Positions 1 to 64,000 of a stretch of 64,000 nucleotides of DNA are shown here, piece by piece. The stretch spans positions 16,524 to 80,523 of the IMG/VR virus record IMGVR_UViG_3300017991_000008. One strand, written 5' to 3'. This DNA is from a virus. The first letter of the stretch is position 1, and the number at the start of each line of letters is the position of its first letter. A program made the position numbers and the translations under genes. The notes below the pieces were generated by a model. The model made no database searches. It saw nothing but the letters and a program-made list of their open reading frames with translations, and was not told the DNA's origin.

Positions 1-420
1 GAGGTGGAGGGTACCGAGGAAGAAGAGGAGGAACGCACCGTTCTTTCTGTGGTTCTCGAACCCAACGACGGCGAAGACGGAGCCCCGCTGTCCCCTGATA
101 CCCAGGGTGACATTTACAGCAAAGAGGCGGTTAAGAACACAGCTTGGGGCTGGATGGAAAAGGGTGGCAAGATCGGCTTAATGCATCAGTTAGATGTGTC
201 CGAGAAGGTAGCCGTTCTTGAAAGCTACGTAGCCTTGTCTGATATCGTAATTGAGGAGGGAACCAAAAATTACACCATTAGAAAGGGTTCCTGGGTGCTG
301 CGGTTGAGAATCTACGATGATCTCCTATGGAAGAAGGCCAAGGACGGAACCCTGGGGGCGTTTTCAGTGGGTGGTACTGCTCAGGTTGAATATCTCGAAG
401 AAGACGGGTCGGAGGAATAG
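1..420 (+). CDS. xkdF: XkdF-like prohead serine protease (5'-truncated by window)
   Basis: VVLEP..D.QGD.Y...MH...VLESY...KGSW.L...W..AKDG.LGAFSVGG pattern; position just before scaffold and capsid; frame open to base 1. Confidence 0.8.
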   Translation, partial: EVEGTEEEEEERTVLSVVLEPNDGEDGAPLSPDTQGDIYSKEAVKNTAWGWMEKGGKIGLMHQLDVSEKVAVLESYVALSDIVIEEGTKNYTIRKGSWVLRLRIYDDLLWKKAKDGTLGAFSVGGTAQVEYLEEDGSEE

Positions 421-423
421 CAG

Positions 424-1485
424 ATGGGCACAAATAAAAAACCGAAAAAGCGTCTTGTCTCTATGGATACCGAAGAAGTTTCCCTGGTTAACATGGGAGC
501 CAACGGTCATAAAGAGTGGTTATTGGTAAAGGTAGATGAAGAGACTGTTAAGGCTGTACCTGGCTCAGACGCTTCGGATGAGGATAAAAGGGCGGCACAA
601 CAGACCAGGGCACAAAAATATGGCATTGAAGCCCTTGAATCCGGTGCAAACCTATCCTACCCAAGCGGGGATCCCACCACGGAGTCCCTGTACGGCGATC
701 CAGTGAACCTTAAATATCCTCTAGGGTACACAGCCAATACTCGGGACGCGGGACGTATACGGAACGCTATATCACGTTTCAAAGGGAATCACGGATCATA
801 TTCGAAGGACACCAGCAAGGCCAGGATATACGAAAGGATTGTTCGGGCTGCGCTAGCCGAGGATATCGACGTGTCCTATGACCCCGAAGATGAAATCGAT
901 AAATTACTTCCAGCCGATCTAAAAACCAGGTTGGCCAAAGATGAAGAAGATACAGGAAAAGAAGACGATACCAATGAAGATGCAGGCAGTCCACCAGCAT
1001 CGCCTGAAGGGGAGCCTTCCAACGAAACGACTTCTAAATCGGGACAGGGAACCGACCTCGTCGCCGATTTTAAAACCGGGCTCGAGAAATCACGGCAAAC
1101 GCTTGCCCGTGTACAAGCTCTCGCCAAGGCTCGGGAGTTAAAGGAACAGGCACTCCAGGCGATAGAGGCTGTTAAAAAGGCATCCGTTGATAATGGTCCA
1201 AGCAGTCCAAAGAACGAGGTCGGTAAGGATGAACCGGAAAGGGTAGATACGGAGAAGGCCGAGCTCAAGAAGCAGGCATCCGATCAGGCCGCCGAAATCC
1301 AGCGTTTGAAGAAGGAATTAAAAAAGGAAAAGGCAAAAAAGTCAAGGGTGAGCACAGCAATCGGAATGTCTCAGTCCCTCCAAACCAGGGAAATCATTCA
1401 GACTGCAAAGGGCCAGGAGGAACAGGGAGAAGAGAGCAATCTATTCGATTTGTCGCCACCACTTGAGAAAGTTAAAGGAGATTAG
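424..1485 (+). CDS. Head scaffolding / prohead-protease-associated protein
   Basis: N-terminal EVSLV..GAN motif as in XkdF C-termini, YGDPVNLKYPL domain, acidic linker, C-terminal coiled coil; directly upstream of capsid; GGAGG SD. Confidence 0.65.
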   Translation: MGTNKKPKKRLVSMDTEEVSLVNMGANGHKEWLLVKVDEETVKAVPGSDASDEDKRAAQQTRAQKYGIEALESGANLSYPSGDPTTESLYGDPVNLKYPLGYTANTRDAGRIRNAISRFKGNHGSYSKDTSKARIYERIVRAALAEDIDVSYDPEDEIDKLLPADLKTRLAKDEEDTGKEDDTNEDAGSPPASPEGEPSNETTSKSGQGTDLVADFKTGLEKSRQTLARVQALAKARELKEQALQAIEAVKKASVDNGPSSPKNEVGKDEPERVDTEKAELKKQASDQAAEIQRLKKELKKEKAKKSRVSTAIGMSQSLQTREIIQTAKGQEEQGEESNLFDLSPPLEKVKGD

Positions 1486-1487
1486 AA

Positions 1488-2432
1488 ATGGCCCAAAGCA
1501 ATAACGAAATCCTCCGTAAAGCCCAAATGGCGCTTGGAGATTTGGACAACGGTGGGAAGTTGCCACCGAACGTAGCAACCAAATTCATCAAAGACACGGC
1601 TGCCGACGCTCCTCTTCTTCGGATGATGAGAACGGTAAAAATGCCGGAGCCCGAGATGAAGATTCCCAAGATCACCATCGTGGGCAGGGTAGCCCATGCG
1701 GTGGCCGCAGGAACCGCACTTCCCGAAGAGGACCGGACAGCTCCAGTCACCTCAGAGGTGAGTGTCACCACCGAAGAGATGGTGGCAGAGGTTCCCCTCA
1801 ATGATTCAATCATCGAAGACAACGTGGAGAAGAAGGGGCTTTGGAAGGTTGTGGAAGCCCTCATGCGAGCTCAGATTGCAGTGGACGTCCAGGAGAACTT
1901 CGTCTCGGGTGACACCGACGACGCAGATCCTGACCTCGCACTCTTCAACGGCTTGATCAAGTTGATCACGTCAAACAACGTACCGGCCGCAGCACAACCC
2001 TGGTCCGTCGATCTGGCAGAACAGACAATGTCCGTTCTTCCCGAGAAGTACCTGGACAGGGACGAGATGAACATGCGCTTCCTAGGCGCTGCCAAGACAG
2101 AGCGCAAGTACAGGAAGAGTCTCGTTGACAGAGAAACCGCCCTCGGAGATCTTCTTCTCGAGAAAAAGAAGGGATCGTCTCCCATGGGGATCCAGATGGT
2201 CAACATCCAGGGATGGCCGACCTCCTACGAGGGAACCGCAAACCGAACCGTCGAGATCCTGATGAACCCGAAACAGTTCATCGGTGGCTGGCACAGAGAC
2301 ATCTACCTGGAGTTCGAGCGTTCAGCACGATCTCGCCTCACCACCATGGTCTTCTCCTACAGAGTGGGCTGTGCACTTGAGGAGGAAAAGGCAACCGCAA
2401 GTTGTACCAACGTGCAGGTTCCCACATCCTAA
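1488..2432 (+). CDS. Major capsid protein (HK97 fold, XkdG-like)
   Basis: 314 aa; GGKLPP..A.KFI, E-loop region, LFNGLIKL, P-domain-like C-terminus; position after scaffold; biased codon usage. Confidence 0.85.
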   Translation: MAQSNNEILRKAQMALGDLDNGGKLPPNVATKFIKDTAADAPLLRMMRTVKMPEPEMKIPKITIVGRVAHAVAAGTALPEEDRTAPVTSEVSVTTEEMVAEVPLNDSIIEDNVEKKGLWKVVEALMRAQIAVDVQENFVSGDTDDADPDLALFNGLIKLITSNNVPAAAQPWSVDLAEQTMSVLPEKYLDRDEMNMRFLGAAKTERKYRKSLVDRETALGDLLLEKKKGSSPMGIQMVNIQGWPTSYEGTANRTVEILMNPKQFIGGWHRDIYLEFERSARSRLTTMVFSYRVGCALEEEKATASCTNVQVPTS

Positions 2433-2501
2433 TTAACTGAAATTAATTAGGTGGATTGGAAGCGGAAAAAAAGAAGGCCAATAGGCCAGGAGGAATAACA
2501 A

Positions 2502-3125
2502 ATGATTACGAATGTCTTGAAACGTAAAGAAGGTGACTTGTGTGCCAACCTTCAAACGTACGCCCATAAAATAAAATTCACGGGCGATGCCACCTACCCA
2601 GACGGTGGAACCCCTGGATTCGTTGCAACCCTGCAGGCCGCTGTTGGGTTGAAGATCACCCCCATTGAGGTTATCGCCATCAACTGCGGCGCCTACAAGA
2701 CCCAGGTAACCGAAACGCCAGCCATTGTCCAGACCGACGTGGAGACATGGCCAGTGGCAGACCAGGATGGCAACACCATTCTGTACAAGCTCAACGGAGC
2801 AGACGAGGCGACGTTGACACTGTCCGGCGCTCACACTACGAGAGCACAGTTGGCAGCATCCCTAGAGGCCATTTCCGGGATCCACGCCTACGATGACGGA
2901 GCACAGGTGACTTTCAAGACCGATGAGGTCGGCGAAGGGGCCTCTCTTGAAATCACAGGTGGAACCGCGTTAGCCGCCTACGGGCTTGTCGCGGGCAACA
3001 ACATCGGAAGCGATGAGCTGTTGCTCAGGGTCAACGACATCGCAGATGGTGCAGATGCCGGGGTTGGAGCCGCCTCAACTGACCTTAGTGGCACAGTTTT
3101 CGAAGTCCTGGTAATCTCGAACTAG
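2502..3125 (+). CDS. Putative head decoration/virion protein carrying the repeated virion module
   Basis: Strong AGGAGG SD, follows capsid; PVADQxGNT module shared with sheath. Confidence 0.6.
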   Translation: MITNVLKRKEGDLCANLQTYAHKIKFTGDATYPDGGTPGFVATLQAAVGLKITPIEVIAINCGAYKTQVTETPAIVQTDVETWPVADQDGNTILYKLNGADEATLTLSGAHTTRAQLAASLEAISGIHAYDDGAQVTFKTDEVGEGASLEITGGTALAAYGLVAGNNIGSDELLLRVNDIADGADAGVGAASTDLSGTVFEVLVISN

Positions 3126-3142
3126 AGTGCCGGGAAAGGCTT

Positions 3143-3214
3143 GGGAGAGGGGCCGGGGGTAAAACAGACCATTTGCCCTGTGCCCGGCCCCTTCTCTCAT
3201 TATCACAGGGCAAA
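3143..3214 (+). ncRNA. Structured intergenic RNA element (interleaved helices, pseudoknot or switch)
   Basis: 3143-3157 pairs with 3183-3198; 3172-3182 pairs perfectly with 3204-3214. Confidence 0.5.
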
Positions 3215-3237
3215 ACGACGGGGCAAGGAGTCGAACC

Positions 3238-3897
3238 ATGGGCGAAATGATTTTCGCAGCTCGAATGAAAGAGTACAACAAGAAGAAAAATTACCTGCGG
3301 AGGAATACCATCATCTTGGGACGCCACTATACCGCTGGTGATGCTACCAAGGGACAAAAGTTCATCCCGTCTCCTTTTGTTATCATAACGAAGGAGGAAG
3401 CCAAGGAACTGTTGAAACGGCACGAAGACCGTACCTGGGAACACCATCAACCGGGAAATCCTCACATTCCGATCTTTGACGTGTTCAAGGTTGGTACCGT
3501 GGAGGAATTAATGGAGTTGGCCCAGAGCGAAGCCGACCACCGTTCCTCCCAGGGAGGTTCTGGAGCCCGTGCTCTAATAGCTGGCCAAGTGGCTAAGATT
3601 TTGGCAGACAAACCGACTGCTGCTTTGCGCAATCCCAGACAGGTGGATGATGAAGAGCCACCGGAGCCAAAGGCCAAGATCGATTCTGTGGAGACGAAAG
3701 AGGAAAAGACGGATCCAGATCCGTTTGGTGATGAGCCCACTCCCATAGAGGGAACGGAATCAGATACCGAAACCGAACCAGAGGAAAAGGTCGCAGAACC
3801 AGAGGTGAAAAAACCTGCTCCAAAGTCAAAATCGAAGGCCAAACCAAAGTCCAAGGGCAAGGCTAAAAACACTGGTAGAGCAGCGAAGAAGAAGTAG
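3238..3897 (+). CDS. Hypothetical virion-associated protein, acidic linker and Lys-rich tail
   Basis: ORF with AAGGAG SD; C-terminal KKPAPKSKSKAKPKSKGKAK. Confidence 0.65.
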   Translation: MGEMIFAARMKEYNKKKNYLRRNTIILGRHYTAGDATKGQKFIPSPFVIITKEEAKELLKRHEDRTWEHHQPGNPHIPIFDVFKVGTVEELMELAQSEADHRSSQGGSGARALIAGQVAKILADKPTAALRNPRQVDDEEPPEPKAKIDSVETKEEKTDPDPFGDEPTPIEGTESDTETEPEEKVAEPEVKKPAPKSKSKAKPKSKGKAKNTGRAAKKK

Positions 3898-3946
3898 CCC
3901 CTTAGTGATCCGTCCCCAGAGGGACTCAGGAGGTAAGTAGGAGTGG

Positions 3947-4312
3947 ATGGAGCTAAGGAACCCACTATCGAGATTTCAACTAGATGCCCTGCGGCCCAGG
4001 CCGCTGGTCATCGAAATCTCTGACTCTGATTACCCAGGTCCAATCTTGCTAGGGAGAGTCCCCGAAGGTTATATCGTTCGAGAAACCATTGTAGAGATCA
4101 TAGAAAGCTTCAACGATGGCGTAGGGATCACGGTTGGTGACCCCGTGGCCCATGCAAGACTGCAAGCAATAGGCGATAATCATCCAACGGTGGAAGATTA
4201 TTACAATGTCAACAATTGTTACCAATACGATGCGGCAACGAATCTTTTTGTGTATTTTCCAACTGGAATACCGACCAAAGGTTATGCTAGAGTAATCGTA
4301 TATCTCAATTAA
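3947..4312 (+). CDS. Putative beta-sandwich virion decoration protein
   Basis: VPEG..V.E..VEI.ESF..G.GITVG pattern, similar to the C-terminus of 4338..5174. Confidence 0.55.
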   Translation: MELRNPLSRFQLDALRPRPLVIEISDSDYPGPILLGRVPEGYIVRETIVEIIESFNDGVGITVGDPVAHARLQAIGDNHPTVEDYYNVNNCYQYDAATNLFVYFPTGIPTKGYARVIVYLN

Positions 4313-4337
4313 TCCCGAAAGGGAGAAGGAGTAGAAA

Positions 4338-5174
4338 ATGTCATGGTTTGAAAAAATTAAAGGAACGCTGGAATCGTTCTTCCATCTGAATGGACCAAAC
4401 GGTCCGGGACTGCGGGACAGCAGTGGGGTTATCGAGGCAAGGAATTCTGCCAATGATGCGTATACGCAACTTCGAGCAGAAGACATTCCTTCATCTGGTT
4501 CAGATCTTCACGATCTGATCAACTTGCTGATGGCAAGAGGCCGGATAGCGGACATTGAATTTTCATTTGATGGCGCTAGCCCTCCTTCGCCAGGAGCCAA
4601 CAACAACAAGTTCGGCTTCTGTCATACCAGTGGCGGTTCTTATACGGCCGGTGACATTGTCTACGACAACGGTACCACCCTCCAGACTCTACCATCTAAC
4701 GTAGCAACACACCTCACCACACGGTCAGCGGTTACCGGCACGATAAGTCTCATTCAGAATGGTCTGTATGGACGGGAAGGTGCCACGTGGACTCTCAAGG
4801 GCGATGGTACTCCCACCCAACAGGGGCACGATCTCACAATCGAGGTTGCTTATGCTTATTCCGACAACGGTACCCCTGTTTCCTCCACCACTAGCGTTCC
4901 TGACGGGGCGAGAGTGACCAGGGTTACAAACGAAGTGGAAATCGCGTTTGATGGCAGCAGCCCGAATATTCAGGTGGACATCGACGGTACCAGTGACGAA
5001 ACAATCATGGCAACAGGTGATTCAAACGTAAAGAAGGTGAACGAGTACTCTGTACCACAGAGAACACCTATCACCTCAAGCACAGAGGGTCCTGTGAAGG
5101 TAACAGTTACTTCTGACGGATCCACAGCCGGTTCTGGTAAGGTGCTGGTCCACTACGTAACACCGTTGCCATAG
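4338..5174 (+). CDS. Putative virion structural protein
   Basis: Ser/Thr/Gly-rich beta protein; SD GGAG; C-terminal domain resembles 3947..4312. Confidence 0.6.
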   Translation: MSWFEKIKGTLESFFHLNGPNGPGLRDSSGVIEARNSANDAYTQLRAEDIPSSGSDLHDLINLLMARGRIADIEFSFDGASPPSPGANNNKFGFCHTSGGSYTAGDIVYDNGTTLQTLPSNVATHLTTRSAVTGTISLIQNGLYGREGATWTLKGDGTPTQQGHDLTIEVAYAYSDNGTPVSSTTSVPDGARVTRVTNEVEIAFDGSSPNIQVDIDGTSDETIMATGDSNVKKVNEYSVPQRTPITSSTEGPVKVTVTSDGSTAGSGKVLVHYVTPLP

Positions 5175-5181
5175 GGTTTAG

Positions 5182-5664
5182 GTGGGGTTCTGGGACAAAT
5201 TATCCGGCACCCTTGAATCATGGTTTGGCTTAGGGAGTGATACGGAAATAGCCGTCGGCATGGATGGCTCTGGAAATCTACGTTTCAAAGACAAAAACGT
5301 AGTTGGAGAGCCATCCTTGTCGGATCTTGTCGCTGGTGGCAGTGGGGGAATAACAGCAGAGCAACACAAAGTTCTTAGACAGCTTATTCATTTTATTGAT
5401 GATGGACCGGCAGAGGGATTTCTGAGCGGGGCATATCGAGAAATAACAGGACCTTTGGTTTTTCCGACGGGTGTTACCTGGTACGAGAGTTCGGACAAAT
5501 TAAAGAAGATAGTGGAACGCACAATTACCTGGACCGGACCATTTATCACAGTAGATGTTTGGAAAGTGTACAATACGGACGGTTCGACAGTAATCGCTAC
5601 AGTGACAGATTCCATTTCCTACATAGGTGCATTTGAAGACGAAAGAACAAGGACAATAGCATGA
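5182..5664 (+). CDS. Putative virion protein, N-terminus paralogous to 4338..5174
   Basis: GTG start; FWDKLSGTLESWFGL vs WFEKIKGTLESFFHL. Confidence 0.6.
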   Translation: MGFWDKLSGTLESWFGLGSDTEIAVGMDGSGNLRFKDKNVVGEPSLSDLVAGGSGGITAEQHKVLRQLIHFIDDGPAEGFLSGAYREITGPLVFPTGVTWYESSDKLKKIVERTITWTGPFITVDVWKVYNTDGSTVIATVTDSISYIGAFEDERTRTIA

Positions 5665-6365
5665 GCGGATTATCACCTGCTTCTATTTTGTACGACGCCA
5701 GTGGCAATGCTGTTGGGGTTGTTCAGGATGGATCCATTTATCGACTTCAATCGGATTCCAAGATCGCCAAGAAAGTCACGTCAGGAGATTTGGAGCACCT
5801 TAGAGTCTTGGACGATACCGGTTCGATAAAGGCTACACTGTACAACCCTGACGGAAGTGCGGTTAGTTTCGCCGCGGCTCCGGACGATCCGACCGGCATT
5901 AAGTGTGATTTTTTTCGACGTGCTTTAGCAATTGGAGACAATTCTGATTTGAGAGTTGACGGCTCGACGACTCCGGTCGATTTTACGTTTGAGGCTATTG
6001 CAGATTATGAGCTAATTATTAACGAAGTTGGTTTTGTCATGGCGGCTAGGCGTATTGTTGCTGGTTCCGAGAAGTTTGCCGGGTTAAGTGCTCTTGTGAA
6101 TGGTGTCATTTGTATTTATTACAACGGAACAGCGGAACTTGAGATGGATCGATTAAATGTAAATGAAGATTTTATGCACTTTGCAAGCCCCGGAGGTTAC
6201 AACTTCTGGCCTCTTAACAAGGATCAAATCATAGCCCAAAGGTATTTAAATGGAGTCATCAGATTGGCTGCGGATTCAACGGAAAAACTGATTCTTCGAA
6301 TTGCGGACGATTTGGCATCTGGAATCGATTATTTTAAATGTCGAGTCAAGGCTGTTGCGAGGTAA
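5661..6365 (+). CDS. Hypothetical virion protein
   Basis: ATGA overlap with upstream gene; beta-rich composition; in head-accessory block. Confidence 0.6.
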   Translation: MSGLSPASILYDASGNAVGVVQDGSIYRLQSDSKIAKKVTSGDLEHLRVLDDTGSIKATLYNPDGSAVSFAAAPDDPTGIKCDFFRRALAIGDNSDLRVDGSTTPVDFTFEAIADYELIINEVGFVMAARRIVAGSEKFAGLSALVNGVICIYYNGTAELEMDRLNVNEDFMHFASPGGYNFWPLNKDQIIAQRYLNGVIRLAADSTEKLILRIADDLASGIDYFKCRVKAVAR

Positions 6366-6368
6366 AGG

Positions 6369-7253
6369 ATGCCCACAAAAGTAGAAGGTATAAATTCAGA
6401 TAACTATGGAAATCAGAAGATCTCCATGTCTCCTCCAGCCGGTAGCAGAGTAGATGTTTTGTCAGTGGATTGGTGTGACAAGACAACTTGGTGGCCCGAG
6501 TCAAGTAGGATAGAGAACGAAACACTTTCTGACAGTGGAGATGGGCTGACCTTTAACAGTGTGAACCCCTTTTGGATATGCACCACGAGGGGAAGGATAA
6601 CGGGGGAAGATCATCTCAATGGGGATTATGTGCCAGTCGTGAAAGCCAATGGCGTTGAACAACAAGAGGACGAACCTTTTGGGGGAGACACTCACGATTT
6701 CTCAGTTAACTATGAAGACGGTTCGGTTACGTTCCATGAGGAGCCAGCGACACCGATTGTAGCGACCTATTCCAAGGCCAATGGCTCAAACACAGTTATT
6801 AAGCCCAAAGAAAACAAGATAATCAGACTAACAAAAGTGGAGGTTCAATTTTCTCAAGACATTGTCTTGACCGACGCCATTACGTTCCAGGCGTGGGGCT
6901 ATGTTGATGTGTTCGCGCCGGAACTCTTAACCACAGCAGACCCCCCTGGGCCATACCCACCCGGAACTCTAATTCCCATAAATAACGCGACGATTTATAA
7001 GACTATGCTCGATTACATCAACGAAGCTGCTGGTAGCTATCCAGTGATCCCAGCAATGGGAGGATCGAACAGGGGCACATCTCAGCCTATTCATATTTAT
7101 CGCTGGCCATATGCTGACCGTGCATCAACGGATCTGATAGCGTCTTACGGCATGGAAATTCGTTGTGGTTTACAAAACAACATACCATTTGAGGGGGAAC
7201 ACGCGGTTGCTACCTTTTACGGTATTTCATTGGATGAGCAAAGTTCTGGGTAG
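6369..7253 (+). CDS. Hypothetical virion protein
   Basis: Contiguous ORF in structural operon; NYEDGSVTF..P.T.I.ATY motif typical of phage structural domains. Confidence 0.6.
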   Translation: MPTKVEGINSDNYGNQKISMSPPAGSRVDVLSVDWCDKTTWWPESSRIENETLSDSGDGLTFNSVNPFWICTTRGRITGEDHLNGDYVPVVKANGVEQQEDEPFGGDTHDFSVNYEDGSVTFHEEPATPIVATYSKANGSNTVIKPKENKIIRLTKVEVQFSQDIVLTDAITFQAWGYVDVFAPELLTTADPPGPYPPGTLIPINNATIYKTMLDYINEAAGSYPVIPAMGGSNRGTSQPIHIYRWPYADRASTDLIASYGMEIRCGLQNNIPFEGEHAVATFYGISLDEQSSG

Positions 7254-7256
7254 ACG

Positions 7257-7832
7257 ATGGGCAGATATGTTCAAATAGGCTCCGAGGTAATAGACCAGTT
7301 CCCCGTCTTCGATGAGGACGGGTATTCTAAGGTCTCAGGGGTGGTCGATTTTGATCCTACGATATGGAAGGACGGCGTGGAGCAGGCTGTTACGCCTACC
7401 ATCACAGAGATTGACAGCTCGGGTGAATATAAAATATCGTTCACGCCGGACGCTGTGGGTGTTTGGGTTGCGGAAGTGCTCATCCCATTAAATAAGCAGA
7501 TATGGGGAAACCAGTACAATGTGCACCTCGGTTCAGAGGAAGACGGAGAAATGCGGTTCTCAATGGCAGATGATGGGAACCATATCACCATGCTCTGCTG
7601 GCTCGAGGTGGATGGACAACGTGTTACCACGCTGACCGAAGTAGCCGCCCAGATCAAGGACAAGGATGGGCTTGTGAAAGACCTGGGGACAAACGATTCC
7701 CCGGACGCGGACGGTGTGTTCTCGTTCGTATCCGATTCGGATTTGACAACACACCATGCATATTTTATTTCCGTTCAGGGGACGGATGGCAGTCGAACGT
7801 GGTACGCTAATAAAGGGTTCGCTACGGGATAG
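7257..7832 (+). CDS. Hypothetical virion protein (Ig-like strands)
   Basis: SGEYKISFTPDAVGVW filamin/Ig-like pattern. Confidence 0.55.
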   Translation: MGRYVQIGSEVIDQFPVFDEDGYSKVSGVVDFDPTIWKDGVEQAVTPTITEIDSSGEYKISFTPDAVGVWVAEVLIPLNKQIWGNQYNVHLGSEEDGEMRFSMADDGNHITMLCWLEVDGQRVTTLTEVAAQIKDKDGLVKDLGTNDSPDADGVFSFVSDSDLTTHHAYFISVQGTDGSRTWYANKGFATG

Positions 7833-7840
7833 GAAAATGA

Positions 7841-8110
7841 ATGCCTGGCTCGGTCATACTCTCAGACGATTTTTGGCTACTGGGTCCGAGCTTTGCACAT
7901 TACATCGAAACCGATTTAAAGCCAGAGGGTATAGGGGTTGAAAATATGAGACCGGATTCCGTGGATGCAGAGAACATGAGACCCCAGTCTGTGTCCGTTT
8001 CGTTTGATGATGCGGATTACAGACCGAGATCAGCAACGGCCAAGGAGTTGAAGCCAATAGGGCGAACTCGAAACCTGAGACCCAAGAGCAAGAAAGTTGA
8101 GGAGACTTAA
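7841..8110 (+). CDS. Small protein with periodic (M/Y/L)(R/K)P repeats
   Basis: AGGA SD; ENMRP twice, DYRP, ELKP, NLRP. Confidence 0.5.
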   Translation: MPGSVILSDDFWLLGPSFAHYIETDLKPEGIGVENMRPDSVDAENMRPQSVSVSFDDADYRPRSATAKELKPIGRTRNLRPKSKKVEET

Positions 8111-8111
8111 G

Positions 8112-9113
8112 ATGTCAGTGATAACATATAGTTGGTATGTGGACGACCTTGCGGACGTAATGACCCTTTTTGACGTTCAGAAGGTGTACAGGGCGGACAA
8201 CCCAACGGGGCCATGGACGGAGATTACAACGCCGGCCACACGGGTTCCGCTTGTAGCTGGGGTCACTGACTATCTGTTCACAGATCTAGCCGGGTCCTCT
8301 TCCTACTATTACACCTGCGCTTATTTCAACTCGGGTACGTCCGAGGAATCGGACAAGGCGGATCCGGTACGTGGTGACATGGCTGGGTATGTTTCAGTGC
8401 AGGATGTCCGGGACGAGGGATTTGAGGACGAGGATGAATTTCCAAACGATAGGATTGAAGCTGCGATAACCAAGGCTTCAAACCTGATCGACCGTGTAAC
8501 CAGGCGGTTTTTTGAACCACGTGAACTCACCATTAAACTGGACGGAGAAGGGGACGATTACCAAGAATTCGGACACCCTCTAATAGCATTGCTCGAGCTG
8601 GAGATAGACGGGACCACAATCGAGAACTCCGACATTGTGGTTTACAATCGTCACCTCACTCAAAACCTGTTAGAGCCAGATGACCGAAGATGGCCGAAGA
8701 TTGAATACAAAAGGGATCTGACCAATAATCGATCATGGTTTGGGATATTTACCGAAGGCCAACAGAACATCAAGGTTCATGGTTATTTTGGCTACACAGA
8801 ACTAGGACCAGGGGATCCGGTGGGTGAGACATCTGAGGGTAGCCAGGTGCCACTGACCTATGGGGACACTCCCGAACTCATTAAGCAGGCTTGTCTAATG
8901 TTGGTAATGCAATACATTTACCCATTGGCAGACGGTGATGGGGAAGAATATCGCAGGCGTTTGGATGTGGTAAGAATGAAAAACAGGGATCAGGAGATTG
9001 AGTACAACAAAGACACGTCAGAGGCGTTATTTGGTGGCAATCTAACAGGAGATGCTTCTGTGGACCGGTTGTTGGCCACGTTTGTTGCTCCGAGCCCGAT
9101 GGTGAGTGTCTAA
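8112..9113 (+). CDS. Head-tail adaptor/connector with N-terminal FN3-like domain
   Basis: YVSVQDVR...IEAAI..AS.LIDR.T.R.F and P.LIKQAC pattern; start chosen at ATG 8112 after GGAG. Confidence 0.7.
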   Translation: MSVITYSWYVDDLADVMTLFDVQKVYRADNPTGPWTEITTPATRVPLVAGVTDYLFTDLAGSSSYYYTCAYFNSGTSEESDKADPVRGDMAGYVSVQDVRDEGFEDEDEFPNDRIEAAITKASNLIDRVTRRFFEPRELTIKLDGEGDDYQEFGHPLIALLELEIDGTTIENSDIVVYNRHLTQNLLEPDDRRWPKIEYKRDLTNNRSWFGIFTEGQQNIKVHGYFGYTELGPGDPVGETSEGSQVPLTYGDTPELIKQACLMLVMQYIYPLADGDGEEYRRRLDVVRMKNRDQEIEYNKDTSEALFGGNLTGDASVDRLLATFVAPSPMVSV

Positions 9114-9910
9114 TGGCTAGACTGATACAGAAGATGAAGATTCAGCTACGACGGTTTTCGGCAGTGAGGACCAATAAAGCTTCTATAGTTAGTGCCATTG
9201 GACCATTCAATTTAAACAGCCAGGACTGGACCCTGGTAGTGTCCATTGATGGTGGCGGCGGTCAGACAATTAACATTCTGCAGACGGCGTTTGTTGATCC
9301 CTCTGCGGCGACCGTGGATGAGATGGTGTCGGTAATCGATTCAGGGTTGACCGGTGGAGACGTGTACAAAGACGGAGACGGCGCCCTGGTACTCGGCACG
9401 GACACAGAGGGGGATGGTGGGTCCATTGAAGTTTCTGGCGACGCTGTGGCTGGCCTGCTTGGTTTTACAGTCACATCTGCAATCGATAGCGGGGTCGATG
9501 AAATATTCGGTACCATAAAGCCGGTGGACGACGATACTCAAGAGGGAATAACTCGAATTCGTGAACTCGATCCGGTTACATTGGTTTGCCAGGTGGATCG
9601 CAATAACTGGGGTGGCAGAAGGATGGTTCCAGGGGGGCCACACGAAGAAAAGAAGACTGTGTTTGTGGTTGAAAGGGCCAGGTTGCAAAAAAAGGGGCTT
9701 ATCGACAGCCGGGGAATACCGATGATCAACGTCGGTGACCGTATCGGAAAGTTAATGACCATGTCGGGCAAGTTGGTAGAGTCCTTTGAGGATCCGAATG
9801 GATTGTGGGTTCATGGCGTGGAGAGAGCAGGGCACGGTCTCAAAGCTCACGGAGACAGGATGAACCGGCTGTATTATCTGGAGTGTAGCGAGGACAGGGT
9901 GACGTCATAG
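9113..9910 (+). CDS. Head closure/neck protein with inserted repeated virion module
   Basis: Position after adaptor; aa ~22-118 match the repeated module. Confidence 0.55.
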   Translation: MARLIQKMKIQLRRFSAVRTNKASIVSAIGPFNLNSQDWTLVVSIDGGGGQTINILQTAFVDPSAATVDEMVSVIDSGLTGGDVYKDGDGALVLGTDTEGDGGSIEVSGDAVAGLLGFTVTSAIDSGVDEIFGTIKPVDDDTQEGITRIRELDPVTLVCQVDRNNWGGRRMVPGGPHEEKKTVFVVERARLQKKGLIDSRGIPMINVGDRIGKLMTMSGKLVESFEDPNGLWVHGVERAGHGLKAHGDRMNRLYYLECSEDRVTS

Positions 9911-9918
9911 TACTTCGA

Positions 9919-10548
9919 ATGGAAATAAAGGGTATGGCTGCCTCTCAAAGGCAAGCAGCCCAATTTCAGGGGCTGATAGTAAGGTCCATTGAACGTGCCA
10001 CTATGCAGGAGGCTCACGAACTGAGAAAGGAAATTGTTCTTGGTTTGAGAAGTCAGAGCCCTGGGGGACGGGCGATAAAACCACTCAAGGAAACGACCAT
10101 TTTGTTGCGTGGGCTTCCGAAATCAGGGGGTGGAGGAAGAGGAGCAACCCGTAGAAAATCACCAAGGCGTGGACCAACCAAGGCACTGATTCATCATGGT
10201 GATTTGATCGGTGGCATAAATGTCAAAAGGGTAGGTTTCGCCCACTATACCGTCGGAATCCACAGGGGAGAACGTGGAAAAAATGGTCAGGATCTCGTGA
10301 ATATAGCCGAGATCCACGAAAATGGAACCAGGCAGTACACCGTGACAGTGACACCGAGAATGCACAAGTTTTCCCTTTTTCTGTATCAGATGGGGGTTTT
10401 AAAGGCTCCCTGGCCGGTGGGAAAGAAGTTTAGAAAGAAAATACCAGCCCGTCCGTTCTTGGGACCGTCCCATGAATCATGGGAGATGAACGCTTCCGAG
10501 AGGTTTTCAACCCGGTTGGATATCTTTCTCATGGGGAAATCGGCATGA
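9919..10548 (+). CDS. Tail completion / virion morphogenesis protein (Mu gpG / HK97 gp10-like)
   Basis: Basic; L...GDL..GI, A.IHE.G, IPARPFLGP motifs. Confidence 0.75.
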   Translation: MEIKGMAASQRQAAQFQGLIVRSIERATMQEAHELRKEIVLGLRSQSPGGRAIKPLKETTILLRGLPKSGGGGRGATRRKSPRRGPTKALIHHGDLIGGINVKRVGFAHYTVGIHRGERGKNGQDLVNIAEIHENGTRQYTVTVTPRMHKFSLFLYQMGVLKAPWPVGKKFRKKIPARPFLGPSHESWEMNASERFSTRLDIFLMGKSA

Positions 10549-11501
10549 CTATTCCTACAATAACAAGCATCACGCCAGCTAGTGGGCTAACACGGGGACA
10601 GAACCTCATAACTATAAACGGAACGGGGTTTCGTTTACCTGGGCCGAGGGTAGTCATTGACGGGATCGTGCAGCCTAGAAATTCCATATCTGTTCAGTTT
10701 GATGGGGTAGAATCTGACTATGCCCATGCCGTGACGGATATTAAAGCCATCGCCAGGGTTCCCCAGTACCGGGGGGACTATAAACTGGTTCCAAAAACTC
10801 AGATCGTGCGTTTGGCAAATCTGGACGATGATCAGGTGGAGATTCCTACCGAAAACGTAGAATATGACGGTTACACTGTAGAACGACCGAAACTAACAGT
10901 GTCACCGATTGATTTGAGAGTTATGGAACAATTTCTTCGGGCACTTCGTAGACATGTTCACCCTAACGTATGGTTTACAACAGACCGCTTGTACTGGGAT
11001 TTGACGGAAGGGATCCCCGATGTGATAAAGCAGCAGGCGACGTTGCCGCTGATTCACATTAACGGTATAAACGAGGAGTTTAATTCAAACCAGCAAGGAA
11101 TGGGGGGTGAGGACGTAGAAACCTCCCCTGGTACCTGGGAGACCTTTAGAAACGGAACTGCTGTAGATATTGTCATGTCCTCAATCGAGATATATTCAAA
11201 TGCCAGCCATAACAACGAAATCTTGAACCTGGGACGGGCATTTGTTGACTTTATAGCACAATGTCCGTTTGTGCGTGTAACGCCCGAGACCTGGGACATT
11301 GGCGCTGATGACTACGAATACCCATTAAACCTGCCAGATGATGCGTTTCCATCGTATGACATGGGACCGGCATTGGATGGTTTTAAGCACTGTAGAACCG
11401 GTGCTATAATTGAAGGATTGGAACTGAGGGATCCCAACGAGCAGCCGTATGGATGGACCCGCGACTGGACTTCGTTGGAATTAGATTTTCAACCGACCTA
11501 G
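10545..11501 (+). CDS. Tail terminator-like protein with N-terminal IPT/TIG domain
   Basis: PTITSITPASG..RG...ITI.GTGF; last gene before sheath. Confidence 0.6.
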   Translation: MTIPTITSITPASGLTRGQNLITINGTGFRLPGPRVVIDGIVQPRNSISVQFDGVESDYAHAVTDIKAIARVPQYRGDYKLVPKTQIVRLANLDDDQVEIPTENVEYDGYTVERPKLTVSPIDLRVMEQFLRALRRHVHPNVWFTTDRLYWDLTEGIPDVIKQQATLPLIHINGINEEFNSNQQGMGGEDVETSPGTWETFRNGTAVDIVMSSIEIYSNASHNNEILNLGRAFVDFIAQCPFVRVTPETWDIGADDYEYPLNLPDDAFPSYDMGPALDGFKHCRTGAIIEGLELRDPNEQPYGWTRDWTSLELDFQPT

Positions 11502-11505
11502 TTCT

Positions 11506-11517
11506 GTGCTAGTCTAG
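11506..11517 (+). promoter_or_regulatory. Extended -10-like element GTGCTAGTCTAG upstream of sheath
   Basis: Identical 12-mer at 37631-37642; both intergenic. Confidence 0.4.
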
Positions 11518-11554
11518 GTTTAGATCGTTAGTAAACGAAAAACGGAGGAACGAC

Positions 11555-13744
11555 ATGCCGACCGGAGCTGCTCGAGTAAGAGTAAGATTTAAAAAAGGAA
11601 ATAAGGTTGTATCGGGGACACCGACATTCAGGGCGGGGATCCTGTGTGTGACCCTTCGGGGGCCATTCGATAGAAGGACTATCTCATCGGAGAGAATGTT
11701 CGAGAAGCTGTATGGCGGTCCCTTCGATAATGAACACTGTAAAGTTCCACAAAACATAAAGCAGTTCTTTGACTGTGGTGGAACTGCAATCGATGTGAGG
11801 CGCATAGTCCACTTTACCGATCCGGGTAATGTCAACTCTGCGACATCTGCCAAGGGCGAGCAGACTATTACCAACGAGGGCGCGTCAGAATCACCTGCCA
11901 CAGTGACCACCACGGCACAAGCCCCGTTCTCATTGGAGGACGGAGATGATCTGGAAATGATCATTGGTGGAGGTGCTCCGCAAAACTATGCAATTGAGGG
12001 TACACGAGCATCCCAGGTGAGCGTGGCTGGATTCCCAGTGGCAGATCAGGTCGGCAACACCTTAACCGTAAAGGTCAATAAGGGTAGCGAGCAGATCATC
12101 ACATTCGCCAGCCCCGCAACCACAGCCGCAGAATTTCAGGCACAGATAAACGAGCAACTGGAAGGCGGTAGAGCTGTCATAGCCACCGGCGAAGTTCGAA
12201 TCGAGACAGACAGGCAGGGCACCGAAGCATACTTCCAGGTGACAGGTGGTTCGGCAAACGGTGTGTTGAATTACCCAACGACGGAAGCTCAGGGGACAGG
12301 GGATTTTGAAAACTTGGATGCTATTACGGCAACCGAGTTCAAAACCTGGGTGGAGGATAACTTCACCGGAGTCACATACACAGACAACCCGACACACACT
12401 GGCACGTTCTCAACAACTGCCACCGGGGCCGCTGCAACCATTCAGATGGCTGCAAGTGCGATAGTTACAGCACTTGGCCTTGACACACTGGAGCACACCG
12501 GAGCGGACGCAACCCCGGAAGATACCCTCAAGTTCCAGGGTAAGACCGACGGGGACTACACGGACGATGTGTCGTTTCAGATCCTGGACGCAACCAATGG
12601 CGAGGCTGCCAGGTTCGACATTATCACGTATTTCAAAGGTGTGGTTCAGCAGCGCTATCGCAATTACACCATGGATTCCGACGATGCCTTGTATGTCGCA
12701 ACCAATTTTAACGACGACACCAAGGGAGATGACCTCCTAGATGTCGTGGATCTCGACCTGGTAGGTGGGGGAATGTCCGTGTTGAACGCTCGGCCAAAGA
12801 ATGGCACGTACAGTGCTCTCACAGGTGGTGACAATGGTCTCACCGATCTTGAGGATGCCGACTTTGTCGGAACGTCCGCAGGAAAGACCGGGCTCTATAC
12901 TTTCGATACTGAGGAAGACGTCAAGCTGATCGGTATCCCAGGCCGCTCGTCTACAACGATCCACGCTTCCATGCACTCATACGAGACTTCTCGGGATCAT
13001 ATGGTTTACATGGTACACCCAACGCCAGAGGCGGCGGATGTGGCCACGGCCCAAGCGATGAAGACCTTTTCGGAAACAAACCTTTTCGGACAGTCGGAGT
13101 TCGGTTGCTGTGGATGGCCCAGAATCCAGATACCCAACCTCTGGACTGACATTTTTGGGGATGACGAAGGGATCTACGTTTGTCCATCCATGTCAAAGAT
13201 GGGCAAGTTCCAGTACAACGACGAGAACCACCCGGACGGGGTGTTTGTATCGTCAGCGGGTGTAGATAACGGAAACATCCCGAACGTCATCGGTATCGAA
13301 ATCGATGAGGTAAAGGATGTCACCCTCCGTGGTCTCGTGGCCGACGTGGGTATCGAACCGATCTGGAAAGAGACCACACGGCACCCATACTGCTTCGATG
13401 GTGGTGACAACCTAAAAATGGACGGTGACTGGCCACGCCAGTGGCACGCTCGAGGAGTTATCTACATTGTGGAGAGCCTACGCCGAGACGCCATCTCCAT
13501 GAAGCACAAGAAAAACAACGACAAGAACCGCGGTGAGTGGGAGAGAAGGGGCTCCAAGTGGCTAGGCGGATTACCAGAGGATGCCTTTGATCCGGACAAG
13601 GAGACCTTCTGGCAGGTCAACAACGAAGAACTTAATCCACCGGAGGTTCGAGCTCAGCAAGAAATGGTCGGACTTCTCGGTCTTGGGTTTTCCGATGACG
13701 CTAAATATGTCACAATAGAAGTGACAAGGACCCTGGCTGGGTAA
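11555..13744 (+). CDS. Contractile tail sheath protein with inserted domains
   Basis: G....T.RGPF...I.S...F...YGG N-terminus; LTGG.NG..D...DF.G; C-terminal sheath domain; GGAGG SD. Confidence 0.9.
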   Translation: MPTGAARVRVRFKKGNKVVSGTPTFRAGILCVTLRGPFDRRTISSERMFEKLYGGPFDNEHCKVPQNIKQFFDCGGTAIDVRRIVHFTDPGNVNSATSAKGEQTITNEGASESPATVTTTAQAPFSLEDGDDLEMIIGGGAPQNYAIEGTRASQVSVAGFPVADQVGNTLTVKVNKGSEQIITFASPATTAAEFQAQINEQLEGGRAVIATGEVRIETDRQGTEAYFQVTGGSANGVLNYPTTEAQGTGDFENLDAITATEFKTWVEDNFTGVTYTDNPTHTGTFSTTATGAAATIQMAASAIVTALGLDTLEHTGADATPEDTLKFQGKTDGDYTDDVSFQILDATNGEAARFDIITYFKGVVQQRYRNYTMDSDDALYVATNFNDDTKGDDLLDVVDLDLVGGGMSVLNARPKNGTYSALTGGDNGLTDLEDADFVGTSAGKTGLYTFDTEEDVKLIGIPGRSSTTIHASMHSYETSRDHMVYMVHPTPEAADVATAQAMKTFSETNLFGQSEFGCCGWPRIQIPNLWTDIFGDDEGIYVCPSMSKMGKFQYNDENHPDGVFVSSAGVDNGNIPNVIGIEIDEVKDVTLRGLVADVGIEPIWKETTRHPYCFDGGDNLKMDGDWPRQWHARGVIYIVESLRRDAISMKHKKNNDKNRGEWERRGSKWLGGLPEDAFDPDKETFWQVNNEELNPPEVRAQQEMVGLLGLGFSDDAKYVTIEVTRTLAG

Positions 13745-13756
13745 AAGGAGTTTAGA

Positions 13757-14212
13757 ATGCCTCCAAAGAATTTTCATATGACCAAAAACTGGATCCTTGA
13801 GATCGACGGAATCGAAAGGGTCCGGTTCACCAGTTGCGACATTCCCGAGGAGATCATGGACGATGTGGTCGTTCCTGAATCCGCAACCCTGTATAACCAG
13901 AGAGTCCCAGGGGATCCACCGCAGGTAGACGTCCGGGTTGAAGGTCCGTCCTTCGTTGACGACATAGTGAAGGAACTGTGGGATCGCACCATCGATTTTG
14001 TTAACGGTGGACAGACCCTGATCGACGAGATGTACTTCACCGGAACCCTGTTTCAGCTTGATCGAGACAAAAAGACCAAGCTCAAAAAGTGGGATTTCGA
14101 TGAAATGTACTGCGGCGGCAGGATCCACGGCAAGTTCGATGCAACCGGAAACGAGGTAAGAATGGAAGGGTTCATTCTAAGACCTCGATCCATCGACCCG
14201 CAGAAGATGTAA
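13757..14212 (+). CDS. Tail tube protein (T4 gp19-like)
   Basis: 151 aa after sheath; W.LEIDG...F..C, L.QLDR...KW.F pattern. Confidence 0.8.
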   Translation: MPPKNFHMTKNWILEIDGIERVRFTSCDIPEEIMDDVVVPESATLYNQRVPGDPPQVDVRVEGPSFVDDIVKELWDRTIDFVNGGQTLIDEMYFTGTLFQLDRDKKTKLKKWDFDEMYCGGRIHGKFDATGNEVRMEGFILRPRSIDPQKM

Positions 14213-14253
14213 TTGAACCGGGTCGCAGATACTAAGAAAGGGCAAATGGCAAA

Positions 14254-15081
14254 ATGACAGAGAGAACACAGGTCTTTACTTTCCCAAGCAGAATGCAGGT
14301 CGAGATGAGAGGTCGCACGATCTCGGCCATGAAACGAACCATCGAAAAGCTCAGGGGTGGCTTGGTAGATGCTCACACCGAGGCATTGGAGGACGCCACT
14401 GTTAAGCTGATAGATGCGGGGGATTATCCCCACAACACGATCAGCAACGCCCAGGGGGGCGTGCAGTGGATGAACGCAATTGCCGAGGATCGCATCTATG
14501 GATTACTGGCCACCAGAATGGTCACCTACAAGGACGGTCACGAGTACAACATGGAGTTGGCCTGCTTACGTTGCAACGAACGGTTAGGCTGGTCAGAAGA
14601 CATCAGAACGGCTCCGGAGGGTTCCCTTGTTATCTACCATATGACCGAGGAGAATGCCAAGATCTTTAAATCTGGGGAGCCATTCGAATTGAACTTCATG
14701 GGTAAGCAGATCAAGTGGAAAATGCTTGTAGGAAAGGATGAGTCTGTAATCGAGAAGCTAGGTCGCCAGGATCCCGACGTGGACACCGACGATCTGTCTT
14801 TAGCGATGAGACTCAAAGAGATAGAGGACGTGAACGTCAGCGACAAGGTATCATGGGTCGCTTCCCTGGGTGAAGAGAGACTGGATCTCCAAGCCCTGAT
14901 GGAGGAGCAGGCTTGTGGACTTGATACCATGATGGACGTTTTTTGTACGCAATGTCAGGGGAGGTTCGAGCACCCTCTCCCTTTCGATGCGGACTTCTGG
15001 GTCCCCCTCGGCAAGATACGGAAGAGACGTCGAGCGAGATCAGCGAGAGCGCATGGTCTTACCGACAAGTTGAACCGATAA
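14254..15081 (+). CDS. Tail assembly chaperone / T4 gp26-like hub assembly protein with Zn sites
   Basis: CLRC and CTQC motifs, terminal PLPFDADFW.P; between tube and tape measure. Confidence 0.65.
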   Translation: MTERTQVFTFPSRMQVEMRGRTISAMKRTIEKLRGGLVDAHTEALEDATVKLIDAGDYPHNTISNAQGGVQWMNAIAEDRIYGLLATRMVTYKDGHEYNMELACLRCNERLGWSEDIRTAPEGSLVIYHMTEENAKIFKSGEPFELNFMGKQIKWKMLVGKDESVIEKLGRQDPDVDTDDLSLAMRLKEIEDVNVSDKVSWVASLGEERLDLQALMEEQACGLDTMMDVFCTQCQGRFEHPLPFDADFWVPLGKIRKRRRARSARAHGLTDKLNR

Positions 15082-15305
15082 GCGTCCTGGAGGGTATTGA
15101 TCTCGGCCTGTGTTTAAACTGGGAACCACTGCTCGGTGAGTGGTCGAGGAAGGGATTAATGGACCTTGAAATTCTACTGGTTGCCAACTTCCCCTTTGCT
15201 ATCAGCCTTGGTTTACCCATAGCCACCGTGGAGGCTATGACCCCTGATATGGCAATTGAGTGGGCGGAAACCCTTAATCGTTTACAAGAGAGGATGAAAA
15301 AGTAG
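14943..15305 (+). CDS. Second tail chaperone ORF (-1 frame extension or independent start at 15159)
   Basis: Overlaps previous gene in -1 frame; L.I.TVEAMTPD.A.EW.E.L pattern before tape measure. Confidence 0.5.
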   Translation: MYAMSGEVRAPSPFRCGLLGPPRQDTEETSSEISESAWSYRQVEPISVLEGIDLGLCLNWEPLLGEWSRKGLMDLEILLVANFPFAISLGLPIATVEAMTPDMAIEWAETLNRLQERMKK

Positions 15306-15307
15306 AG

Positions 15308-17914
15308 ATGGCCGGCCGTGTTATGAAAACCATATTTGACGTCATTGGACGTGATAGTGGTGCGAGCGCCACGGCCAACCGTGTGTCCACAGCCCTGAAC
15401 ACTATGTCCAACTCGGCCCTGAAGTCAAAAGCCGCCCTGGGGGGAGCCAGTGCGAGCCTGTCACGCACCCAGAAGGTATTGCAATCATCCATGCAGTCCA
15501 TGATGATCGGTGGTGGTTTTTTAAAAATCGGCAGTGGTCTTCTTGATTTTATGGGTGGGGCTACCGACAAGGCTGGTGAGCTCGAATATGAACTAGCCAC
15601 TCTACGAGGTATTTCGGGGGCCACGGCCAAGGATTTGGACCGATTAGCGGCGGCAGCTCAGAAGGCCGGTATCGAAACCCAGTTTACCCCCACCGAGGCG
15701 GTTCAAGGTCTACAGAACCTAGCACAACAAGGCTTTCTCGTAGAACAGCAACTGGGTGCTCTAATGCCATCCTTGCTGCTTTCTGGAGCGTCGGGGGGAA
15801 AGGTGCCCCTTGCGGATGCCGCAAAGCTCACTGCCCAGGTGATAAAGGGGTTCGGACGAGAAGCAGAAGACGCTGGGATCATGGTCGATCAGATGGTCAA
15901 AACTACCACGAAAAGCGGTATGGCCATTGAAGATCTTGCTGGTGCTATGCAGTATGCTTCGTCTGCTGCACAGAACATGGATGTGGATTTCACCTCCACG
16001 TTGGCAACACTTGGTCTAATTAAGAACGTTATCCCCAGTGCCGAGGTGGCAGGTTCGGCGTTTCAGATACTCACGGCCAGATTATCAAAACCAACGAACC
16101 AGAGAAAACTTAGGCAAAATCTTGGAATAGATGTTATCGACCAGGCGACGGGAGAGTTTAGGGGATTTGGTGCGCTGTTACTCGATATTAGTAGCAAATT
16201 CGGATCGATGAAAGGCGGGGAACGAGCTGGCATGATTCAGGACATATTTGGTCCACGTGGAATGAAGGCGATAATGCCATTAATGACACAGCTCGAGAAA
16301 GGAATAACAACCGAAACAGGCAAGGTTCTCAAGGGTCAGGAGGCATGGCAGTACTGGATGAACACCCTAGATCCCGACAAGGTGGCCGGATTTGCCGAAG
16401 AGATGAACAATATGAAATTGGACACTCTCAATGGGCAATTACAGCTACTTTCAGGTTCACTACAGACATTCCAAATAGAACTTGGAAAGGGGACAGCCGC
16501 CCTATCCAAGTCCGCGGTGAAGTATGGACTAAAAGCCTTTAATGCGTTTTTGGAAATCTTCACCAAGTTACCGAAACCGGTGAAAAATGCTGTTAGCGGG
16601 TTCTTGGTATTATCCGGGACACTTATTAAGGTAATAGGTGGCTTCTTCATTTTGAAAGGTTTGATGTCCTTACTGGATATCTCCTTCGGTGGAGTTCTTC
16701 TGACCATAGGAAAAATCCTTTTGCTGGCTGTACCTCTCACACTTCTTTTCTCTGCCCTGGGTGTGGGGATCTATGGTGTCTATCGAACGATCTCCAAAAA
16801 CTTTGGAAAAGCCGGAGACGAGACAGCTTCCTTCTTTGAGAAGCTAAAACTGGGATACAGGGCGGTCACTGATCTGATATCGGACGGTGCGTTATCAAAA
16901 GCCGTTATCGAGGATATGAAGCAGGCAAAGTTCCAGGGGGTGGCCGACTTTATTGGAACGTTTGGTGTATGGCTGGGCAAGGCAAAAGAGTTCTTTAAGG
17001 GGGTGGTAGACGGATTCGATGCCGGTTTGAGACGTCTCACTGGTCCGTGGAATGAGTTTAAAGAAGCTGTGCAGGATGCCTTTGGATCTTGGTTCGATAA
17101 CGCCCAAAGGGGGTCAAAGAGCCTGTCCGAATGGGAGGGCAAAGGAAAGAGCTTTGGCGCCACGTTATCCGGTTTTTCAAAGACAATTATCAAGATGATG
17201 ACCAAGTCTGTGGAGATGGGACAGCGGTTCTCTGAGTGGGCCAGTGATTTCACAATGGCCGATATGATAGATGAAGCCAGGGAGCTTGCCGACACTATCC
17301 AGGACGTACTGAACGGACTACGGTGGCTGCTGGACAAGTTCGGTTATGTGGGTCACATGGTGGATATAGTAGGCAACTTTGGGGAGAACGTAACCTTTGC
17401 CGATTTGATGAGAAAGGGAGAGGGTGGGCCTCTCACAAGCCAAAAACTAATAGAGGGTTCCAGGACGTTTGCAGAGGGACTTAGAAGGGGATCTACGAGC
17501 ATAGAAGGGGTTGGAGAAGTTCCCAGTTCCGCCTTCGGATTTGAAAGCGATGTACAGCGGTTTGTTGGCCGTCGGGCCCGACGTTTGGAAACACTACAAA
17601 AGGCAGGACAGTTCGAGGGCAAAGATGAGGCACTTGCTGCCCTTCAGAGAGTTTTGTTTGTCAGTGCTGTTGAGGCCGGCAAGAAGAGAGCTGCCGACGA
17701 CAAGGAATCAGCACGACGGTTAGAAAAACAGTGGGACGGCATACTCAAGAGAATGGAGCTCTCCTTGGTAAACGCCATGAAAGAAGGCGGGGGTTTGAAG
17801 GGACTCAAACTGGTTATAGGTGAACACGAGTTTGGACGATTAGTTGACCAAGCCGGAGAAACCAAAAAAGAAGATAGTTATGACTGGGAGGATATGGGGC
17901 CACCTGCTCCCTAG
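15308..17914 (+). CDS. Tape measure protein (TP901-like domain)
   Basis: T.FT.TEA..G...LA..GF, S..GS.F..L..RL, hydrophobic middle segment; 868 aa. Confidence 0.92.
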   Translation: MAGRVMKTIFDVIGRDSGASATANRVSTALNTMSNSALKSKAALGGASASLSRTQKVLQSSMQSMMIGGGFLKIGSGLLDFMGGATDKAGELEYELATLRGISGATAKDLDRLAAAAQKAGIETQFTPTEAVQGLQNLAQQGFLVEQQLGALMPSLLLSGASGGKVPLADAAKLTAQVIKGFGREAEDAGIMVDQMVKTTTKSGMAIEDLAGAMQYASSAAQNMDVDFTSTLATLGLIKNVIPSAEVAGSAFQILTARLSKPTNQRKLRQNLGIDVIDQATGEFRGFGALLLDISSKFGSMKGGERAGMIQDIFGPRGMKAIMPLMTQLEKGITTETGKVLKGQEAWQYWMNTLDPDKVAGFAEEMNNMKLDTLNGQLQLLSGSLQTFQIELGKGTAALSKSAVKYGLKAFNAFLEIFTKLPKPVKNAVSGFLVLSGTLIKVIGGFFILKGLMSLLDISFGGVLLTIGKILLLAVPLTLLFSALGVGIYGVYRTISKNFGKAGDETASFFEKLKLGYRAVTDLISDGALSKAVIEDMKQAKFQGVADFIGTFGVWLGKAKEFFKGVVDGFDAGLRRLTGPWNEFKEAVQDAFGSWFDNAQRGSKSLSEWEGKGKSFGATLSGFSKTIIKMMTKSVEMGQRFSEWASDFTMADMIDEARELADTIQDVLNGLRWLLDKFGYVGHMVDIVGNFGENVTFADLMRKGEGGPLTSQKLIEGSRTFAEGLRRGSTSIEGVGEVPSSAFGFESDVQRFVGRRARRLETLQKAGQFEGKDEALAALQRVLFVSAVEAGKKRAADDKESARRLEKQWDGILKRMELSLVNAMKEGGGLKGLKLVIGEHEFGRLVDQAGETKKEDSYDWEDMGPPAP

Positions 17915-17927
17915 AGTGTGAGAGACA

Positions 17928-18470
17928 ATGACTTTACCAACTGAAAGCAGAACCAAAATCTGGAACGTCAACGAAGACGATCCCACTCAATCGAAGGGTA
18001 TCGTTTTACATTACGAACCAGAGAGTTTCTCAGGTGGGGTTCGGGCTGCTTACGGAGGGGAGAGAGCATTGGCAGAACCCAGAAGTCCCATGATCTATGG
18101 TGGCACAGATTCGGAAACTTTCTCTTTCACAATAAGGTATGAACGAATACCTCTACAGTCAAAGAGGAAAATAACAGCGGATGAAGCGTCGGATATTATC
18201 GACAAGGCTCGAGCGTTCATACGCTCTCTGGCTGCCCCTGGAATAAGGCCAGCCGGGATACTGGGGGGACAGACCCCTCTTGTGTTTTTAGAAGTACCAG
18301 GTGTATTCACAGTCTACTGCCGGTTGGAATCTATCGATTGGGATGTCACTCGTAGAAATCCAACATCAGGCAGGATTGATTCACTCACAATGCGGACCAC
18401 GTGGAAAGAGGATCCGCAGTACTGGTATTCAGCAGAGGAGCTGGAAGAGCTCGGCTATCAGAGGGCTTAG
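17928..18470 (+). CDS. Tail tube initiator / CIS-tube-like baseplate protein
   Basis: Follows tape measure; YEPESFS, P.VF.E.PG.F...C..ESI pattern. Confidence 0.65.
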   Translation: MTLPTESRTKIWNVNEDDPTQSKGIVLHYEPESFSGGVRAAYGGERALAEPRSPMIYGGTDSETFSFTIRYERIPLQSKRKITADEASDIIDKARAFIRSLAAPGIRPAGILGGQTPLVFLEVPGVFTVYCRLESIDWDVTRRNPTSGRIDSLTMRTTWKEDPQYWYSAEELEELGYQRA

Positions 18471-18472
18471 AC

Positions 18473-18814
18473 ATGGCGGAGATCACGAGATACAGTGTCT
18501 ATAGAAACAGCTTGGAACGAACCGACGAAGATGGGAATCTGTACACTACTGACGCCGAACCGTTCCTGTATGTGGATTTGCCTGACAACAGTGAACACAT
18601 CGTCTCAGATGGCGAGCAATGGTGGGACATAGCCCACATATACTGGCATCCAATACCGCAAGCCAAGAGCTACTGGCGTTTCATTGCTGAGTTTCAGCCC
18701 GAACCTGTCACCGATCCGTTTATACCACCCAAAAAGGGAACGACTGTCTACGTTCCATCAAAAGACACCTTTGAAAAGAAAATACTTGGTTCAAGGACCG
18801 GGGTCACGTTTTAA
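18473..18814 (+). CDS. LysM-like / tail X baseplate protein
   Basis: HIVSDGEQWWDIA..YW...YWR.IAE...P..DPF..P..G..VYVP. Confidence 0.75.
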   Translation: MAEITRYSVYRNSLERTDEDGNLYTTDAEPFLYVDLPDNSEHIVSDGEQWWDIAHIYWHPIPQAKSYWRFIAEFQPEPVTDPFIPPKKGTTVYVPSKDTFEKKILGSRTGVTF

Positions 18815-20145
18815 TGTGGAGGGGAGGACCAAGGATCTGGATCGGCTCTATCCAGAGTGACGAGGGTGACGGTCCTTTGGAGGTTTTTCGAGACCGATTG
18901 ATTAATTTCAAATTCCACGACAAGGATAAGGGGGTAGACAAGGCGGAATTTGTCCTTAAGAACGAAGATCGCTATTGTTTGGACTTGCCCCATCTAAGAA
19001 ACGGAGAAAAGTTTCTACTTGCGTGGGGTTGGGCCGATGAAATGTGTATTCCTAGACGGATGATAGTTCAAAAAGGTGGACAGACGGGGACCAATTTTAC
19101 GGTCAAGGCAAAGGATGAATCTGTCCTAATGGACAGAAAAAGACAGTTCCAATCATGGAGCGGAGCCAAGGACTCGGATGTGGTTCGGGAAATCTTCGCA
19201 TTTAATGGCTACGAAGGTCTCTTGGCGGACATAGTGGAGACTGAGACAGTACGGGAAACCATAACACAGAACCGTTCAGACGCCAGGATGATCCAGAAGT
19301 TGGCAAATCGAAATGGCTATGTGTGGTGGATCGATGCAGCAGGAGCTCATTTTACACCCAGACCCATGGCATCGGAACCTACCAAGTGGTTCACATATAG
19401 GGGATACTATGACGGTGATGGGTATCTGATTTCTGAGCCACAGATAGATGCCAACCTTTCGAAGGATCTGGCCAAGGTACGGGTTTCAGCAATCGACCCG
19501 TATACACACGAAGAGGTCTTTGCCGAGGCCGGTGCTGCGGATGAGGAAGAAACACTGGGGGAACATATCGCACGGCACATTGCAAGTCTTGGAGAAGAAC
19601 AAGAGGTAGGGGATCCAGATAACCCAGTCGGAAACCGGCAAGCTCGAATATCACGACAGGAATCCGTGAATCTGGGGATAGCCACACAGCAGGAAGTAAC
19701 CGAAGCAGCGGAAGCCATGTATCGAGAGGTTGCTGGTGGTCGATACAAAATGAATGTGTCTATCCGGGGGGAACCCCTCCTGGGTGCCAAGATGCTGATT
19801 GGTCTAAGAGAGTATGCCGAGGCATTTGACGGCCTGTACTACGTCAAGGAAGCCATTACCTTTATAGGGAACGGAACTTACAAGCAAGACCTAGTGACCA
19901 GACGGGATGCGCTTGGAAAAATACACTCTAAAAACATACTGAAAATAAAAAAGAAAAAGAACGAACCCGAGGACAACAAAGAGCCACCACCGAAGGAGTC
20001 TTTGGAGCGTGTGGCCGTTTGGGGAATTGGGGATAATAACGAACCTGTAAAAATGTGGGCCTATGTGGACAAGCAGGGTGAGTCCCATTACTGGGATCAA
20101 ATGACACCGACAGAGGCTTCACAGAATCAATTGCCAGGAATTTAG
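18814..20145 (+). CDS. Baseplate hub protein (P2 gpD / late control D-like)
   Basis: QSD.R.IQKLA.RNGY.WW, GEP.L.A...I...F.GLYYVK...F..G.Y.Q.L. Confidence 0.85.
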   Translation: MWRGGPRIWIGSIQSDEGDGPLEVFRDRLINFKFHDKDKGVDKAEFVLKNEDRYCLDLPHLRNGEKFLLAWGWADEMCIPRRMIVQKGGQTGTNFTVKAKDESVLMDRKRQFQSWSGAKDSDVVREIFAFNGYEGLLADIVETETVRETITQNRSDARMIQKLANRNGYVWWIDAAGAHFTPRPMASEPTKWFTYRGYYDGDGYLISEPQIDANLSKDLAKVRVSAIDPYTHEEVFAEAGAADEEETLGEHIARHIASLGEEQEVGDPDNPVGNRQARISRQESVNLGIATQQEVTEAAEAMYREVAGGRYKMNVSIRGEPLLGAKMLIGLREYAEAFDGLYYVKEAITFIGNGTYKQDLVTRRDALGKIHSKNILKIKKKKNEPEDNKEPPPKESLERVAVWGIGDNNEPVKMWAYVDKQGESHYWDQMTPTEASQNQLPGI

Positions 20146-20712
20146 ATGAACGGACCATTCAAAGGCTTTATTGTAAAAAGAGAAAAGGATCCAGCAGACG
20201 ACCCAGAGTGCGCCGACATGGACGTCATAGGGCGTGTCAAGGTTCGTATACCGGGCAAACTGGAAGAGAGTGCCTGGGCTTGGCCTATGAACGCAGGTGG
20301 GGCGGAATTGTTTGGTCGTAACCATGTACCACCACGAGGGGCCATGGTAGACGTGTTTTTTGTAGATGGAGACCCGGACAAATTACAATGGTCACCCGGA
20401 TCACATACCAGGGATCAAGTCTTTCCGGAGTTTGAACACCCAGATGTGACGGTGGAAGGAGATAAAAACTTTCGATTTGTACACGACCGCAGAGAGGGTC
20501 AACGATCAGCGGTCTTTAAAGTGGTCAAGCCAAATACCAGCGGTGTGGACCAAGATGTAATAGAACTTCGGTTTGATATTGAGGGCCACGGTGTGCGTCT
20601 GTATGCTATGACAGGGTTACAGCTCGAAACACTGGGTGACATGGATCTTAAGGCTAACGGCGAAGTACGAATTCAGGGACGTGTGGTGTCAAAGAAGAAC
20701 GGGATGATTTAA
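20146..20712 (+). CDS. Baseplate central spike (gpV / gp5 OB-fold)
   Basis: DP....IGRVKVRIPG...S.WA.P, VPP.G..V.VFF..GDPD. Confidence 0.85.
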   Translation: MNGPFKGFIVKREKDPADDPECADMDVIGRVKVRIPGKLEESAWAWPMNAGGAELFGRNHVPPRGAMVDVFFVDGDPDKLQWSPGSHTRDQVFPEFEHPDVTVEGDKNFRFVHDRREGQRSAVFKVVKPNTSGVDQDVIELRFDIEGHGVRLYAMTGLQLETLGDMDLKANGEVRIQGRVVSKKNGMI

Positions 20713-21494
20713 TGGCTTTCTCCTGGAATATAAAAGACAACCTGATTTGCGCCGAGCTCCCGGACTGGAATATTTCTGATGACATTTGTTTTCCAGGTGG
20801 AGCATGTCTTTCCAACATAATACAGAAGATCCAAACGATACCGGCGCCATCAGAAACAATACTGGGTTATCTGGGACAACTCGGGCCAGCAATGTCGTTT
20901 TTAAATCCGTTTTTTAGCCAGCTCGAGACTGTGTTGGCAATCTTTCGATGTATTGAGGCTATTACCGATTTTGCTACGAGCCTTGATCCGTCTGGTGTTT
21001 TGGAATGTGTGCCGGAGTTGGTAGAGAAGATCAACAAGTTGCTTGACCTGATCGCCCAACTGGCGATTCCCCGAATGGTCATTGCCCTTATAAAAGTTAT
21101 TGCCGATTTACTCCGCTTTTTGGCAAACGACCTTGAATACATACAGGACAAAATACAGGACATTTTAGATGCCATCGATACCGCATCCGACATGAACGAT
21201 GTGAAGTTGGGTGAACTACTGGCCTGTGCTCAGACCAACATGGAAAACCAGTTGATGACCACAGCGGATGCCTTGAGGTCGATCGGTCGAATAATTCTTC
21301 TCTTGAATATATTACTTGGCTTAATAGGTGGTCCTGAGATACCCTGTTTTGGAGAGCTGCTTGCAGATCCGAATCTCTTGGACGAAGCTATTGACTTGCT
21401 CCGGGAGTTGGCAAACCTACTGGATGAGCTAGTTGCCTTAATACCGGATCCACAACTGGCCATCACTTTAGCCCTGGGAGAACAACGATGTTAG
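20712..21494 (+). CDS. Hypothetical helical, acidic, Cys-containing baseplate-region protein
   Basis: Coupled ORF between spike and gp25. Confidence 0.6.
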   Translation: MAFSWNIKDNLICAELPDWNISDDICFPGGACLSNIIQKIQTIPAPSETILGYLGQLGPAMSFLNPFFSQLETVLAIFRCIEAITDFATSLDPSGVLECVPELVEKINKLLDLIAQLAIPRMVIALIKVIADLLRFLANDLEYIQDKIQDILDAIDTASDMNDVKLGELLACAQTNMENQLMTTADALRSIGRIILLLNILLGLIGGPEIPCFGELLADPNLLDEAIDLLRELANLLDELVALIPDPQLAITLALGEQRC

Positions 21495-21850
21495 GAACCG
21501 GAATCATTTTCCCAATTCAGCTGGATGGAAAAGGGGATCTTGGCAAGGGTACCGGTCGAGATCTCATGGTGACAAACCTAACTCTTCTTTTTGGAATCGA
21601 GAAAGGGGAGTGTCAGTGGGACGGCGATCTGGGAATGGAACTAAAAAAGCTGAAACACATGAAGATGGTAAAGCTCGCAGGCAAGGCGATTATAATTCGA
21701 CAAGCTACTGACCAGATAAGAAAATATGCGGTTGGTTACGTGGTAACAAATGCCAAGCCAGAAATAAGTGGAAACGAGTCAAAAGTCTCGATAGAAGTCG
21801 GTGAGCGTGCTAATATGGCTAAAAGGCTAACAGCGGAGGTCAAAATCTAA
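21488..21850 (+). CDS. Baseplate wedge gp25/gpW-like
   Basis: G.GI.FP, KGEC.W..DLG..L; immediately before J. Confidence 0.75.
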   Translation: MLGTGIIFPIQLDGKGDLGKGTGRDLMVTNLTLLFGIEKGECQWDGDLGMELKKLKHMKMVKLAGKAIIIRQATDQIRKYAVGYVVTNAKPEISGNESKVSIEVGERANMAKRLTAEVKI

Positions 21851-23355
21851 TGTTTGACATCACAAATCAGGATTTCACGCCCAGGGACTTTCAAGCAATA
21901 GATGCGAGGCTCCGCGATTTACAGGAATCAGTTTTAGAGGATCTTACTGACCCAACCGCTATTGCCGTGGTGAATTACTTGCGTTCGGTGTGTAGTTTTA
22001 CGGGGAGTCTAAAAGACTATTATCTGGCCCAATTAAAGAGAGAATTTTTTGTCCCTACCATGAGAGAGAGAAAGAGTGCCATTCTCCACGGAAAGAGACA
22101 GGGTTATAGTGTGGCCGGGGCCACAGCAGCCACAGCCGATCTGGTTGTAACGGTACAGAACGGACCACTGGCGGGAACGATCCTTATCGGGCAAGGTGAC
22201 AAAGTAAAGACTGCGGATGTGCCCACTTCCGTGCAAGGAGAGATCCAGGAAGACGTCTTGATCGGAGCCGGAGAACTAACAGCGAATCTGAGTTGGAGAC
22301 ATTCGATAACCAGACAGGCCACCTTTACTTCTACCGGCAAGAAAAACCAGACCTTCATGTTACCAGACACACCCTATCTGGACGGGTCGGCTACGGGGGA
22401 GAGTGCGGCAGGGGAGTGGACCCCAGTAGACAACTTCCTGCAATCCAGAGCAGAGGACCGGGTCTTTAGGGTGTTTGTGGACCAGAATAATCAAGCGTTT
22501 CTGAGAACTGGTGACGACAAGAACGGTGCTATACCACGGGGACAAATAACTTTCACCTATGAAACGGGAGGTGGTAAGGCTGGTGAGGTAGATAAAAACT
22601 CATTGACCAAGTTCGTTTCTCAATATTATGACAGTTTGGGAACCAGGGCGATCCTGACTGTGACCAACCCTGCAAAAGCAGAAGGTGGTGAAGATAGGGA
22701 AACTGTAAATGCTGCCAGGATAAACATTCCCAACAACAGGCGATTAAGCAACGGAACTATTGCAGATGAGGACTTCGAGATAAGGGCAGTGAGTGTTGAT
22801 GGTGTTGGACGAGCCCTGTTTTTGAGTGCTGATAGAGACAGTTCAATACCAGTAAACGAAGGAAGAATCTTTATTGTTCCACCGGGTGGTGGAACACCTA
22901 GCCAAGCCACTCTCGATGCGGTGGAGCAGTTGGTCACGGTCACCTATCCCACTATGCCGACCTTCGTTGTGCAGGCTGTACCTGCGGATTATTTAACGAT
23001 CGACATTTACGCAGTGGTTTACCTCACCAAGGATGCTGACGCCGATACTGTAAGAACCACGGTTAACTCCAACTTGGTAACGTGGTTTCAACCACTCAAT
23101 GACGATTTAACACCGAACATGAATGTGGATTTTGGATGGAACTACCGGGATGTGAATGACAACCCGGCAGGACAGATCGCCTTTTCGGATATTTACAATG
23201 AGGTGCGGGACGTATCTGGGATCCGCAAAATAGGTGCAGGGGTGGATCAATTCACCCTGAACGAAAAACACAACGACGTCTCAATCGGCAACTACCAGTT
23301 CCCGGTGCTTGGAGAAGTCGTTTTAATTAACGGAGACACAGGCTTAGAACTGTAA
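21850..23355 (+). CDS. Baseplate J-like protein
   Basis: DF..I...L, RK.GY...ATAA, GG.DRE...AAR, DFE.RA..V.GV.RA. Confidence 0.9.
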   Translation: MFDITNQDFTPRDFQAIDARLRDLQESVLEDLTDPTAIAVVNYLRSVCSFTGSLKDYYLAQLKREFFVPTMRERKSAILHGKRQGYSVAGATAATADLVVTVQNGPLAGTILIGQGDKVKTADVPTSVQGEIQEDVLIGAGELTANLSWRHSITRQATFTSTGKKNQTFMLPDTPYLDGSATGESAAGEWTPVDNFLQSRAEDRVFRVFVDQNNQAFLRTGDDKNGAIPRGQITFTYETGGGKAGEVDKNSLTKFVSQYYDSLGTRAILTVTNPAKAEGGEDRETVNAARINIPNNRRLSNGTIADEDFEIRAVSVDGVGRALFLSADRDSSIPVNEGRIFIVPPGGGTPSQATLDAVEQLVTVTYPTMPTFVVQAVPADYLTIDIYAVVYLTKDADADTVRTTVNSNLVTWFQPLNDDLTPNMNVDFGWNYRDVNDNPAGQIAFSDIYNEVRDVSGIRKIGAGVDQFTLNEKHNDVSIGNYQFPVLGEVVLINGDTGLEL

Positions 23356-25889
23356 TGCTGACACCTGTAATACAGAACCAGGACTTTTCTGAGGCTGGGG
23401 AAAACCCAGGGGACGCAGAGGACTGGTCGTTAACATATAAGGCATCCGGTCCTGGATGGGCCAACTTTGGAGAGAATGGATCCTTGCAACCGCAGGAGAA
23501 TTTTGACTGGTTTGACTGGTTTGCTCAGCTTGTGGGCGCCACAAATAGTCCATATGTTTTAAGCAATAAAGAGATAGCCGTCACCTCTATAGATGACGGT
23601 AACAATGTGTTCGAGGTTGACAATGCCGATCTGCGGTATCTAATACCTCCCGACTCCATAATCCTAGTTGAAACGGTTACCGGAAATGACACCGTGGGCG
23701 GATTTTGGAAAGTAAAAAAAGTCAACAACAAGGGAACGATGGCTATGATCTGGGTGGAAGGGGATGTTATTCTTACACCTCCCACAACTGTGAAGCTGAT
23801 AATTCCACCGACATTCTATTGTGACGTTGATGGATATGGTTGGCCGGCCAGATTAGTCGATATGACTTCCTATCCGGTGGCACCTATAGGAGCCGGGGCT
23901 AAAGCCTACTTCACTGTGAACCGTGGGTCTGTACAAGAGGTCACGTTTGCCGGTGGCGAGACTACGGCGCAGGACGTTGCCGATGTATACAACGCCCAGT
24001 TGTCCGGCGTGACGGCAACTGTTGAAAGCAATGAGTTGGTACTAGAAACAGAATCCAAGGGGTGGAACTCTCATCTGTACGTTGATGCGGGAACATCCGG
24101 GTTGACATATCCAGATTTAGAAGAACAAGGACGCGGTCAGTACGTGCAGCTCTGGGAAGAGTTTTTTGAAAACATGGCAGCGGCGACAGCCGAGGAGATC
24201 GGCATCGTTATGTTTTCCTATTGGCAGCACGCACGGGTTTCACCCAGAGCATCTTCGGACGGTGGGTGGATCAAAGTTATATCCGAGCATCAGGGGACCC
24301 AGGCTAAGCTTAAGATCGCTGGTCCACGAGGAGTTCTCCAGTCAAAGGCTAGTTGGCCGATAGCCCCCAGGGCTGGATTAAATGCGATCCTGTTTTTCGA
24401 GCTTAACGGCACAGATTCCGTTTCGATAACACTAACGACAGGGATAACGACGGCAGAAGAGGCAGTTATCGATATAAAGGCAAAGCTGACCGAATACGAT
24501 CCAACAGCGGACGCAGTGGTAGAGGGGGAACAGATTTATGTCGGTGCCTATGGATCGATAGAGTGTACGGGTGGCGGCGCCAATTTGGATATTGGATTTG
24601 AAGAAGACATTGTTTCGTATGGCGATCCGGTAGCTTTGAACATTGGCTTTTCTGATGGGGAGGTGTTCGGGGAAGATGGCGAGCTCTGCAACGATTTTGA
24701 CGATCTGGTTTATATCGTGGCTTTGTTTGGCGGTGAGGGTGTTGCAGAGCAGTTTGACTGGGGACAGCATTTTGAATCGCTAGAAGAGGCTGGCAGCCTA
24801 CCTGGTGAAATCGAGAATTGGCTACTGGAAGCCAGTACAGCCAACATAGCACAGGTGAACCAAGCAAATAACGAGATTTCGATTCCGACATCCAAGATAA
24901 AGGCTTATCGATTCCGTTCCAAATTAGAGATTTCGGATTCTACAGGCAATGACGGCGAATATACGGTGGACTCTGTGGTCAGCATGGGACTTCTGTCTAA
25001 CATAATATTGGCGGAACAACTACCAGATTCAACGGCGGACGGTGTGGCTTCACCTAAGACCTGGCTACAGGATAATGACACCTTTGAAGATGGCTGGGGT
25101 GGGAACTTTGAGGATGGTTGGAAAAATCCACGGCTGTCCATGGGCAAGGTTTTTGGTGAACCGATATCCTTTCCTTTACAGATAGATGCAAACAGAAATA
25201 TTCTTTGGCTGGCCGTAGAAGAAACAACCATGGTTTCTCTCCAAATCGAAGGCAAGGAGTATCAGGGGATCGGGGAATTGGTGACTGAACTCAATGATAA
25301 GCTGGACGGGGTTGGACTTTTTGGGGCTTTTTCATTTTCCTATTTGGACGGACCAGATGATTCGTATCGTTTGACGTTTGGCTACAATCCCAACGGGGGC
25401 GATTTTAATTCACACGAATCGTTCTTTGCTGTGGAATCTACACGTCAACGTGGAAAAGACATTCGCCCATACATTGGACTAGCAAACCTGTCACCCGAAT
25501 CCAAAGAACGTTTCGTTATTTATCCTCGTTCAATGTTTGATACGATAAACGGAGCAGGTCCCAAGTCCGGAGAACTAACAGACGAGGATGCTTTTTTGGT
25601 GGATCCCTATAGTTGGGTGGCATGGCAGATAGACGAGGATCCCAAGACAGAGATTAAATACGCATTGGAAAACGGTGACAGAATAAGTTCTTTTAACGAA
25701 TCAGAACCTAGTTTGGAAACCTCGTATGTCGAGAATTTTATTATCGATGGGTGGGGTGGGGCAAATATCTATGTTTCCCTGGATCCAGATCTTCCAGAGG
25801 GACCACCGACGTTCAGTGATTTTGGACTTTTTAATGAAGATCCCGGTCCGTCTACAAACTATGAGAGTTTCGAGACCGGGTGGTCATAA
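23355..25889 (+). CDS. Large baseplate/fibre-associated virion protein with repeated modules
   Basis: 844 aa, acidic, ENF/FEDGW repeats, 2-3 copies of the repeated virion module. Confidence 0.6.
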   Translation: MLTPVIQNQDFSEAGENPGDAEDWSLTYKASGPGWANFGENGSLQPQENFDWFDWFAQLVGATNSPYVLSNKEIAVTSIDDGNNVFEVDNADLRYLIPPDSIILVETVTGNDTVGGFWKVKKVNNKGTMAMIWVEGDVILTPPTTVKLIIPPTFYCDVDGYGWPARLVDMTSYPVAPIGAGAKAYFTVNRGSVQEVTFAGGETTAQDVADVYNAQLSGVTATVESNELVLETESKGWNSHLYVDAGTSGLTYPDLEEQGRGQYVQLWEEFFENMAAATAEEIGIVMFSYWQHARVSPRASSDGGWIKVISEHQGTQAKLKIAGPRGVLQSKASWPIAPRAGLNAILFFELNGTDSVSITLTTGITTAEEAVIDIKAKLTEYDPTADAVVEGEQIYVGAYGSIECTGGGANLDIGFEEDIVSYGDPVALNIGFSDGEVFGEDGELCNDFDDLVYIVALFGGEGVAEQFDWGQHFESLEEAGSLPGEIENWLLEASTANIAQVNQANNEISIPTSKIKAYRFRSKLEISDSTGNDGEYTVDSVVSMGLLSNIILAEQLPDSTADGVASPKTWLQDNDTFEDGWGGNFEDGWKNPRLSMGKVFGEPISFPLQIDANRNILWLAVEETTMVSLQIEGKEYQGIGELVTELNDKLDGVGLFGAFSFSYLDGPDDSYRLTFGYNPNGGDFNSHESFFAVESTRQRGKDIRPYIGLANLSPESKERFVIYPRSMFDTINGAGPKSGELTDEDAFLVDPYSWVAWQIDEDPKTEIKYALENGDRISSFNESEPSLETSYVENFIIDGWGGANIYVSLDPDLPEGPPTFSDFGLFNEDPGPSTNYESFETGWS

Positions 25890-25900
25890 CGGAGGCCGTG

Positions 25901-26629
25901 ATGAGCTCACAAGACTGGCAAGAACTAAGCAACTCTTTGGGATCGGGTATTGTAAAAAGGGGCGCAACCGAAGCGATTACACCGCCATCCGGGGGTGGAA
26001 CCCACATGTACGGGATGAACTCGTTGCAGGCAGCCTCGGGAGTGGTGGGTCTTTACTACAATAAAGACAACTTCGCCCCAGCGGTAAAGGGAGCAAGTGT
26101 CCGTGGGGTGGTTCAAAGGGTAGGCGGAGCCAGGGCAACGGGATTTGCTCCATTTCTTTTTCTGTGCCTTAGTGGTGCTGACACAAACGACAAAGGCTAT
26201 CTGCTCGGGCTCGAGGATGTGGATCCGTATCGGATAGTTCTAACCAAGGGAGATTTGCTCACGGGAATACAGGAGACCGCTGACCAAACATACCTAAGAC
26301 GTTCTGATGATCAGTATCGAATTCAAGACGGGGCTGTTCACCAACTACGGCTGGATGCCGTTCTACAACCGAATGGTGACGTGGTGTTGAAGGTTATGGA
26401 GAACGACATTTCTACCAACGATGTGGATAACCCAGTGTGGACACCTGTTGACGGCATGTCCTTGTTCGTAGATGACGTCCTTGGTCTAAACGGCTATCAG
26501 GCGATGGGACTAACAGGGTCAGACGCGGAACCATATTCGGGAGGGTACATGGGTTTCGCCACCACATTCTACAACCAGGTGGCCGTGGCTACGGCGTTTG
26601 ATTACTTGCAATTTAGAAGGCAGGTTTAA
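25901..26629 (+). CDS. Hypothetical tail protein (lectin-like beta sandwich)
   Basis: GGAGG SD before ATG 25901; beta-rich. Confidence 0.6.
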   Translation: MSSQDWQELSNSLGSGIVKRGATEAITPPSGGGTHMYGMNSLQAASGVVGLYYNKDNFAPAVKGASVRGVVQRVGGARATGFAPFLFLCLSGADTNDKGYLLGLEDVDPYRIVLTKGDLLTGIQETADQTYLRRSDDQYRIQDGAVHQLRLDAVLQPNGDVVLKVMENDISTNDVDNPVWTPVDGMSLFVDDVLGLNGYQAMGLTGSDAEPYSGGYMGFATTFYNQVAVATAFDYLQFRRQV

Positions 26630-27078
26630 TGACCCAGGTTTCACCACCGTCCGTTGAGGGCAGAGGATCGGAAAGACCCTTGCCTCCACCTTTATTGGAC
26701 CCGGATTCGGTTGAAGAGGTGCCAGCTTTCATTCAATCACCTGGCACACTATCGGGAAGGGTAGAAAACGCCGATGGCACCTTTTCTTTTGTTTTGGGCG
26801 ATCTTGCTAGCTTGCGGTATGAAGAATTTTTAACCGACGACTATATCGAAGTATGGCAAAACGTGAATTTGACCAAGATGGACAAGGTGATAACCAGCGC
26901 AAATATTCCATCGACTCCGGCTGCAGATGACTGGGCTCTGCAAATTCTGATCGATTCCACGGTTTTTGCAGAGAAGATATTTCCGCAAAGGGTCGAACCG
27001 ACAAAGATTTATCTGACAGCGCCAGTATCGAGACAATTTGGTGTGTCTCGGGTTGCTGTGCGCTTAGTTAGGAGATAG
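26629..27078 (+). CDS. Hypothetical tail protein
   Basis: TAATG coupling; in structural operon. Confidence 0.6.
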   Translation: MTQVSPPSVEGRGSERPLPPPLLDPDSVEEVPAFIQSPGTLSGRVENADGTFSFVLGDLASLRYEEFLTDDYIEVWQNVNLTKMDKVITSANIPSTPAADDWALQILIDSTVFAEKIFPQRVEPTKIYLTAPVSRQFGVSRVAVRLVRR

Positions 27079-27080
27079 AG

Positions 27081-28136
27081 ATGCCAGAGATTGTGATCGA
27101 TGTAGCAGGCGAATCTGCGGGTGTTCCTGGGGTATCTAGGATCTTTCCGTTCTTTAAGATAGACCCCACCGGACCACTGGTGACACTATCACTGGACGAC
27201 AATACTGACATCACTGAATACGACTGGGAACTTATTCCCCCATATGGGTCAAGTGCCGTATTGGACGATCCCACTAGTGCGACACCCACGTTTACTCCAA
27301 CCGGTGGTGTTCCTGGATCTTATCTGGTTTATTGCAGGATCAATGAAGAGTTAGATCTCGACGGCAATGGCGTTGCGTGGCGTACAAAAATTAGGGGAAT
27401 TCGAATACCGGGCCTCGGGGAAACGATTGAGTTCGGATCTAGGGGTTGGGACACAGCAATGCGGAAAGTGATCCAGATAGTAGAAGAGATGGAAGATGGC
27501 GTTCGACAAAGGGCGTGTCTGGATTATGTGGACGCAACGGCAGCTCCACCCACCGAAGTGAGTGGGGACAGATACATTCTAGACGACTCTGGGGCTCCTC
27601 ACGCGGATTGGGATGGTGCCTCGCAGTTGGATATCGTCGAATTCGATGGGGACGTGTGGGTACCACATACACCGGAAGAGGGGTGGATCGCCCTGGTCGA
27701 TTCGGCAGGAAAGGACATGTTGTTCGTCGATGATGGTTCGCCAGCCTGGGAATATCGCCCATTGGCCGAGAAGTTTTTCGATGATGAATACTCCAGCGGA
27801 TCTGTGGCCGGCAGTGGGGGATCCTGGAAACAGCAGGTTCAAACATTGATCGATGCCGATACAGGTCTTTTCCAATTTGTTGGAGTAGAAATGACATCCG
27901 GCACGTCATCGAGTACAGACATTGAGGTCTGGAACGGTGACCCTGATGGTGCTGGAGAGCGGATTTATTATAAATTGGCCAAAGATCTAACCGCAGGTGA
28001 CCATATAGATGCCAGTGTCTGGTGGAATTATAAGCCATTGCAGGTGTCCGGCGAGTTCTATTTGCGCCTGGTAAACCATGGGGCTGCTGCCGCAGAATAC
28101 GATTTCAGGGTTCGGTTTAAAAACGACTCTGAATAA
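27081..28136 (+). CDS. Tail protein with PKD-like and DUF2793-like domains
   Basis: YDWEL.PP.GS.A.L.DPT.ATPTFTP; APPT...GDRYI....A..DW.G...IVE.DG..W....P.EGW. Confidence 0.65.
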   Translation: MPEIVIDVAGESAGVPGVSRIFPFFKIDPTGPLVTLSLDDNTDITEYDWELIPPYGSSAVLDDPTSATPTFTPTGGVPGSYLVYCRINEELDLDGNGVAWRTKIRGIRIPGLGETIEFGSRGWDTAMRKVIQIVEEMEDGVRQRACLDYVDATAAPPTEVSGDRYILDDSGAPHADWDGASQLDIVEFDGDVWVPHTPEEGWIALVDSAGKDMLFVDDGSPAWEYRPLAEKFFDDEYSSGSVAGSGGSWKQQVQTLIDADTGLFQFVGVEMTSGTSSSTDIEVWNGDPDGAGERIYYKLAKDLTAGDHIDASVWWNYKPLQVSGEFYLRLVNHGAAAAEYDFRVRFKNDSE

Positions 28137-28147
28137 GGAGGGAACCA

Positions 28148-28354
28148 ATGTCTTTCGATTTTAACGTAGGAGATACGGTAAACGCCGTTGACGGAAGTCG
28201 GACATTACAGGGAGAAGTGACCCGCATCAACACCAAGATGGTCGAGGATGCCGAGGTGGGGATCGCGGTTGAGATTAAAAGGTCGGGTGGTTCGTGTATT
28301 GAAATACCGGCTGATTCAGAGGGTACTTTTGATCATATAAGCAAGGTGGTGTGA
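28148..28354 (+). CDS. Small hypothetical protein (SH3/KOW-like)
   Basis: GGAGGG SD; F.VGD.V...G.V.RI. Confidence 0.55.
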   Translation: MSFDFNVGDTVNAVDGSRTLQGEVTRINTKMVEDAEVGIAVEIKRSGGSCIEIPADSEGTFDHISKVV

Positions 28355-28355
28355 T

Positions 28356-29378
28356 ATGTCTCTTCCAGCAAAAGTAAAAACTTGGAACTTCTCGGTCAAT
28401 CATGACGTCAGCGAAGCGACTTTGGCCGATACCTGTAAACACGGCATCTTTCAAATGAAGGAAGCGTTGATCTCCTTTGCACAGTGGGCTGGCGTCGCCT
28501 CTTCTAATTCAAGTTCGGTGAAAAACATTGGGGACGGAGGAGACGTGGATTTGTGGGATGCATGGGCCACGGATATCGTCAACGGTGCCGGGGCTCATTC
28601 CTGGGTAGTTCTCGAGAATAGTGTTACAGGCGCACAACTCTGTTTCGACATGCTGAGTGCCAGCGTGAATTACATCGACATTGTGTATTCAGCCACGGGT
28701 GCTTTTAATGCCGATGGAACCACGTCAGCAAGGCCCACTGATTCGGAATCGATTTACATTCATGACACCAAGCTTTGGGCCCCCTCGGCCATGGATGGCA
28801 TGGTTGTGAATGCAATGTGCTCCAATGATGGTAAAATAACGAGATGCTATTTCCATGAAACTGACGGGGCTTCAAGGGGAGGTTTATTTTTTGGATTAGA
28901 AGAGATGGCAGGCGTGCCAAGTCAGTGGAACAGTTCCATTCCCCAAGCTGTTCTGAGGGAAGATGTGAATGTAAGCGTTGCCACAAGTCCCACAGGTCAA
29001 ACTCCAAAGGTTACCTCTTTCGATAACACAACAGAGCAGAACTACATGTACCTCGAGGACGATACTCCATATGAGGGTTGGAACCTGGCGTATCTAACGA
29101 CCGAGTGCTATCATCAGTGGTCTGGAGATCAAGGTAATCCGCTTTATGAAGTGAACTCCGATATGGATTGGAACGACGGGTTCCCAATTACTGCCATGGG
29201 ATTGTTCAGGGTCACATCACCCAGACAAGGCGGCATGGGTGCGTTCCAAGATATTTATTTAGCACCCGAAGCACATCAGTCTTTAACCAGTTACCCAGAT
29301 GACGCGAGTTATCAGTGGGTGAAATGGGGTTGTTTCTTTGTTCCGTGGAATGGAACGGCACCTGTGGAGGCACCGTAA
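28356..29378 (+). CDS. Hypothetical tail fibre-associated protein
   Basis: 340 aa beta-rich ORF in tail block. Confidence 0.55.
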   Translation: MSLPAKVKTWNFSVNHDVSEATLADTCKHGIFQMKEALISFAQWAGVASSNSSSVKNIGDGGDVDLWDAWATDIVNGAGAHSWVVLENSVTGAQLCFDMLSASVNYIDIVYSATGAFNADGTTSARPTDSESIYIHDTKLWAPSAMDGMVVNAMCSNDGKITRCYFHETDGASRGGLFFGLEEMAGVPSQWNSSIPQAVLREDVNVSVATSPTGQTPKVTSFDNTTEQNYMYLEDDTPYEGWNLAYLTTECYHQWSGDQGNPLYEVNSDMDWNDGFPITAMGLFRVTSPRQGGMGAFQDIYLAPEAHQSLTSYPDDASYQWVKWGCFFVPWNGTAPVEAP

Positions 29379-29554
29379 TGGCCGATAGCACAGCAGGCAA
29401 AGCCAGTAATTTAACAATGGGCCAGAGCAAGGGTGCAACGAAAGATCCTTTGCCCTCCAGAACATCTGGTTTAAACAAGGGGCTTGCAGGACCCAGGGGA
29501 GAAGGTGGAGAGATAATCAGGGATTTTCCGTTGCTAAGTAGAGACGCACCATAG
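29378..29554 (+). CDS. Small hypothetical protein (58 aa)
   Basis: TAATG coupling and GGAGG upstream. Confidence 0.45.
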   Translation: MADSTAGKASNLTMGQSKGATKDPLPSRTSGLNKGLAGPRGEGGEIIRDFPLLSRDAP

Positions 29555-29566
29555 TAGGAATGATGA

Positions 29567-31696
29567 ATGACTAGCGTTCTAGTACCATATGCCCAGCTTG
29601 ACTCCATTTTGGAGGAGTTCACCGATGCCACTTTGTGGCTAGTGGTGATGAATCCGGGTATCGATGAAGAGAACGTCGAGAAGGACGAAAGCTTGGTCCT
29701 TCGTGCTGTTCTTCCCAAAGAGGATCCGGCCACTGCCGATCTGTCAACACTCTCGATTCTGATACAGATAAACCGCGGTTCTGGTTGGGAAACCATCTAC
29801 GAAGATGGAACTTTTGCCGCTCCATGGGATGTGTCTAGCACCGTGACCGACAGCGGGGGGGGGTCTTTGTATACCTACCGTGAGGTTGCTTGCATACCCG
29901 GTGAAGATGTTTTTCCAGACAGCTCCACTGTCCAAGTTCGAATAGCAGCGACCAGGGAGCTTCCGACAGAGGGCTGGGCAGAGTTTTCATGGGGGACCGG
30001 TGGGTGGGGAACTGGTAACCTGGGAGGCGTAGCAGAAGCATCCGAATCGTTCTCTTTTACCATTTTGGACGAGACGGCACCGCAGGCGCTCTTAGTAGAA
30101 GCCATAGGGCGCCAAACTATCCGGGTGACCTATTCTGAGTCCATGGCTCCATTAACGGAAGACGGTGAAGCCAGTGTGGTTTCAACGGTACCTGCTGCTT
30201 CATGGCCAGCCTCGAGTTCGTTACCCTGGGAATTTCAGGTGGTGGTCAACGGAGTTCAGCAGACAGTGTCCATTGACGACACCATGGTTTCCGGTACCGA
30301 CGTGCTCCCCGAAGAGGTGTCATTTTCCCTATCTGCCTTGCTAGAAGGAGTAACAGCCGAGGATGACGGGAGCCTGGTGACTTTGTCTACGTCCCTGAGC
30401 GGGGACAATGCCACCCTGCAGGTGGTCGGAGGAAATGGTGCTACCATACTCGGCTTCCCCGATTTGGAGGCTGTGGGGGCGTACAAAGGGGTTCTGGACG
30501 CAGCCAACTATAGTGTCACCCGTCATAACGTCTACCCCAATCCGGCTGTAAATTTAGAAATAGAATCGGCAGCATTCGAAGAAGATTCGACCTCGGTAGT
30601 TGAATTGACTACCCAATGGCCTATGACTCATAATGCGCCGTATAAACTTCGCATAGATGGAGATATTACCGACACATCCGGGAACGTGATAGATTCAACC
30701 ACCCTGGTTCATGATTTTATTGGATTCAAACCGGACTGGCCGGATAGGCGCGACACCGAGATAACACTTCCGCAGGTTATATGGGATCACGACGAAGATC
30801 AGGTCATGAGAGCAATCGTCAACATCTGGCAGGAATACTTGGACCAGACAGTAGACGACTATGATGAACTCTGGAATTACTTTTCTGCTGATGACATACC
30901 GGCAGAGCTCTTGGAGTTGGCCCTGGCGGATATGGGCAACCCGTTTGACTGGGCGGAGTTGGATCTTGATGAATCTGAAAAAAGGAAACTGCTGGATCTG
31001 TTGCCGGAAATTTACGCTTCCAAGGGGCTCGGACCCGGTATAGAATCGGTCGTCTACTTGCTACTGACCGTACCTGTACAGGTGGAACCACATATTGAAA
31101 ACGGTTGGAGACTTGGATTGGACACACTGGGAGACAGTGATCCGGCCATGGTACGCTGTGCCAACCCGGGACCGTACGACTTGACGGGTGGGGGTTCGTT
31201 GACCGTCGAAGTAAATGAGGGGGATGAGCAGACCATAGTCTTAGACGAGGACGATTTTGACGATCCTTCCGTGGCTACCACGTTGGAGGTCGTAGCAATC
31301 ATCGACGCGCAATTGGATGGTGGCGGGGCGGAACCGTCGGATGATGGTTCGGGCCCTAAAATGATCATCTATTCTGAATACTACGGACCAGGGGGAGCAA
31401 TACAGGTAACAGGGGGCACCGCAAACACCGAGTTCGGATTCGATACCAGTTTACATTCGAGTTCAGGAGGTTGTCGGCTGGCCCCAGGGGATCCCAAATC
31501 CCTCCGAACATTTGATCTAGTTTATGGCGATGTGATACCGTCAGAAGAGCAGATCATATTGATTCGGAGGATCGCCAAATATATGAAAGCGGCAAGTGAA
31601 TTTGTCGGGACAATCAGACCCACGAAGGTCTACGAGGCAAGTGACCGCTGGAAACTGGGAGGCTCTACTCTCGGCGTAGACACTGTGATCGGCTAG
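29567..31696 (+). CDS. Baseplate wedge gpI-like protein with Ig-like and repeated-module insertions
   Basis: LELAL.D.GNPF...KRKLL.LLPEIYASKG..GIES.V.LL; W.LG...LG; KPA-like MKAA end. Confidence 0.75.
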   Translation: MTSVLVPYAQLDSILEEFTDATLWLVVMNPGIDEENVEKDESLVLRAVLPKEDPATADLSTLSILIQINRGSGWETIYEDGTFAAPWDVSSTVTDSGGGSLYTYREVACIPGEDVFPDSSTVQVRIAATRELPTEGWAEFSWGTGGWGTGNLGGVAEASESFSFTILDETAPQALLVEAIGRQTIRVTYSESMAPLTEDGEASVVSTVPAASWPASSSLPWEFQVVVNGVQQTVSIDDTMVSGTDVLPEEVSFSLSALLEGVTAEDDGSLVTLSTSLSGDNATLQVVGGNGATILGFPDLEAVGAYKGVLDAANYSVTRHNVYPNPAVNLEIESAAFEEDSTSVVELTTQWPMTHNAPYKLRIDGDITDTSGNVIDSTTLVHDFIGFKPDWPDRRDTEITLPQVIWDHDEDQVMRAIVNIWQEYLDQTVDDYDELWNYFSADDIPAELLELALADMGNPFDWAELDLDESEKRKLLDLLPEIYASKGLGPGIESVVYLLLTVPVQVEPHIENGWRLGLDTLGDSDPAMVRCANPGPYDLTGGGSLTVEVNEGDEQTIVLDEDDFDDPSVATTLEVVAIIDAQLDGGGAEPSDDGSGPKMIIYSEYYGPGGAIQVTGGTANTEFGFDTSLHSSSGGCRLAPGDPKSLRTFDLVYGDVIPSEEQIILIRRIAKYMKAASEFVGTIRPTKVYEASDRWKLGGSTLGVDTVIG

Positions 31697-31709
31697 GAGG
31701 CTATACAAA

Positions 31710-34259
31710 ATGCATATGCCAGATTTTTATTTCGAGCAGTTAGTCACAGAGGCTTTTTTGGACCTGGTCTTTGGCTGGGTTGAAGAAGCTGATCTGGCGA
31801 TTCGACAAGACATTCTCAATCCGTTAAACGGATCGGGGGATCCCAGGGGAGCCATCCACAGGGGTGGAGAAGTAACCCCCACAGCGGCACCGTCCATGGC
31901 TGTTAAGGCTGCTGCGATCTATGCCACAGATCCAGATGGCAGGCGGGTGTATTGGGGATCGGAACAAAATGTGGATTGTTCGGTAGACTACCTCGGGGTG
32001 ACTACGGATGTTTCCACAGGTGGGAACGAAAAATATCTAGGCATATTTGCCGAGTTTGATCGAGAACTCACCGAGCAAAAGATAGATGGCAATGGTGTAC
32101 CGGTATGGACACAACAGCTAGAGTCCTTTGACATTAAGGTGTACCAGGGAACCGAAGCCACCATTGGCTCCGCATTGCCACCCACGACACCCACCGGCAT
32201 GATTCGGTTGGCCAATGTCCGTCTGGTGTACAATCAGACACAGATATTGACAGCGGACATTGAATACGACACGGCTAGCTACCTCCGTGAAGACTGGGTA
32301 CGCATGACCGGGGCCGAGCTTGGTGATTTTGTACACGGTATTCCATCGGAAGCTATTGAGGAATTGTTCGTCTGGTTGGATGACGTGGCTGCCGGTAACG
32401 CCACATTCACATCAACGTCCAATTGGCATGACGGATCTTCAATTGCGTCTACAGTGGTGGCTGGCGCCATAAATGAAATAGTATCCGATCTTGCAGCAAC
32501 AGCAGGTGCGGACAGGGTAGGGGCTGCTGCTCATACTACGTCCGGGGGATATGCCGATCTAGCCGCTGGATCTGTACAAGACCAGCATAACTCTTTAGCC
32601 GATGATATTGACGGTCATATTGCTGGAGGGGCTCCAAATCACCCGGCAACTGCTATTACGACCGCGGCAGATACGACGGTGTTGATGTATTTCGACGACG
32701 TCTCATTTCAAGCTGTGGGAACAACCCTAACCAACGAGGACGACGGCCAGTGTGTTGTTGCGGAGTATCTAAGCGACAACCATATCCGGGTCAGGGATGT
32801 TACTGGCACATGGACACCGGGGGCTGGTGTAGATGTGGGTGGTTCCTATGTAGCCGCCGAATTCTACTATAATGGTCAAGAAGGGGATCCGGAAAACCTG
32901 GCAACCAGTGAGGTTCAAACTGAACTCGAAAAGGCTTTTGTTGCGATAAACGCCCGTGCCAAGGTGGATCAACGTGAGAGAATAACAGAGAGGTGGAACT
33001 TTGATGCTCCACTAACTGTGAACGGTCCAATGCACGTAACAAGTCTGCTTGGAGGTACATACCCTAACCTGCCGCTTGAGGACTTGATTGTAAAGAAGGG
33101 TTCCGATTCTGTGATCCAGTCGTTAGCCTACGAGTTCCAGGAGACAGTCGGGGCCACAAATGTCAACGACATGTGCAAAGGTATCGTCTACAACCTGGGC
33201 GGCCAGAAGAACCAGCGTCCCTGTATCTATGTTTCGGGTTACGATGATAACTCAATTCAGCAGTTGTGGATTGAGGACGACGACGAAGACATAAATGAGC
33301 AAACCGTTCCTATAGTTGTGGACGCGGTGGGAACACCGTTACCATCCGGTGACAACGTCGCTGCTCTTGCTTGTAATGGTGAAAAGTTGTTCATTCTTGT
33401 AGACGACGATGGCGCTGGAACCGATGCTTATCTGGTCTGTCTCAATATGAAACGCCGCGGTGAGTGGGAATGGACCTACGATCTGACCGGGTTTGACTGT
33501 GGCTCGGCACCATACAAAAGGTCTAATATGCAGGCAGACGCAAACTACGTCTGGATGTGTTTTGGTGGTGAGGCCGCGGATGGTACACCTCTGGCCAGGT
33601 TGAATGTAGATGGGACAAACATCCAGAGCGGTTCGGGAGACTGGAGCACTGCCGGTTATACGCCTTGCGGTGGATTCAGCGTCACGGAAAGCCGTATATG
33701 GTTCACGGTTGATCAATTATTAGGGAATAACTGCTATCTGGTCGCAGCAACGTTGACCTGTGGAGCTCCCGGCGTTGGAACCACACTCTTAAACGGGGCC
33801 GGGTTGAAATGTCGTAGTATAGCAACACCTGGTCGATTTGTGGTGTGTCCATTGGATACAGGAACAGCAACACCTGATGCCAATGTGTATGTCCGGGACA
33901 CCGTCGGTGACATAGATGGGTTACAACTAACACTTCAAAATCTTCGAGAAGGGGAAGTACCAGTTAGGGTGACATTTGATGGTCACTATCTGTGGTTTAA
34001 GTGTGTGGGGTATTACACCGGCAACGCCGATTCTGGTCCCTCTAAGCAGTGTTTAATTCCTGTACATTTGAGCCAAATTCAAGGAGCATCACAGGATATA
34101 TTTGAACCCAGATTCTTCGTGGAGGCTCCAACCACTACCGGCAATTCGACTAATACAGGTTTGGTTCTTGCCTGGGGGCCTGGTATTTGGATGACGCCCA
34201 GTATCGGAGACCAGCAAGTTGTGTCGGTTCAGATGGGAACTGGGTTGATCATAAATTAG
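31710..34259 (+). CDS. Tail fibre / receptor-binding protein
   Basis: 849 aa after gpI; N-terminal anchor, C-terminal beta-propeller-like region. Confidence 0.7.
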   Translation: MHMPDFYFEQLVTEAFLDLVFGWVEEADLAIRQDILNPLNGSGDPRGAIHRGGEVTPTAAPSMAVKAAAIYATDPDGRRVYWGSEQNVDCSVDYLGVTTDVSTGGNEKYLGIFAEFDRELTEQKIDGNGVPVWTQQLESFDIKVYQGTEATIGSALPPTTPTGMIRLANVRLVYNQTQILTADIEYDTASYLREDWVRMTGAELGDFVHGIPSEAIEELFVWLDDVAAGNATFTSTSNWHDGSSIASTVVAGAINEIVSDLAATAGADRVGAAAHTTSGGYADLAAGSVQDQHNSLADDIDGHIAGGAPNHPATAITTAADTTVLMYFDDVSFQAVGTTLTNEDDGQCVVAEYLSDNHIRVRDVTGTWTPGAGVDVGGSYVAAEFYYNGQEGDPENLATSEVQTELEKAFVAINARAKVDQRERITERWNFDAPLTVNGPMHVTSLLGGTYPNLPLEDLIVKKGSDSVIQSLAYEFQETVGATNVNDMCKGIVYNLGGQKNQRPCIYVSGYDDNSIQQLWIEDDDEDINEQTVPIVVDAVGTPLPSGDNVAALACNGEKLFILVDDDGAGTDAYLVCLNMKRRGEWEWTYDLTGFDCGSAPYKRSNMQADANYVWMCFGGEAADGTPLARLNVDGTNIQSGSGDWSTAGYTPCGGFSVTESRIWFTVDQLLGNNCYLVAATLTCGAPGVGTTLLNGAGLKCRSIATPGRFVVCPLDTGTATPDANVYVRDTVGDIDGLQLTLQNLREGEVPVRVTFDGHYLWFKCVGYYTGNADSGPSKQCLIPVHLSQIQGASQDIFEPRFFVEAPTTTGNSTNTGLVLAWGPGIWMTPSIGDQQVVSVQMGTGLIIN

Positions 34260-34289
34260 TTAGAATATGGGGGCAGGAAGGGTTTGGCA

Positions 34290-34829
34290 ATGGCCGATGA
34301 CAGGGGCTTTTATAGCATGACGAGAGACAGCAGCGAAGAAAAGGTAACCCTTGCCACTCTGGGAACGAAGATGGACACCATGGCCGCAACCCTTGTTTCT
34401 GTAGACAAAAATGTCCGGGATCTAAGTATTGCGCAAGCAAAGACAGAGCAATCGGTGAAATCATCTTGGCATGATATTAACACCTTGAAGAAAACAATAT
34501 CTGAGATCCCCGAAACCTTTAATAAGGGTATAAAAGAGCATGCGGAGGAATGTATAGCCAGGGAACGTGCTCGCAATAAGGCAATAACCTCTGATTCGGA
34601 CACAAAAATTGTACGACCAGATGATTCTCAAATAGTACCTTTGCTAGCCAGAGAACCTCTATCACAAAGTAATTTCAATATTTCAAAGGGGCTTTTGAAG
34701 TGGATGATAATTGGATTTATTATTCTTGGGGCTGGATTCGTTGGAGCCGGCATAGTAATAGGAGCCACCGTTCAAAATGCACCACAAAATGCCGGTGAGA
34801 TTTTAAAACCCATAATTCAAAGAAAATAA
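34290..34829 (+). CDS. Coiled-coil membrane protein (holin-like, end of tail module)
   Basis: N-terminal coiled coil, one C-terminal TM (WMIIGFIILGAGFVGAGIVIG). Confidence 0.55.
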   Translation: MADDRGFYSMTRDSSEEKVTLATLGTKMDTMAATLVSVDKNVRDLSIAQAKTEQSVKSSWHDINTLKKTISEIPETFNKGIKEHAEECIARERARNKAITSDSDTKIVRPDDSQIVPLLAREPLSQSNFNISKGLLKWMIIGFIILGAGFVGAGIVIGATVQNAPQNAGEILKPIIQRK

Positions 34830-34839
34830 AAAAAGTGTG

Positions 34840-34876
34840 TTTTGCGTATTGATTCTTCGCAAAAAATGTGTAAAAT
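34840..34876 (+). promoter_or_regulatory. Sigma70-like promoter overlapped by inverted repeat TTTTGCG-N11-CGCAAAA
   Basis: TTGATT(34849)-16 nt-TAAAAT(34871) in AT-rich intergenic gap. Confidence 0.5.
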
Positions 34877-34952
34877 ATAAATAAGCTGGTTGTTTTGGGT
34901 TGACGGTTGTCAGCCACGTGCCGTGTGAGTATCAGTCCGGGGAGGTAACTGT

Positions 34953-35450
34953 ATGGAGATTAGGACAATAGATGTAGCAAAAAAAGTGGACCAGATAAGG
35001 GTGGACAAGGCAATGGCTGTGAGCGAGTTTTCTCGATCTCTTGGTGTTCACGAAAACACCATGAGATACTTTCTGAGCAAGAACAACCCCAGGTTGTCCA
35101 ACGTCTGCGACATAGCAGAAAAACTAGGTGTTTCTGTTGCCTACCTAATATCGGAAGATTCAAAGGATCGTGCGTTGTATCTGGTTTATGACGAGAACGG
35201 TAAGCAGGTGAAACCAAATGTCACAGCCAGAGTACGCATGATTCTCAAGGAAAGGGATCAGTTTATCTCGGACGTAACTAACAGGATAGGCGTGGCAACA
35301 AGCTGGTGGTCACCGACGTTGAAACAGAACAACCCAACCATGAAAACGTTGGCAAGAATAGCGTATGCTCTACAGGTGGATCCGGTTGACCTGATTATAC
35401 CGGTCACACATGAAGAGTTCGGAAAAATAATGATACCAAAGGCGGGGTAG
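34953..35450 (+). CDS. Transcription regulator with two tandem XRE-type HTH domains
   Basis: Two NP...L..IA..L.V repeats; GGGGAGG SD. Confidence 0.8.
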   Translation: MEIRTIDVAKKVDQIRVDKAMAVSEFSRSLGVHENTMRYFLSKNNPRLSNVCDIAEKLGVSVAYLISEDSKDRALYLVYDENGKQVKPNVTARVRMILKERDQFISDVTNRIGVATSWWSPTLKQNNPTMKTLARIAYALQVDPVDLIIPVTHEEFGKIMIPKAG

Positions 35451-35474
35451 CAGAAGGGGAGAGAGCAGAAGACA

Positions 35475-35612
35475 TTGTCAAACAAAAAAAGAAAGACATT
35501 AACCCCTGAACAGGAAGAGAAGGTGAATAAAGCCTTTGAGGTTTTTTACGACACCACCTTAACCAAAAAAGAAAAACGGAAAAGGTTGAGGGCTCTACGA
35601 ATCAGAGGGTAA
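35475..35612 (+). CDS. Small basic protein (45 aa, not in ORF track)
   Basis: TTG start after GGGGAGAG; MSNKKRKTLTPEQEEKVNKAFEVFYDTTLTKKEKRKRLRALRIRG fills the gap exactly. Confidence 0.45.
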   Translation: MSNKKRKTLTPEQEEKVNKAFEVFYDTTLTKKEKRKRLRALRIRG

Positions 35613-35624
35613 CCGGAGAAACAC

Positions 35625-36623
35625 ATGTCCACAGAATTATTTCGACAGGAACGTGCGGGACAGATCCGTGCTTCAGAGTGTTGCGTGTTAATGGGGTGCG
35701 AGGGGTACGATGGCAAGATCGCCTTTGACCTATTTTTGGAGTTGAAAAAGGGGGTAGGGTTTGAACCTGTTTCCAGTTATGATTCCGACAGTGACGAGCA
35801 CGTTGAGTACGAATCCGATGACATACGCCGTGGCAATCTATACGAGCCCTTTGCTCTGCGTTTTGCATCCGAGGATCTAGAGATAGGAATCGATTTTGCC
35901 AAAGACAAGGACGACGGCATTAGACGGTTCTCTCGCCGGCATCCCAAGCATAAATTCATGGGAGCAATGCCGGACGGGGTATTTGAAGACGGATGGATAG
36001 CCGAGGCAAAGTGTCCCAGACCCCATGTTCTAAGGAAGCAATTAGAGGAAGGTCCCTACGAAAAGTTCATCTGGCAGATGACCATGCAACTGGCGTGTTA
36101 TCCCGAAGCACCTGGGGCTAGGTTTATTCTGTATGATTGTGTGGAATGTCGTTCGTACGTGTACCAGTTTCCCAGGGAGGCCATGAAGATAGAGGCTCTT
36201 GAGAAGCGTTGTGTGGATTTTTGGACACGCCATATAGAAGGGGACGAGCCCTTTTCTCAGGACGATTGGGACAAGCCGGTACCAGTGCCACCGGTTAACC
36301 CTTTAAAGCAAGCAGATTACACTGTCGTGGCAGGGAGGGCATGGTCTGAAACCGTTCGGAGGTTTGTGAAGTCTAAAAATACGATCAAGGCTGCGGAGAT
36401 AGATCTCGACGCGGCAAAGACAATGATAGCAGACAGTGCACAGGCTGTCGGGCTCGAGAAGATCAAGGTGGACGGGCATAGGTTCCTGGTTCGATACGCA
36501 ACTAGAAGGTCTCTGGACAAAAGGTCTGTGAAGGCTGATTATCCAGATTTGGATTTTGACAAATATATGCGGGACGGGAAACCGTTCCTGGAAGTGAGAC
36601 ACTACCCACCGGGTAGAAGCTAA
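35625..36623 (+). CDS. yqaJ: YqaJ/lambda-exonuclease-like recombination nuclease
   Basis: R...I.ASE, RG...EP, HP...FMGA.PDG, EAKCP, Q...Q. Confidence 0.85.
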   Translation: MSTELFRQERAGQIRASECCVLMGCEGYDGKIAFDLFLELKKGVGFEPVSSYDSDSDEHVEYESDDIRRGNLYEPFALRFASEDLEIGIDFAKDKDDGIRRFSRRHPKHKFMGAMPDGVFEDGWIAEAKCPRPHVLRKQLEEGPYEKFIWQMTMQLACYPEAPGARFILYDCVECRSYVYQFPREAMKIEALEKRCVDFWTRHIEGDEPFSQDDWDKPVPVPPVNPLKQADYTVVAGRAWSETVRRFVKSKNTIKAAEIDLDAAKTMIADSAQAVGLEKIKVDGHRFLVRYATRRSLDKRSVKADYPDLDFDKYMRDGKPFLEVRHYPPGRS

Positions 36624-36633
36624 AGGAGAAGAC

Positions 36634-37614
36634 ATGAACGATTCACACAGTGGAGGGATCCAGGTATTCAGCACAACCAAGTCTATTTTAAAGAAGTACG
36701 AGAACAGTATGAAGTCAGTACTTCCGGCCAGTATCGATATTGACAGGATCAAGGGTATTGTGTTTGAGGCTGTGAGAAACAAGCCCAAAGACATGGCCAA
36801 GATCTTTACAACGTCCACCGGTCAGGCTTCTTTCATTACGGCAGTGATCAGGTCGGCCAAGGTGGGGCTGGCACCAGACGGCCAGGTGGCGGCCATTGTC
36901 CCTCGCAGGGTAAAGAACGTCTGGATGGCCAACTTCGAACCCATGTGGAGAGGGCTAGCTGTGCTTGCGTACAACTCGGGACAGGTGAAAGCAATCCGGG
37001 GGGACTACGTGTACACCGAGGACGAGTTTGAGTACGAGGACGGGCTTTATGTTAAGCTCAGGCACAAGAAAGCACCCAAGCCGGATCGGGGCAAGCTAAT
37101 GGCGGCCTGGGCAGTTGTGGAAACTATCCATGGGGGACTCATACCGAAGGTGGTTTACCAGTTCGACGTGGACAGGGCCAGACAGGGGGTTACCCACTCA
37201 ACCAACCCGAGAGCGGCAGAGAACCAATGGGACGCCGAGATGTGGCGCAAGACGGCATACAAGCAAGCACTAGCCACGGCTCCAATGTCAGACGAGCTCA
37301 GAACCGCAATAGTGTCCGATGACCAGGGGGTAGCAGCGGAACTATCTGGTGACGAGGGCATGATTATCGATATCGACCCAGTGATAGGAGACGACGAGGA
37401 TTTTGACGGAGCAGGGGAGATGTCAGACGCTGAATTGACCATGGCCATGTCTGCGGAAGCTGCCCAGAAACCCAAAGAAGAACCGGCGCCACATATACAG
37501 GAACCGATAACAAAACCCGAACCTGAGAATGAGCCTGAACCTGCTGGGTTACCTGGGATTCCCAAAAATACCAGTAATCAAAACACGGAGATATCGAAAA
37601 GCAGGGATTTTTAG
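36634..37614 (+). CDS. recT: RecT-family single-strand annealing protein
   Basis: LP......R, A.VGL.PDG..A.IVP, WRGL..LAY.SG, W.EMWRKT. Confidence 0.9.
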   Translation: MNDSHSGGIQVFSTTKSILKKYENSMKSVLPASIDIDRIKGIVFEAVRNKPKDMAKIFTTSTGQASFITAVIRSAKVGLAPDGQVAAIVPRRVKNVWMANFEPMWRGLAVLAYNSGQVKAIRGDYVYTEDEFEYEDGLYVKLRHKKAPKPDRGKLMAAWAVVETIHGGLIPKVVYQFDVDRARQGVTHSTNPRAAENQWDAEMWRKTAYKQALATAPMSDELRTAIVSDDQGVAAELSGDEGMIIDIDPVIGDDEDFDGAGEMSDAELTMAMSAEAAQKPKEEPAPHIQEPITKPEPENEPEPAGLPGIPKNTSNQNTEISKSRDF

Positions 37615-37659
37615 GCTTGATGAAGTACAGGTGCTAGTCTAGTGTAGATTACACCGGGG

Positions 37660-37741
37660 GCACCTGTCCTTCATGGGCTGCTACAGACCGGGTCTTCTCC
37701 CCCGCGTGAAAAGTTTGTAGCGGTCTATCAAGGGCAGGTGT
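37660..37741 (+). ncRNA. Long G-U-rich hairpin in leader of initiator gene
   Basis: 37660-37688 pairs with 37713-37741 (about 28 bp, several G-U pairs, one C-C mismatch). Confidence 0.55.
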
Positions 37742-37783
37742 TAAGTGAGACGATGAAGACTACTCAACTAAAAGGAAACGCAG

Positions 37784-38872
37784 ATGAGACCACCATTCAC
37801 GTGCGTTTATCGCGAGATCTGGGATGAAGAACGGTTCTGGGATTTGTCCGACAGTGGCAAACTGGTTTATTTCTATACACTCACCACCACCCTGGGCAAC
37901 GGTCTCGGGTGTTTCAAAGCCGGAATCGGAGCGATGGTGGAAGAGTCTCGAATGTTGGAGGAAACGTTCAAGGAAGGTTTTCAGCAATGTTTAAAGGCTG
38001 GCTTCTTTGAATACGACGAATATTACAGGGTATTGTTCCTGCCAAACTATCTGAAACGCAACGCACCAATGAACCCCAATGGGCTAATGGCGATAGGTAA
38101 AGACTTCGTCAAAATACCCGATTCCATGCTAAAAGTTAAGTGTTATCAATCTGTTAAGAATTGGGTAGACAGCAAGGGGGACAAGTTTATGGAGGCGTTT
38201 GTGATAACGTTTGGCCAAGAACCTGGCAATGTTCCCGGGAATGTTACGGGGAACGTTCCCGTCAACGATCTGGAAACGTATTCCCAGTCCCAGTCCAATT
38301 CCAAGTCCGATAGATATATATCAAATAATAATGACATAACTGTAAAACAAGAACAAATTGTAACGGTTCCAGAGAGTAACTATGATAGATCCAGTTTGAA
38401 ACCGATCAGTCGAAAGCTCGGGGACATACTGTACACATATTTTGCCCACCTGGGACAGTTTCAATGTGACGATTGGGCGGTTCGTCTCAACTCGGAGTTT
38501 GGGAAACATCTGGACCTGCCGGCTCTGTTTACAGAGATGGGAAAGACCTATGAGGGAAACCAGAAGAAGGTGGTACCGGGGAAGGAATGGGGACACTTCC
38601 GTCTGTGGTGTAGAAATGCAATGATGGGTGGGAAAGAGTTCCAGTTGGAATCCAAGAACGGAGAGAAGGTCAACCAGGGTGTTGACATCTTCAAGTCCAA
38701 GAGTGGCAGACAGCGTTTCGTTGGTTTGTTTAAAGAAGCCGGTAAGACCATTGAAGAGTGCGTTGAGACGGCATCCGAGGACGGATCCGTTCCTGGTAGT
38801 ATGATTTTACAATGGCAAAAAGATCTGGAAGAATATGAACAAGAGTTGAAGGAGGCTGGTGGTGGCGAGTAA
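37784..38872 (+). CDS. Phage replication initiator protein
   Basis: V...IW.E.RF..LS..GKL.Y.Y.L winged-helix N-terminus; central repeats; precedes DnaB. Confidence 0.75.
   Translation: MRPPFTCVYREIWDEERFWDLSDSGKLVYFYTLTTTLGNGLGCFKAGIGAMVEESRMLEETFKEGFQQCLKAGFFEYDEYYRVLFLPNYLKRNAPMNPNGLMAIGKDFVKIPDSMLKVKCYQSVKNWVDSKGDKFMEAFVITFGQEPGNVPGNVTGNVPVNDLETYSQSQSNSKSDRYISNNNDITVKQEQIVTVPESNYDRSSLKPISRKLGDILYTYFAHLGQFQCDDWAVRLNSEFGKHLDLPALFTEMGKTYEGNQKKVVPGKEWGHFRLWCRNAMMGGKEFQLESKNGEKVNQGVDIFKSKSGRQRFVGLFKEAGKTIEECVETASEDGSVPGSMILQWQKDLEEYEQELKEAGGGE
38225..38365. repeat. Iteron-like 12-bp repeats plus AT-rich tract inside initiator (putative ori)
   Basis: GGCAATGTTCCC / GGGAATGTTACG / GGGAACGTTCCC in tandem, then AT-rich 38291-38365. 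Confidence 0.55.
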
Positions 38873-40211
38873 AAATCATAGGCCCAGGGTGGAGGGCAGG
38901 GTTCCACCTTACAGCCAGGAGGCTGAGACAGCAGTAATAGGGTCCATTCTCTTAAATAACGATTGCCTGAACCAAGTATTATCTTCTCTTTCAACAGAGG
39001 ACTTTTATGCTGAAGCCAACCGAAGGATCTATGAGGCAATTAAGGAACTACACGGTACCGGATCCCCTATCGACCATGTGACACTCGGTCAGTATCTAAG
39101 TGACAAGGGCGATCTTGAGAAAATAGGTGGGGCAGTGTCCCTGGCTCGAATCACAGATGCCGTGGCTACCATGGCTAATGTTGAGTACTACGCAAGGATC
39201 GTTCGAGAGAAGGCTAGCCTGCGAGCTCTTATTTACACGGCCCAGGAGATAGCCGCTAAGGGGCTAGGTGGAAGTTTTGAATCCACAGAAGATTTTATAG
39301 CGGAAAGTAGGTCATCGATTATTGAGGTGGCAGCTCAATCTGTTATGGAAGACGGTGGTCCCACTCACATTGCCCAGGGAATAAAGAATATCTTTTGCCG
39401 CGCGGAAAAGGGAGAAACAGCGGTTGAATATTTAAATTTTGGGTTTGGTGGACTACGGGTCCGCAAGAAGATCCCGACGATCATTGGTGGACGTCCGTCC
39501 AATTTGAAATCCATGATTGCCTTAAATGCGTCCATTAATATGGGGAGACAGAAACACCGGGGTTTGGTTTTTAATTTAGAAGACGAGGAAGACACACTTT
39601 GGGCCAGAGCGTTGGCGTCTGCTTCCATGGTGGATTTGGGCAAAATCGAAGACAACAAGATGGCTGCAGAGGATTGGCCCAGGTTGATCGAAGGGGCAAA
39701 CCAACTGTCCACGCTTCCTATTTGGTGTTATGACAAGACACGGGTGTCGTCGGAATGGATTTATCACAAGGCTGCTGTGCACAAGGAACGCCACGGTCTC
39801 GACTGGATCATAGTCGATTATTTACAGCTAATGAGAGACAAGGGGGCTGACCGGTACGACCGATTCTCGAATTCGGTGGAGGGTCTCACGGAGGTGGCTA
39901 GGGTTCTAGGCGTTGCCATGATTATTATTAGCCAGATAAAACGACCCAAAAACCTGTCTCCAGGGGTTGTTCCCAATCCACCCACAGAAGAGGAACTCAA
40001 AGAAACTGGAGCTCTCGAGCAGGCGGGGAAGACAATCTACTTGTCCCACTATCCGTCACACTACGATAAAGAGGGAACGAACCCGAATTGTGACCCGACC
40101 AGGGTGAGAATAGAAACAGCAAAACAGAGCAACGGCCCCTGCGGTGTCAGGTGGTGTTCCTGTGACCCGAGGAGAATGTGGGTAGGGGACAAGGCTGTTG
40201 CCGATTATTAA
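38859..40211 (+). CDS. dnaB: Replicative DNA helicase DnaB
   Basis: PPYSQEAE.AVIGS.LL N-domain, EDFY...NRRIY, IVDYLQL, ISQI.R, ETG.LEQ. Confidence 0.92.
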   Translation: MVASKNHRPRVEGRVPPYSQEAETAVIGSILLNNDCLNQVLSSLSTEDFYAEANRRIYEAIKELHGTGSPIDHVTLGQYLSDKGDLEKIGGAVSLARITDAVATMANVEYYARIVREKASLRALIYTAQEIAAKGLGGSFESTEDFIAESRSSIIEVAAQSVMEDGGPTHIAQGIKNIFCRAEKGETAVEYLNFGFGGLRVRKKIPTIIGGRPSNLKSMIALNASINMGRQKHRGLVFNLEDEEDTLWARALASASMVDLGKIEDNKMAAEDWPRLIEGANQLSTLPIWCYDKTRVSSEWIYHKAAVHKERHGLDWIIVDYLQLMRDKGADRYDRFSNSVEGLTEVARVLGVAMIIISQIKRPKNLSPGVVPNPPTEEELKETGALEQAGKTIYLSHYPSHYDKEGTNPNCDPTRVRIETAKQSNGPCGVRWCSCDPRRMWVGDKAVADY

Positions 40212-40224
40212 AGGAAGGTGACCA

Positions 40225-40800
40225 ATGCAAAAGAGACCGATTCGATATTTCCTGGTCTACGTGTGTTCGTTGGCTTGGGACTTGGTGGTTTGGTTAATCA
40301 TGCTTCTCATGTGGTTATTCTGGGGGACGAAACTACGTTGGGAAGAGGGAGTGTGGTTTGAGTTCAAGCACAACTCCTGGCCGACCCGTACCTGGTACCG
40401 AAAGAAAAAGAACGGCAAACCTGTGGAGATCCCGGTCGAGCAGCAACCCATTTTGGGCAGGTGGGAAACGTGGGGAGGGACATCATTTTGTCATGGTGGT
40501 TTTTTGGGCCCGGGCCGGTCTGGTGGCAAGGGTATCGATACTGACACAGAGGAGCATGAACATATCCACACAGAGCAAGCAGAGACGGCCATGATGTACG
40601 CTTTGATTATAAACCTAGCCTTTATAGCGGAAAATCTGCTTCGGGGCTATGAGCCGGTGTGGTGGTTCCACTTGGTCATGTGGGGTATTGGTTGGATCCT
40701 GTTTTATGGTTGCAGTGCACTCGTGGCATGGCTCAGGGGGGAGGATCCTTACCGGGGCAACATAAATGAGGAGTCTGCTTACTCTCAGACGGAGGACTAG
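40225..40800 (+). CDS. Membrane protein with HExxH motif
   Basis: About 3 hydrophobic segments; EHEHIH.EQ; NINEESAY. Confidence 0.6.
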   Translation: MQKRPIRYFLVYVCSLAWDLVVWLIMLLMWLFWGTKLRWEEGVWFEFKHNSWPTRTWYRKKKNGKPVEIPVEQQPILGRWETWGGTSFCHGGFLGPGRSGGKGIDTDTEEHEHIHTEQAETAMMYALIINLAFIAENLLRGYEPVWWFHLVMWGIGWILFYGCSALVAWLRGEDPYRGNINEESAYSQTED

Positions 40801-40802
40801 CC

Positions 40803-41525
40803 ATGGGGGGACAATTTAGATTCGATATGGATGGACGGGACAAGGACACGGTTGAGTTCGCCTTGGCTCACGCCAGGGTGATCCATGGAAAAAAACCGGA
40901 ATTCCGAACACGCTCATGGAAGGGACCTGCGTTGCTAGAGCTCGCCAGGTACTACATGGCCAACACTGACGAGAGTGTGACAGCCTGTATTGTCGAACAG
41001 GACAAGGCAGTGTTGGAAGCAAGAGAGGAGGCTGCGGGCTCGAGCAAAAAATTTACACCAAAACATGAATCTAGAATCCGTCAACGGATCCGGGATCAGT
41101 GGTTAGAGGAGCAGAAGCAGGGCCACGGCAAAGCGGTGGTGATGGATAATGAGCGCCTTTACGAGTCCATATTGGTTGCAGGGTCTCGGTACCTGGTAGA
41201 ATGTCACCGTAACAAACAGGAACGGGAGAACTTTTCCGTGTTTGAATCGGATGCTTTTGAACGAGCCAAGCAAAGGTGGAATAACAAAGGTGGTTTTTTG
41301 CTTCGGATTCGTGGTGATTCGAGATCCCTAACAAAGGGAGACAGTAGACCCGTTTTTTACCTGTGGATGGAATCAGAAATCGAACTGGCTATAGAAAACG
41401 AATACATATCCTTGATGAACGATATCCATTCACCACAGATAGAGATCTCGGAAATAGTACCACCTGGGGAAGTTGACTGGGATCCACCAGAAATAGCAAC
41501 GTCACGATTGAAGTTGAAGGAGTAG
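40803..41525 (+). CDS. Hypothetical protein
   Basis: GGAGG SD; contiguous ORF. Confidence 0.6.
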   Translation: MGGQFRFDMDGRDKDTVEFALAHARVIHGKKPEFRTRSWKGPALLELARYYMANTDESVTACIVEQDKAVLEAREEAAGSSKKFTPKHESRIRQRIRDQWLEEQKQGHGKAVVMDNERLYESILVAGSRYLVECHRNKQERENFSVFESDAFERAKQRWNNKGGFLLRIRGDSRSLTKGDSRPVFYLWMESEIELAIENEYISLMNDIHSPQIEISEIVPPGEVDWDPPEIATSRLKLKE

Positions 41526-41527
41526 TT

Positions 41528-42172
41528 ATGCAAAAAGATATTTGTAAGTTCTGTAACCACGTTTTTTGCCCTAGTTGTGAGAACCAGGGAGACATTATCG
41601 TCTGCTGTAGATGCGGAACAAGAAATGTACGCGAGATCACAGAGGGCTACGAAAAAGGAAATACAAAAGAGTTACCACAAACACCGCGCCCACTATCTAA
41701 GCCTCCTGGTATGTTTCCGCCCAACGAAGAAGATTCAAGGGGGGGATACTGGCAATGTTCCCAGTGTAAGCAGGTAAAGTTCTCAGAAGATGAACCACCT
41801 CCAAAATGTGAAAAGTGTAGTGCGGAAGAATGGGTCGGAGGCTTGCCAATGGCTACAGTATGCCCGGTGTGTGGACAACAGGGACAGAAAAAAACCATGT
41901 CCGCCCTGGCTGCAGAGGTTGAGAAGCGTATGTGGGAGAATGTAAAAAAGAGGGCAGAGCAGTTAATCAGAGAAGAATTATCGGCTATCGATGAAATAAT
42001 TGAAGCCTTCAAAACCGAGATACAGAAAGTTCGTCGCCCCCCTGATCCACCCGTTGATCGCGGTCTCGTAACCCAGTATGCTGAACTTCTAAAGGTGCGT
42101 ACAGACATGAGAACCCAGGCGGTTTCCAATTTACTAAGGGCTAAAAGACCGGAGATCATTAAAAAAACCTAA
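41528..42172 (+). CDS. Multi-CxxC zinc-finger protein
   Basis: Six CxxC pairs plus C-terminal helical region; AAGGAG SD. Confidence 0.65.
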   Translation: MQKDICKFCNHVFCPSCENQGDIIVCCRCGTRNVREITEGYEKGNTKELPQTPRPLSKPPGMFPPNEEDSRGGYWQCSQCKQVKFSEDEPPPKCEKCSAEEWVGGLPMATVCPVCGQQGQKKTMSALAAEVEKRMWENVKKRAEQLIREELSAIDEIIEAFKTEIQKVRRPPDPPVDRGLVTQYAELLKVRTDMRTQAVSNLLRAKRPEIIKKT

Positions 42173-42230
42173 CATTTGTAAATATTGCACCGAATAGGTT
42201 ACCATTATTTCCAAAGAAAGGAGATAGGAC

Positions 42231-43106
42231 ATGGAAGAGTTCGCAACACTGAAGTTGACCAGGCCGTACATGCACGGACCAGGTGTAAAACGACTTCAAG
42301 AGTTTGGGGATCTGCTCGGGTTCGATTACGGACCTAATGACGGGATCTTTGGGGGAGATACCGAAAACGCAGTCATTGCTATACAGAATCACTTTGGATT
42401 AGAGCCGGACGGTATCTGCGGGAAAAAGACCTGGGACAAAATACTAGAGGCTCTGGACTACGACTACGAGGGTTTTGACCAGGAAGACGATGACGCCTTG
42501 ATTGTCGATATTAGGGGTCAGCATGAACGTCCCAAACTGTATGCACGTCCACGGGACTGGAGCGATATCGACGGCGTGGTTATCCATCAAACAGGCTGTG
42601 CGATGCCCAAGGACCCGGAGAAGTGGCAACGTCTCAACGCTCACATCGGAGTGACCAGGGAAGGACGTGTGGTACTCGTCAACGACTATACGGATATGAT
42701 TTGGCACGCCCAGGGGTTGAGCCAGCACCGCATAGGCATCGAGATAGCGGGGAACTTCCCAGGTATCGAAGGGGACATGAGAACCCTTTGGAAAGGTGGT
42801 GGTGGACCACACAGTTTGACAGCCGGTCAGATGGAGGGGCTCGAGACTGTATTTTACATGCTCAAAAGTGAGTTCAAGCTCAACCGGGCGACGTGGAAGT
42901 TTGTAAACGTCCACAGACAAAGTGCTCCTTCTCGTGTGGCTGATCCAGGAAGTGAAATCTACAAAAAGATCGTAATGCCGTGGATGGACGAACTTGGCGC
43001 CACAGACGGTGGACCAGCCTTTTACACAGGTAAAAAGAAGAAAGGAAACCCGGTTCCAAAGGAATGGAACCCTAGTTACACATTTGGATACTTTCACAGG
43101 GCTTAG
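42231..43106 (+). CDS. Endolysin: PG-binding domain plus N-acetylmuramoyl-L-alanine amidase (Amidase_2)
   Basis: G.GVK.LQ..DG.FG..TE.AV..IQ...GL..DGICG..TW; VIHQT, AH, IGIE, HRQ. Confidence 0.9.
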   Translation: MEEFATLKLTRPYMHGPGVKRLQEFGDLLGFDYGPNDGIFGGDTENAVIAIQNHFGLEPDGICGKKTWDKILEALDYDYEGFDQEDDDALIVDIRGQHERPKLYARPRDWSDIDGVVIHQTGCAMPKDPEKWQRLNAHIGVTREGRVVLVNDYTDMIWHAQGLSQHRIGIEIAGNFPGIEGDMRTLWKGGGGPHSLTAGQMEGLETVFYMLKSEFKLNRATWKFVNVHRQSAPSRVADPGSEIYKKIVMPWMDELGATDGGPAFYTGKKKKGNPVPKEWNPSYTFGYFHRA

Positions 43107-43120
43107 AAAGAGAGTTCGTT

Positions 43121-43957
43121 TTGAGAAATCTGATCACAGTGCTTCTGATGTTGCTCGTCGGGTGCTCGACGGTACCTGAGAAAGAGAAGGTCGAAGTAGA
43201 ACAAACAGAACAGCAAGAGACACGAAACCAACCAGTTAAACAAACCCAGGACCCCGAAGCTGTCAACTCGGTATTTAAACAATTTCCCAACGCCGAACAG
43301 GGAGACGTTATATTGAGGATGGCTAGGGGCATACCAAAATGGAAGGAGACTTTTCATCACGGATGGTGGGAGTGTGGAGTTCAATACAAACACGATGAGG
43401 AGCAAAAAGAAGCCGCATTGATATGGGCGTATCGAATAGTGGAACTGGCAAACGAATATTCGGACGATGAATTCACCATGAATCCATGGGGCATTGCCGG
43501 TACCGTGGCCAATGAATCCGGGTTTGATAAGTGCGCCCTTGGTGAATGGCTCCGGGAGTGGGCCTACGAAGAGAAGGCCATGAAGAAGAAACGTGGTGGT
43601 GCGATTTCCCACAGCATAAAAGAGCTCAGACCCTGGTTATTCAAGCCAAAGGTGCTTGCCAGTTACCAGAGAACCGGGTTCGATTGTGGTCCGATGCAGG
43701 AACTTTGGAAGTGCAACGAAGAGGGGTTCTGTCGATCTATTTATTGGGATCGGGATACACCGTCGATTTCCTTTGACAAAATGTTCACCATGGATATTCA
43801 TTTCGATTGGAACGTGCGTGAACTGCGTCGTCGTGCTAGAGTGAATAATACGGACAGACCATGGGGTACATGGAGAACCGGGAAATACGCAAAATGGTAC
43901 GACAAAAAAGTTACTCGTTGGGCTCGTTACATGGGTGCTAAAAAGGGGGAAATATGA
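43121..43957 (+). CDS. Lipoprotein with lysozyme/transglycosylase-like domain
   Basis: Lipobox LLVG-C; ANESGF and CGPMQ resemble SLT ES / G.MQ motifs; next to endolysin. Confidence 0.55.
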   Translation: MRNLITVLLMLLVGCSTVPEKEKVEVEQTEQQETRNQPVKQTQDPEAVNSVFKQFPNAEQGDVILRMARGIPKWKETFHHGWWECGVQYKHDEEQKEAALIWAYRIVELANEYSDDEFTMNPWGIAGTVANESGFDKCALGEWLREWAYEEKAMKKKRGGAISHSIKELRPWLFKPKVLASYQRTGFDCGPMQELWKCNEEGFCRSIYWDRDTPSISFDKMFTMDIHFDWNVRELRRRARVNNTDRPWGTWRTGKYAKWYDKKVTRWARYMGAKKGEI

Positions 43958-44304
43958 GCGGAGAGCACATCCTTCTAGACGTTATAAACCAACGTTTAGA
44001 CGAGGCAGGAGAAGGGAAACTTAAGCTCACAAATACTCAGTTTAAGTATCTGAGAAAACTCAAGGGTCTTTCTGAACGCGGTGTGATCCTATCGATGGCG
44101 GATCGAGAGTTTCTGGACAGTATTCAACCAGATAGAAAAATAAGAAGGTGTGCCATGGTCACACCCAGGGGGAAATGCTCGGTGGGCTATGGAGATGAAG
44201 AACATGACCGGTGCCCTCACTGGGGGGACTGGTACCAATCAAAAGTCAAATGTGATGGTTATGACCCGGAAGAGGTTCGGGTGAACCGTTTTATGGGAGG
44301 CTAA
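43954..44304 (+). CDS. Hypothetical protein, Cys-containing C-terminus
   Basis: ATGA overlap; GGGGGA SD. Confidence 0.55.
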   Translation: MSGEHILLDVINQRLDEAGEGKLKLTNTQFKYLRKLKGLSERGVILSMADREFLDSIQPDRKIRRCAMVTPRGKCSVGYGDEEHDRCPHWGDWYQSKVKCDGYDPEEVRVNRFMGG

Positions 44305-44305
44305 A

Positions 44306-44689
44306 ATGGCAGAAGTATGTGCGATTTTTAAGGTGTTGCCGTGGTTGGACAAATCAAAACCAAGGCCACAACCGGAGAGGCTCGAAGATATTCTTCTTCC
44401 CGAAAGGAATGTCTCTGTTGTGAAAACAAAAAGGGCAGGCAAAGACATTCAGAAGGAGATAGCAGAAAAAGACGCCGCCTATCTGGGGCGTGTTAAACAG
44501 CACGTTCTACAGGAGATCGAAAAGATGGGTCTGGAGGTTAGGTCTACCCCTTCATTGGTTGCGGACAGGAAAGTACTTGCGGCCACGCTTGTGGCCTACG
44601 TACACGCCAAAGGTCCAAAACCGTCGGACATTAAGAGAACCCCCATTGCGAGGGTAGGAGTAGCAACCAGGCGAAGACCAAAAAGATGA
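44306..44689 (+). CDS. Hypothetical basic protein
   Basis: GGAGG SD. Confidence 0.55.
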   Translation: MAEVCAIFKVLPWLDKSKPRPQPERLEDILLPERNVSVVKTKRAGKDIQKEIAEKDAAYLGRVKQHVLQEIEKMGLEVRSTPSLVADRKVLAATLVAYVHAKGPKPSDIKRTPIARVGVATRRRPKR

Positions 44690-45081
44690 ACGAGCGACCT
44701 CTTGTAGATTTGCTAACTGACCCGTCGGCGCCGTGGGCTTTCTCTCCTGATTTGGAAGCCGGTGACGTTCTAATGGGCCGTGAAGAATACCCAGACATCG
44801 AAGTAGTTAATAACGAACTCTACGATATCCAAAAAATTCAAGTCCAGTTGCTGAGAGTGAAAGACCCTGGTACCGGTGACGATTGTATCATGCGTCGTTT
44901 AATAGGTGTGCTTCACGACGGAAAGCAAGTGGATATAGGTGAAAGGTTTGTTGTTCCTTCCATACTTGTAGAACACGAAATGGATGTATCCAAATGCAAT
45001 GCGTGTTTTGAAAAGATACAAGAAGACGAACTGGTAATCTTCGAGGGAAAAGCCTATCACGACCGATGCATGGAGGACTAG
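44686..45081 (+). CDS. Hypothetical protein with C-terminal CxxC-x17-HxxC finger
   Basis: CNAC...YHDRC; ATGA overlap. Confidence 0.55.
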   Translation: MNERPLVDLLTDPSAPWAFSPDLEAGDVLMGREEYPDIEVVNNELYDIQKIQVQLLRVKDPGTGDDCIMRRLIGVLHDGKQVDIGERFVVPSILVEHEMDVSKCNACFEKIQEDELVIFEGKAYHDRCMED

Positions 45082-45408
45082 GTGAGCACGTTCACAGATA
45101 TAAGGGACGCGATCATGGCCATAGCGGATGTCCGGGACATCCCTGGTTCGGTTGGTCTTCGTACCCCTGGGGAAAAGGTTGAATACAGGGGACAGGAACT
45201 TGACACTGGCTCGGCGTGGGGGGATGCCAAATCTCTTCAGATATTAGTGGAAGGCATAGCAACGTGGATGGACGGTGCGGGAGTGGGTAATATCGGTGCG
45301 ATCTACAGCAAACTGAACGAACTGATCGGGCAGTACAACCAGCTTCGAGAAGACTACATAGCTGGAGGCGGAACTACCACGGCAACCGAGGTGACCCCGT
45401 TACCATGA
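45082..45408 (+). CDS. Hypothetical protein
   Basis: GTG start after GGAGG. Confidence 0.55.
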   Translation: MSTFTDIRDAIMAIADVRDIPGSVGLRTPGEKVEYRGQELDTGSAWGDAKSLQILVEGIATWMDGAGVGNIGAIYSKLNELIGQYNQLREDYIAGGGTTTATEVTPLP

Positions 45409-45857
45409 TAGACGGTGTGACAGAGATCTCGACAGGGGACCTGGCAAATCTGATGCAGGCAGTAGGGATGGGAGAATCTGAGAAACTAAACTTGCCACAA
45501 GAACACCTGGAGGTCTGGTGTAACAGCGTTCCAGTGGCTCGTCTTGCCTGGGAGGAAGAACGACAAGACCACCGGGTTGTTGCAATCGCTTGTACATCTG
45601 GATCTCATGGGGTAATGGATCCCAAATGGAAAGACATAGGGGAGAGGCTCCAGCGGCTAGCCCAACGATTACCGAAGAGAAAATGTCAGTTGTGCAATGG
45701 CACCAAATGGATCCCCGCTGACAGCAAGGCGGCAAAGCTTGTGGCTGTACTATCTGGCTCTCTCAAAATGTACAGAGGGGTTGTGTACACTCCAACAGAA
45801 AAGTTCGCAAAGTTTGCAGAAAAGATGGCGTCGTTATCACTGGTCGAGCTCCTTTAA
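45405..45857 (+). CDS. Hypothetical protein with CxxC
   Basis: ATGA overlap; CQLCNG. Confidence 0.55.
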   Translation: MIDGVTEISTGDLANLMQAVGMGESEKLNLPQEHLEVWCNSVPVARLAWEEERQDHRVVAIACTSGSHGVMDPKWKDIGERLQRLAQRLPKRKCQLCNGTKWIPADSKAAKLVAVLSGSLKMYRGVVYTPTEKFAKFAEKMASLSLVELL

Positions 45858-45860
45858 CAT

Positions 45861-46361
45861 TTGAGGATCAGTATGGGCGGCAACGGTACGGATTCAAGGA
45901 AGACGGGTTTATTCCGATTAGTCGTTGCCCTATGCCTGCTAGAGAAAAGAGCTGTTACGATTGATGACATTCAAACACTAACAAACGTTTCCCAAAAGAC
46001 ACTGAGATACACATTGCTGACCTTGGAAGATGAGGGACGAGTGATAAAGACGTCCGTGGATTTGCCGGAATCAGAACGGAGCCGAACAGCGTGGCTACCG
46101 GTGGGAAGGGCAGTATTGGAGAACGGGAGGATAGTTCGGTCTGAATGTGAAATATGCGGCAAAAGACCCAGGGCGGTTCGTATCAGGGGACGGGAACTTT
46201 GTCGATCCTGTATGCGTGGATTTGAAGACGATGATGGCCACTGGATCGTTCTCGGGTCAAGTGAGAAAACGGAAGCAACCTTCTCCAGGCTTATTCTGCA
46301 GAACGAACATCACATGGCGTGTCTTTTTGAGAAAACACAGGAAAATAAGAAAACCAGTTGA
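45861..46361 (+). CDS. Winged-HTH plus zinc-ribbon protein
   Basis: TIDDI..LT.VS...LR.TL..LE.EG.V; CEIC, CRSC. Confidence 0.6.
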   Translation: MRISMGGNGTDSRKTGLFRLVVALCLLEKRAVTIDDIQTLTNVSQKTLRYTLLTLEDEGRVIKTSVDLPESERSRTAWLPVGRAVLENGRIVRSECEICGKRPRAVRIRGRELCRSCMRGFEDDDGHWIVLGSSEKTEATFSRLILQNEHHMACLFEKTQENKKTS

Positions 46362-46386
46362 CACGGAAGCGAAAGAGGCTTATAGG
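46358..46386 (+). promoter_or_regulatory. Sigma70-type promoter
   Basis: TTGACA-17 nt-TATAGG. Confidence 0.65.
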
Positions 46387-46430
46387 TATAAAAGGCACAG
46401 GGCAATCATTTCAATTTTTATCCCCAGCAC

Positions 46431-46479
46431 AGCGGGGGTCGTTACAAACATCAAACCCGTGCCTGTAACGATCCCCGCT
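46431..46479 (+). ncRNA. 16-bp leader hairpin, paralogous to core of 37660 stem
   Basis: AGCGGGGGTCGTTACA / TGTAACGATCCCCGCT with a 17-nt loop. Confidence 0.55.
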
Positions 46480-46496
46480 TCATTTACGGAGGGGCC

Positions 46497-46871
46497 ATGG
46501 GCCTAGAGAAATGCAAACCGTTTCGTTCAAAAGAGTTTATGAAGTTTCTACACCGACACCGAAAAAATGAGCTGTGCGCGAGGTGTATGGTGAGGCCGTG
46601 GACACAGTTACACCACTTCGGGTATGACGGAGGGAAGGCTTTAAAGCCGTCAGATTTGTTTGTGGTGAGACTGTGTAAAAAGTGTGCGGATGAAAACGAA
46701 ATCAAAGCCAGAGCATTAGCACTGGCCGGCAAGTGGGAAGTACTAGCCTGCTTCTTGCAGGACGCCATGTTAAATGTGGATGCGTGGTTGAAATACAGAA
46801 GGGACCGTGGTCGCCTGACAGAGGAGGATCAGGAAACTATGGCTCACATAAACACAGGGGATTTTTTTTGA
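46497..46871 (+). CDS. DUF968/HNH-like zinc-binding nuclease (recombination accessory)
   Basis: RS..F..F.....C.RC...HH.G..G...KPSD...V.LC..C. Confidence 0.65.
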   Translation: MGLEKCKPFRSKEFMKFLHRHRKNELCARCMVRPWTQLHHFGYDGGKALKPSDLFVVRLCKKCADENEIKARALALAGKWEVLACFLQDAMLNVDAWLKYRRDRGRLTEEDQETMAHINTGDFF

Positions 46872-46886
46872 GACAAGGAGACGGAT

Positions 46887-48209
46887 ATGACAGAAAAACT
46901 GGTAGATAGTCCACAAACTATCATCGAATTTCAATCAAGAAATGTGAAACGGCTCAAGGTGGTCAGGATAACACCCGAAGGTGAAATGGTGGTCATCGGA
47001 GGTGATAACGAACAAGGAAAGTCATCGATATTGGATTCGATAGTCTATGCGTTCGAGGGCAAGAGATCATTTCCTAAACAGATTGTGAGAAAGGGGGCAG
47101 CCGACGCCGAGATAATGATCAAGACCCAGAATTTGGAGATACGTCGCAAGATCAATGAGAATGGCAAGGCAGTTTTGGAGCTCAGAAAAGACGGTGTTAA
47201 GGTTAAGAACGCCCAGCAAACAGCCTTGGATACTCTCACACACGGTATTTCGTTTGACCCGGAAGAGTTTTCGCGCATGGACAAAACCAAACAGGCGGAA
47301 CACCTTCGCAAACTCATTAAGCTAGATATGAGCGACCTGGAGACCGATTATGAACGGGAATACAATGACAGATCGGATGTTAATCGAGATCTGCAGAAAC
47401 AGAAAGCGAAACTGGAATCGATGCCGTTTCACCCTGGGATACCAGACGAAGAGAAGTCGGCCGCGGACCTCATGGTTGAACTCAGGGAAATACAACAACA
47501 CAACATGCAACAGGAACGGAGACAGCAGGAACTTAATGATTTAAGGGGTGAGAGAGATCGGCTAACCAGAGATGTGGAAGATTGGAAAAAGCAGATAGCA
47601 GATCTTCAAGCGAAGGTTGAATCGGCAGAGCAACGGATAGACAAGATCGTGGAGAAAGGGCAAGCTCTCCGCCAGGAGGCAGACGCCTTTGTTCCCAAAT
47701 CCGAAGACAATATCACCCAGGCTATGAAAACCATCGAGGACACAAATCGAAAGGTTCGCGAGAACAGAGAGTGGACCAAGTTGGAGACCAGTGTAAAAAA
47801 CCTGAATGAACGGTCAGAGCAGTTGTCGGCCTCCCTAAAATCCAACCTAGAAGAAAGAAAAAGACGCATGGCTTCAGTGGATATGCCAATAGAAGGATTG
47901 GCCTTTGACGAGCAGGGTTTCGTGACGTACAAGGGGATCGATTTCGCTGAGTGCTCGAGCGCGGAACAAACCAGGGTTTCAACGGCAATCGCCCTGCGAA
48001 CTAATCCCGATCTGCCTGTAATACTGATCCGAAACGGATCACTTATGGGGCCAAAGAATCGACAGATAGTGTTGGAAATGGGTGCGGCTGCCGGCGCACA
48101 GGTATGGATGGAAAGGGTTACCACAGACAAAAACGAAGGGATCATTATCGAGGACGGTTCCATACTATCTGAGCCAGAGAAAAAACAAGGGAATCTAAGC
48201 CTGAATTAA
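46887..48209 (+). CDS. SMC/RecF-like ABC-type ATPase with long coiled coil
   Basis: N.KR.K.V.I, IGGDNEQGKSS Walker A, coiled coil, degenerate signature SSAEQ and Walker B ILIRNGS. Confidence 0.8.
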   Translation: MTEKLVDSPQTIIEFQSRNVKRLKVVRITPEGEMVVIGGDNEQGKSSILDSIVYAFEGKRSFPKQIVRKGAADAEIMIKTQNLEIRRKINENGKAVLELRKDGVKVKNAQQTALDTLTHGISFDPEEFSRMDKTKQAEHLRKLIKLDMSDLETDYEREYNDRSDVNRDLQKQKAKLESMPFHPGIPDEEKSAADLMVELREIQQHNMQQERRQQELNDLRGERDRLTRDVEDWKKQIADLQAKVESAEQRIDKIVEKGQALRQEADAFVPKSEDNITQAMKTIEDTNRKVRENREWTKLETSVKNLNERSEQLSASLKSNLEERKRRMASVDMPIEGLAFDEQGFVTYKGIDFAECSSAEQTRVSTAIALRTNPDLPVILIRNGSLMGPKNRQIVLEMGAAAGAQVWMERVTTDKNEGIIIEDGSILSEPEKKQGNLSLN

Positions 48210-48221
48210 ACAGGAGAAATT

Positions 48222-48458
48222 ATGGACTGGACGAAGCAAGTTCCACAAACACGGGGCATCTATCTTGGTTATTTTATACCAGAGGAAAGGGTAGTTCCTG
48301 TGGATGTGGATTGGGCAAACGGCGAGGAGAAATCATTTCTCGAACCATGGATCCCAGGTTATGAATATGCGCTGGAGTGGGGTGACTTTAAGTTGTGGTT
48401 CGGCCCTATAGAATTCAATCTACCAAAAGGTTTCAAGATTCCAAAAGACACCGTATGA
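48222..48458 (+). CDS. Small hypothetical protein
   Basis: AGGAG SD; W....P...G.Y pattern common in phage small proteins. Confidence 0.55.
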   Translation: MDWTKQVPQTRGIYLGYFIPEERVVPVDVDWANGEEKSFLEPWIPGYEYALEWGDFKLWFGPIEFNLPKGFKIPKDTV

Positions 48459-48883
48459 GACTCTGGCATGAAAAATTGATAAGCGTTCTACCGAGGGCTC
48501 AACTACTGGGACAGCACAGGGAGTGCTGTGCTCTGAGGGGGCTTGGGTGGGGTCGAAAACATTCAACTGTCGATTATGTATTTAAGTATTCACCGATGTG
48601 TCTTGGTTATTATCACATTAAAGTTCTTTCTGAGATGAAAAAGAGGGGATACAATATTGAGGGGAAATGGTGGTACCCGTTTTATAGAGGGAAACGATGC
48701 GAGGAGTGGAGGTATTCTCAATTGATTGTCGACACCTGGATGTTTCCCAGAATAGACAACGGACTGCCAATCTACCCCGAACACAACGACCGATATTTAG
48801 AAAACTGTATTGAGAACCTGAAAGGGAAGGGCATAGAGATATCGCTAAAGGGAGGCGGACGTGTATCAGTACGGTGTGAATGA
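48455..48883 (+). CDS. TIGR02328-family / pyrimidine-dimer DNA glycosylase-like protein
   Basis: MRLWH..LI..LPR.QLLGQHRECCALRG.GWG.KH.TVDYVF...YPEH...YL.EC signature. Confidence 0.8.
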   Translation: MRLWHEKLISVLPRAQLLGQHRECCALRGLGWGRKHSTVDYVFKYSPMCLGYYHIKVLSEMKKRGYNIEGKWWYPFYRGKRCEEWRYSQLIVDTWMFPRIDNGLPIYPEHNDRYLENCIENLKGKGIEISLKGGGRVSVRCE

Positions 48884-49037
48884 CACTTGCTGTTTGTTAT
48901 CCGATGCGGGCATTGTATATGCCACGGGTCCATGGAATGAAAAATCATGGTCTGATAGACAACAACTGCCCGGCGATCATTATGTGACATTGCAGAGCAT
49001 CGAGTCATTTTGTGTGTCGCCGCCGATGGTGCTCTAA
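48861..49037 (+). CDS. Small beta-rich protein (58 aa, not in ORF track)
   Basis: GGAGG SD plus GTG; MYQYGVNDTCCLLSDAGIVYATGPWNEKSWSDRQQLPGDHYVTLQSIESF. Confidence 0.55.
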   Translation: MYQYGVNDTCCLLSDAGIVYATGPWNEKSWSDRQQLPGDHYVTLQSIESFCVSPPMVL

Positions 49038-49267
49038 TGCTGCGTAGTAGAAAACAAAAATATCAGCCATGGTCAGGGTCAGGGGTAGAGTCATGGTCGG
49101 GGTCATGGTCGGGGTCATGGTCGGGGTCAGGGTCAGGGTCAGGGCCACGGTCAGAGTCAGGGTCGCGGTCCTGGTTATGGTCATGGTCAGGGTCAGGGTT
49201 ATGGTCATGGTCAGGGTTATGGTCAGGGTCGTGGTCAGGGTCGTGGTCACGGTCATGGTCAGGTTAA
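49037..49267 (+). CDS. Ser-Trp/Ser-Gly low-complexity repeat peptide
   Basis: TAATG coupling; basic MLRSRKQK leader followed by about 32 (W/G/R)S dipeptides. Confidence 0.5.
49070..49264. repeat. Tandem hexamer array, consensus NGGTCA
   Basis: About 32 units of TGGTCA/GGGTCA/TGGTCG/CGGTCA/GGGTTA. Confidence 0.9.
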
Positions 49268-49282
49268 CAAAGGATTTAACAA

Positions 49283-49525
49283 ATGAAACAACGAATCAAA
49301 CCAAATTATGAAGGTGAGGAACCTATGTGTAGCGATAAGAGTGGTGATTGTCCGCGTTTTCCGAGAAATCTAGAAGGTTTTCTTGATAGAAAGTCACATT
49401 GTTGGGGTTGTGATGGTTCATGTATTCCTGGCATTAAACGAGATAGAGACAAGTACAAACAAGCATTAGAAGAGGATCATAAAATACTTTCAAATGGCGA
49501 GACTGCACAAAAAACGAAGGGATAA
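49283..49525 (+). CDS. Cassette gene A (Cys domain KP.Y...EP.CS..CIP..RDRDK)
   Basis: Paralogous to 49527 and 50656. Confidence 0.6.
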
Positions 49526-49526
49526 G

Positions 49527-49859
49527 ATGAGTAAAATAAACCCGAAATACGTAGACGGTGAGCCGGTATGCAGCGAGAATTGCCCTGCGTGGAAACGCGA
49601 GGCAGCTCCGGTATACGGCGAGGGATGCACTATATCATGGGCGGGCAGAGCCGGTTCGCTTTGCATTCCCGCATTGCGTCGAGACCGCGACAAACTAGAA
49701 GCCGAGTTGGCAGAGTGCAAGCGGGAAAATGAGCGGTTAAAGGGACTAATAAAAATGTTAGATTTAGACTGTACAGACTGTGCCAATTGCGACAATCACG
49801 AAGCGTGTTCAGAGTGCAGAGGATTTTCGAATTATATCGAGGAGAAAACCGATGAGTAA
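49527..49859 (+). CDS. Cassette gene B (Cys domain, LEAELAECK coil, Cys-rich tail)
   Basis: Paralogy; ends in junction repeat. Confidence 0.65.
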   Translation: MSKINPKYVDGEPVCSENCPAWKREAAPVYGEGCTISWAGRAGSLCIPALRRDRDKLEAELAECKRENERLKGLIKMLDLDCTDCANCDNHEACSECRGFSNYIEEKTDE

Positions 49860-50238
49860 AAAATATCATCAATGGACAGACGACGATGACAAAAAACTCA
49901 AAATAGCAATTGAAGAGTGTGAGATTTTATTCGAGCACTACAAAAATCAAAGCGGATCATACAATGATGGTAATGTTTGGGACGCTATTGCAGGGCGATT
50001 AGTTCCAAATTTATGTGTCACTGGCGCAGCGTATCGCCGCCGATGGGAGGTGCTCAATCAGCGTAAAAATGACGCATGGGAAAAAACCTCAGAAATGGTG
50101 CGGACGTATGAACGCGATCTGGCAGAAACAACGTTTGACGGTGTATCAGAAATACTCGGAAACGTTGACGCGCTATTTGATAAATTTGTCGAGCTGGAAA
50201 AGAAAATAGATAAACTTTTAGGCATTTGGGAGGCATAG
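49852..50238 (+). CDS. Cassette gene C: Myb/SANT-like (RsfA-like) HTH protein
   Basis: WTDDDD..L...W..IA..L...T..A.R.RW. Confidence 0.6.
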   Translation: MSKKYHQWTDDDDKKLKIAIEECEILFEHYKNQSGSYNDGNVWDAIAGRLVPNLCVTGAAYRRRWEVLNQRKNDAWEKTSEMVRTYERDLAETTFDGVSEILGNVDALFDKFVELEKKIDKLLGIWEA

Positions 50239-50249
50239 GGAGAAAACCG

Positions 50250-50663
50250 ATGAGTAAACCCAAAGACTTTTTAGTGGGCACGGGAAAAACTGACGAGGAT
50301 AAAAGACAAGAAGAAGAACGCCTTGATGAATTGAAAAGAGTTATAGCTGAAAGTAAAGAAAATAGAAAACCAAAGCAGTTTTTAGATGGAAACCCCTGTA
50401 TAGGAGACTTCCCTAGCATGGATTGGTATCGAAACAAATGCGAATCCCTCGAAACCGAGCTGGCAGTGGCACGGGGAAAAAACGAGAGGTTGAAAATAAC
50501 ACTAAAAGATTTCATCAAACAAGCTCTTTCGGATTTTAAAGGAATAGAAGGCGAGATGTTAAAAACTAAATTTGCTGAATGGTCTTCAGTTGCCAATACA
50601 CAACGATGGGGCGAAGAGATATTGGAAAGACTGAGAGGTAAAAAAAAGAAAACCGATGAGTGA
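50250..50663 (+). CDS. Cassette gene D (coil repeat, unique flanks)
   Basis: Starts in junction repeat; LETELAVARGKNERLK. Confidence 0.6.
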   Translation: MSKPKDFLVGTGKTDEDKRQEEERLDELKRVIAESKENRKPKQFLDGNPCIGDFPSMDWYRNKCESLETELAVARGKNERLKITLKDFIKQALSDFKGIEGEMLKTKFAEWSSVANTQRWGEEILERLRGKKKKTDE

Positions 50664-50961
50664 GATCAAACCCAAATACATAGATGGCGAGCCGATGTGT
50701 AGTGGTGAGGAATGTTCCCGGTGGGGTTTTGGAAATACGGATGACCCCCAAAATAGAACATGTTTTAGGAGTAATTCCCCCTGTATTCCTGCACTACGCC
50801 GTGACCGTGACAAACTAGAAGCCGAGCTAGCAGAGTGCAAGAGATCGGAATTAATAGCAGTTAAGGCTATGACTTATCTAGCTGGAAAGCTATCTAATAA
50901 AGATAAGCTATCCCCACAGTGGATTAAAGAAGCTTTGGAAATAGTGGAGAAAACCAAATGA
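50656..50961 (+). CDS. Cassette gene E (Cys domain, coil, unique tail)
   Basis: KPKYIDGEPMCS...CIPALRRDRDKLEAELAECK. Confidence 0.65.
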   Translation: MSEIKPKYIDGEPMCSGEECSRWGFGNTDDPQNRTCFRSNSPCIPALRRDRDKLEAELAECKRSELIAVKAMTYLAGKLSNKDKLSPQWIKEALEIVEKTK

Positions 50962-51179
50962 GCATTAGAAATGATACGGTTAGAGATTTAATATCGCATC
51001 TACAACACTACGGTGAGGTTACATGTGAACACTGTGAAAGACAATTAGTGCTTGAAAATATGATAGATGTGACAATCAATATAAAAAAACTGGTGGACGG
51101 AGATAGAATGGTTGGAACGGTATGGTGGGAGTGTCCGGTATGTTTAGATATGGTTAGTAGCGATTTTTGGATACGATGA
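50958..51179 (+). CDS. Cassette gene F: zinc-ribbon protein
   Basis: CEHC...CPVC. Confidence 0.6.
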   Translation: MSIRNDTVRDLISHLQHYGEVTCEHCERQLVLENMIDVTINIKKLVDGDRMVGTVWWECPVCLDMVSSDFWIR

Positions 51180-51195
51180 CTGGAGGAGAAAACCG

Positions 51196-51669
51196 ATGAG
51201 TGAGCAGCACATAACTATTATAAGGGCTCATGAGTGCAAGCCGTTGGATTTACAAGCGTTGAGGTATTGGCTACACATAACCCGCACAGATAGTGAGTGG
51301 ATTGTAAAAAATGCCGATGATTGGGGAGCTATACAGCGCGAGGCAATAAAAAAACTCGAAGCCGAGCTAGCAGAGTGTAAGGCGGAATGTGAGCGGTTAG
51401 TAAAAAGCAGAGCAACTATCGCTGAAGAGCAAATAATTTTACGAAAAGATTTAGATGAAGCTCAGCGTCACTGGGATAAAACTCATCGACAACTTAAACC
51501 TCTCGAAACCGAGCTAGCAGAGTGTAAGGCAGGCGTTATGAATCTATGTATTCAATGGAGAGAAAAAAAAGGCTGCGTTGGCGATGGAGATTGTGAATAT
51601 GACGGCAATGCAAGTCCCGCATGTCGTTGTGAAATAGCTAAAATACAACAGATCGTAGCACCTAAATAG
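51196..51669 (+). CDS. Cassette gene G (two coil repeats, Cys-rich tail)
   Basis: KLEAELAECK and LETELAECK. Confidence 0.65.
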   Translation: MSEQHITIIRAHECKPLDLQALRYWLHITRTDSEWIVKNADDWGAIQREAIKKLEAELAECKAECERLVKSRATIAEEQIILRKDLDEAQRHWDKTHRQLKPLETELAECKAGVMNLCIQWREKKGCVGDGDCEYDGNASPACRCEIAKIQQIVAPK

Positions 51670-51685
51670 AAAAGGAACCTAATAA

Positions 51686-52324
51686 ATGAACGAAAAGAGG
51701 ATACCATCAGATCACTATCCAACCCCAACGCCACTTGTGGACCGGGGTATAATGATAGCACTGGATCGCTTTTCCCGGTGCAACAATTGGCTATCAGTAA
51801 AACCGAACAGGTTAACATTTTTGGATCCCGGATGTGGTCCAGATGCTCGATTTGCTCAACACGCTGTTTCCCTGCATGTCAATGAGGTTGTGGGCGTGGA
51901 TATTAATGAGCCAGGAAAGGGGAAGTTACCTCCACAGATGTACTTCGAGACAGATTACTTGAAGAAAAAAGGGAGGTGGTATCGGCCAGGATACTATGAC
52001 ATTATATGTGGAAACCCTCCGTTTTCACTTGCCGAGAAATTTGTTGTGACATCGTTGGAGTTGGTTTCTCCCTTGGGAGTGGTTTGTTTGCTACTTCGAT
52101 TAGGATTTTGGGCCTCACAGAAAAGGTTCGATTTTTATGAAAACTATCCCCCGGCCAAAACGATTGTCTTGGCAGAACGACCATCATTTTATTCCGACAC
52201 TGGCATGGGGAAGACAGATGGTACGGAGTACGCCTTTTTTTTATGGGATGGTGCTCAAGTTAGAAAAATTCTAAATGGAATGGGAGTCAAACCTACTATT
52301 GAACGCATATCATGGAGGGATTGA
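51686..52324 (+). CDS. Amino-type (m6A/m4C) DNA methyltransferase
   Basis: D.YPTP, LDPGCG, GVDI, IICGNPPF, RPSF...G.TD..EYA. Confidence 0.85.
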   Translation: MNEKRIPSDHYPTPTPLVDRGIMIALDRFSRCNNWLSVKPNRLTFLDPGCGPDARFAQHAVSLHVNEVVGVDINEPGKGKLPPQMYFETDYLKKKGRWYRPGYYDIICGNPPFSLAEKFVVTSLELVSPLGVVCLLLRLGFWASQKRFDFYENYPPAKTIVLAERPSFYSDTGMGKTDGTEYAFFLWDGAQVRKILNGMGVKPTIERISWRD

Positions 52325-52325
52325 A

Positions 52326-52571
52326 ATGAATACAGTGCAATCAGAATGGGACAGTTTCAAAGAAAAGGTTATCCCGAAAGATGCACCGCCTGTACAATTA
52401 AAGGAAATGAGAAATGCTTTTTACGGTGGGGCTTGGTCGATGCTCAACATGTTAACTGAACTTGGAAATCTATCGGAGAAAGCTGCAATGGGCATGATTG
52501 ATGGTCTTGAGGAGGAATTTAAATTGTTCCTTGCAGAAAAAGTAGGAGAGATAGGTGCCAAACATCAATGA
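52326..52571 (+). CDS. Small hypothetical protein
   Basis: GGAGGG SD; P.Q..EMRNAFY.GA pattern. Confidence 0.65.
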   Translation: MNTVQSEWDSFKEKVIPKDAPPVQLKEMRNAFYGGAWSMLNMLTELGNLSEKAAMGMIDGLEEEFKLFLAEKVGEIGAKHQ

Positions 52572-53013
52572 CAGAATAATAGTGACCGAGCTCTGCCAGG
52601 TGGACACGTCTCGACGCTTACCTCCAGAGACGTTCGAAAAGATCAACCAGATAAAAGACGATAGTACCTTCTGGCAGGTGGTAGCCACTTGCTGGATCAA
52701 GTGGGGGCGCACGAAGGATTTAGCTGGATGGAAAAAGTTATTCTCAACCAACAGGCGTGGCCGTTGGCATATGATGAAAAAGAAAGACCGGAAAGTGTGG
52801 CGTTCTCTTCCAAAGGTGGTGACGGCCTATCGGGCCGTGGCACCAGAAGAAGACGTGGACAGCATGATATCGTGGACGCTCAACAAGGAGGTGCTCGAGC
52901 GGATCTATAAGGACACTCGTGAGATAGTAACCAGGCGGTTTAAAAAAGAGGAAGTGATAGCTTATTTTGACAGGCGGAAGGAACACGAAATCATAGTTTT
53001 GGGAGGTGAGTAA
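52555..53013 (+). CDS. Putative ADP-ribosyltransferase-fold protein
   Basis: TAYRA (R), ISWTL (S-x-T), KEHEII (E-x-E) in canonical order. Confidence 0.55.
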   Translation: MPNINDRIIVTELCQVDTSRRLPPETFEKINQIKDDSTFWQVVATCWIKWGRTKDLAGWKKLFSTNRRGRWHMMKKKDRKVWRSLPKVVTAYRAVAPEEDVDSMISWTLNKEVLERIYKDTREIVTRRFKKEEVIAYFDRRKEHEIIVLGGE

Positions 53014-53300
53014 TGCCTTGCAAGGGGTACGTCGGAGGAGGTTTGATGATCTTTCAATGTGATAGACAGAGATCGGAGCCATGCGCCTACTGTGGAAGAA
53101 AAGGCGGGATCCAATGTCAATTCCCATTGTCTGGTGAGAAACAGGGGCACACCTGTGACAAATCACTATGCCCAAGGTGCGCTTTCATTGTGAACACTGG
53201 GGATCTACCAGACGGATTCGAACAGAAAGAAGATGGTGACACGTTGTACGTGTGTCCAGGGCATTACCGGTTTGTAGAAAGGAAAAAGGAGGGCCAATGA
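53013..53300 (+). CDS. Cys-rich small protein
   Basis: CAYC, C...C, CPRC, CP.H. Confidence 0.6.
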   Translation: MPCKGYVGGGLMIFQCDRQRSEPCAYCGRKGGIQCQFPLSGEKQGHTCDKSLCPRCAFIVNTGDLPDGFEQKEDGDTLYVCPGHYRFVERKKEGQ

Positions 53301-53761
53301 CAGGACCATGGTATGACAGAAACTCTCGTTTGTTCACAAAGTTTACAACACCCCAAGACAGCCCTTTCCCGAGTGGATTGAAACTCAATTGTAAGACCGG
53401 AGAGCATTGTATATATGTCAGCCACGGAGAAGAGATCCCTGATGAATGTCCAATTTGTGCTGGAAAGAAATGGCCACCGGAATGTGAATGTGCACAGCCT
53501 GTTATTGGAGACCGAGATCCCCTAACCAGAACCTGGCATTGCCTCGGGTGCAACTTGCCTCTAAGAGAAGACAGGCTTGAAGGGTTGATGCCACCACACG
53601 ATATCGAAGAGGGAGAGTTTCCATGTCTTTGTTTTGTGGATGAAAATGGTATTATAGACGGGGTGATCGATGAGTACACACCGGATATTTGTCGGCAAAC
53701 TATCGGAATAGAGCTGCCCATGAGGTATGCAAGGAGGAAAAAATGCGCAGAGAGCAGATAA
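53297..53761 (+). CDS. Cys-rich hypothetical protein
   Basis: GGAGG SD, ATGA overlap; CPIC, CEC, CLGC. Confidence 0.55.
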   Translation: MTGPWYDRNSRLFTKFTTPQDSPFPSGLKLNCKTGEHCIYVSHGEEIPDECPICAGKKWPPECECAQPVIGDRDPLTRTWHCLGCNLPLREDRLEGLMPPHDIEEGEFPCLCFVDENGIIDGVIDEYTPDICRQTIGIELPMRYARRKKCAESR

Positions 53762-54171
53762 TTAACCGTGTTGGGATCCTGATTTTAGCGGCTGCCTTGC
53801 TGGTTCCGGTACTAGTATCGAGCCAACGGGACGATTCTTGGCCCGAGGTTCGACGGTATCCTGCGACCATGGTACGTGTCGTGGATGGTGATACCTTCGA
53901 CGTGACGGTGGATCTCGGGTTTGACATATTCACCGACCAGAGGCTTCGCCTTGCTGTGGTAGATGCCTGGGAAACCAGGGGAGAGGAGAAAGAAAAGGGG
54001 CTCAAGGCCAAGGGGTTTGTTGAGCAACTTGCGGGTCCAGGTGCTAGCATCGTCGTGATCACGGATGGGAAGAAGGGGAAGTATGGCAGGGTGATAGCCA
54101 GCATTGACGTGGGGGGAATGGACCTCGGCACCGAACTCCTTGAGAACGGTCACGCTGAATACTACAAATAG
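53743..54171 (+). CDS. Thermonuclease (SNase-like) with N-terminal anchor
   Basis: VRVVDGDTF, RL..VDA.E, GKYGR.IA, L...GHA. Confidence 0.9.
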   Translation: MRREQIINRVGILILAAALLVPVLVSSQRDDSWPEVRRYPATMVRVVDGDTFDVTVDLGFDIFTDQRLRLAVVDAWETRGEEKEKGLKAKGFVEQLAGPGASIVVITDGKKGKYGRVIASIDVGGMDLGTELLENGHAEYYK

Positions 54172-54198
54172 CCCAAGAGGGGGAACAGGAGACAGAAG

Positions 54199-55002
54199 AT
54201 GTTTTTAAAATTACAGAGACCAATAATATTTTTCGATCTGGAGACCACCGGAACCGATGTGGAGAAGGATCGAATAATCGAGTTGGCGGCTATCGAATTT
54301 ACACCTGATGGCATGATCCATGAATCAAAAAGGATGAGGTTCAACCCAGGTGTTCCAATACCTCCAGAGGCAACGGCCGTCCATGGGTTCACAGATGAAG
54401 ATGTGAAAAATTGTCCATCGTTTGGAAGTAAGGCATCAGCTATTAACGACTCTTTCAAGGGGTGTGATCTTGGTGGATACAACATAATTAGATTTGACAT
54501 TCCTATGTTGCAGTCTGAGTTGGGACGCTGTGGTTACACCTTGGATTTATCCGTGGACATTATCGATGTGATGCAAATTTATCATCAGCGCGAGCCCAGG
54601 AATCTGGAAGCGGCTGTTCGAAAATACACGGGAAAAGAACACACCGAAGCTCACTCGGCATTAGAAGATGTGAAGGCTACAATCGACGTGCTCAAGGGTC
54701 AGATGGAGGTGTACGACGATTTGCCACGAACACCGTGTGAAATATATGAACAGCTAAGGGATCCTGACCAAGTGGATTTTGCGGGAAAGATCAGATGGGT
54801 GGGCGACGACATGACACTTACTTTTGGAAAGGAGGCTGGGAAGCCATTTCGGCAGATACCAACCGGCTATTTCCACTGGATAAGAAAGAATGGAGTTGTG
54901 GGTCCAGATGTAATGCACGTCATTTCGCTGGCCATTGACGGTCGATATTTAAGCAAAGAGGAATGGGAATATGATCGAGCACGTTTCAGGGGTAGTAGGT
55001 AG
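54199..55002 (+). CDS. DEDDh 3'-5' exonuclease (Pol III epsilon-like) with DUF3820-like tail
   Basis: FDLETTG, GYN..RFD, H.A.ED; FGK..GK....IP..Y..W. Confidence 0.9.
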   Translation: MFLKLQRPIIFFDLETTGTDVEKDRIIELAAIEFTPDGMIHESKRMRFNPGVPIPPEATAVHGFTDEDVKNCPSFGSKASAINDSFKGCDLGGYNIIRFDIPMLQSELGRCGYTLDLSVDIIDVMQIYHQREPRNLEAAVRKYTGKEHTEAHSALEDVKATIDVLKGQMEVYDDLPRTPCEIYEQLRDPDQVDFAGKIRWVGDDMTLTFGKEAGKPFRQIPTGYFHWIRKNGVVGPDVMHVISLAIDGRYLSKEEWEYDRARFRGSR

Positions 55003-55006
55003 GGTC

Positions 55007-55777
55007 ATGTCTAAATTAAGAGAACAACAGTGGAAGAATCGTGGTGCTATCTATGTACCAAAGGGGAGAGCCAGGGAATACGCTGAGTTTGCCGTCTCCC
55101 TGTATAGGGGGTGTGAACATGGGTGCACCTATTGTTTTGCTCCGTCGCAACTACGAATGTCTCGAGGTCAGTTCTCTCGTGTTGAACGTCGAGATGGAAT
55201 TCTTCGCAAATTGGAGAGGGACGCCAGGTTTATGAGTGATCTGGGATGGGACGACGTGCGGGTATTAATGTCTTTCACGACGGACCCGTATCCTGCAATG
55301 GAAGAAGATCTTAGAACAACCAGGGGGGGGATTAAGATCTTGCATGACAATGGGATCGGCGTGACAATACTATCCAAGGCGGGAATGCTTTGTCAACGGG
55401 ACTTTGATTTACTGGGTGAGAAGGATGAATTCGCTACTACCCTGACTTATCTATCCGACGATTTCAAACACTGGGAGCCCAACGCGGCGGACACGATGGA
55501 GAGAATCGCCAACCTTAAAAAGGCCAAGGAACTAGGAATCAGAACCTGGGTGAGCATAGAACCCGTGTTTGATGCCAAGCAATCGTTTGCCGTGATACAG
55601 GTATCCCTGGACTATGTGGACGAATACCGGATCGGAACCCTGAACCACCATCCCAAGGCAAAAGAAATTAACTGGGCGGAATTCGCCGGTATCTGCACTT
55701 CTTTTCTGGAGCGGTACGGCAAGAAATATGTGCTCAAGCGGGACCTTATTGAGTCAGCAAATCTCCCTAGTAAATAG
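55007..55777 (+). CDS. Radical SAM protein (SPL-like / Rv2578c-type)
   Basis: Y.GCEHGCTYC.AP, MS.TTDPY, TWVSIEP. Confidence 0.85.
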   Translation: MSKLREQQWKNRGAIYVPKGRAREYAEFAVSLYRGCEHGCTYCFAPSQLRMSRGQFSRVERRDGILRKLERDARFMSDLGWDDVRVLMSFTTDPYPAMEEDLRTTRGGIKILHDNGIGVTILSKAGMLCQRDFDLLGEKDEFATTLTYLSDDFKHWEPNAADTMERIANLKKAKELGIRTWVSIEPVFDAKQSFAVIQVSLDYVDEYRIGTLNHHPKAKEINWAEFAGICTSFLERYGKKYVLKRDLIESANLPSK

Positions 55778-55847
55778 GTTCACAACATTTCCCTTTCCAG
55801 TTTTTACGTGCTATTCTGTCTTAGGTGAAATACAGAAAGGGGTTACT

Positions 55848-56201
55848 ATGGAAATGCAATTCAACCTCATGGATGACGTGGTGAAGAACATTAGCGTGTA
55901 TCTGATTCTTTTCGGAGCGGGTGCCATCACCTGGTTTGCTCGTCAGTTAATACCTGACGAGATAGAGGAGAAGAGGGCTTGGAAGCTGTTGTTACGAGCT
56001 TTGCCGGTATGTATCGCAACCGGTCTTTCCATAATCCCAGGGCTCCGACCGTTGCCCGTTTTGTCTCAGTCGATAGTGTTTGGGGTGATCCTGGGAACGT
56101 TCTCGACCTTGGCATATGGACTTCTTAGGGCAGCGGCACCAAACAAGATCAAGGCGTTTCTGGGTTCAAAATCGGAACGACTAAGTGGGGTCTCAAAATG
56201 A
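55848..56201 (+). CDS. Holin-like membrane protein (3 TM)
   Basis: Three hydrophobic segments, basic C-terminus; precedes spanin-like pair. Confidence 0.55.
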   Translation: MEMQFNLMDDVVKNISVYLILFGAGAITWFARQLIPDEIEEKRAWKLLLRALPVCIATGLSIIPGLRPLPVLSQSIVFGVILGTFSTLAYGLLRAAAPNKIKAFLGSKSERLSGVSK

Positions 56202-56593
56202 TCCAAAAAGTCATCGCATGGTGGAGGGGCCTGCCACTTTTTGGAAAAATCATTTCTGCAGTATTCGTGGGGATCATACTGGTTCTGCTGGTGGTTGTCT
56301 CCATTTTTGCCAAGAGGGGCTTGGCCAGTGAATCCAAGGTCGTAGACACCGCTGTAGACCTGCACGACAAGCACCATGCCGAGAGGATAAAGAACCTTGA
56401 GGCGTTGGACGAGGAGGGCAGGGATCGAGTAGACAAGGCGGACAAGGCACTCAGGGATCTAAACGGCCAGGGCCAAGACGCAACGGACAAACGGGAGGAA
56501 CGTGATGAGGAGCTGCGCGACGCTGATAGCTGGTCTGATCTTGATGACGAGCTTGGTGAAGCCCGCAATCGCGGACGAACCGGATCCAGGTAA
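56198..56593 (+). CDS. i-spanin (Rz)-like protein
   Basis: N-terminal TM plus coiled coil. Confidence 0.5.
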   Translation: MIQKVIAWWRGLPLFGKIISAVFVGIILVLLVVVSIFAKRGLASESKVVDTAVDLHDKHHAERIKNLEALDEEGRDRVDKADKALRDLNGQGQDATDKREERDEELRDADSWSDLDDELGEARNRGRTGSR

Positions 56594-56987
56594 AGAATGG
56601 ACCAGACCGGCCGAGCTTTTTATGATGCCGCCCGGGGAGTGGATAACCGTGGAGGGGGAGAAGCTCAGGTGCTACAATCAATCAGAGGGTGTCCAGATAG
56701 CCCGACTAGTCAATCAGCAACGGGACCTCTTTTATGCCGCTATCAGGTGGGAATCAGAACGTAATGCCTTTGAAGACAAAGTCGGTGGTTTGGAACTCCG
56801 CCTGCAGGCACAAGAGGGTTTGGTACTGGAGCACAAGAATAACGCTGAATGGTACCAGGGGCTCTGGAAATCCACCCGGGACGAACTGCTAAGAATTGAC
56901 AAGTATAACCGGTGGAGATTCGTTCCATGGGTTCTACCGGCTTTAATGGGTATAGCCTGGGGAATCACCTCATCTGTCCGAAAATAG
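56502..56987 (+). CDS. Secreted coiled-coil protein with C-terminal TM (spanin partner?)
   Basis: Overlaps Rz-like gene; signal peptide (AIA-D), coiled coil, terminal hydrophobic helix. Confidence 0.5.
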   Translation: MMRSCATLIAGLILMTSLVKPAIADEPDPGKEWTRPAELFMMPPGEWITVEGEKLRCYNQSEGVQIARLVNQQRDLFYAAIRWESERNAFEDKVGGLELRLQAQEGLVLEHKNNAEWYQGLWKSTRDELLRIDKYNRWRFVPWVLPALMGIAWGITSSVRK

Positions 56988-57016
56988 TTGACATATTTTG
57001 GGTTCGTTGCTAGCTT
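56988..57016 (+). promoter_or_regulatory. Sigma70 promoter with extended -10
   Basis: TTGACA-17 nt-(TGC)TAGCTT. Confidence 0.65.
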
Positions 57017-57021
57017 TGAGG

Positions 57022-57127
57022 GGTCTTCTGGTCTCAAGTTGTTGCGCAAGCAATAACAGAGCTCAGACTCTAAGCACGTTGTGCGTTTGAGGTGTCCCCC
57101 CCCGCCGAGCCCAACGTGCTTTTTTTA
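57022..57127 (+). ncRNA. Candidate small RNA (two long hairpins plus U-tract)
   Basis: Hairpin 57027-57067 with GCAA tetraloop; hairpin 57072-57121 with C-rich loop; T-run to 57126. Confidence 0.55.
57072..57126 (+). terminator. Intrinsic terminator-like stem plus T-tract
   Basis: AAGCACGTTG/CAACGTGCTT followed by TTTTT. Confidence 0.5.
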
Positions 57128-57193
57128 TCCAGATACATGTGAAAACATACAAAGGCATGTTGCAGCATACTGTGGCATATAGTACAAAAATTA

Positions 57194-57265
57194 ATCGGAA
57201 ACCGAACAGAAGTGATCGGAAACCGATCAGAAAGTCCTTGACATCTGCTAAAAAGTGTACACAAT
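57194..57265 (+). promoter_or_regulatory. Promoter (TTGACA 57238) with two upstream 18-bp direct repeats
   Basis: ATCGGAAACCGA(A/T)CAGAA at 57194 and 57215. Confidence 0.55.
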
Positions 57266-57282
57266 AAAGATGAAGGGCAAAT

Positions 57283-57630
57283 ATGAAACGAGTACCGTAT
57301 ACACTAACGAGCGATCAGACGGAGGGGCTAAAAAAAGCAGCGAAGGATTTAGGACTGACACAGGCATCGGAGGTGCTCAGAAATATACTGTTCGGATACC
57401 TGCCATGTGACATTTGGAGAAATGACCATGTTTTACGGGGCAACGGCAATAAAAATGGAACAAGTAAAAACCCAGACCGATCCCCGGGAGGTGGAGAGGC
57501 TGAAACGACTGGTACAACTTCAGGGGGACGAGATCGAGAAGTTGACCAAGGAGAACAAGCAGCTTCGGGAACACCTGGAGATGGTGGAGGACAGAAAGCG
57601 AAATCCAAGCTAGCCACGGTTAGGGGTTAG
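57283..57630 (+). CDS. Ribbon-helix-helix (CopG-like) regulator, low-complexity tail
   Basis: KRVPYTLT..Q.E.LK..AK.LG.T.ASEVLR.IL. Confidence 0.6.
   Translation: MKRVPYTLTSDQTEGLKKAAKDLGLTQASEVLRNILFGYLPCDIWRNDHVLRGNGNKNGTSKNPDRSPGGGEAETTGTTSGGRDREVDQGEQAASGTPGDGGGQKAKSKLATVRG
57428..57613 (+). CDS. Nested small coiled-coil protein
   Basis: GGAGA SD at 57416; EVERLKRLVQLQGDEIEKLTKENKQLREHLE heptads. Confidence 0.5.
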   Translation: MFYGATAIKMEQVKTQTDPREVERLKRLVQLQGDEIEKLTKENKQLREHLEMVEDRKRNPS

Positions 57631-57725
57631 GTTTGTCTGCTGGGGCTCCCATCGAAGGGGACATATTTGTCGTTCGGAACTATTCTAGCGGGGGCTTGGG
57701 ATAGTAGAGAGACAGGAGACATAGC

Positions 57726-58415
57726 ATGAACGACGAGACCAAATACTGGCCGAGGTTATTTAGAACCTTCCTTATGGAAGCAATCCAAGAAGGACGCAAA
57801 AACCAAACTCGAAGACCTCTGACACCGCGTAATACGTGGTTTGACGGTAACCCCTGGCCACAGTGGGCGAGCTCAAACTTGAGTCAATGGGATTGGGACA
57901 ACGCGTTTGTAGACCAGGGACCGTCCCCCGTGGGGAACCCTGGTCCATATCTACACTTGCCGCATATTGATAAAGAGACCTTTGGAACGCATAGGATTTA
58001 CCCACGAGTGAGACCTGGGGATGTATTCTGGCCAAAGGAGACATTCACGTATTCCACCATCGTATCATCTACGGATCCGAAGGTGGATTTTGGTGACCGT
58101 CGGGTGCTCTATAAAGCTGCTTGTGATCCAGTGGAGAGGAGCATTATTGACGGTTCGTGGAAGGCATCTATCTTTCTCAGGTTTGTGGACCGGCGATTTG
58201 ATTTGCCCATCAACAAGGTGCGGATCGAGAGGGTACAGGATATTTCTGAAGAGGACGCGAAGGGTGAGGGGGTGGAGCCCGATTTTGAAACGAACAGCTA
58301 CATTGATAGCTTCATGTTTAAGTGGGACGAGATATACGGCAAACGCCCAGAAAGATGGGACAGAAATTGGTGGGTGATAGCCTACAATTTCGATAAGCAG
58401 GAGGTACAGGAATGA
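57726..58415 (+). CDS. ASCH/PUA-like phage protein
   Basis: AI.EGRK.QTRR, PGD..W.KETF, W..SIF...I..VR.ER.QDISEEDA..EG, W...WV....F. Confidence 0.7.
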   Translation: MNDETKYWPRLFRTFLMEAIQEGRKNQTRRPLTPRNTWFDGNPWPQWASSNLSQWDWDNAFVDQGPSPVGNPGPYLHLPHIDKETFGTHRIYPRVRPGDVFWPKETFTYSTIVSSTDPKVDFGDRRVLYKAACDPVERSIIDGSWKASIFLRFVDRRFDLPINKVRIERVQDISEEDAKGEGVEPDFETNSYIDSFMFKWDEIYGKRPERWDRNWWVIAYNFDKQEVQE

Positions 58416-59371
58416 TTTGGCTTATATTAGTAGCCCTTCTGGTGGGGTGTGGAGCCCCTGGGGAACGATTTGATACCGATACCGACACTGACACTGATAC
58501 CGACACAAACACCTATTTCGACACCGATACTGAAACCGATACAAATACAGAAGAAGATACGGACACTTCCACCGACACCGGTACCGACACTGACACCGGC
58601 ACAGACTCTGATATTGACACCGATACAGATACCGACACTGACACAGACACCGATGCGGATACGGACACCGATACCGACACTGATACCGACACCGATACGG
58701 ACACCGATACCACGCCGGAGGAGTGTCCGTTTGAATGTATGCCAGGGGCGGAATGTTACGGAATAATTCATGATTATCCTTGTCCAGGACCGGAGGTGTG
58801 TTGTGAGCAAGGAACGGGAGACACCGACACTGATACAGATACCGATACTGACACGGACACAGATTCCGATACGGATACTGACACGGATACTGACACCGAT
58901 ACCGACACTGATACGGATCCAGAGCCCGGTCCCTGTGGTCTCGTGGATATTCCCGACGGTGTTTACTGTGATGAGACAACCGGGTTTTTGTGGTGGATTG
59001 ATCCGCTTGAAGAAATAACGCACGAGAGTGCGGTCACGATCTGTGAATCCTCATCGTTTGCAGGGCTGACCGAATGGCGAATACCAACCTTTGACGAGGC
59101 TCGATCCCTTATACGTGGCTGCCCGGTGACGGAAACCGGTGGTACTTGTGAGGGTGAATTCGGAGATGATCCATGCGACGGCAGTTGTAACTGGCAGGAG
59201 GGACCGGGACCAGGTGGGTGTTATTGGCCAGACGAGTTTGGTGATCAGTGTGGCAACTGGGTAGCCGTCTGGGAGGGATGGCGAATTAGATACATAAACG
59301 CCGAGGTCCATCCCTATGGTTGGAGTACGACGATCCTTTTCGACTTGAGATGCTTACACGATCCGCTATAA
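58412..59371 (+). CDS. Lipoprotein with (DT)n linkers, Cys-rich module and Lcl/DUF1566-like C-terminal domain
   Basis: Lipobox LLVG-C13; D..TG.LW, A...C......G...WR.PT..E..SL. Confidence 0.8.
   Translation: MIWLILVALLVGCGAPGERFDTDTDTDTDTDTNTYFDTDTETDTNTEEDTDTSTDTGTDTDTGTDSDIDTDTDTDTDTDTDADTDTDTDTDTDTDTDTDTTPEECPFECMPGAECYGIIHDYPCPGPEVCCEQGTGDTDTDTDTDTDTDTDSDTDTDTDTDTDTDTDTDPEPGPCGLVDIPDGVYCDETTGFLWWIDPLEEITHESAVTICESSSFAGLTEWRIPTFDEARSLIRGCPVTETGGTCEGEFGDDPCDGSCNWQEGPGPGGCYWPDEFGDQCGNWVAVWEGWRIRYINAEVHPYGWSTTILFDLRCLHDPL
58472..58918. repeat. Two Asp-Thr coding hexamer tracts (58472-58711, 58820-58918)
   Basis: GA(C/T)AC(N) repeats with free synonymous variation. Confidence 0.9.
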
Positions 59372-59400
59372 GATAAACTCGAAACACAGGGCAAAAAAAA

Positions 59401-59943
59401 ATGGCAAATCTTCCTCGACCTTACGACATTAATGATCCCCACGAGATGTTCCGATTGTATCGTGAACTATACGGCTACATGAAGGTATCACTACACGACG
59501 GGACGGATCTAACTGGAAGGCGACATGCTCTTGACGCCCTCCGCGATCTAAGAAGAAAAGCAGAGAACAACGCAGCTAAACAGGCCAAGGATGCCATTGA
59601 ATCCGTTAAGCTGTCGAGCCTGGTCGATTTTGAATTTGAGGTGGTGAACGAGATTGAAAGGGTATTGCGGGAAGACGGTTTTGACGTTATCAGAGAGAAG
59701 AAAATAGGACCTCGCAGTCGGATCGACCTGTATCTTCCCCAGTACCGGATCGGGATCGAAGTAAAGAAGGGGAAACCCAATACAAAGATCGTAGCCGCTC
59801 AGCTTGAGCGATATGCCTTTAGCTCAGACATTAATGCTCTGATCCTTGTCAGTGAACGGGGGTTGCACCGTCACCTATCCGACGCCCATGGTAAGCAGAT
59901 CCATTATGTATCTCTGGCCGGAAATTGGGGGCTCACAGTATGA
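59401..59943 (+). CDS. PD-(D/E)xK-fold nuclease
   Basis: E...L...G....RE.....RIDL....IGIEVK. Confidence 0.65.
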   Translation: MANLPRPYDINDPHEMFRLYRELYGYMKVSLHDGTDLTGRRHALDALRDLRRKAENNAAKQAKDAIESVKLSSLVDFEFEVVNEIERVLREDGFDVIREKKIGPRSRIDLYLPQYRIGIEVKKGKPNTKIVAAQLERYAFSSDINALILVSERGLHRHLSDAHGKQIHYVSLAGNWGLTV

Positions 59944-61769
59944 CGGTCGTTCCCGATTATCTCAAAGAGCCCAGTCTTGAAGGGCATAAGTATGGCAAGC
60001 TGTATTGGGATAAGAAGGCCCAGATGTTTGGTTTAATTGGGGAACCAGTACTACTAGAGTTCGCAAAAAGGATCTTTCCTGGGGCTCGTGTTTCGTACAA
60101 GTTCGGATCGGAAAGTAATTACCGTGAATATCAGACGGTCATGTTCCACAAGAGCAGGAGGGAAGTGTCCGATCTTAACTGGTTGCTTATGAGATTCCCG
60201 GTGGAGGTGGTATGTGACAAAATACTCAAACAATATCGCAACGAAGCCATCCAGCAGTGGAATGACAGGGCGTCTGGGTACGATTTAAAGAGAACAGCAC
60301 CACCATCTGATTTTTTGGGGAAGCTATACCCGTTTCAAGAGGCAGCGGTGACGTTTCTCACCACTAATAAAAGGTGCCTGCTCGGGGACGGCATGGGACT
60401 CGGGAAAACCTGGGAAGCTCTGGGAGCTGTAGCGGCATCAGGGAAATATCCGGTCTTGATAGCGTGCGAGACACAGGTACAACGCCAGTGGCAAAGAGTG
60501 ATCGGTTCACTGTTCGATCTGCCGTGCAAGATGGAGCAGAGTTTTTTTGATTCTCCATTCGATCTAGCCTGTAGACGTGGCGAGGCGTTGGCACCGATAC
60601 TGAGAACCCGTACACCCTACAAACTACCGGACACACCGTTTGCGATTATTCATTACGGATTACTGAAAGACTGGAAAAAGCAGTTATTGGATCGGGGCTG
60701 GCCCACCCTGATTCCCGACGAGGTGCAATCATTTCGACACCAAACCTCTCAGAAATATTCCGCCTTCTCTCTACTATCTTCCCAGGCTGAAAACGTCTGG
60801 GGCTTATCGGGAACACCGGTCTACGGATACGGGGCCGAAATGTGGGCCGTAATGAACATAATTGACTTTCACTGTTTGGGATCCTGGGAATCGTTTTCAC
60901 GGGAGTGGTGTACCGGATACGGGGAAAAGATAGTCGAGGATCCCAAAGCACTCCACGGATTTCTAACCAGGGAGGGTTTCTTACTCAGACGACGGGCTAC
61001 CGATGACGATGTGAATATCGACCTCCCACCCATTATCCGAAAGATACAGGACGTCGAACAGGATGAGGAGCTGTATGAACAATTGATGACAGCGGCCAGA
61101 CAGAAGGCCAGAAACTACGAAAGAAAGGATATTGACCGTCATTTCCGATGGCGTTTGGGTGGAGAGATAGAAAGGGAGACCAGACAGGCCGCAGGGCTGG
61201 CCAAGGCTCCGTTTGTTGCTGAGGTTATTAAGTCTGTTATTGAGGCCGGGGAACGCCCCCTGGTATTCGCCTGGCACCACTCTGTGCACGACATATTCCA
61301 GGAGAGGTTGAAAGAGTATTCGCCGGCAGTGTTGACCGGCAGACAAACCGAGAAACAGAAGGACGACAATCTGAGAAGGTTTGTGAATGGTGACACGCCG
61401 ATGGTGCTGTTATCCCTGCGTTCAACAGCAGGTCTCGATGGGTTACAGCACCGGGGAACGATGTGTATCAATGCTGAACTCGATTGGAGTCCAGCTATCC
61501 ATAGCCAGTGTGAAACCAGACTTGGGCGTATCGGTGTGAATGAAATGATCGCGGAGATCCCGTCATTGTATTGCGTTGCTAGATCTGGATACGACGAGAC
61601 CATGCTCGATGTCTTGGGTTTAAAGGCTGGTCAGTTTGTTGGCATCATGGGTGATGAGCCCGAATCACACGAGGAGGAGAAACAGCAGGAGCAACGGGTC
61701 AAGGGAAGAATTCGTGAATTAGTCAAGAAGCTAAATGCGGAGGCTGAGGGCATTGTGCTCCAACCATAA
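59940..61769 (+). CDS. SNF2-family helicase/ATPase
   Basis: LYPFQ, GDGMGLGKT, DEVQ, LSGTP, VFAWH, GLDGLQ, W.P....Q...R..RIG. Confidence 0.9.
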   Translation: MTVVPDYLKEPSLEGHKYGKLYWDKKAQMFGLIGEPVLLEFAKRIFPGARVSYKFGSESNYREYQTVMFHKSRREVSDLNWLLMRFPVEVVCDKILKQYRNEAIQQWNDRASGYDLKRTAPPSDFLGKLYPFQEAAVTFLTTNKRCLLGDGMGLGKTWEALGAVAASGKYPVLIACETQVQRQWQRVIGSLFDLPCKMEQSFFDSPFDLACRRGEALAPILRTRTPYKLPDTPFAIIHYGLLKDWKKQLLDRGWPTLIPDEVQSFRHQTSQKYSAFSLLSSQAENVWGLSGTPVYGYGAEMWAVMNIIDFHCLGSWESFSREWCTGYGEKIVEDPKALHGFLTREGFLLRRRATDDDVNIDLPPIIRKIQDVEQDEELYEQLMTAARQKARNYERKDIDRHFRWRLGGEIERETRQAAGLAKAPFVAEVIKSVIEAGERPLVFAWHHSVHDIFQERLKEYSPAVLTGRQTEKQKDDNLRRFVNGDTPMVLLSLRSTAGLDGLQHRGTMCINAELDWSPAIHSQCETRLGRIGVNEMIAEIPSLYCVARSGYDETMLDVLGLKAGQFVGIMGDEPESHEEEKQQEQRVKGRIRELVKKLNAEAEGIVLQP

Positions 61770-61779
61770 GGAGAGGAAC

Positions 61780-62175
61780 ATGTCAGGACTCAGAGAAGGG
61801 GATATAGTTCGAGATCGAAACACAGAGGAGATTTTTAAAATAGAAAAGTGGAGTGATGTGACAGGCATAGGTCTCCTTTTGCCACTTAGTAAGGGCGGGA
61901 GATATGCTGACCGACGCAAGAGATCACAGGTGGTCCCTTTAAGGGAACAGAATTACCAGATACTATGCCACCCCGCCGAAGAGTATCAGGCGTATTTACG
62001 AGGGTTCAAAGATGGGACCATTATGACAGCCAAAAGGGAACGACACGTTAACAATGACAAAGCCTGGATCCGCGTATCTTATCTTCAAGGGTACGAAGAT
62101 GGAAAGATTAGTAGGGGCAAAGCAATGAAAAAGTGGTGTGAAAAAATAGGGTTTCACCCGCAGATATTGAGATAG
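61780..62175 (+). CDS. Hypothetical protein
   Basis: GGAGAGG SD; Y..G..DG repeats. Confidence 0.6.
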   Translation: MSGLREGDIVRDRNTEEIFKIEKWSDVTGIGLLLPLSKGGRYADRRKRSQVVPLREQNYQILCHPAEEYQAYLRGFKDGTIMTAKRERHVNNDKAWIRVSYLQGYEDGKISRGKAMKKWCEKIGFHPQILR

Positions 62176-62183
62176 GAGTAGCC

Positions 62184-62627
62184 ATGATAAGAGACTATGT
62201 GACAGTTGAAAGGGTCATCGAGGTATTAAATCGGCTTTACAAGAAAGACAGGGTGGCCATGGTGGGGATATTGAAGTGCGGCATAGGGTGTAACGAGGAG
62301 ATGGTGAAGGACGAAGACCTGGTCGTACAGGGCGTGAACCCGGAGCATGTAGAAGTTGTGGAGTCACAGTATCTAGTTGGATTCCTGGGTATCATTAACG
62401 CCTTCTTTGGCAAGGAGTTTGAACTCGGTCCGATATCATTGAGGTGGAACGCCAAGTGTCCCAATGGATGTGAACTGGACGATGATTCCAAGTTCGGTGA
62501 AAAGTGTCCAGTGTGTGGAGACCAGATTCTAATTCCTGGGGAGGTGAACAGGGACAAACCTTTCGGGGATCTCCGTCCGGCCATACGTGAGTTCAGGGAG
62601 GTTGGAACCAGGGAGCCCGACGCATAG
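62184..62627 (+). CDS. Hypothetical protein with zinc-ribbon
   Basis: AGGAG SD; CPNGC, CPVCG. Confidence 0.6.
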   Translation: MIRDYVTVERVIEVLNRLYKKDRVAMVGILKCGIGCNEEMVKDEDLVVQGVNPEHVEVVESQYLVGFLGIINAFFGKEFELGPISLRWNAKCPNGCELDDDSKFGEKCPVCGDQILIPGEVNRDKPFGDLRPAIREFREVGTREPDA

Positions 62628-62690
62628 GAGGAGTTATGCAGAAATATCCAAAAATCCAATTTGTGGCCCAAATGTAAAGGAATAGAACCG

Positions 62691-63386
62691 ATGAAAGAGA
62701 AAAAGAAGCCTCCCGTGGTAGAAATCAAAGACAATCCTTTTCACAGTTGGGCTCGGGTGGAGTTGTGGAGGTGGCAGTATGGTGAGCTCCCCCAGCCCGA
62801 TGACGAGCGGGAACTGGATGTTCCGGTGGCCGTCGAGAAGATGGTGGAGGCATTGACGGATGAAACAAGGGACGACAGACCAGGTGTATTCAATTGTGCT
62901 CAGGTTTTGTCCTACTTGGGACATCTAATTGGAGAACTCGTGAAACACCCCAGGATGGCGATACCGTGTACTGAGTATAAAATCCCAGAGAAGTCTCTGA
63001 ATAAACTAAAAGGGCACATGGAGAATTTGAGGAGTGGTGGGTGTCACATTGTGGTCGAGGAGTACGACTATTGTCTATACGAGAGCCAGCAAGGGGATTG
63101 CCGCAAAAAGGGTGGCACTTGTGATTTCGTTGACGGTAACAAGGGGGATTGTCCGCACCACGCCATCAGGGAGAACCGGAGGTTGCTTTTTTCGTTGTCA
63201 GTTGAATTGGGGGGTGAACAGGTGTGGGTGGTGGCCAAAAAAAATATGACCAAGGTGGAGATAGTAGATGAGGTGCGGTGGCAAACCTGCTGGGATGCCA
63301 GGTTTGAAGGTGACGATCTAAAATTGATACCACCTAAGGACGCAGGCTGTGGATTAAGTATACAGATAATAGAGAACAAGGAGTAA
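62691..63386 (+). CDS. Hypothetical multi-domain protein
   Basis: AAGGA SD; Cys cluster in middle. Confidence 0.55.
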   Translation: MKEKKKPPVVEIKDNPFHSWARVELWRWQYGELPQPDDERELDVPVAVEKMVEALTDETRDDRPGVFNCAQVLSYLGHLIGELVKHPRMAIPCTEYKIPEKSLNKLKGHMENLRSGGCHIVVEEYDYCLYESQQGDCRKKGGTCDFVDGNKGDCPHHAIRENRRLLFSLSVELGGEQVWVVAKKNMTKVEIVDEVRWQTCWDARFEGDDLKLIPPKDAGCGLSIQIIENKE

Positions 63387-63390
63387 CCAA

Positions 63391-63942
63391 ATGCCTAAAC
63401 TAGTCGTCCTATGTGGTTCTTCTCGGTTCTGTCAGGAGATGGCAGTTTGTGCCTGGTTTCTAGAGAGGGATGAGGGCGCCGTCACCTTGGGTCTTCATTT
63501 GTTGCCATGGTGGTATGAGTCGGCCTCTCACCACATAGCCGAATACGAGGGAGTCGCTGACAAGATGGATGCCCTGCACCTATCAAAAATTGACCTGATA
63601 CCAGAGCACAAGGATGGCGGAGAGGTGTTTGTGGTCAACAAGGGTGATTACATTGGTGAGAGTACCAGGAGAGAGATCGAGTATGCCAAGAGTAAGGGAA
63701 TTCCGATCCGGTGGTATACTCACGACCCTATTGGACGCAGAGTTGAGTTTATTCATGAGGACGCCATGGGGGAGGTCTTGGGGGAAGAACCCGACGAGGT
63801 TACGTTTCTGGTGTGTCTGAGATGTGGACACGATCTCCAGACCAATGTTGTTCCCAAACATTGTCCAAAATGTGGTACTAAGGAGGATGGTGTGTCGGGT
63901 GATTTTAGTATCAGAATCCGTACTGAGGAGGACACAGGGTAA
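63391..63942 (+). CDS. Nucleoside 2-deoxyribosyltransferase-like (DUF4406-like) protein plus zinc ribbon
   Basis: V.LCGS.RF, H..KID, VFVVN..DYIG.ST..EI.YA...G.PI; C.RC..C.KC. Confidence 0.7.
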   Translation: MPKLVVLCGSSRFCQEMAVCAWFLERDEGAVTLGLHLLPWWYESASHHIAEYEGVADKMDALHLSKIDLIPEHKDGGEVFVVNKGDYIGESTRREIEYAKSKGIPIRWYTHDPIGRRVEFIHEDAMGEVLGEEPDEVTFLVCLRCGHDLQTNVVPKHCPKCGTKEDGVSGDFSIRIRTEEDTG

Positions 63943-63946
63943 AAAT

Positions 63947-64000
63947 GGGACATTGGTCTAATGGTAGGGCGCTGGCCTGTCGAGCCAGATGGTACCGGTT
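63947..64000 (+). tRNA. tRNA-Asp(GTC), 3' part beyond window
   Basis: GGGACAT acceptor 5' arm, D-arm GTCT-AATGGTA-GGGC, perfect anticodon stem CTGGC/GCCAG with loop CT-GTC-GA, start of T-arm ACCGG-TT. Confidence 0.85.

Follow-up and report, generated by a model that had tools for sequence, protein, structure and literature searches.

A conserved RNA element with two interleaved helices, well supported by comparison with related sequences, lies on the plus strand of an uncultivated phage, in the gap that follows a capsid-associated gene. The first helix is a long G+C-rich hairpin; in the second, part of its loop pairs with the leader of the gene that follows. With its loop complementary to that leader, the hairpin is, on the sequence evidence, probably a control element for late-gene expression. 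We posit that the element acts in its intercistronic position on the plus-strand transcript, where the hairpin would terminate or stabilise the upstream message and the loop-leader pairing would tune translation of the next gene. To this reading as a whole we assign a probability of about 0.5.

The source is a virus record of IMG/VR with a length of 95,380 bp and direct terminal repeats, and all of its sizeable open reading frames are on the plus strand. The analysed stretch of 64,000 nucleotides, referred to here as the window, begins within a block of head genes. The features of the locus are as follows, in positions of the window; group 1 is a family of relatives described below.

1-420, plus strand: XkdF-type protease of the head-gene block.
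424-1485, plus strand: 353-aa protein of the head-gene block.
1488-2432, plus strand: HK97-type major capsid protein (phrog_1623 match; PF05065 on its homologues).
2502-3125, plus strand: upstream gene, an open reading frame of 207 aa directly 3' of the major capsid gene.
3126-3237: intergenic gap of 112 nt between the 207-aa and the 219-aa genes.
3143-3157, plus strand: A, the 5' arm of the long G+C-rich hairpin (sequence, MFE fold and repeat finder).
3158-3182, plus strand: hairpin loop of 25 nt; the nested MFE fold extends the hairpin apically by pairing 3158-3163 with 3172-3177.
3172-3182, plus strand: B, the part of the loop that can pair with B' (11 bp) or with B'' (10 bp, two of them G-U).
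3183-3198, plus strand: A', the 3' arm, which contains a one-base bulge and is followed by an only weakly U-rich tail.
3204-3214, plus strand: B', complementary to B at every position; 5 nt separate it from A' and 23 nt from the ATG.
3218-3227, plus strand: B'', a weaker second partner of B, which overlaps the first Shine-Dalgarno (SD) bases and aligns with B' of group 1.
3225-3230, plus strand: SD sequence AAGGAG of the 219-aa gene (sequence read).
3238-3897, plus strand: downstream gene of 219 aa, with its ATG at 3238.

The gap is the sole large structured gap of the structural-gene region. For the 207-aa protein on its upstream side no Pfam or PHROG match was found; it is possibly a capsid-surface or decoration protein, and its AlphaFold model, which is of low confidence (pLDDT 64), gave weak matches to the outer beta-domains of flagellin and FliD. 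In the 219-aa protein on the downstream side, a conserved N-terminal domain is followed by an acidic middle part and by a lysine-rich tail that makes its C-terminus strongly basic. Its family, for which no Pfam, PHROG or Atlas assignment was found, shares this layout (3238-3897 in the window; 5227-5979 in L004; 5757-6332 in L002), with an N-terminal domain of about 115 aa, an acidic low-complexity stretch and the lysine-rich tail; the L002 and L004 homologues carry long Pro-Glu repeats in the acidic stretch. SD-like cores precede 47 of the 75 predicted genes, against a background rate of 18.5%, so that SD-led initiation is the norm in this phage.

An earlier note on this DNA had described the arms in the order A, 14 nt, B, 0 nt, A', 5 nt, B', and both the sequence and a repeat finder bear this out. 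The pairings that it gave, 15 bp with one bulge for A/A' and a perfect 11 bp for B/B', were confirmed by the repeat finder and the MFE fold. A and A' share a core that is complementary at 10 of 10 positions (3148-3157 with 3183-3192, repeat finder), which extends across the one-base bulge to the 15-bp stem of the MFE fold (3143-3157 with 3183-3198). B and B' are complementary at 11 of 11 positions (3172-3182 with 3204-3214, sequence read and repeat finder) and form the only perfect inverted repeat of at least 11 bp with a spacer of at most 40 nt in the window. When the loop and the downstream segment were shuffled, a Watson-Crick run of at least 11 arose in 1 of 20,000 shuffles, and interleaved perfect helices of at least 10 bp, of which the window holds one pair, occurred in none of 300 first-order Markov simulations of 64 kb. 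Both helices are not due to chance.

The window hairpin A/A' has a folding energy of -33.8 kcal/mol. The nested MFE structure of the region (-46 kcal/mol, z = -1.6) contains only A/A' and the apical extension, which uses the 5' half of B, and with this z score the fold energy of the region alone is unexceptional. The alternative pairing of B with 3218-3227, which abuts the SD and was absent from the earlier note, has a duplex energy of -14.6 kcal/mol (B/B'') vs -17.9 kcal/mol for B/B'.

Relatives were recovered by protein-guided scans with alignments of the capsid, 207-aa and 219-aa proteins, which gave seven further distinct versions of the gap, each between homologues of the same two genes. 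Together with the window these make eight sequences in four families. Group 1 consists of L003, L004 (identical in four contigs), L038 and L040, the last from a 92.7-kb contig binned as a bacterium of the FCB group; a second family consists of L050 and L051, from viral contigs of 93.5 and 86.3 kb, and a third of L052 alone. The set omits P0002 and the closest relatives by capsid identity (P0004 and P0005, 78-79%). Further scans with the three protein alignments and two DNA patterns returned no contigs beyond those already recovered. The clade consists of uncultivated phages of 86-97 kb; among the phages of GenBank no DNA match to the sequence was found, and by protein there were distant capsid relatives only (at most 33% identity). 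Since MAFFT and RNAalifold could not align the arms of the eight hairpins jointly, the evidence across families was computed for each sequence separately. No unpaired nucleotides are conserved across the families.

Covariation in related sequences, which the earlier note had named as a check, was found heavily in helix 1 and more thinly, when counted by columns, in helix 2, and it supports the proposal of an RNA-level element with two interleaved helices. All relatives have a G+C-rich hairpin of 15-18 bp with an energy of -29 to -37 kcal/mol. In a five-sequence alignment of the stem, both sides have changed in 10 of 16 pairs while 92% of the cells are paired; slid controls, in which the partner was moved by one to three columns, gave at most three double-changed pairs. 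The fold is better on the plus than on the minus strand in three of the four families.

Intrinsic terminators have a U-tract of about 7-9 nt right after the stem and a loop of typically 3-8 nt. The 9 nt that follow the stem contain seven U in L003, five in L004 and six in L038, and these three hairpins clearly have the sequence characteristics of intrinsic terminators. The counts are five in L040 and four each in L050/L051 and L052. The window has three, or five if the core stem alone is considered, and with so poor a U-tract (3-5 U in 9 nt) termination in the window phage is doubtful. The loop exceeds the size typical of intrinsic terminators, with 25 nt in the window and 16-22 nt in the relatives, and an apical mini-helix can cut it to 3-8 nt. 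A simple terminator scan missed the hairpin because its loop limit was 8 nt. A score of the d'Aubenton-Carafa type was negative in all sequences, but the energies were not calibrated to its formula, and it was not relied on. Terminators of the canonical type do occur in the window genome, as at 57072-57135, where a long hairpin is followed by T7 in a 295-nt gap with several other hairpins. In more distant capsid relatives the capsid gene is likewise followed by a hairpin, of the ordinary small-loop kind, and a hairpin at this boundary is thus a general theme; the large loop with a downstream partner is, judging from the sequences compared, specific to the clade of the window.

Helix 2 has partners in eight of eight sequences, in each of which part of the loop is complementary to a stretch located after A' and before the next start codon. 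The partners in the four families are as follows.

Group 1: B TCTTTGCCCCAAAG and B' CTTTGGGGCAAGGA, 14 bp with one G-U pair, covering AAGGA of the SD.
Window: B TTTGCCCTGTG and B' CACAGGGCAAA, 11 bp.
L052: B GCCCCTCGA and B' TCGAGGGGC, 9 bp.
L050/L051: B CGATCCCCT and B' AGGGGATYG, 9 bp, extendable.

The families have a CCCC/GGGG core in common, and the flanks, which differ, remain complementary (AAAG/CTTT, TGTG/CACA, TCGA/TCGA and CGAT/ATCG). One-sided changes are found in L038 (C to T), L040 (A to G) and L050 (C to T), all of which give G-U pairs on the plus strand, and the minus-strand duplexes of helix 2 are weaker. The duplex energy between the loop and the downstream segment is lower than that of shuffled sequences in every family, with at most 1 of 3000 shuffles counted against it for group 1, 5 of 3000 for L050 and L051, 15 of 3000 for the window and 25 of 3000 for L052. 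By columns, nine pairs of helix 2 are invariant, two have changed on one side and one on both sides. This covariation is thin because the four group-1 sequences share a nearly identical B and B'. Pairwise identity within group 1 amounts to 96% in B and B', 64-69% in the stem arms and 29-40% in the flanks, which makes B and B' the best conserved blocks of the gap in this group. The four lineages are related by descent, as is the shared CCCC/GGGG core, and the families are therefore not fully independent tests.

The linker between A' and B' had been considered too short to span the 15-bp stem, and this geometry holds. In the relatives, too, stems of 15-18 bp are combined with linkers of 1-10 nt: group 1 has 6-10 nt, L050/L051 1-9 nt and L052 6 nt, compared with 5 nt in the window. 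By A-form geometry a relaxed coaxial H-type knot is sterically doubtful and should be impossible unless stem 1 opens in part; in the window, opening of the six pairs below the bulge would give a linker of about 12 nt over a 9-bp core. The earlier note had favoured two alternative folds instead. The steric tension behind that proposal is real, but a spontaneous thermodynamic two-state switch alone is unlikely, since giving up A/A' would cost 4-15 kcal/mol even in the best fold with A' unpaired. A sum in the style of RNAPKplex (rest of the fold, duplex and a penalty of 8.1 kcal/mol), which ignores sterics, favours the knotted state over the nested MFE in every sequence, by 0.2-7 kcal/mol.

In each of the eight sequences B' comes after both A' and the U-tract. 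It therefore cannot pre-empt the hairpin and matters only on read-through RNA, and this order rules out a terminator/antiterminator attenuator as well as the antitermination control suggested in the earlier note.

The position of helix 2 relative to the ribosome-binding site differs among the families. In group 1 either fold masks the SD: B/B' covers AAGGA, and in the nested MFE the SD is paired with a second anti-SD, ACTCCTTG, located immediately upstream of stem A. In the other three families (window, L052 and L050/L051) there are 21-23 nt between the end of B' and the ATG, which places B' at the margin of a ribosome footprint and leaves the SD uncovered, so direct masking of the SD is not universal. 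Translational control, as it had been proposed, is thus plausible from the family in which the loop helix covers AAGGA. SD masking in the window is possible, as far as complementarity indicates, through the weaker pairing with B''; it is not evident in L052 or L050/L051. MAFFT aligned B'' of the window with B' of group 1, leaving B' of the window as an insertion of about 11 nt, and the layout of L052 is the same as that of the window. Group 1 also has an extra small hairpin right after the stop codon (5141-5175 in L003; 5137-5166 in L004; 1850-1890 in L038) and, after it, a conserved AACTCCT(TG) anti-SD that adjoins the terminator stem on its 5' side; neither of these was found in the window.

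Long phage late operons have to supply hundreds of shell proteins and only few copies of the proteins of neighbouring genes. To our knowledge, how this step-down is set is known for only few model phages. We posit that helix 1, following the capsid-associated gene, may act as an intrinsic terminator or as a 3'-end stabiliser of the abundant capsid-gene mRNA, as a strong terminator in some relatives and a leaky one in the window phage with its decayed U-tract. Helix 2 would form only on transcripts that pass the hairpin, with B pairing to B' or, alternatively, to B'' beside the SD. Given the short linker, coexistence of the two helices would require an H-type pseudoknot that is strained or partly frayed; otherwise they would alternate. 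The leader of the next cistron would in this way be tied to the hairpin, by which translation of the 219-aa gene could be lowered or set, and the step-down in expression from the shell proteins to the genes that follow would be made at both the RNA and the translation level.

Two well-known systems resemble parts of this scheme. T-phi of phage T7, after gene 10, is an intrinsic terminator behind the major capsid gene of a phage late operon. The element described here is alike in having a G+C-rich hairpin directly after high-copy capsid genes, with 5-7 U in three relatives, and in that the downstream genes continue on the same strand, which makes read-through a requirement. It is unlike T-phi in its loop of 16-25 nt instead of 3-8 nt, which holds a conserved leader-complementary segment, and in the U-tract, which is degenerate in the window, L040, L050/L051 and L052. 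In sib retroregulation of phage lambda, extra pairing beyond the terminator extends the same stem on read-through RNA. Here, too, terminated and read-through RNA would differ in structure through extra partners beyond the terminator, but the extra pairing goes to the loop and thereby takes on the topology of a pseudoknot.

Such an element would be a compact device that links the ending or stability of a transcript to translation. If confirmed, it would represent a new architecture among the pseudoknot-type translational operators of DNA phages, which are a short list, and would offer a simple design rule for tuning expression ratios within operons. The practical reach is limited for now, as the family is small. 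In a full-text search of a limited literature collection we found no description of a terminator loop that pairs with a downstream leader in a phage late operon.

A bolder version, which we regard as a long shot, treats the enlarged terminator loop as a dedicated antisense module for the next leader. Because the linker is too short for relaxed intramolecular pairing in cis, read-through transcripts might be targeted in trans by the 3' ends of the abundant terminated capsid mRNA; alternatively, the strained knot might be locked by a phage protein. Expression of the downstream genes would then be scaled to the amount of capsid message, and the element would represent a new class of regulator.

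A protein also takes part in the first of the rival explanations, in which the loop-leader helix or pseudoknot is a translational operator that a phage protein binds for autogenous repression of the downstream gene. Candidate binders would be the lysine-tailed 219-aa product, with its strongly basic C-terminus, or unassembled capsid protein. Pseudoknot operators beside ribosome-binding sites are an established kind (PMC3014915, PMC1888825): autoregulatory operators of this type are found in Escherichia coli rpsO, bound by S15, and in T4 gene 32, bound by gp32 (PMC3014915), and rpmI-rplT has a long-range pseudoknot operator for L20 (PMC1888825). The element shares with these the possibility of alternative folds, and its B/B' sequence is kept beyond what pairing needs (96% vs 64-69% in the hairpin arms), which fits sequence-specific recognition. 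We nevertheless consider an operator unlikely, since an RNA-binding domain was detected in neither of the two flanking proteins and since B/B' differs completely between families, so that the specificity of the protein would have to co-evolve each time. The architecture departs from these operators as well, in that helix 1 is an intercistronic, terminator-like stem of 15-18 bp where theirs is a short stem in a 5' leader, in that the linker would not allow a relaxed knot, and in that the candidate element has no assigned binding protein.

In T4, the genes e, soc, 49 and I-TevI have ribosome-binding sites that are sequestered in upstream-initiated transcripts (PMC3014915). Applied to our locus, read-through RNA containing B would be shut, transcripts started between B and B' would be translated, and the hairpin would separate the two transcription units. 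As in the T4 cases (PMC3014915), the 5' partner lies upstream and the 3' partner at the leader; the upstream sequence of group 1 pairs with the leader and SD in a way that should leave long read-through transcripts poorly translated, and in group 1 an A+T-rich stretch with TANNNT-like hexamers is located just before B'. This stretch, however, is also the U-tract of the terminator and is not conserved in L052 or L050/L051, and a sigma-70-type scan detected no plus-strand promoter in 3126-3237. Unlike in T4, moreover, the 5' partner lies inside a terminator loop, and B' leaves the SD uncovered in three of the four families. Transcript-specific translation of this kind is therefore improbable.

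We give a similarly low chance to an RNA processing site, where the stacked or extended helices of the read-through RNA would be a substrate of RNase III or another endonuclease, similar to lambda sib or the intercistronic sites of T7, and the cut would detach a stable capsid mRNA from the message downstream. The intercistronic position after capsid genes and the length of the helices (15-18 bp and 9-14 bp) would suit such a function, as would the anti-SD/SD helix of group 1, which extends the hairpin only on read-through RNA and so follows the logic of sib; yet a continuous double helix of at least about 20 bp is absent unless the knot forms.

The hairpin might also be a plain terminator or stabiliser, with the complementarity a functionless by-product, for example of template-switch mutation close to a strong hairpin or of a duplicated leader motif. 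The nested hairpin alone accounts for the MFE fold, small-loop hairpins are common at this boundary in distant relatives, and the window has two tandem GGGCAA-like copies (3208-3214 and 3221-3226) that resemble a local duplication. The complementarity is, however, found in four families with different sequences and beats the shuffles in each; no other blocks of the gap evolve as slowly as B and B', and the one-sided changes all keep the pairing as G-U. We therefore think there is little to be said for an origin without function.

Last among these rivals, and very unlikely, is a site at the DNA level, where a regulator or another dimeric DNA-binding protein would recognise B and B' as inverted half-sites. 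An operator of this kind would likewise show inverted repeats with co-varying half-sites, and B and B' of group 1 are each nearly palindromic. In the window, however, B has lost its palindromic character, and the motif is found at no other place there; the spacing of the arms varies from 17 to about 30 bp, and the non-palindromic centre is an exact complement (CCCC vs GGGG). The one-sided changes are G-U compatible on the plus strand only, with worse energies on the minus strand.

Several further candidates were rejected. A known Rfam family (riboswitch, ribozyme of the pistol, twister or HDV-like type, or phage cis-element) did not emerge from the Infernal search that the earlier note had suggested, in which the best matches reached at most 20 bits vs gathering scores of at least 72; with E values up to 10, only models of miRNAs and viral stem-loops were hit, as by a generic hairpin. 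ARAGORN detected no tRNA or tmRNA in 2900-3500. A packaging-related RNA, which the earlier note had also mentioned, received no supporting sign, the motif being unique in the window, and a repeated promoter or packaging motif was dismissed, as GGGGCAAGGAG and the TTTGCCC-type motif are not repeated beyond chance in the window. Attenuation by a ribosome at the upstream stop codon was discarded as well; the stop is situated 18-33 nt before stem A, and the extra hairpin of group 1 is absent from the window.

After the TAG stop codon of the 207-aa gene the frame stays open for 72 codons (3126-3341), running into the next gene in another frame, and TCGAAC is present at both 3117-3122 and 3231-3236. 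Stop-codon read-through and ribosome hopping were rejected, because in L003 the frame closes after 16 codons and the TCGAAC repeat is not conserved, and because hopping onto 3234 would be out of frame with the gene at 3238. With neither feature conserved in L003, the open frame and the repeat are probably chance.

The minus strand of 3199-3226 contains a sigma-70-like match (TTGCCC, a 16-nt spacer and a TG-extended GATAAT) that is formed by the reverse complements of B'', B' and the decayed U-tract. Promoter-like sites in the region are fewer than expected from shuffles, and no minus-strand gene is nearby. Two other structured places were observed in the window. At 46362-46496 a near-perfect hairpin with a stem of about 16 bp and a loop of about 17 nt is followed after 12 nt by a GGAGG SD, with no loop-leader complementarity seen at a quick look. 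The nested fold of 37615-37783 contains a very long G-U-rich hairpin of about 28 bp with an energy of -67.5 kcal/mol.

Follow-up and report, generated by a model that had tools for sequence, protein, structure and literature searches.

A repeated stop/SD/start junction in a small-gene array of an uncultivated phage coincides with sites of apparent cassette exchange

The block at 49283–51669 in the genome of an uncultivated phage (G000; 95,380 bp) is a promoter-less array of small accessory genes, here lettered A to G, that all point the same way. Its borders from B/C to F/G are formed by a 16–22-nt coupler, which consists of the SD GGAG, a fixed 7-nt spacer AAAACCG and ATGAGTRA. All coordinates refer to the window, the 64,000-nt stretch of DNA that was analyzed (positions 16,524 to 80,523 of IMG/VR record IMGVR_UViG_3300017991_000008). 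The eight bases ATGAGTRA contain the start codon together with one stop codon in each of the other frames. Judged from this anatomy, a ribosome ending any upstream gene would terminate no more than 8 nt from the following ATG and then re-initiate, so that a gene joined at the coupler would be expressed without signals of its own. Comparison with two further lineages shows that the coupler marks sites of single-gene exchange, insertion and reordering among three co-occurring, otherwise very distant phages. On balance, we favor the explanation that the array is joined by a portable stop/SD/start coupler and that cassettes are exchanged by general recombination at a crossover point which the coupler marks and probably also provides.

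A motif scan of the window located three exact copies of GGAGAAAACCGATGAG at 49841, 50239 and 51185, all within the array, together with a two-mismatch copy at 50645 and a spacer-variant copy, GGAGAAAACCAAATGAG, at 50946, in which the spacer is longer by one base. Five consecutive genes (C to G) start inside these copies, as a preliminary description of this stretch had reported. Gene B starts with a weak version of the motif only, and the DNA methyltransferase gene that follows G (start 51686) has no junction at its start. Whole-window shuffles predict about one match to GGAGAAAACCGATGAG at up to three mismatches, and the sole match in the window outside the array is a three-mismatch hit at 9711. 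At up to one mismatch, nothing in the full 95,380-bp genome matches apart from the three exact array copies. Dispersed repeat families are very few in this genome, and the junction is one of them. Flanking sequences are not similar between copies. The junction repeat in the array is confirmed by these scans. The array genes all lie on the + strand, and the earlier remark that the region is AT-richer was borne out by a GC content of 42.4% compared to 49.3% for the genome, within the lowest 0.4% of equal-sized windows. A second, intragenic repeat family is also present, and its copies are points where homology to other phages stops. In gene G, two such repeats (KLEAELAECK/LETELAECK) bracket a segment common to two other phages, L022 and L023.

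Table 1. Features of the array and the recombination genes of G000 (window coordinates).
Feature	Position	Strand	Description
YqaJ-like exonuclease	35625-36623	+	phage's own recombination gene
RecT	36634-37614	+	phage's own recombination gene
Gene A, 80 aa	49283..49525	+	Cys-rich domain, paralogous to N-terminal domains of B and E; no junction before start
Gene B, 110 aa	49527..49859	+	A-type N-terminal domain, KLEAELAECK coiled-coil piece, Cys-rich tail; ends ...EEKTDE-stop inside J1; start has degenerate junction GGGATAAGATGAGTAAA
Junction J1 (B/C)	49841..49860	+	SD GGAG, spacer AAAACCG, then ATGAGTAA
Gene C, 128 aa	49852..50238	+	predicted three-helix Myb/SANT-like domain plus long helix
Junction J2 (C/D)	50239..50258	+	20/20 identical to J1; begins right after the TAG stop of C
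Gene D, 137 aa	50250..50663	+	near-orphan; ends ...KKTDE-stop in J3
Junction J3 (D/E)	50645..50664	+	2 mismatches in SD part, AAAG for GGAG
Gene E, 101 aa	50656..50961	+	B-type N-terminal domain, then KLEAELAECK; ends ...VEKTK-stop in J4
Junction J4 (E/F)	50946..50963	+	variant GGAGAAAACCAAATGAGC, ATGA start/stop overlap
Gene F, 73 aa	50958..51179	+	CxxC...CxxC zinc-ribbon-like pattern
Junction J5 (F/G)	51183..51204	+	22/22 identical to junction before G001 B/E-like gene
Gene G, 157 aa	51196..51669	+	coiled coil; last array gene
Second repeat family, intragenic, 27-48 nt	49695..51530	+	encodes LE(A/T)ELAECK; five copies at 49695, 50448, 50815, 51355, 51502

The anatomy of the junction was examined across 18 copies from three lineages, which gave the consensus ggagaAAACCgATGAGTrA. 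All 18 are on the + strand and place GGAG 7 nt ahead of the start, and the start codon is ATG at almost all of them, the exception being one degenerate copy in the lineage L114. Stops in both other frames lie no more than 8 nt from the ATG in 16 of the 18 copies; at J1, gene B terminates at a stop codon 5 nt downstream of the A in the ATG of C. Read in the frame of the upstream gene, the junction encodes a tail (...TDE, ...TDD or ...TNE-stop) that ends seven unrelated proteins. The translations contain the endings previously described for the array, ...EKTDE-stop for B and D and ...VEKTK-stop for E. The view that the unit supplies SD and ATG in a form ready for swapping holds as well, with the stops in both other frames closing every upstream frame but the gene's own. 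An 8-kb stretch was scanned for promoter-like sites (11 found compared to 11.8 expected from shuffles; none on the coding strand inside the array, junctions included) and for terminator-like sites, which showed no excess over background. A search of Rfam gave no hit.

Apart from coiled-coil noise and, for C, a weak Myb hit, Pfam and PHROGs assigned no function to genes A–G; a fold search with C likewise returned weak Myb-domain matches only (E 0.47). An Atlas search with gene B gave leads only, including Ea22-like at 0.78. Gene D matched elsewhere through an internal 110-nt piece only (L140, 88%), and the C-terminal part of E is related to a different gene of G001.

The array was compared with those of the 104-kb phage G001 (L093), which has the same junction at nine gene starts, and of L114, which has it at two to three. 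The three lineages were found together in the same samples. Apart from a few short array stretches, about 4.6 kb of G000 and G001 can be aligned at 65–73%; the 31 ORFs common to the two have a median amino-acid identity of 38%. Core genes have pS values of 0.72–0.89 and are saturated, the cores of G001 and L114 both being saturated at synonymous sites relative to G000. Gene C is far closer than the cores, with a nucleotide identity of 90.5% between G000 and G001 (pS 0.37, pN 0.03) and of 88.7–89.4% in L114. The homology of C runs from the junction to the gene's own stop codon, and the neighbors of C are unlike in all three lineages. The order of genes is C-X-BE in G001 and X'-mini-BE'-Y-C in L114. 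Identity of gene X between these two phages is 94% as far as the junction, beyond which the next gene has diverged. Between the end of X and the junction, L114 has an extra mini-gene (115 nt, 44 codons), flanked by a degenerate junction copy on one side and an intact copy on the other.

When relatives are compared, as the preliminary description had advised, gene order is therefore not identical, and homology breakpoints fall at the repeat: at the left end of C in three lineages, at the right end of X and at the mini-gene insertion. This evidence comprises three distinct lineages and about four independent breakpoints, with the left end of X lying inside a gene. The proposal that cassettes are shuffled at the repeat was thus upheld in the position of these breakpoints but not for every joint. 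The gene 3' of cassette C in L114 has no junction, and this junction-free right end means that not every joint was made repeat to repeat. We infer a crossover inside the repeat rather than observe it, because illegitimate recombination with selection for intact genes also predicts breakpoints at gene borders; since the junction is itself a gene border, linker crossover and illegitimate joining are inseparable by sequence alone. Distant homologues of C in other phages (44–60% amino-acid identity) do not carry the junction motif, which therefore belongs to the array and not to gene C. Copies of G000 in other samples (99.7–100% identical) all had the same array structure.

Across the three lineages, cassette C does not vary over its first 63 nt (junction plus 17 codons), synonymous sites included (P about 1e-4), a pattern that selection on the translation start would fit at least as well as recombination. 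Site patterns among the three alleles of C were unclustered (P = 0.55) and gave no sign of recombination inside the gene. L022 and L023 have the same array architecture with a different junction sequence, present as a 31-nt island at 97% identity with unrelated flanks. Short shared sequence with non-homologous flanks was seen in alignments A1 and A2 and in the 31-nt island in L022 and L103. As candidate exchange groups, G000, G001 and L114 are on one junction version and L022 and L023 on another.

Near and distant DNA searches of GenBank phages returned no match. The exact 16-mer occurs at 79 loci across IMG/VR, roughly the number expected by chance according to our own estimate from motif length and collection size, and G001 is the only true relative among them. 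Loosely similar GGAG-N7-ATGAG starts in several other phages were taken as generic strong start sites and not as members. Relatives connected through an SbcC-like ATPase (L004–L021) have no such arrays. L112 and L121–L130 are closely related strains and were unsuitable as a control for junction-free arrays.

The RecT and YqaJ genes pointed out earlier are indeed encoded by G000, 12 kb upstream of the array. In Red/RecET recombineering, lengths of 16–22 nt fall in the lowest part of the range over which RecT-type enzymes work efficiently. The suggested role of RecT/YqaJ as the recombination agents is not general, however, as G001 carries the same array and a RecA-like recombinase instead; RecT, YqaJ and Erf were not found in G001, and Erf is absent in G000 as well. 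No recombinase common to G000 and G001 was evident among their few shared proteins. The description of the array as integrase-free agrees with a search for tyrosine integrases (PF00589), which gave nothing in G000 or G001 and matches in all 14 control genomes. Under the coupler explanation, exchange would proceed by general recombination at the shared 16–22 nt, probably during co-infection, with each phage using its own recombinase (RecT/YqaJ in G000 and the RecA-like protein in G001). The intragenic LEAELAECK repeat would do the same job for half-genes.

The motif might instead be purely an expression signal, a possible but rather unlikely account, in which it would be a start-associated sequence maintained by selection, as an optimal termination-reinitiation site or as the binding site of a translational regulator (protein or RNA) from phage or host, with no role in recombination and with joints located there only because it is a gene border. 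Conservation peaks on the spacer, ATG and second codon (AAACCGATGAGT) and not on the SD, as for an operator over the start codon, and the motif is identical across three lineages with synonymous-saturated cores. The 17 frozen codons of C and the right end of C in L114, where the repeat is missing, also speak for such a signal, as do the SAS motifs of Cluster K mycobacteriophages, which match the junction in position and orientation and for which a role in translation initiation was proposed (PMC3203893). Left unexplained are the unrelated upstream genes that draw their last codons from the motif and the mini-gene between degenerate and intact junction copies. RegA/RegB homologues were not found, a weak negative given that the controls also gave no hit. 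An antisense RNA is unlikely, as no plus-strand stretch of at least 10 nt is complementary to the junction, and 80-nt windows at all five junctions gave RNA folds no stabler than shuffles (z −0.7 to +1.5). An expression signal and the exchange coupler are not mutually exclusive.

Leftovers of tandem duplication, with the genes as paralogues derived from a single small ancestor and retaining their 5' ends, could account for the N-terminal domain common to A, B and E and for the LEAELAECK piece common to B, D, E and G. Yet C, D, F and G are mutually dissimilar apart from ATGAGTRA, upstream sequences are unrelated from one junction to the next, and J1 and J2 are identical at 20 of 20 positions between random flanks. 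The same junction also precedes unrelated genes in G001 and L114 and is missing from distant C homologues, and this very improbable origin is already largely refuted. It is similarly hard to credit a site-specific system in which the junction is the target of a dedicated, unrecognized recombinase or nuclease, as in an integron-like or homing-like element. In its favor, the site at the cassette borders is short, oriented and highly conserved, and nuclease genes are nearby (SNase-like, 53689–54171; RNase_T-like, 54199–55002). Against it stand the search for a tyrosine integrase, negative in both G000 and G001, the lack of inverted repeats or hairpins at the junctions and the few proteins common to the two phages, with no evident shared recombinase.

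The origin of phage mosaicism is an old open question, with short conserved linkers on one side and random illegitimate joining followed by selection on the other. PMC3029335, citing the original proposals, summarizes modular theory as placing short conserved boundary (‘linker’) sequences at module borders; the model has been weakened by the rarity with which linkers are visible at joints (PMC3029335). The array resembles the linker model outlined there in having a short conserved border sequence with unrelated flanks at which homology begins or ends and, as we infer for the array, in exchange by general and not site-specific recombination (PMC3029335). It differs from that outline in that its linker is a defined 16–22-nt stop/SD/start unit at five to nine consecutive borders of single small genes. 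In T4-type phages, the PeSL (promoter-early stem-loop) is a repeated regulatory motif between small non-essential genes, its 3' end carries an SD and start codon, and mini-circles have been demonstrated (PMC2839356, PMC4122927). As with PeSLs, the region is variable, with insertions, deletions and replacements between related phages at the motif (PMC2839356, PMC4122927). Unlike the PeSL, which has a sigma-70 promoter and a terminator hairpin, the array junction has neither; judged from sequence anatomy, it has far fewer parts and would act at the translation level within one operon.

The SAS of Cluster K is an asymmetric motif of about 13 bp with an SD core, a few bases upstream of the ATG (PMC3203893). 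It precedes non-structural genes only, is scattered over half a genome, is read as a translation signal and has not been shown to have a role in gene exchange (PMC3203893). The junction is similar in its single orientation, its occurrence across related phages before unrelated gene families, as SAS is conserved across subclusters, and the upstream stop that is sometimes inside (PMC3203893). In contrast to SAS, the array copies are contiguous, extend over the start and second codons and sit where homology breakpoints were mapped. The junction differs from the SAS sequence GGGATAGGAGCCC, the phage is unrelated to Cluster K, and the likeness is positional only. The term ‘integron-like’, used in the preliminary description, survives as an analogy only. 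The array shares with integrons promoter-less, same-direction accessory cassettes that can be gained, lost and reordered. In an integron, the 3' end of every cassette has an attC site, an imperfect inverted repeat that forms a hairpin. The array is no integron: it has no IntI, attC hairpin sites or attI, and its exchange is presumed to be homologous. The first interpretation of the array is, overall, partly supported.

Phage gene shuffling at conserved linkers has rarely been documented. The array offers a linker that is explicit, short and functionally readable (stop, SD and start), that recurs at many consecutive borders and that coincides with exchange points mapped between phages with substitution-saturated core genes. 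It suggests a design rule in which an eight-base ATGAGTRA start, with both other frames closed, would allow almost any gene to be plugged in and expressed, with potential reuse in synthetic operons. More tentatively, the junction sequence may be an ‘address’ that defines exchange groups, such that co-infecting, unrelated phages with the same junction would draw on a common pool of single-gene cassettes. If so, a gene dropped at the coupler would be expressed at once, since the other frames are closed and translation is restarted. Such a system would resemble the integron cassette pool but work without an integrase, with the LEAELAECK repeat as a second layer for half-genes.

Seven small genes (A–G) lie back to back at window positions 49283–51669 of the phage (G000), whose 95,380-bp record has direct terminal repeats and of which the window, with all its long reading frames on the + strand, covers bases 16524–80523. 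The array has a GC content of 42.4% compared to 49.3% for the genome, among the lowest 0.4% of equal-sized windows. The preliminary description of an AT-rich array joined by a junction repeat was right in every checkable point, including repeat copies, gene starts, gene tails and low GC. Ahead of the array (48861–49263), a 58-codon ORF is followed by a hexamer repeat, with every frame open. This pair is also kept in the L023/L103 lineage, where 300 nt align at 80% nucleotide identity. In L104, a 174-kb phage, the ORF (80% amino-acid identical) precedes a different hexamer array and then, in place of a gene array, CCA-adding-enzyme-like and tRNA-like sequence; the hexamer repeat thus goes with the ORF rather than with the cassette array.

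Features in and around the small-gene array (window coordinates)
Feature	Position	Strand	Location
SbcC-like ATPase			upstream of array
Pyrimidine-dimer glycosylase	48395–48883		upstream of array
58-codon ORF			upstream of array
GGTCAG tandem repeat, 32 copies	49071–49263		upstream of array
Gene A	49283–49525	+	array
Gene B	49527–49859	+	array
Gene C	49852–50238	+	array
Gene D	50250–50663	+	array
Gene E	50656–50961	+	array
Gene F	50958–51179	+	array
Gene G	51196–51669	+	array
LE(A/T)ELAECK repeat	49695–49723		gene B
LE(A/T)ELAECK repeat	50448–50476		gene D
LE(A/T)ELAECK repeat	50815–50843		gene E
LE(A/T)ELAECK repeat	51355–51383		gene G
LE(A/T)ELAECK repeat	51502–51530		gene G
DNA methyltransferase	51686–52324		downstream of array

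The junction sequence GGAGAAAACCGATGAG occurs exactly at 49841, 50239 and 51185, with a two-mismatch copy at 50645 and a longer-spacer variant at 50946; the whole G000 genome contains no further match at ≤1 mismatch. Five of its seven ATGAGTRA octamers are starts within the array. The only real dispersed repeat families are the junction, the LEAELAECK repeat and one peptide-repeat gene. Dense ACCGACACTGA-type units, probably a peptide-repeat gene, occupy window 58470–58900 and G000 15640–16090 (just before the window), and can also be aligned to the distant relative G001 near 59900–60080. The flanks of each junction copy are unrelated on both sides to those of the other copies, indicating that the junction is an island rather than one end of a duplicated gene.

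Alignment of 18 copies from three lineages gave the consensus ggagaAAACCgATGAGTrA, with GGAG 7 nt upstream of the ATG. A frame +1 stop (TGA) is supplied by ATGA and a frame +2 stop by ATGAGTAA or ATGAGTGA, so that an upstream gene in either frame is closed ≤8 nt from the next start; one in frame 0 would fuse with the next gene. Junction-overlapping upstream genes use frame +2 in seven cases (tails such as ...TDE-stop), frame +1 in three and frame 0 in one. B and D read into the junction and end ...EKTDE-stop, while E ends ...VEKTK-stop, confirming the tails described previously. The frame-0 case lies within a 194-codon G001 ORF (L093 6141–6725; ...EEKPMSEKEK...), which may represent a fusion of two cassettes or a single gene in which translation restarts internally. 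Judged by this anatomy, the junction would serve as a termination–reinitiation coupler inside one operon. Promoter-like and terminator-like sites were not in excess across the 8-kb stretch scanned, and the array itself has none on its coding strand; no RNA structure was found at the junctions and Rfam gave no match. A minus-strand promoter-like site (TTTACT, 18-nt spacer, TATAAT; 10/12 matches) crosses the B/C junction at 49831–49860, probably by chance as its −10 box sits in unique sequence. In G001, a 16-nt TTGACA-containing motif (TGCTTGACAAAACTCT; 40671, 51301, 85685 and 103501) is likely a phage promoter family.

No GenBank phage matched G000, and the four useful relatives all came from metagenomic collections. 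One of them, the complete 104,014-bp phage G001 (loci L093 and L105–L110), belongs to the same sample series and has a small-gene array in which nine genes are preceded by the same junction. By sequence the two phages are very distant: only ~4.6 kb can be aligned, at 65–73% identity except in a few short stretches of the array, the 31 common ORFs have a median amino-acid identity of 38%, and synonymous differences in six common core genes are saturated (0.72–0.89 per site). A third lineage, L114 (near-identical copies L115, L124 and L132), has the junction ahead of two genes. All three lineages were found in the same samples, making co-infection plausible.

Gene C is the outlier, with 90.5% identity between the G000 and G001 copies across 398 nt (pS 0.37, pN 0.03) and 88.7–89.4% identity to the L114 copy. 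In every pair, homology runs from the junction (window 49840) to the C stop codon (50237), and of the sequence beyond these limits the next junction alone can be aligned. In G000 the gene upstream of C is B; G001 and L114 each have an unrelated gene there, of 83 and 103 codons, respectively, and all three of these genes take their stop codon from the junction. Downstream of C lie D in G000, gene X in G001 and a SEC-C-motif gene in L114, the last adjoining C without a junction. With BE denoting a B/E-like gene, Y a further array gene and primes the L114 versions, G001 has the order C-X-BE and L114 the order X'-mini-BE'-Y-C. Between these two, gene X is 94% identical up to the junction, behind which the B/E-like genes have diverged; its homology begins inside the gene, not at a junction. 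At the X-end junction, L114 has an additional 115 nt encoding the 44-codon mini-gene, whose start lies at a degenerate junction copy and whose tail, ...EKTDER-stop, lies in the intact copy. These sequence comparisons therefore support the initial proposal of cassette exchange at the repeat: gene order differs among relatives and breakpoints fall at the repeat.

Cassette C opens with 63 nt (49841–49903), covering the junction and the first 17 codons, that show no variation among the three lineages; yet across the whole gene 38% of third codon positions vary (P about 1e-4), and in the rest 10–12% of sites differ (~19% of positions variable among the three copies). This could reflect selection on the start region or repeated homogenization or conversion from the junction inward. 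Purifying selection on gene C is strong (pN/pS about 0.03–0.08). The predicted structure of its protein (pLDDT 84.5) combines a Myb/SANT-like bundle of three helices with a further helix of 70 residues; Myb matches in Pfam and PDB are weak, and the protein family comprises >50 clusters in phage small-gene arrays. In distant homologs (44–60% amino-acid identity, ~15 loci), the ribosome-binding sites are of an ordinary, unrelated kind; hence the motif is a property of this group of arrays rather than of gene C. In an unrelated phage with a C homolog (L111 380–1555), copies of a separate 24-nt intergenic repeat containing a Shine–Dalgarno sequence (GCGGTACCCGTCGAGGATGAGGAG) stand before four consecutive small genes; chance would give no such match.

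Arrays of the same kind with different junctions occur in L022 and L023/L103. The L023 array begins directly behind the same hexamer repeat as in G000 and has six to seven copies of ...AAGAAAGCAGGYAGGGGAATGAGT; L022 has three of ...GAAAGCAGGGGGGAGTGATGA plus one of the L023 type. A 31-nt junction island (97% identity) is common to both, with unrelated flanks. Within genes, the 27–48-nt LE(A/T)ELAECK repeat looks like a site of half-gene shuffling. Copies 90–100% identical recur in different genes of G001, L114 and a fourth lineage, L140, whose copies match those of G and B to this degree, and homology to other phages stops at them. D and L140 share 88% identity over 110 nt, ending inside the repeat; the G segment common to L022/L103 sits between the two copies in G; and E joins a B-like N-terminal domain to a C-terminal part related to another G001 gene.

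We moderately favor a junction that is both coupler and crossover point for cassette exchange, and likely a recombination substrate. A pure expression signal appears less likely. Since junction and gene border coincide, joints would be expected there also from illegitimate recombination with subsequent selection for intact genes, and the exchange comparison draws on three lineages only; no array variants of G000 were found in other samples of the same phage. As for machinery, the suggested RecT and YqaJ are indeed present in G000, but G001, with the same junction, lacks RecT, YqaJ and Erf and has a RecA-like gene instead, so any junction recombination is not tied to RecT.

The array is not an integron, as neither IntI nor attC was found; the integron likeness proposed at first is an analogy only. 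Functionally, the junction is comparable to the boundary or linker sequences of modular theory (summarized in PMC3029335) and the PeSL cassettes of T4-type phages (PMC2839356, PMC4122927), although it has neither promoter nor hairpin and is therefore not a PeSL. It resembles the Cluster K start-associated sequences (PMC3203893) in look but not in sequence. Its distinct features are that it is very small, carries translation signals only, closes both other frames and stands at mapped exchange points between very distant phages.

What the first reader, a model, noticed from the sequence alone, without database searches (positions are those of the whole stretch)
56988..57127. Stand-alone ~105-nt small RNA with GNRA hairpin and C-rich loop
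A near-consensus promoter (TTGACA-17-TGC/TAGCTT) points into an ORF-free stretch. Hairpin 1 is UCUGG.CUC..GUUGUUGC-GCAA-GCAAUAAC.GAG.UCAGA. Hairpin 2 is AAGCACGUUG...CAACGUGCUU with an apical UCCCCCCC tract, then a U-run. C-rich loops are used by several bacterial sRNAs to pair with G-rich SD sequences (established), so this could silence host or phage mRNAs, or act as a protein decoy or antitoxin (inference).
Basis: partly seen in the sequence, partly recalled or inferred. Interest (0 to 1): 0.7.

Follow-up and report, generated by a model that had tools for sequence, protein, structure and literature searches.

The report
Phage small RNA targeting own genes
An uncultivated 95-kb phage carries a conserved, uncatalogued small RNA gene of about 104 bases whose first eight letters and C-rich loop match paired sites at the start signals of several of the phage's own genes, so it probably turns those genes down during infection.

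Summary
The promoter, both hairpins, C-run and U-run are present. Two syntenic phages keep the unit although their synonymous sites are nearly saturated (31-34% identical). Seven of nine terminator-stem pairs show compensatory changes, and a model built without the window finds it as the only significant hit. No Rfam family matches. The GNRA loop is not conserved; the C-run and an invariant 8-mer (GUCUUCUG) at the predicted +1 are.

The 8-mer's complement (at most one G-U) lies in 8 of 227 start regions of the three phages. All 8 carry an upstream GGGG (background 25%), a possible partner for the C-loop. The combined count ranks first among 420 seed permutations. Orthologous start sites keep the match, and one relative pairs 16 bp with its own exonuclease ribosome-binding site.

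Best reading: a trans-acting RNA with two contact points that blocks translation of several phage genes, working like P1 C4 or 6C RNA without belonging to either family. Limits: three members, post-hoc targets, one null test not significant (p about 0.16), no transcript data, host unknown. The scan noted a similar kind of RNA on unrelated DNA (e1-3581181).

The parts
56988..57016 (+). sigma70-type promoter: TTGACA, 17 nt, extended TG, TAGCTT
   Evidence: TTGACA and TTGCTA invariant in L011 and L014; a similar promoter follows the same cassette in L015 and L034
57023..57126 (+). predicted small RNA, about 104 nt; +1 inferred 7 nt after the -10 hexamer
57023..57030 (+). invariant 5' seed GUCUUCUG; first 4 nt unpaired (toehold); starts at the predicted +1 in all three phages
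57031..57035 (+). one purine followed by a pyrimidine anti-SD extension (UCUC; CUCCCUG in L011; UUUCCU in L014)
57027..57067 (+). hairpin 1; its lower stem masks most of the seed; upper stem and GCAA loop are variable
57072..57126 (+). hairpin 2: covarying terminator stem, apical C-rich loop (C8 at 57096-57103), U7 tail
   Evidence: 7 of 9 pairs with changes on both sides
54179..54201 (+). predicted target: start region of the DnaQ-like exonuclease gene (G5, then CAGGAGAC overlapping CAGAAG-AUG)
   Evidence: the L011 ortholog pairs 16 bp with its own RNA, rank 1 of 25; weak in the window itself (rank 24 of 137)
35456..35477 (+). predicted target: start region of a putative 45-codon ORF (TTG 35475) ahead of recE/recT (G4, then exact CAGAAGAC)
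   Evidence: rank 2 of 137; the ORF itself is unverified
57690..57728 (+). predicted target: start region of ORF 57726 (G5, then CAGGAGAC over the SD); orthologs keep AGGAGAC
   Evidence: rank 7 of 137
55848..56987 (+). upstream three-gene cassette (holin-like membrane protein, Rz-like spanin, third ORF); its stop codon abuts the promoter; synteny conserved in five phages
   Evidence: phrog_1403, E 8e-4; the holin call is inference
57185..57630 (+). downstream operator-like repeats, separate promoter (57238) and ribbon-helix-helix gene, so downstream genes do not depend on read-through
   Evidence: (RHH_1 on the L014 ortholog)

Best explanation
A phage-encoded trans-acting small RNA. Host sigma70-type polymerase makes an RNA of about 104 nt that ends at its own intrinsic terminator (inferred from conserved signals). 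The RNA has two exposed pyrimidine elements: a 5' toehold/seed and the apical C-loop of the terminator hairpin. The C-loop first contacts a GGGG run upstream of a target's ribosome-binding site. The 5' end then unzips the lower stem of hairpin 1 and pairs 12-16 bp over the SD sequence and the SD-to-AUG spacer, blocking ribosome entry (inferred from complementarity). Predicted targets are the phage's own genes: DnaQ-like exonuclease, the ORF before recE/recT, ORF 57726, two early genes at G000:C1:90997 and 91567, and the ORF before the large terminase. The RNA would damp or time their translation as it accumulates. The same hairpin probably also ends lysis-cassette transcripts. Shown: sequence, conservation, covariation, complementarity statistics. 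Inferred: transcription, pairing in vivo, repression, order of contacts.
For: Unit conserved in two syntenic phages at 31-34% four-fold-site identity. Covariation: 8 pairs with two-sided changes, 98% of cells paired, 0/500 shuffles, slid controls lower. A model built without the window gives it 23.8 bits, E 2e-4, next hit E 1.2. Exact seed complement in 4 of 137 start regions: 2 of 420 seed permutations reach this, and 0.13% of pyrimidine-rich 8-mers. All 8 seed-bearing start regions have an upstream GGGG against 54 of 219 others (Fisher p 2e-5; about 5e-4 counting ortholog pairs once); combined count 7 against a permutation mean of 0.28, top of 420. Site predicted in the window genome then found in the L014-phage ortholog, rank 1 of 65 by hybrid energy and the most conserved SD-AUG spacer among 37 ortholog pairs. 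L011 RNA against its own exonuclease start: -25.6 kcal/mol, 1 of 300 shuffles. The L014 exonuclease start lacks both the seed site and GGGG. Net binding after unfolding is -11 to -17 kcal/mol for the best sites.
Against: Only three members. Targets were noticed after other ideas failed, so the p-values are optimistic. The ortholog best-pair shuffle test is not significant (57/360). Cognate RNA-target pairs are not systematically stronger than crossed pairs. In the L014 phage only 1 of 65 start regions has the 8-mer site, and it ranks 13 of 65 once hairpin-1 unfolding is charged. The window exonuclease site is weak (rank 24 of 137). The seed resembles a generic anti-SD, and repeated RBS linkers in this genome can give four sites by descent (CGGTTTTC). 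The free toehold is only 4 nt. The alignment used for pair counts was fitted to the structure. No RNA data.
Confidence: 0.58

Rival explanations
1. A real small RNA whose main targets are host mRNAs (anti-SD-like seed and C-loop); the phage sites are secondary or reflect shared RBS style.
For: C-rich loops bind G-rich mRNA without chaperones in 6C RNA (PMC6486639). Phage sRNAs such as PreS and DicF act on host mRNAs (PMC12197685). The seed stays invariant while phage targets vary between relatives.
Against: Does not explain the enrichment of exact seed-plus-GGGG sites in phage start regions or the 16-bp match in L011. The host is unidentified, so this is untested.
Confidence: 0.17
2. A protein-binding RNA (decoy, antitoxin or anti-defence RNA) whose conserved letters are a protein site.
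For: Stand-alone promoter and terminator. The bulged lower stem of hairpin 1 is conserved. GUCUUC followed by a C-run recurs in the replication-initiator leader at 37692 and in the apical loop of L034.
Against: No Rfam antitoxin or decoy family matches. No conserved small toxin ORF in or opposite the unit. The invariant letters are the complement, not a copy, of a phage start-region motif.
Confidence: 0.12
3. A cis-acting leader or attenuator: promoter, structured leader and terminator that is read through under some condition to drive the downstream genes (like lambda pR'-tR', nut or put).
For: The promoter-leader-terminator order fits, and the same layout follows the cassette in five phages.
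Against: The next gene has its own conserved promoter and operator-like repeats. No conserved alternative antiterminator fold was seen.
Confidence: 0.08
4. Only the terminator of the lysis cassette, with a chance promoter-like sequence.
For: The strongest covariation is in the terminator stem, and the unit sits directly behind the cassette.
Against: A conserved -35/-10 pair, an invariant 8-mer at a fixed distance from -10, hairpin 1 and a C-loop are not needed for termination, yet they survive near-saturating divergence.
Confidence: 0.05

Closest known systems
C4 antisense RNA of phages P1/P7 (PMC12197685)
   Same: Small phage RNA with short exposed complementary elements that block translation at a ribosome-binding site of the phage's own mRNA.
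   Different: No Rfam match. Here the RNA has its own promoter and terminator, two hairpins, a 5' seed plus a C-loop, and several distant predicted targets. The phage has no integrase or ParA, so an immunity role is not indicated.
CI RNA of satellite phage P4 (seqA/seqC; described in PMC4825925)
   Same: Phage RNA pairing with two separate target sequences.
   Different: CI is processed from the transcript it controls and causes termination. This RNA looks like a primary transcript acting in trans on start regions.
6C sRNA of Actinobacteria (PMC6486639)
   Same: An exposed C-rich loop pairing with G-rich mRNA, multiple targets, about 100 nt.
   Different: 6C has two C-rich loops and is chromosomal. 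Here there is one C-loop on the terminator hairpin plus a 5' seed. No Rfam match.
Pxr sRNA of myxobacteria (RF01812; PMC5684412)
   Same: About 100 nt with stem-loops and a terminator; host may be a myxobacterium-like organism (weak hint).
   Different: No match at E up to 10. Pxr has a predicted sigma54 promoter, three stem-loops and a linked two-component system.
5'-seed sRNAs such as RybB (from own knowledge)
   Same: Conserved seed at the extreme 5' end and a terminator at the 3' end.
   Different: The seed here is largely masked in a hairpin. The only RybB hit is terminator-only noise (E 6.4). Hfq dependence was not testable.

Membership tests
Any Rfam 15 family (includes C4 and 6C models) | Covariance-model score at the gathering threshold | tested here: not met
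   best hit anti-hemB 21 bits against a 49.5 cut-off, driven by the terminator
Pxr (RF01812) | Match to the Pxr model | tested here: not met
Pxr (RF01812) | sigma54 promoter with pxrR/pxrK upstream | tested here: not met
   sigma70-type promoter and lysis-like genes upstream
6C RNA | Two stem-loops each with a C-rich loop | tested here: not met
   only hairpin 2 has a C-run
C4/CI immunity RNAs | Located in the immunity operon of a temperate phage, target in the same operon | tested here: not met
   lies between lysis-like genes and an RHH gene; no tyrosine integrase, serine recombinase or ParA
Trans-acting base-pairing sRNA (class) | Own promoter and intrinsic terminator, no ORF | tested here: met
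   sequence level only
Trans-acting base-pairing sRNA (class) | Conserved seed complementary to translation-initiation regions | tested here: met
   one null test not significant
Trans-acting base-pairing sRNA (class) | Discrete transcript and pairing-dependent regulation in vivo | not testable with these tools
   no RNA data; host uncultivated

The most novel reading that the evidence does not exclude
A phage without integrase runs a small regulon of its own replication, recombination and early genes with one RNA that reads a two-part code at ribosome-binding sites (GGGG for the C-loop, CAGAAGAC for the 5' seed), and genes join or leave the regulon by gaining or losing both parts together.
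Probability: 0.4. Interest if true: 0.78.

Novelty: new variant of a known kind. Interest (0 to 1): 0.62.

Why it matters
The phage antisense RNAs with a known role against the phage's own genes that I found described (sar, OOP, aQ, C4, CI; PMC12197685, PMC4825925) mostly act on one transcript and serve lysogeny. A multi-target trans-acting RNA in a phage with no integrase would add a layer of translational timing to lytic development. The two-part site gives an exact compensatory-mutation test that can run in E. coli reporters without the native host. It also supplies a new RNA family and a compact repressor design.

Tried and rejected
Rfam at gathering and E-value thresholds for all three members: nothing real. 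Pxr, recalled from memory as similar: no match. A second copy at 34414 is a chance match inside an ORF; the model finds one copy per genome. Exact and gapped pattern scans of viral and genome collections gave only chance hits, none scored by the model. BLAST against GenBank phages found nothing relevant. No convincing chromosomal homolog was found in about 300 sampled genomes from the phyla of a Myxococcota bin and a Syntrophaceae bin; one E 0.03 hit lacks the layout. Distant radical-SAM relatives carry no convincing copy. C-loop-only target scan: no target shared between phages, and the holin start is not favoured. Ortholog best-pair shuffle: p about 0.16. Cognate versus crossed pairing: no systematic preference. 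Strand asymmetry of folding favours + in two of three members only. The walk to the L014-phage recE region failed, so the 35475 site has no ortholog test.

Full report
Context. The window is part of a complete 95,380-bp phage genome with direct terminal repeats (JGI record 3300018080). It has no tyrosine integrase, serine recombinase or ParA. The host is unknown; a DT-repeat Lcl-domain lipoprotein gives only a weak hint of Myxococcota-like bacteria. The element lies between a three-gene cassette (holin-like by inference, Rz-like spanin by phrog_1403 at E 8e-4, third ORF) and a ribbon-helix-helix gene with its own promoter.

Observation. TTGACA (56988), a 17-nt spacer, an extended TG and TAGCTT (57011-16) are present, followed by two hairpins and U7. 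The fold has z = -4.1. There is no ATG in the unit and no Rfam family matches.

It is a conserved gene. Protein searches on the cassette led to two syntenic phages, L011 and L014. Their flanking proteins are 57-62% identical to the window's, while four-fold degenerate sites are only 31-34% identical. Both keep TTGACA, TTGCTA, GUCUUCUG, UCAG, a C7-8 run and the U-run. A covariance model built from L011 and L014 alone finds window 57021-57126 at 23.8 bits (E 2e-4), with the next hit at E 1.2. On the three-member alignment 98% of cells pair, and 7 of 9 terminator-stem pairs change on both sides; shuffles and slid controls score lower. That alignment was fitted to the structure and has only three rows. 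The GNRA loop is not conserved. More distant phages with the same cassette (L015, L034) also have a promoter, a two-hairpin unit of about 95 nt and a U-run at this spot, but the model does not score them, so I treat them as positional analogues.

The informative feature is the 5' end. In all three members GUCUUCUG starts exactly 7 nt after the -10 hexamer, the usual +1 position (placement from general sigma70 geometry). Its first four bases are unpaired and the rest is masked in hairpin 1. The C-loop alone gave no shared target. While reading intergenic regions I saw the exact complement CAGAAGAC directly before a start codon. It occurs 8 times on the sense strand, 4 of them in start regions. 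Two of 420 permutations of the seed reach 4, and one of those is the seed itself. I then tested the first site in an independent genome. The ortholog in the L014 phage (tblastn 7e-12, 38% identity) has CAGAAGGC-AUG, which keeps the seed with one G-U and adds 6 bp over the SD. It ranks first of 65 start regions by hybrid energy and has the best-conserved SD-AUG spacer of 37 ortholog pairs. In L011 the DnaQ-like exonuclease start pairs 8 + 8 bp with that phage's own RNA around one mismatch (-25.6 kcal/mol, 1 of 300 shuffles). The window ortholog has the seed site, and the L014 ortholog lacks it.

Second contact. All 8 start regions with a seed site (at most one G-U) carry GGGG further upstream, against 54 of 219 others (Fisher p 2e-5; about 5e-4 if ortholog pairs count once). 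The combined count is 7 against a permutation mean of 0.28, the top of 420. The order on the target (GGGG, SD, seed site, AUG) is antiparallel to the order on the RNA (seed, anti-SD, C-loop). Spacing varies from about 3 to 40 nt, which argues against one duplicated linker. The L014 exonuclease start lacks both parts. With unfolding costs included, seed-site genes rank 1, 2, 3, 6, 7 and 24 of 137 in the window genome and 1 of 25 in L011, but only 13 of 65 in the L014 phage. The analogue in L015 also pairs 11 bp with one of its own start regions (5 of 300 shuffles).

Evidence against. The target idea came after others failed, so the p-values overstate certainty. A shuffle test on the best ortholog pair gave 57 of 360. 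Cognate pairs are not systematically better than crossed pairs. The seed resembles an anti-SD, and repeated RBS linkers in this genome can produce four sites by descent. The ORF at 35475 is unverified. Only 38 kb of the L014 phage and 13 kb of L011 were seen. There are no RNA data.

Mechanism. Most likely (0.58) the RNA is made by host polymerase, touches GGGG through the C-loop, opens hairpin 1 from the 5' toehold and covers the SD and spacer, lowering translation of several phage genes: exonuclease, the ORF before recE/recT, ORF 57726, two early genes, and the ORF before the large terminase. Since the phage looks non-integrating, timing or damping of expression is more plausible than immunity; that step is inference. 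Rivals are host targets (0.17), protein decoy or antitoxin (0.12), attenuator (0.08) and terminator only (0.05). I put the chance that it is a real small RNA gene at about 0.87.

Comparison. It works like P1/P7 C4 RNA, which blocks a phage ribosome-binding site through short loop elements (PMC12197685), like P4 CI RNA in using two target sequences (PMC4825925), and like 6C RNA in using a C-rich loop (PMC6486639). It is not a member of these families or of Pxr. No homolog was found in the viral or bacterial genome collections searched. A literature search returned no description of this family or of such a multi-target phage regulon; the library is incomplete.

Verdict. A real, conserved, uncatalogued phage small RNA gene with a testable antisense mechanism aimed at the phage's own start regions: a new variant of a known kind, interest 0.62.

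Noticed in passing
G000:C1:91453-91532 (L040:3954-4033), just after the tRNA-Met gene: A tRNA 3' half lies upstream of a matching 5' half; joined in normal order they pass ARAGORN at a relaxed threshold (the junction I used is arbitrary). It looks like a circularly permuted tRNA-like gene or relic. ARAGORN found no tRNA in the 38 kb seen of the L014 phage.
   Followed up: partly
window 57283-57630 and 57425-57613: The RHH reading frame (about 112-115 codons) and an overlapping +1 frame encoding a coiled-coil peptide (about 60 aa) are both open in the window, L011 and L014: a conserved dual-coding stretch or programmed frameshift.
   Followed up: partly
window 57185-57235: Operator-like GATC-containing direct and inverted repeats ahead of the RHH promoter, with related repeats in L011 and L014; probable autoregulation site.
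   Followed up: partly
window 37660-37741: The long hairpin in the replication-initiator leader has GUCUUC followed by a C-run at its apex, the same word as the sRNA 5' end and as the apical loop of the L034 analogue; a GAAGAC lies just downstream in a short uORF.
   Followed up: partly
L015:2028-2125 and L034:331-420: Positional analogues (promoter, two hairpins, U-run) behind the same cassette share AUUCCAUC and CCUUU motifs complementary to AUGGAA and AAAGG start signals; possibly a second family of anti-RBS RNAs.
   Followed up: partly
G000:C1 about 82040-86100 and L038:1963-5478: Cluster of QueD, QueE-like radical SAM, FolE and QueC-like genes suggests 7-deazaguanine DNA modification (Pfam calls on the L014 phage; orthologs in the window genome).
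   Followed up: no
G000:C1:87316 (gene at window-scale 70793) and L038:7220: An ortholog pair with a G5 SD and a 7-nt seed match in the first codons; could be a further target or an artefact of lysine codons.
   Followed up: partly
window 57659-57687: A second promoter-like site ahead of ORF 57726 shares GACATATTT with the sRNA promoter.
   Followed up: no
window 58412-59371: Lipoprotein-like ORF with long Asp-Thr repeats and a C-terminal Lcl domain.
   Followed up: partly
window 63947-64000: 5' part of a tRNA-Asp(GTC) gene at the window edge.
   Followed up: yes
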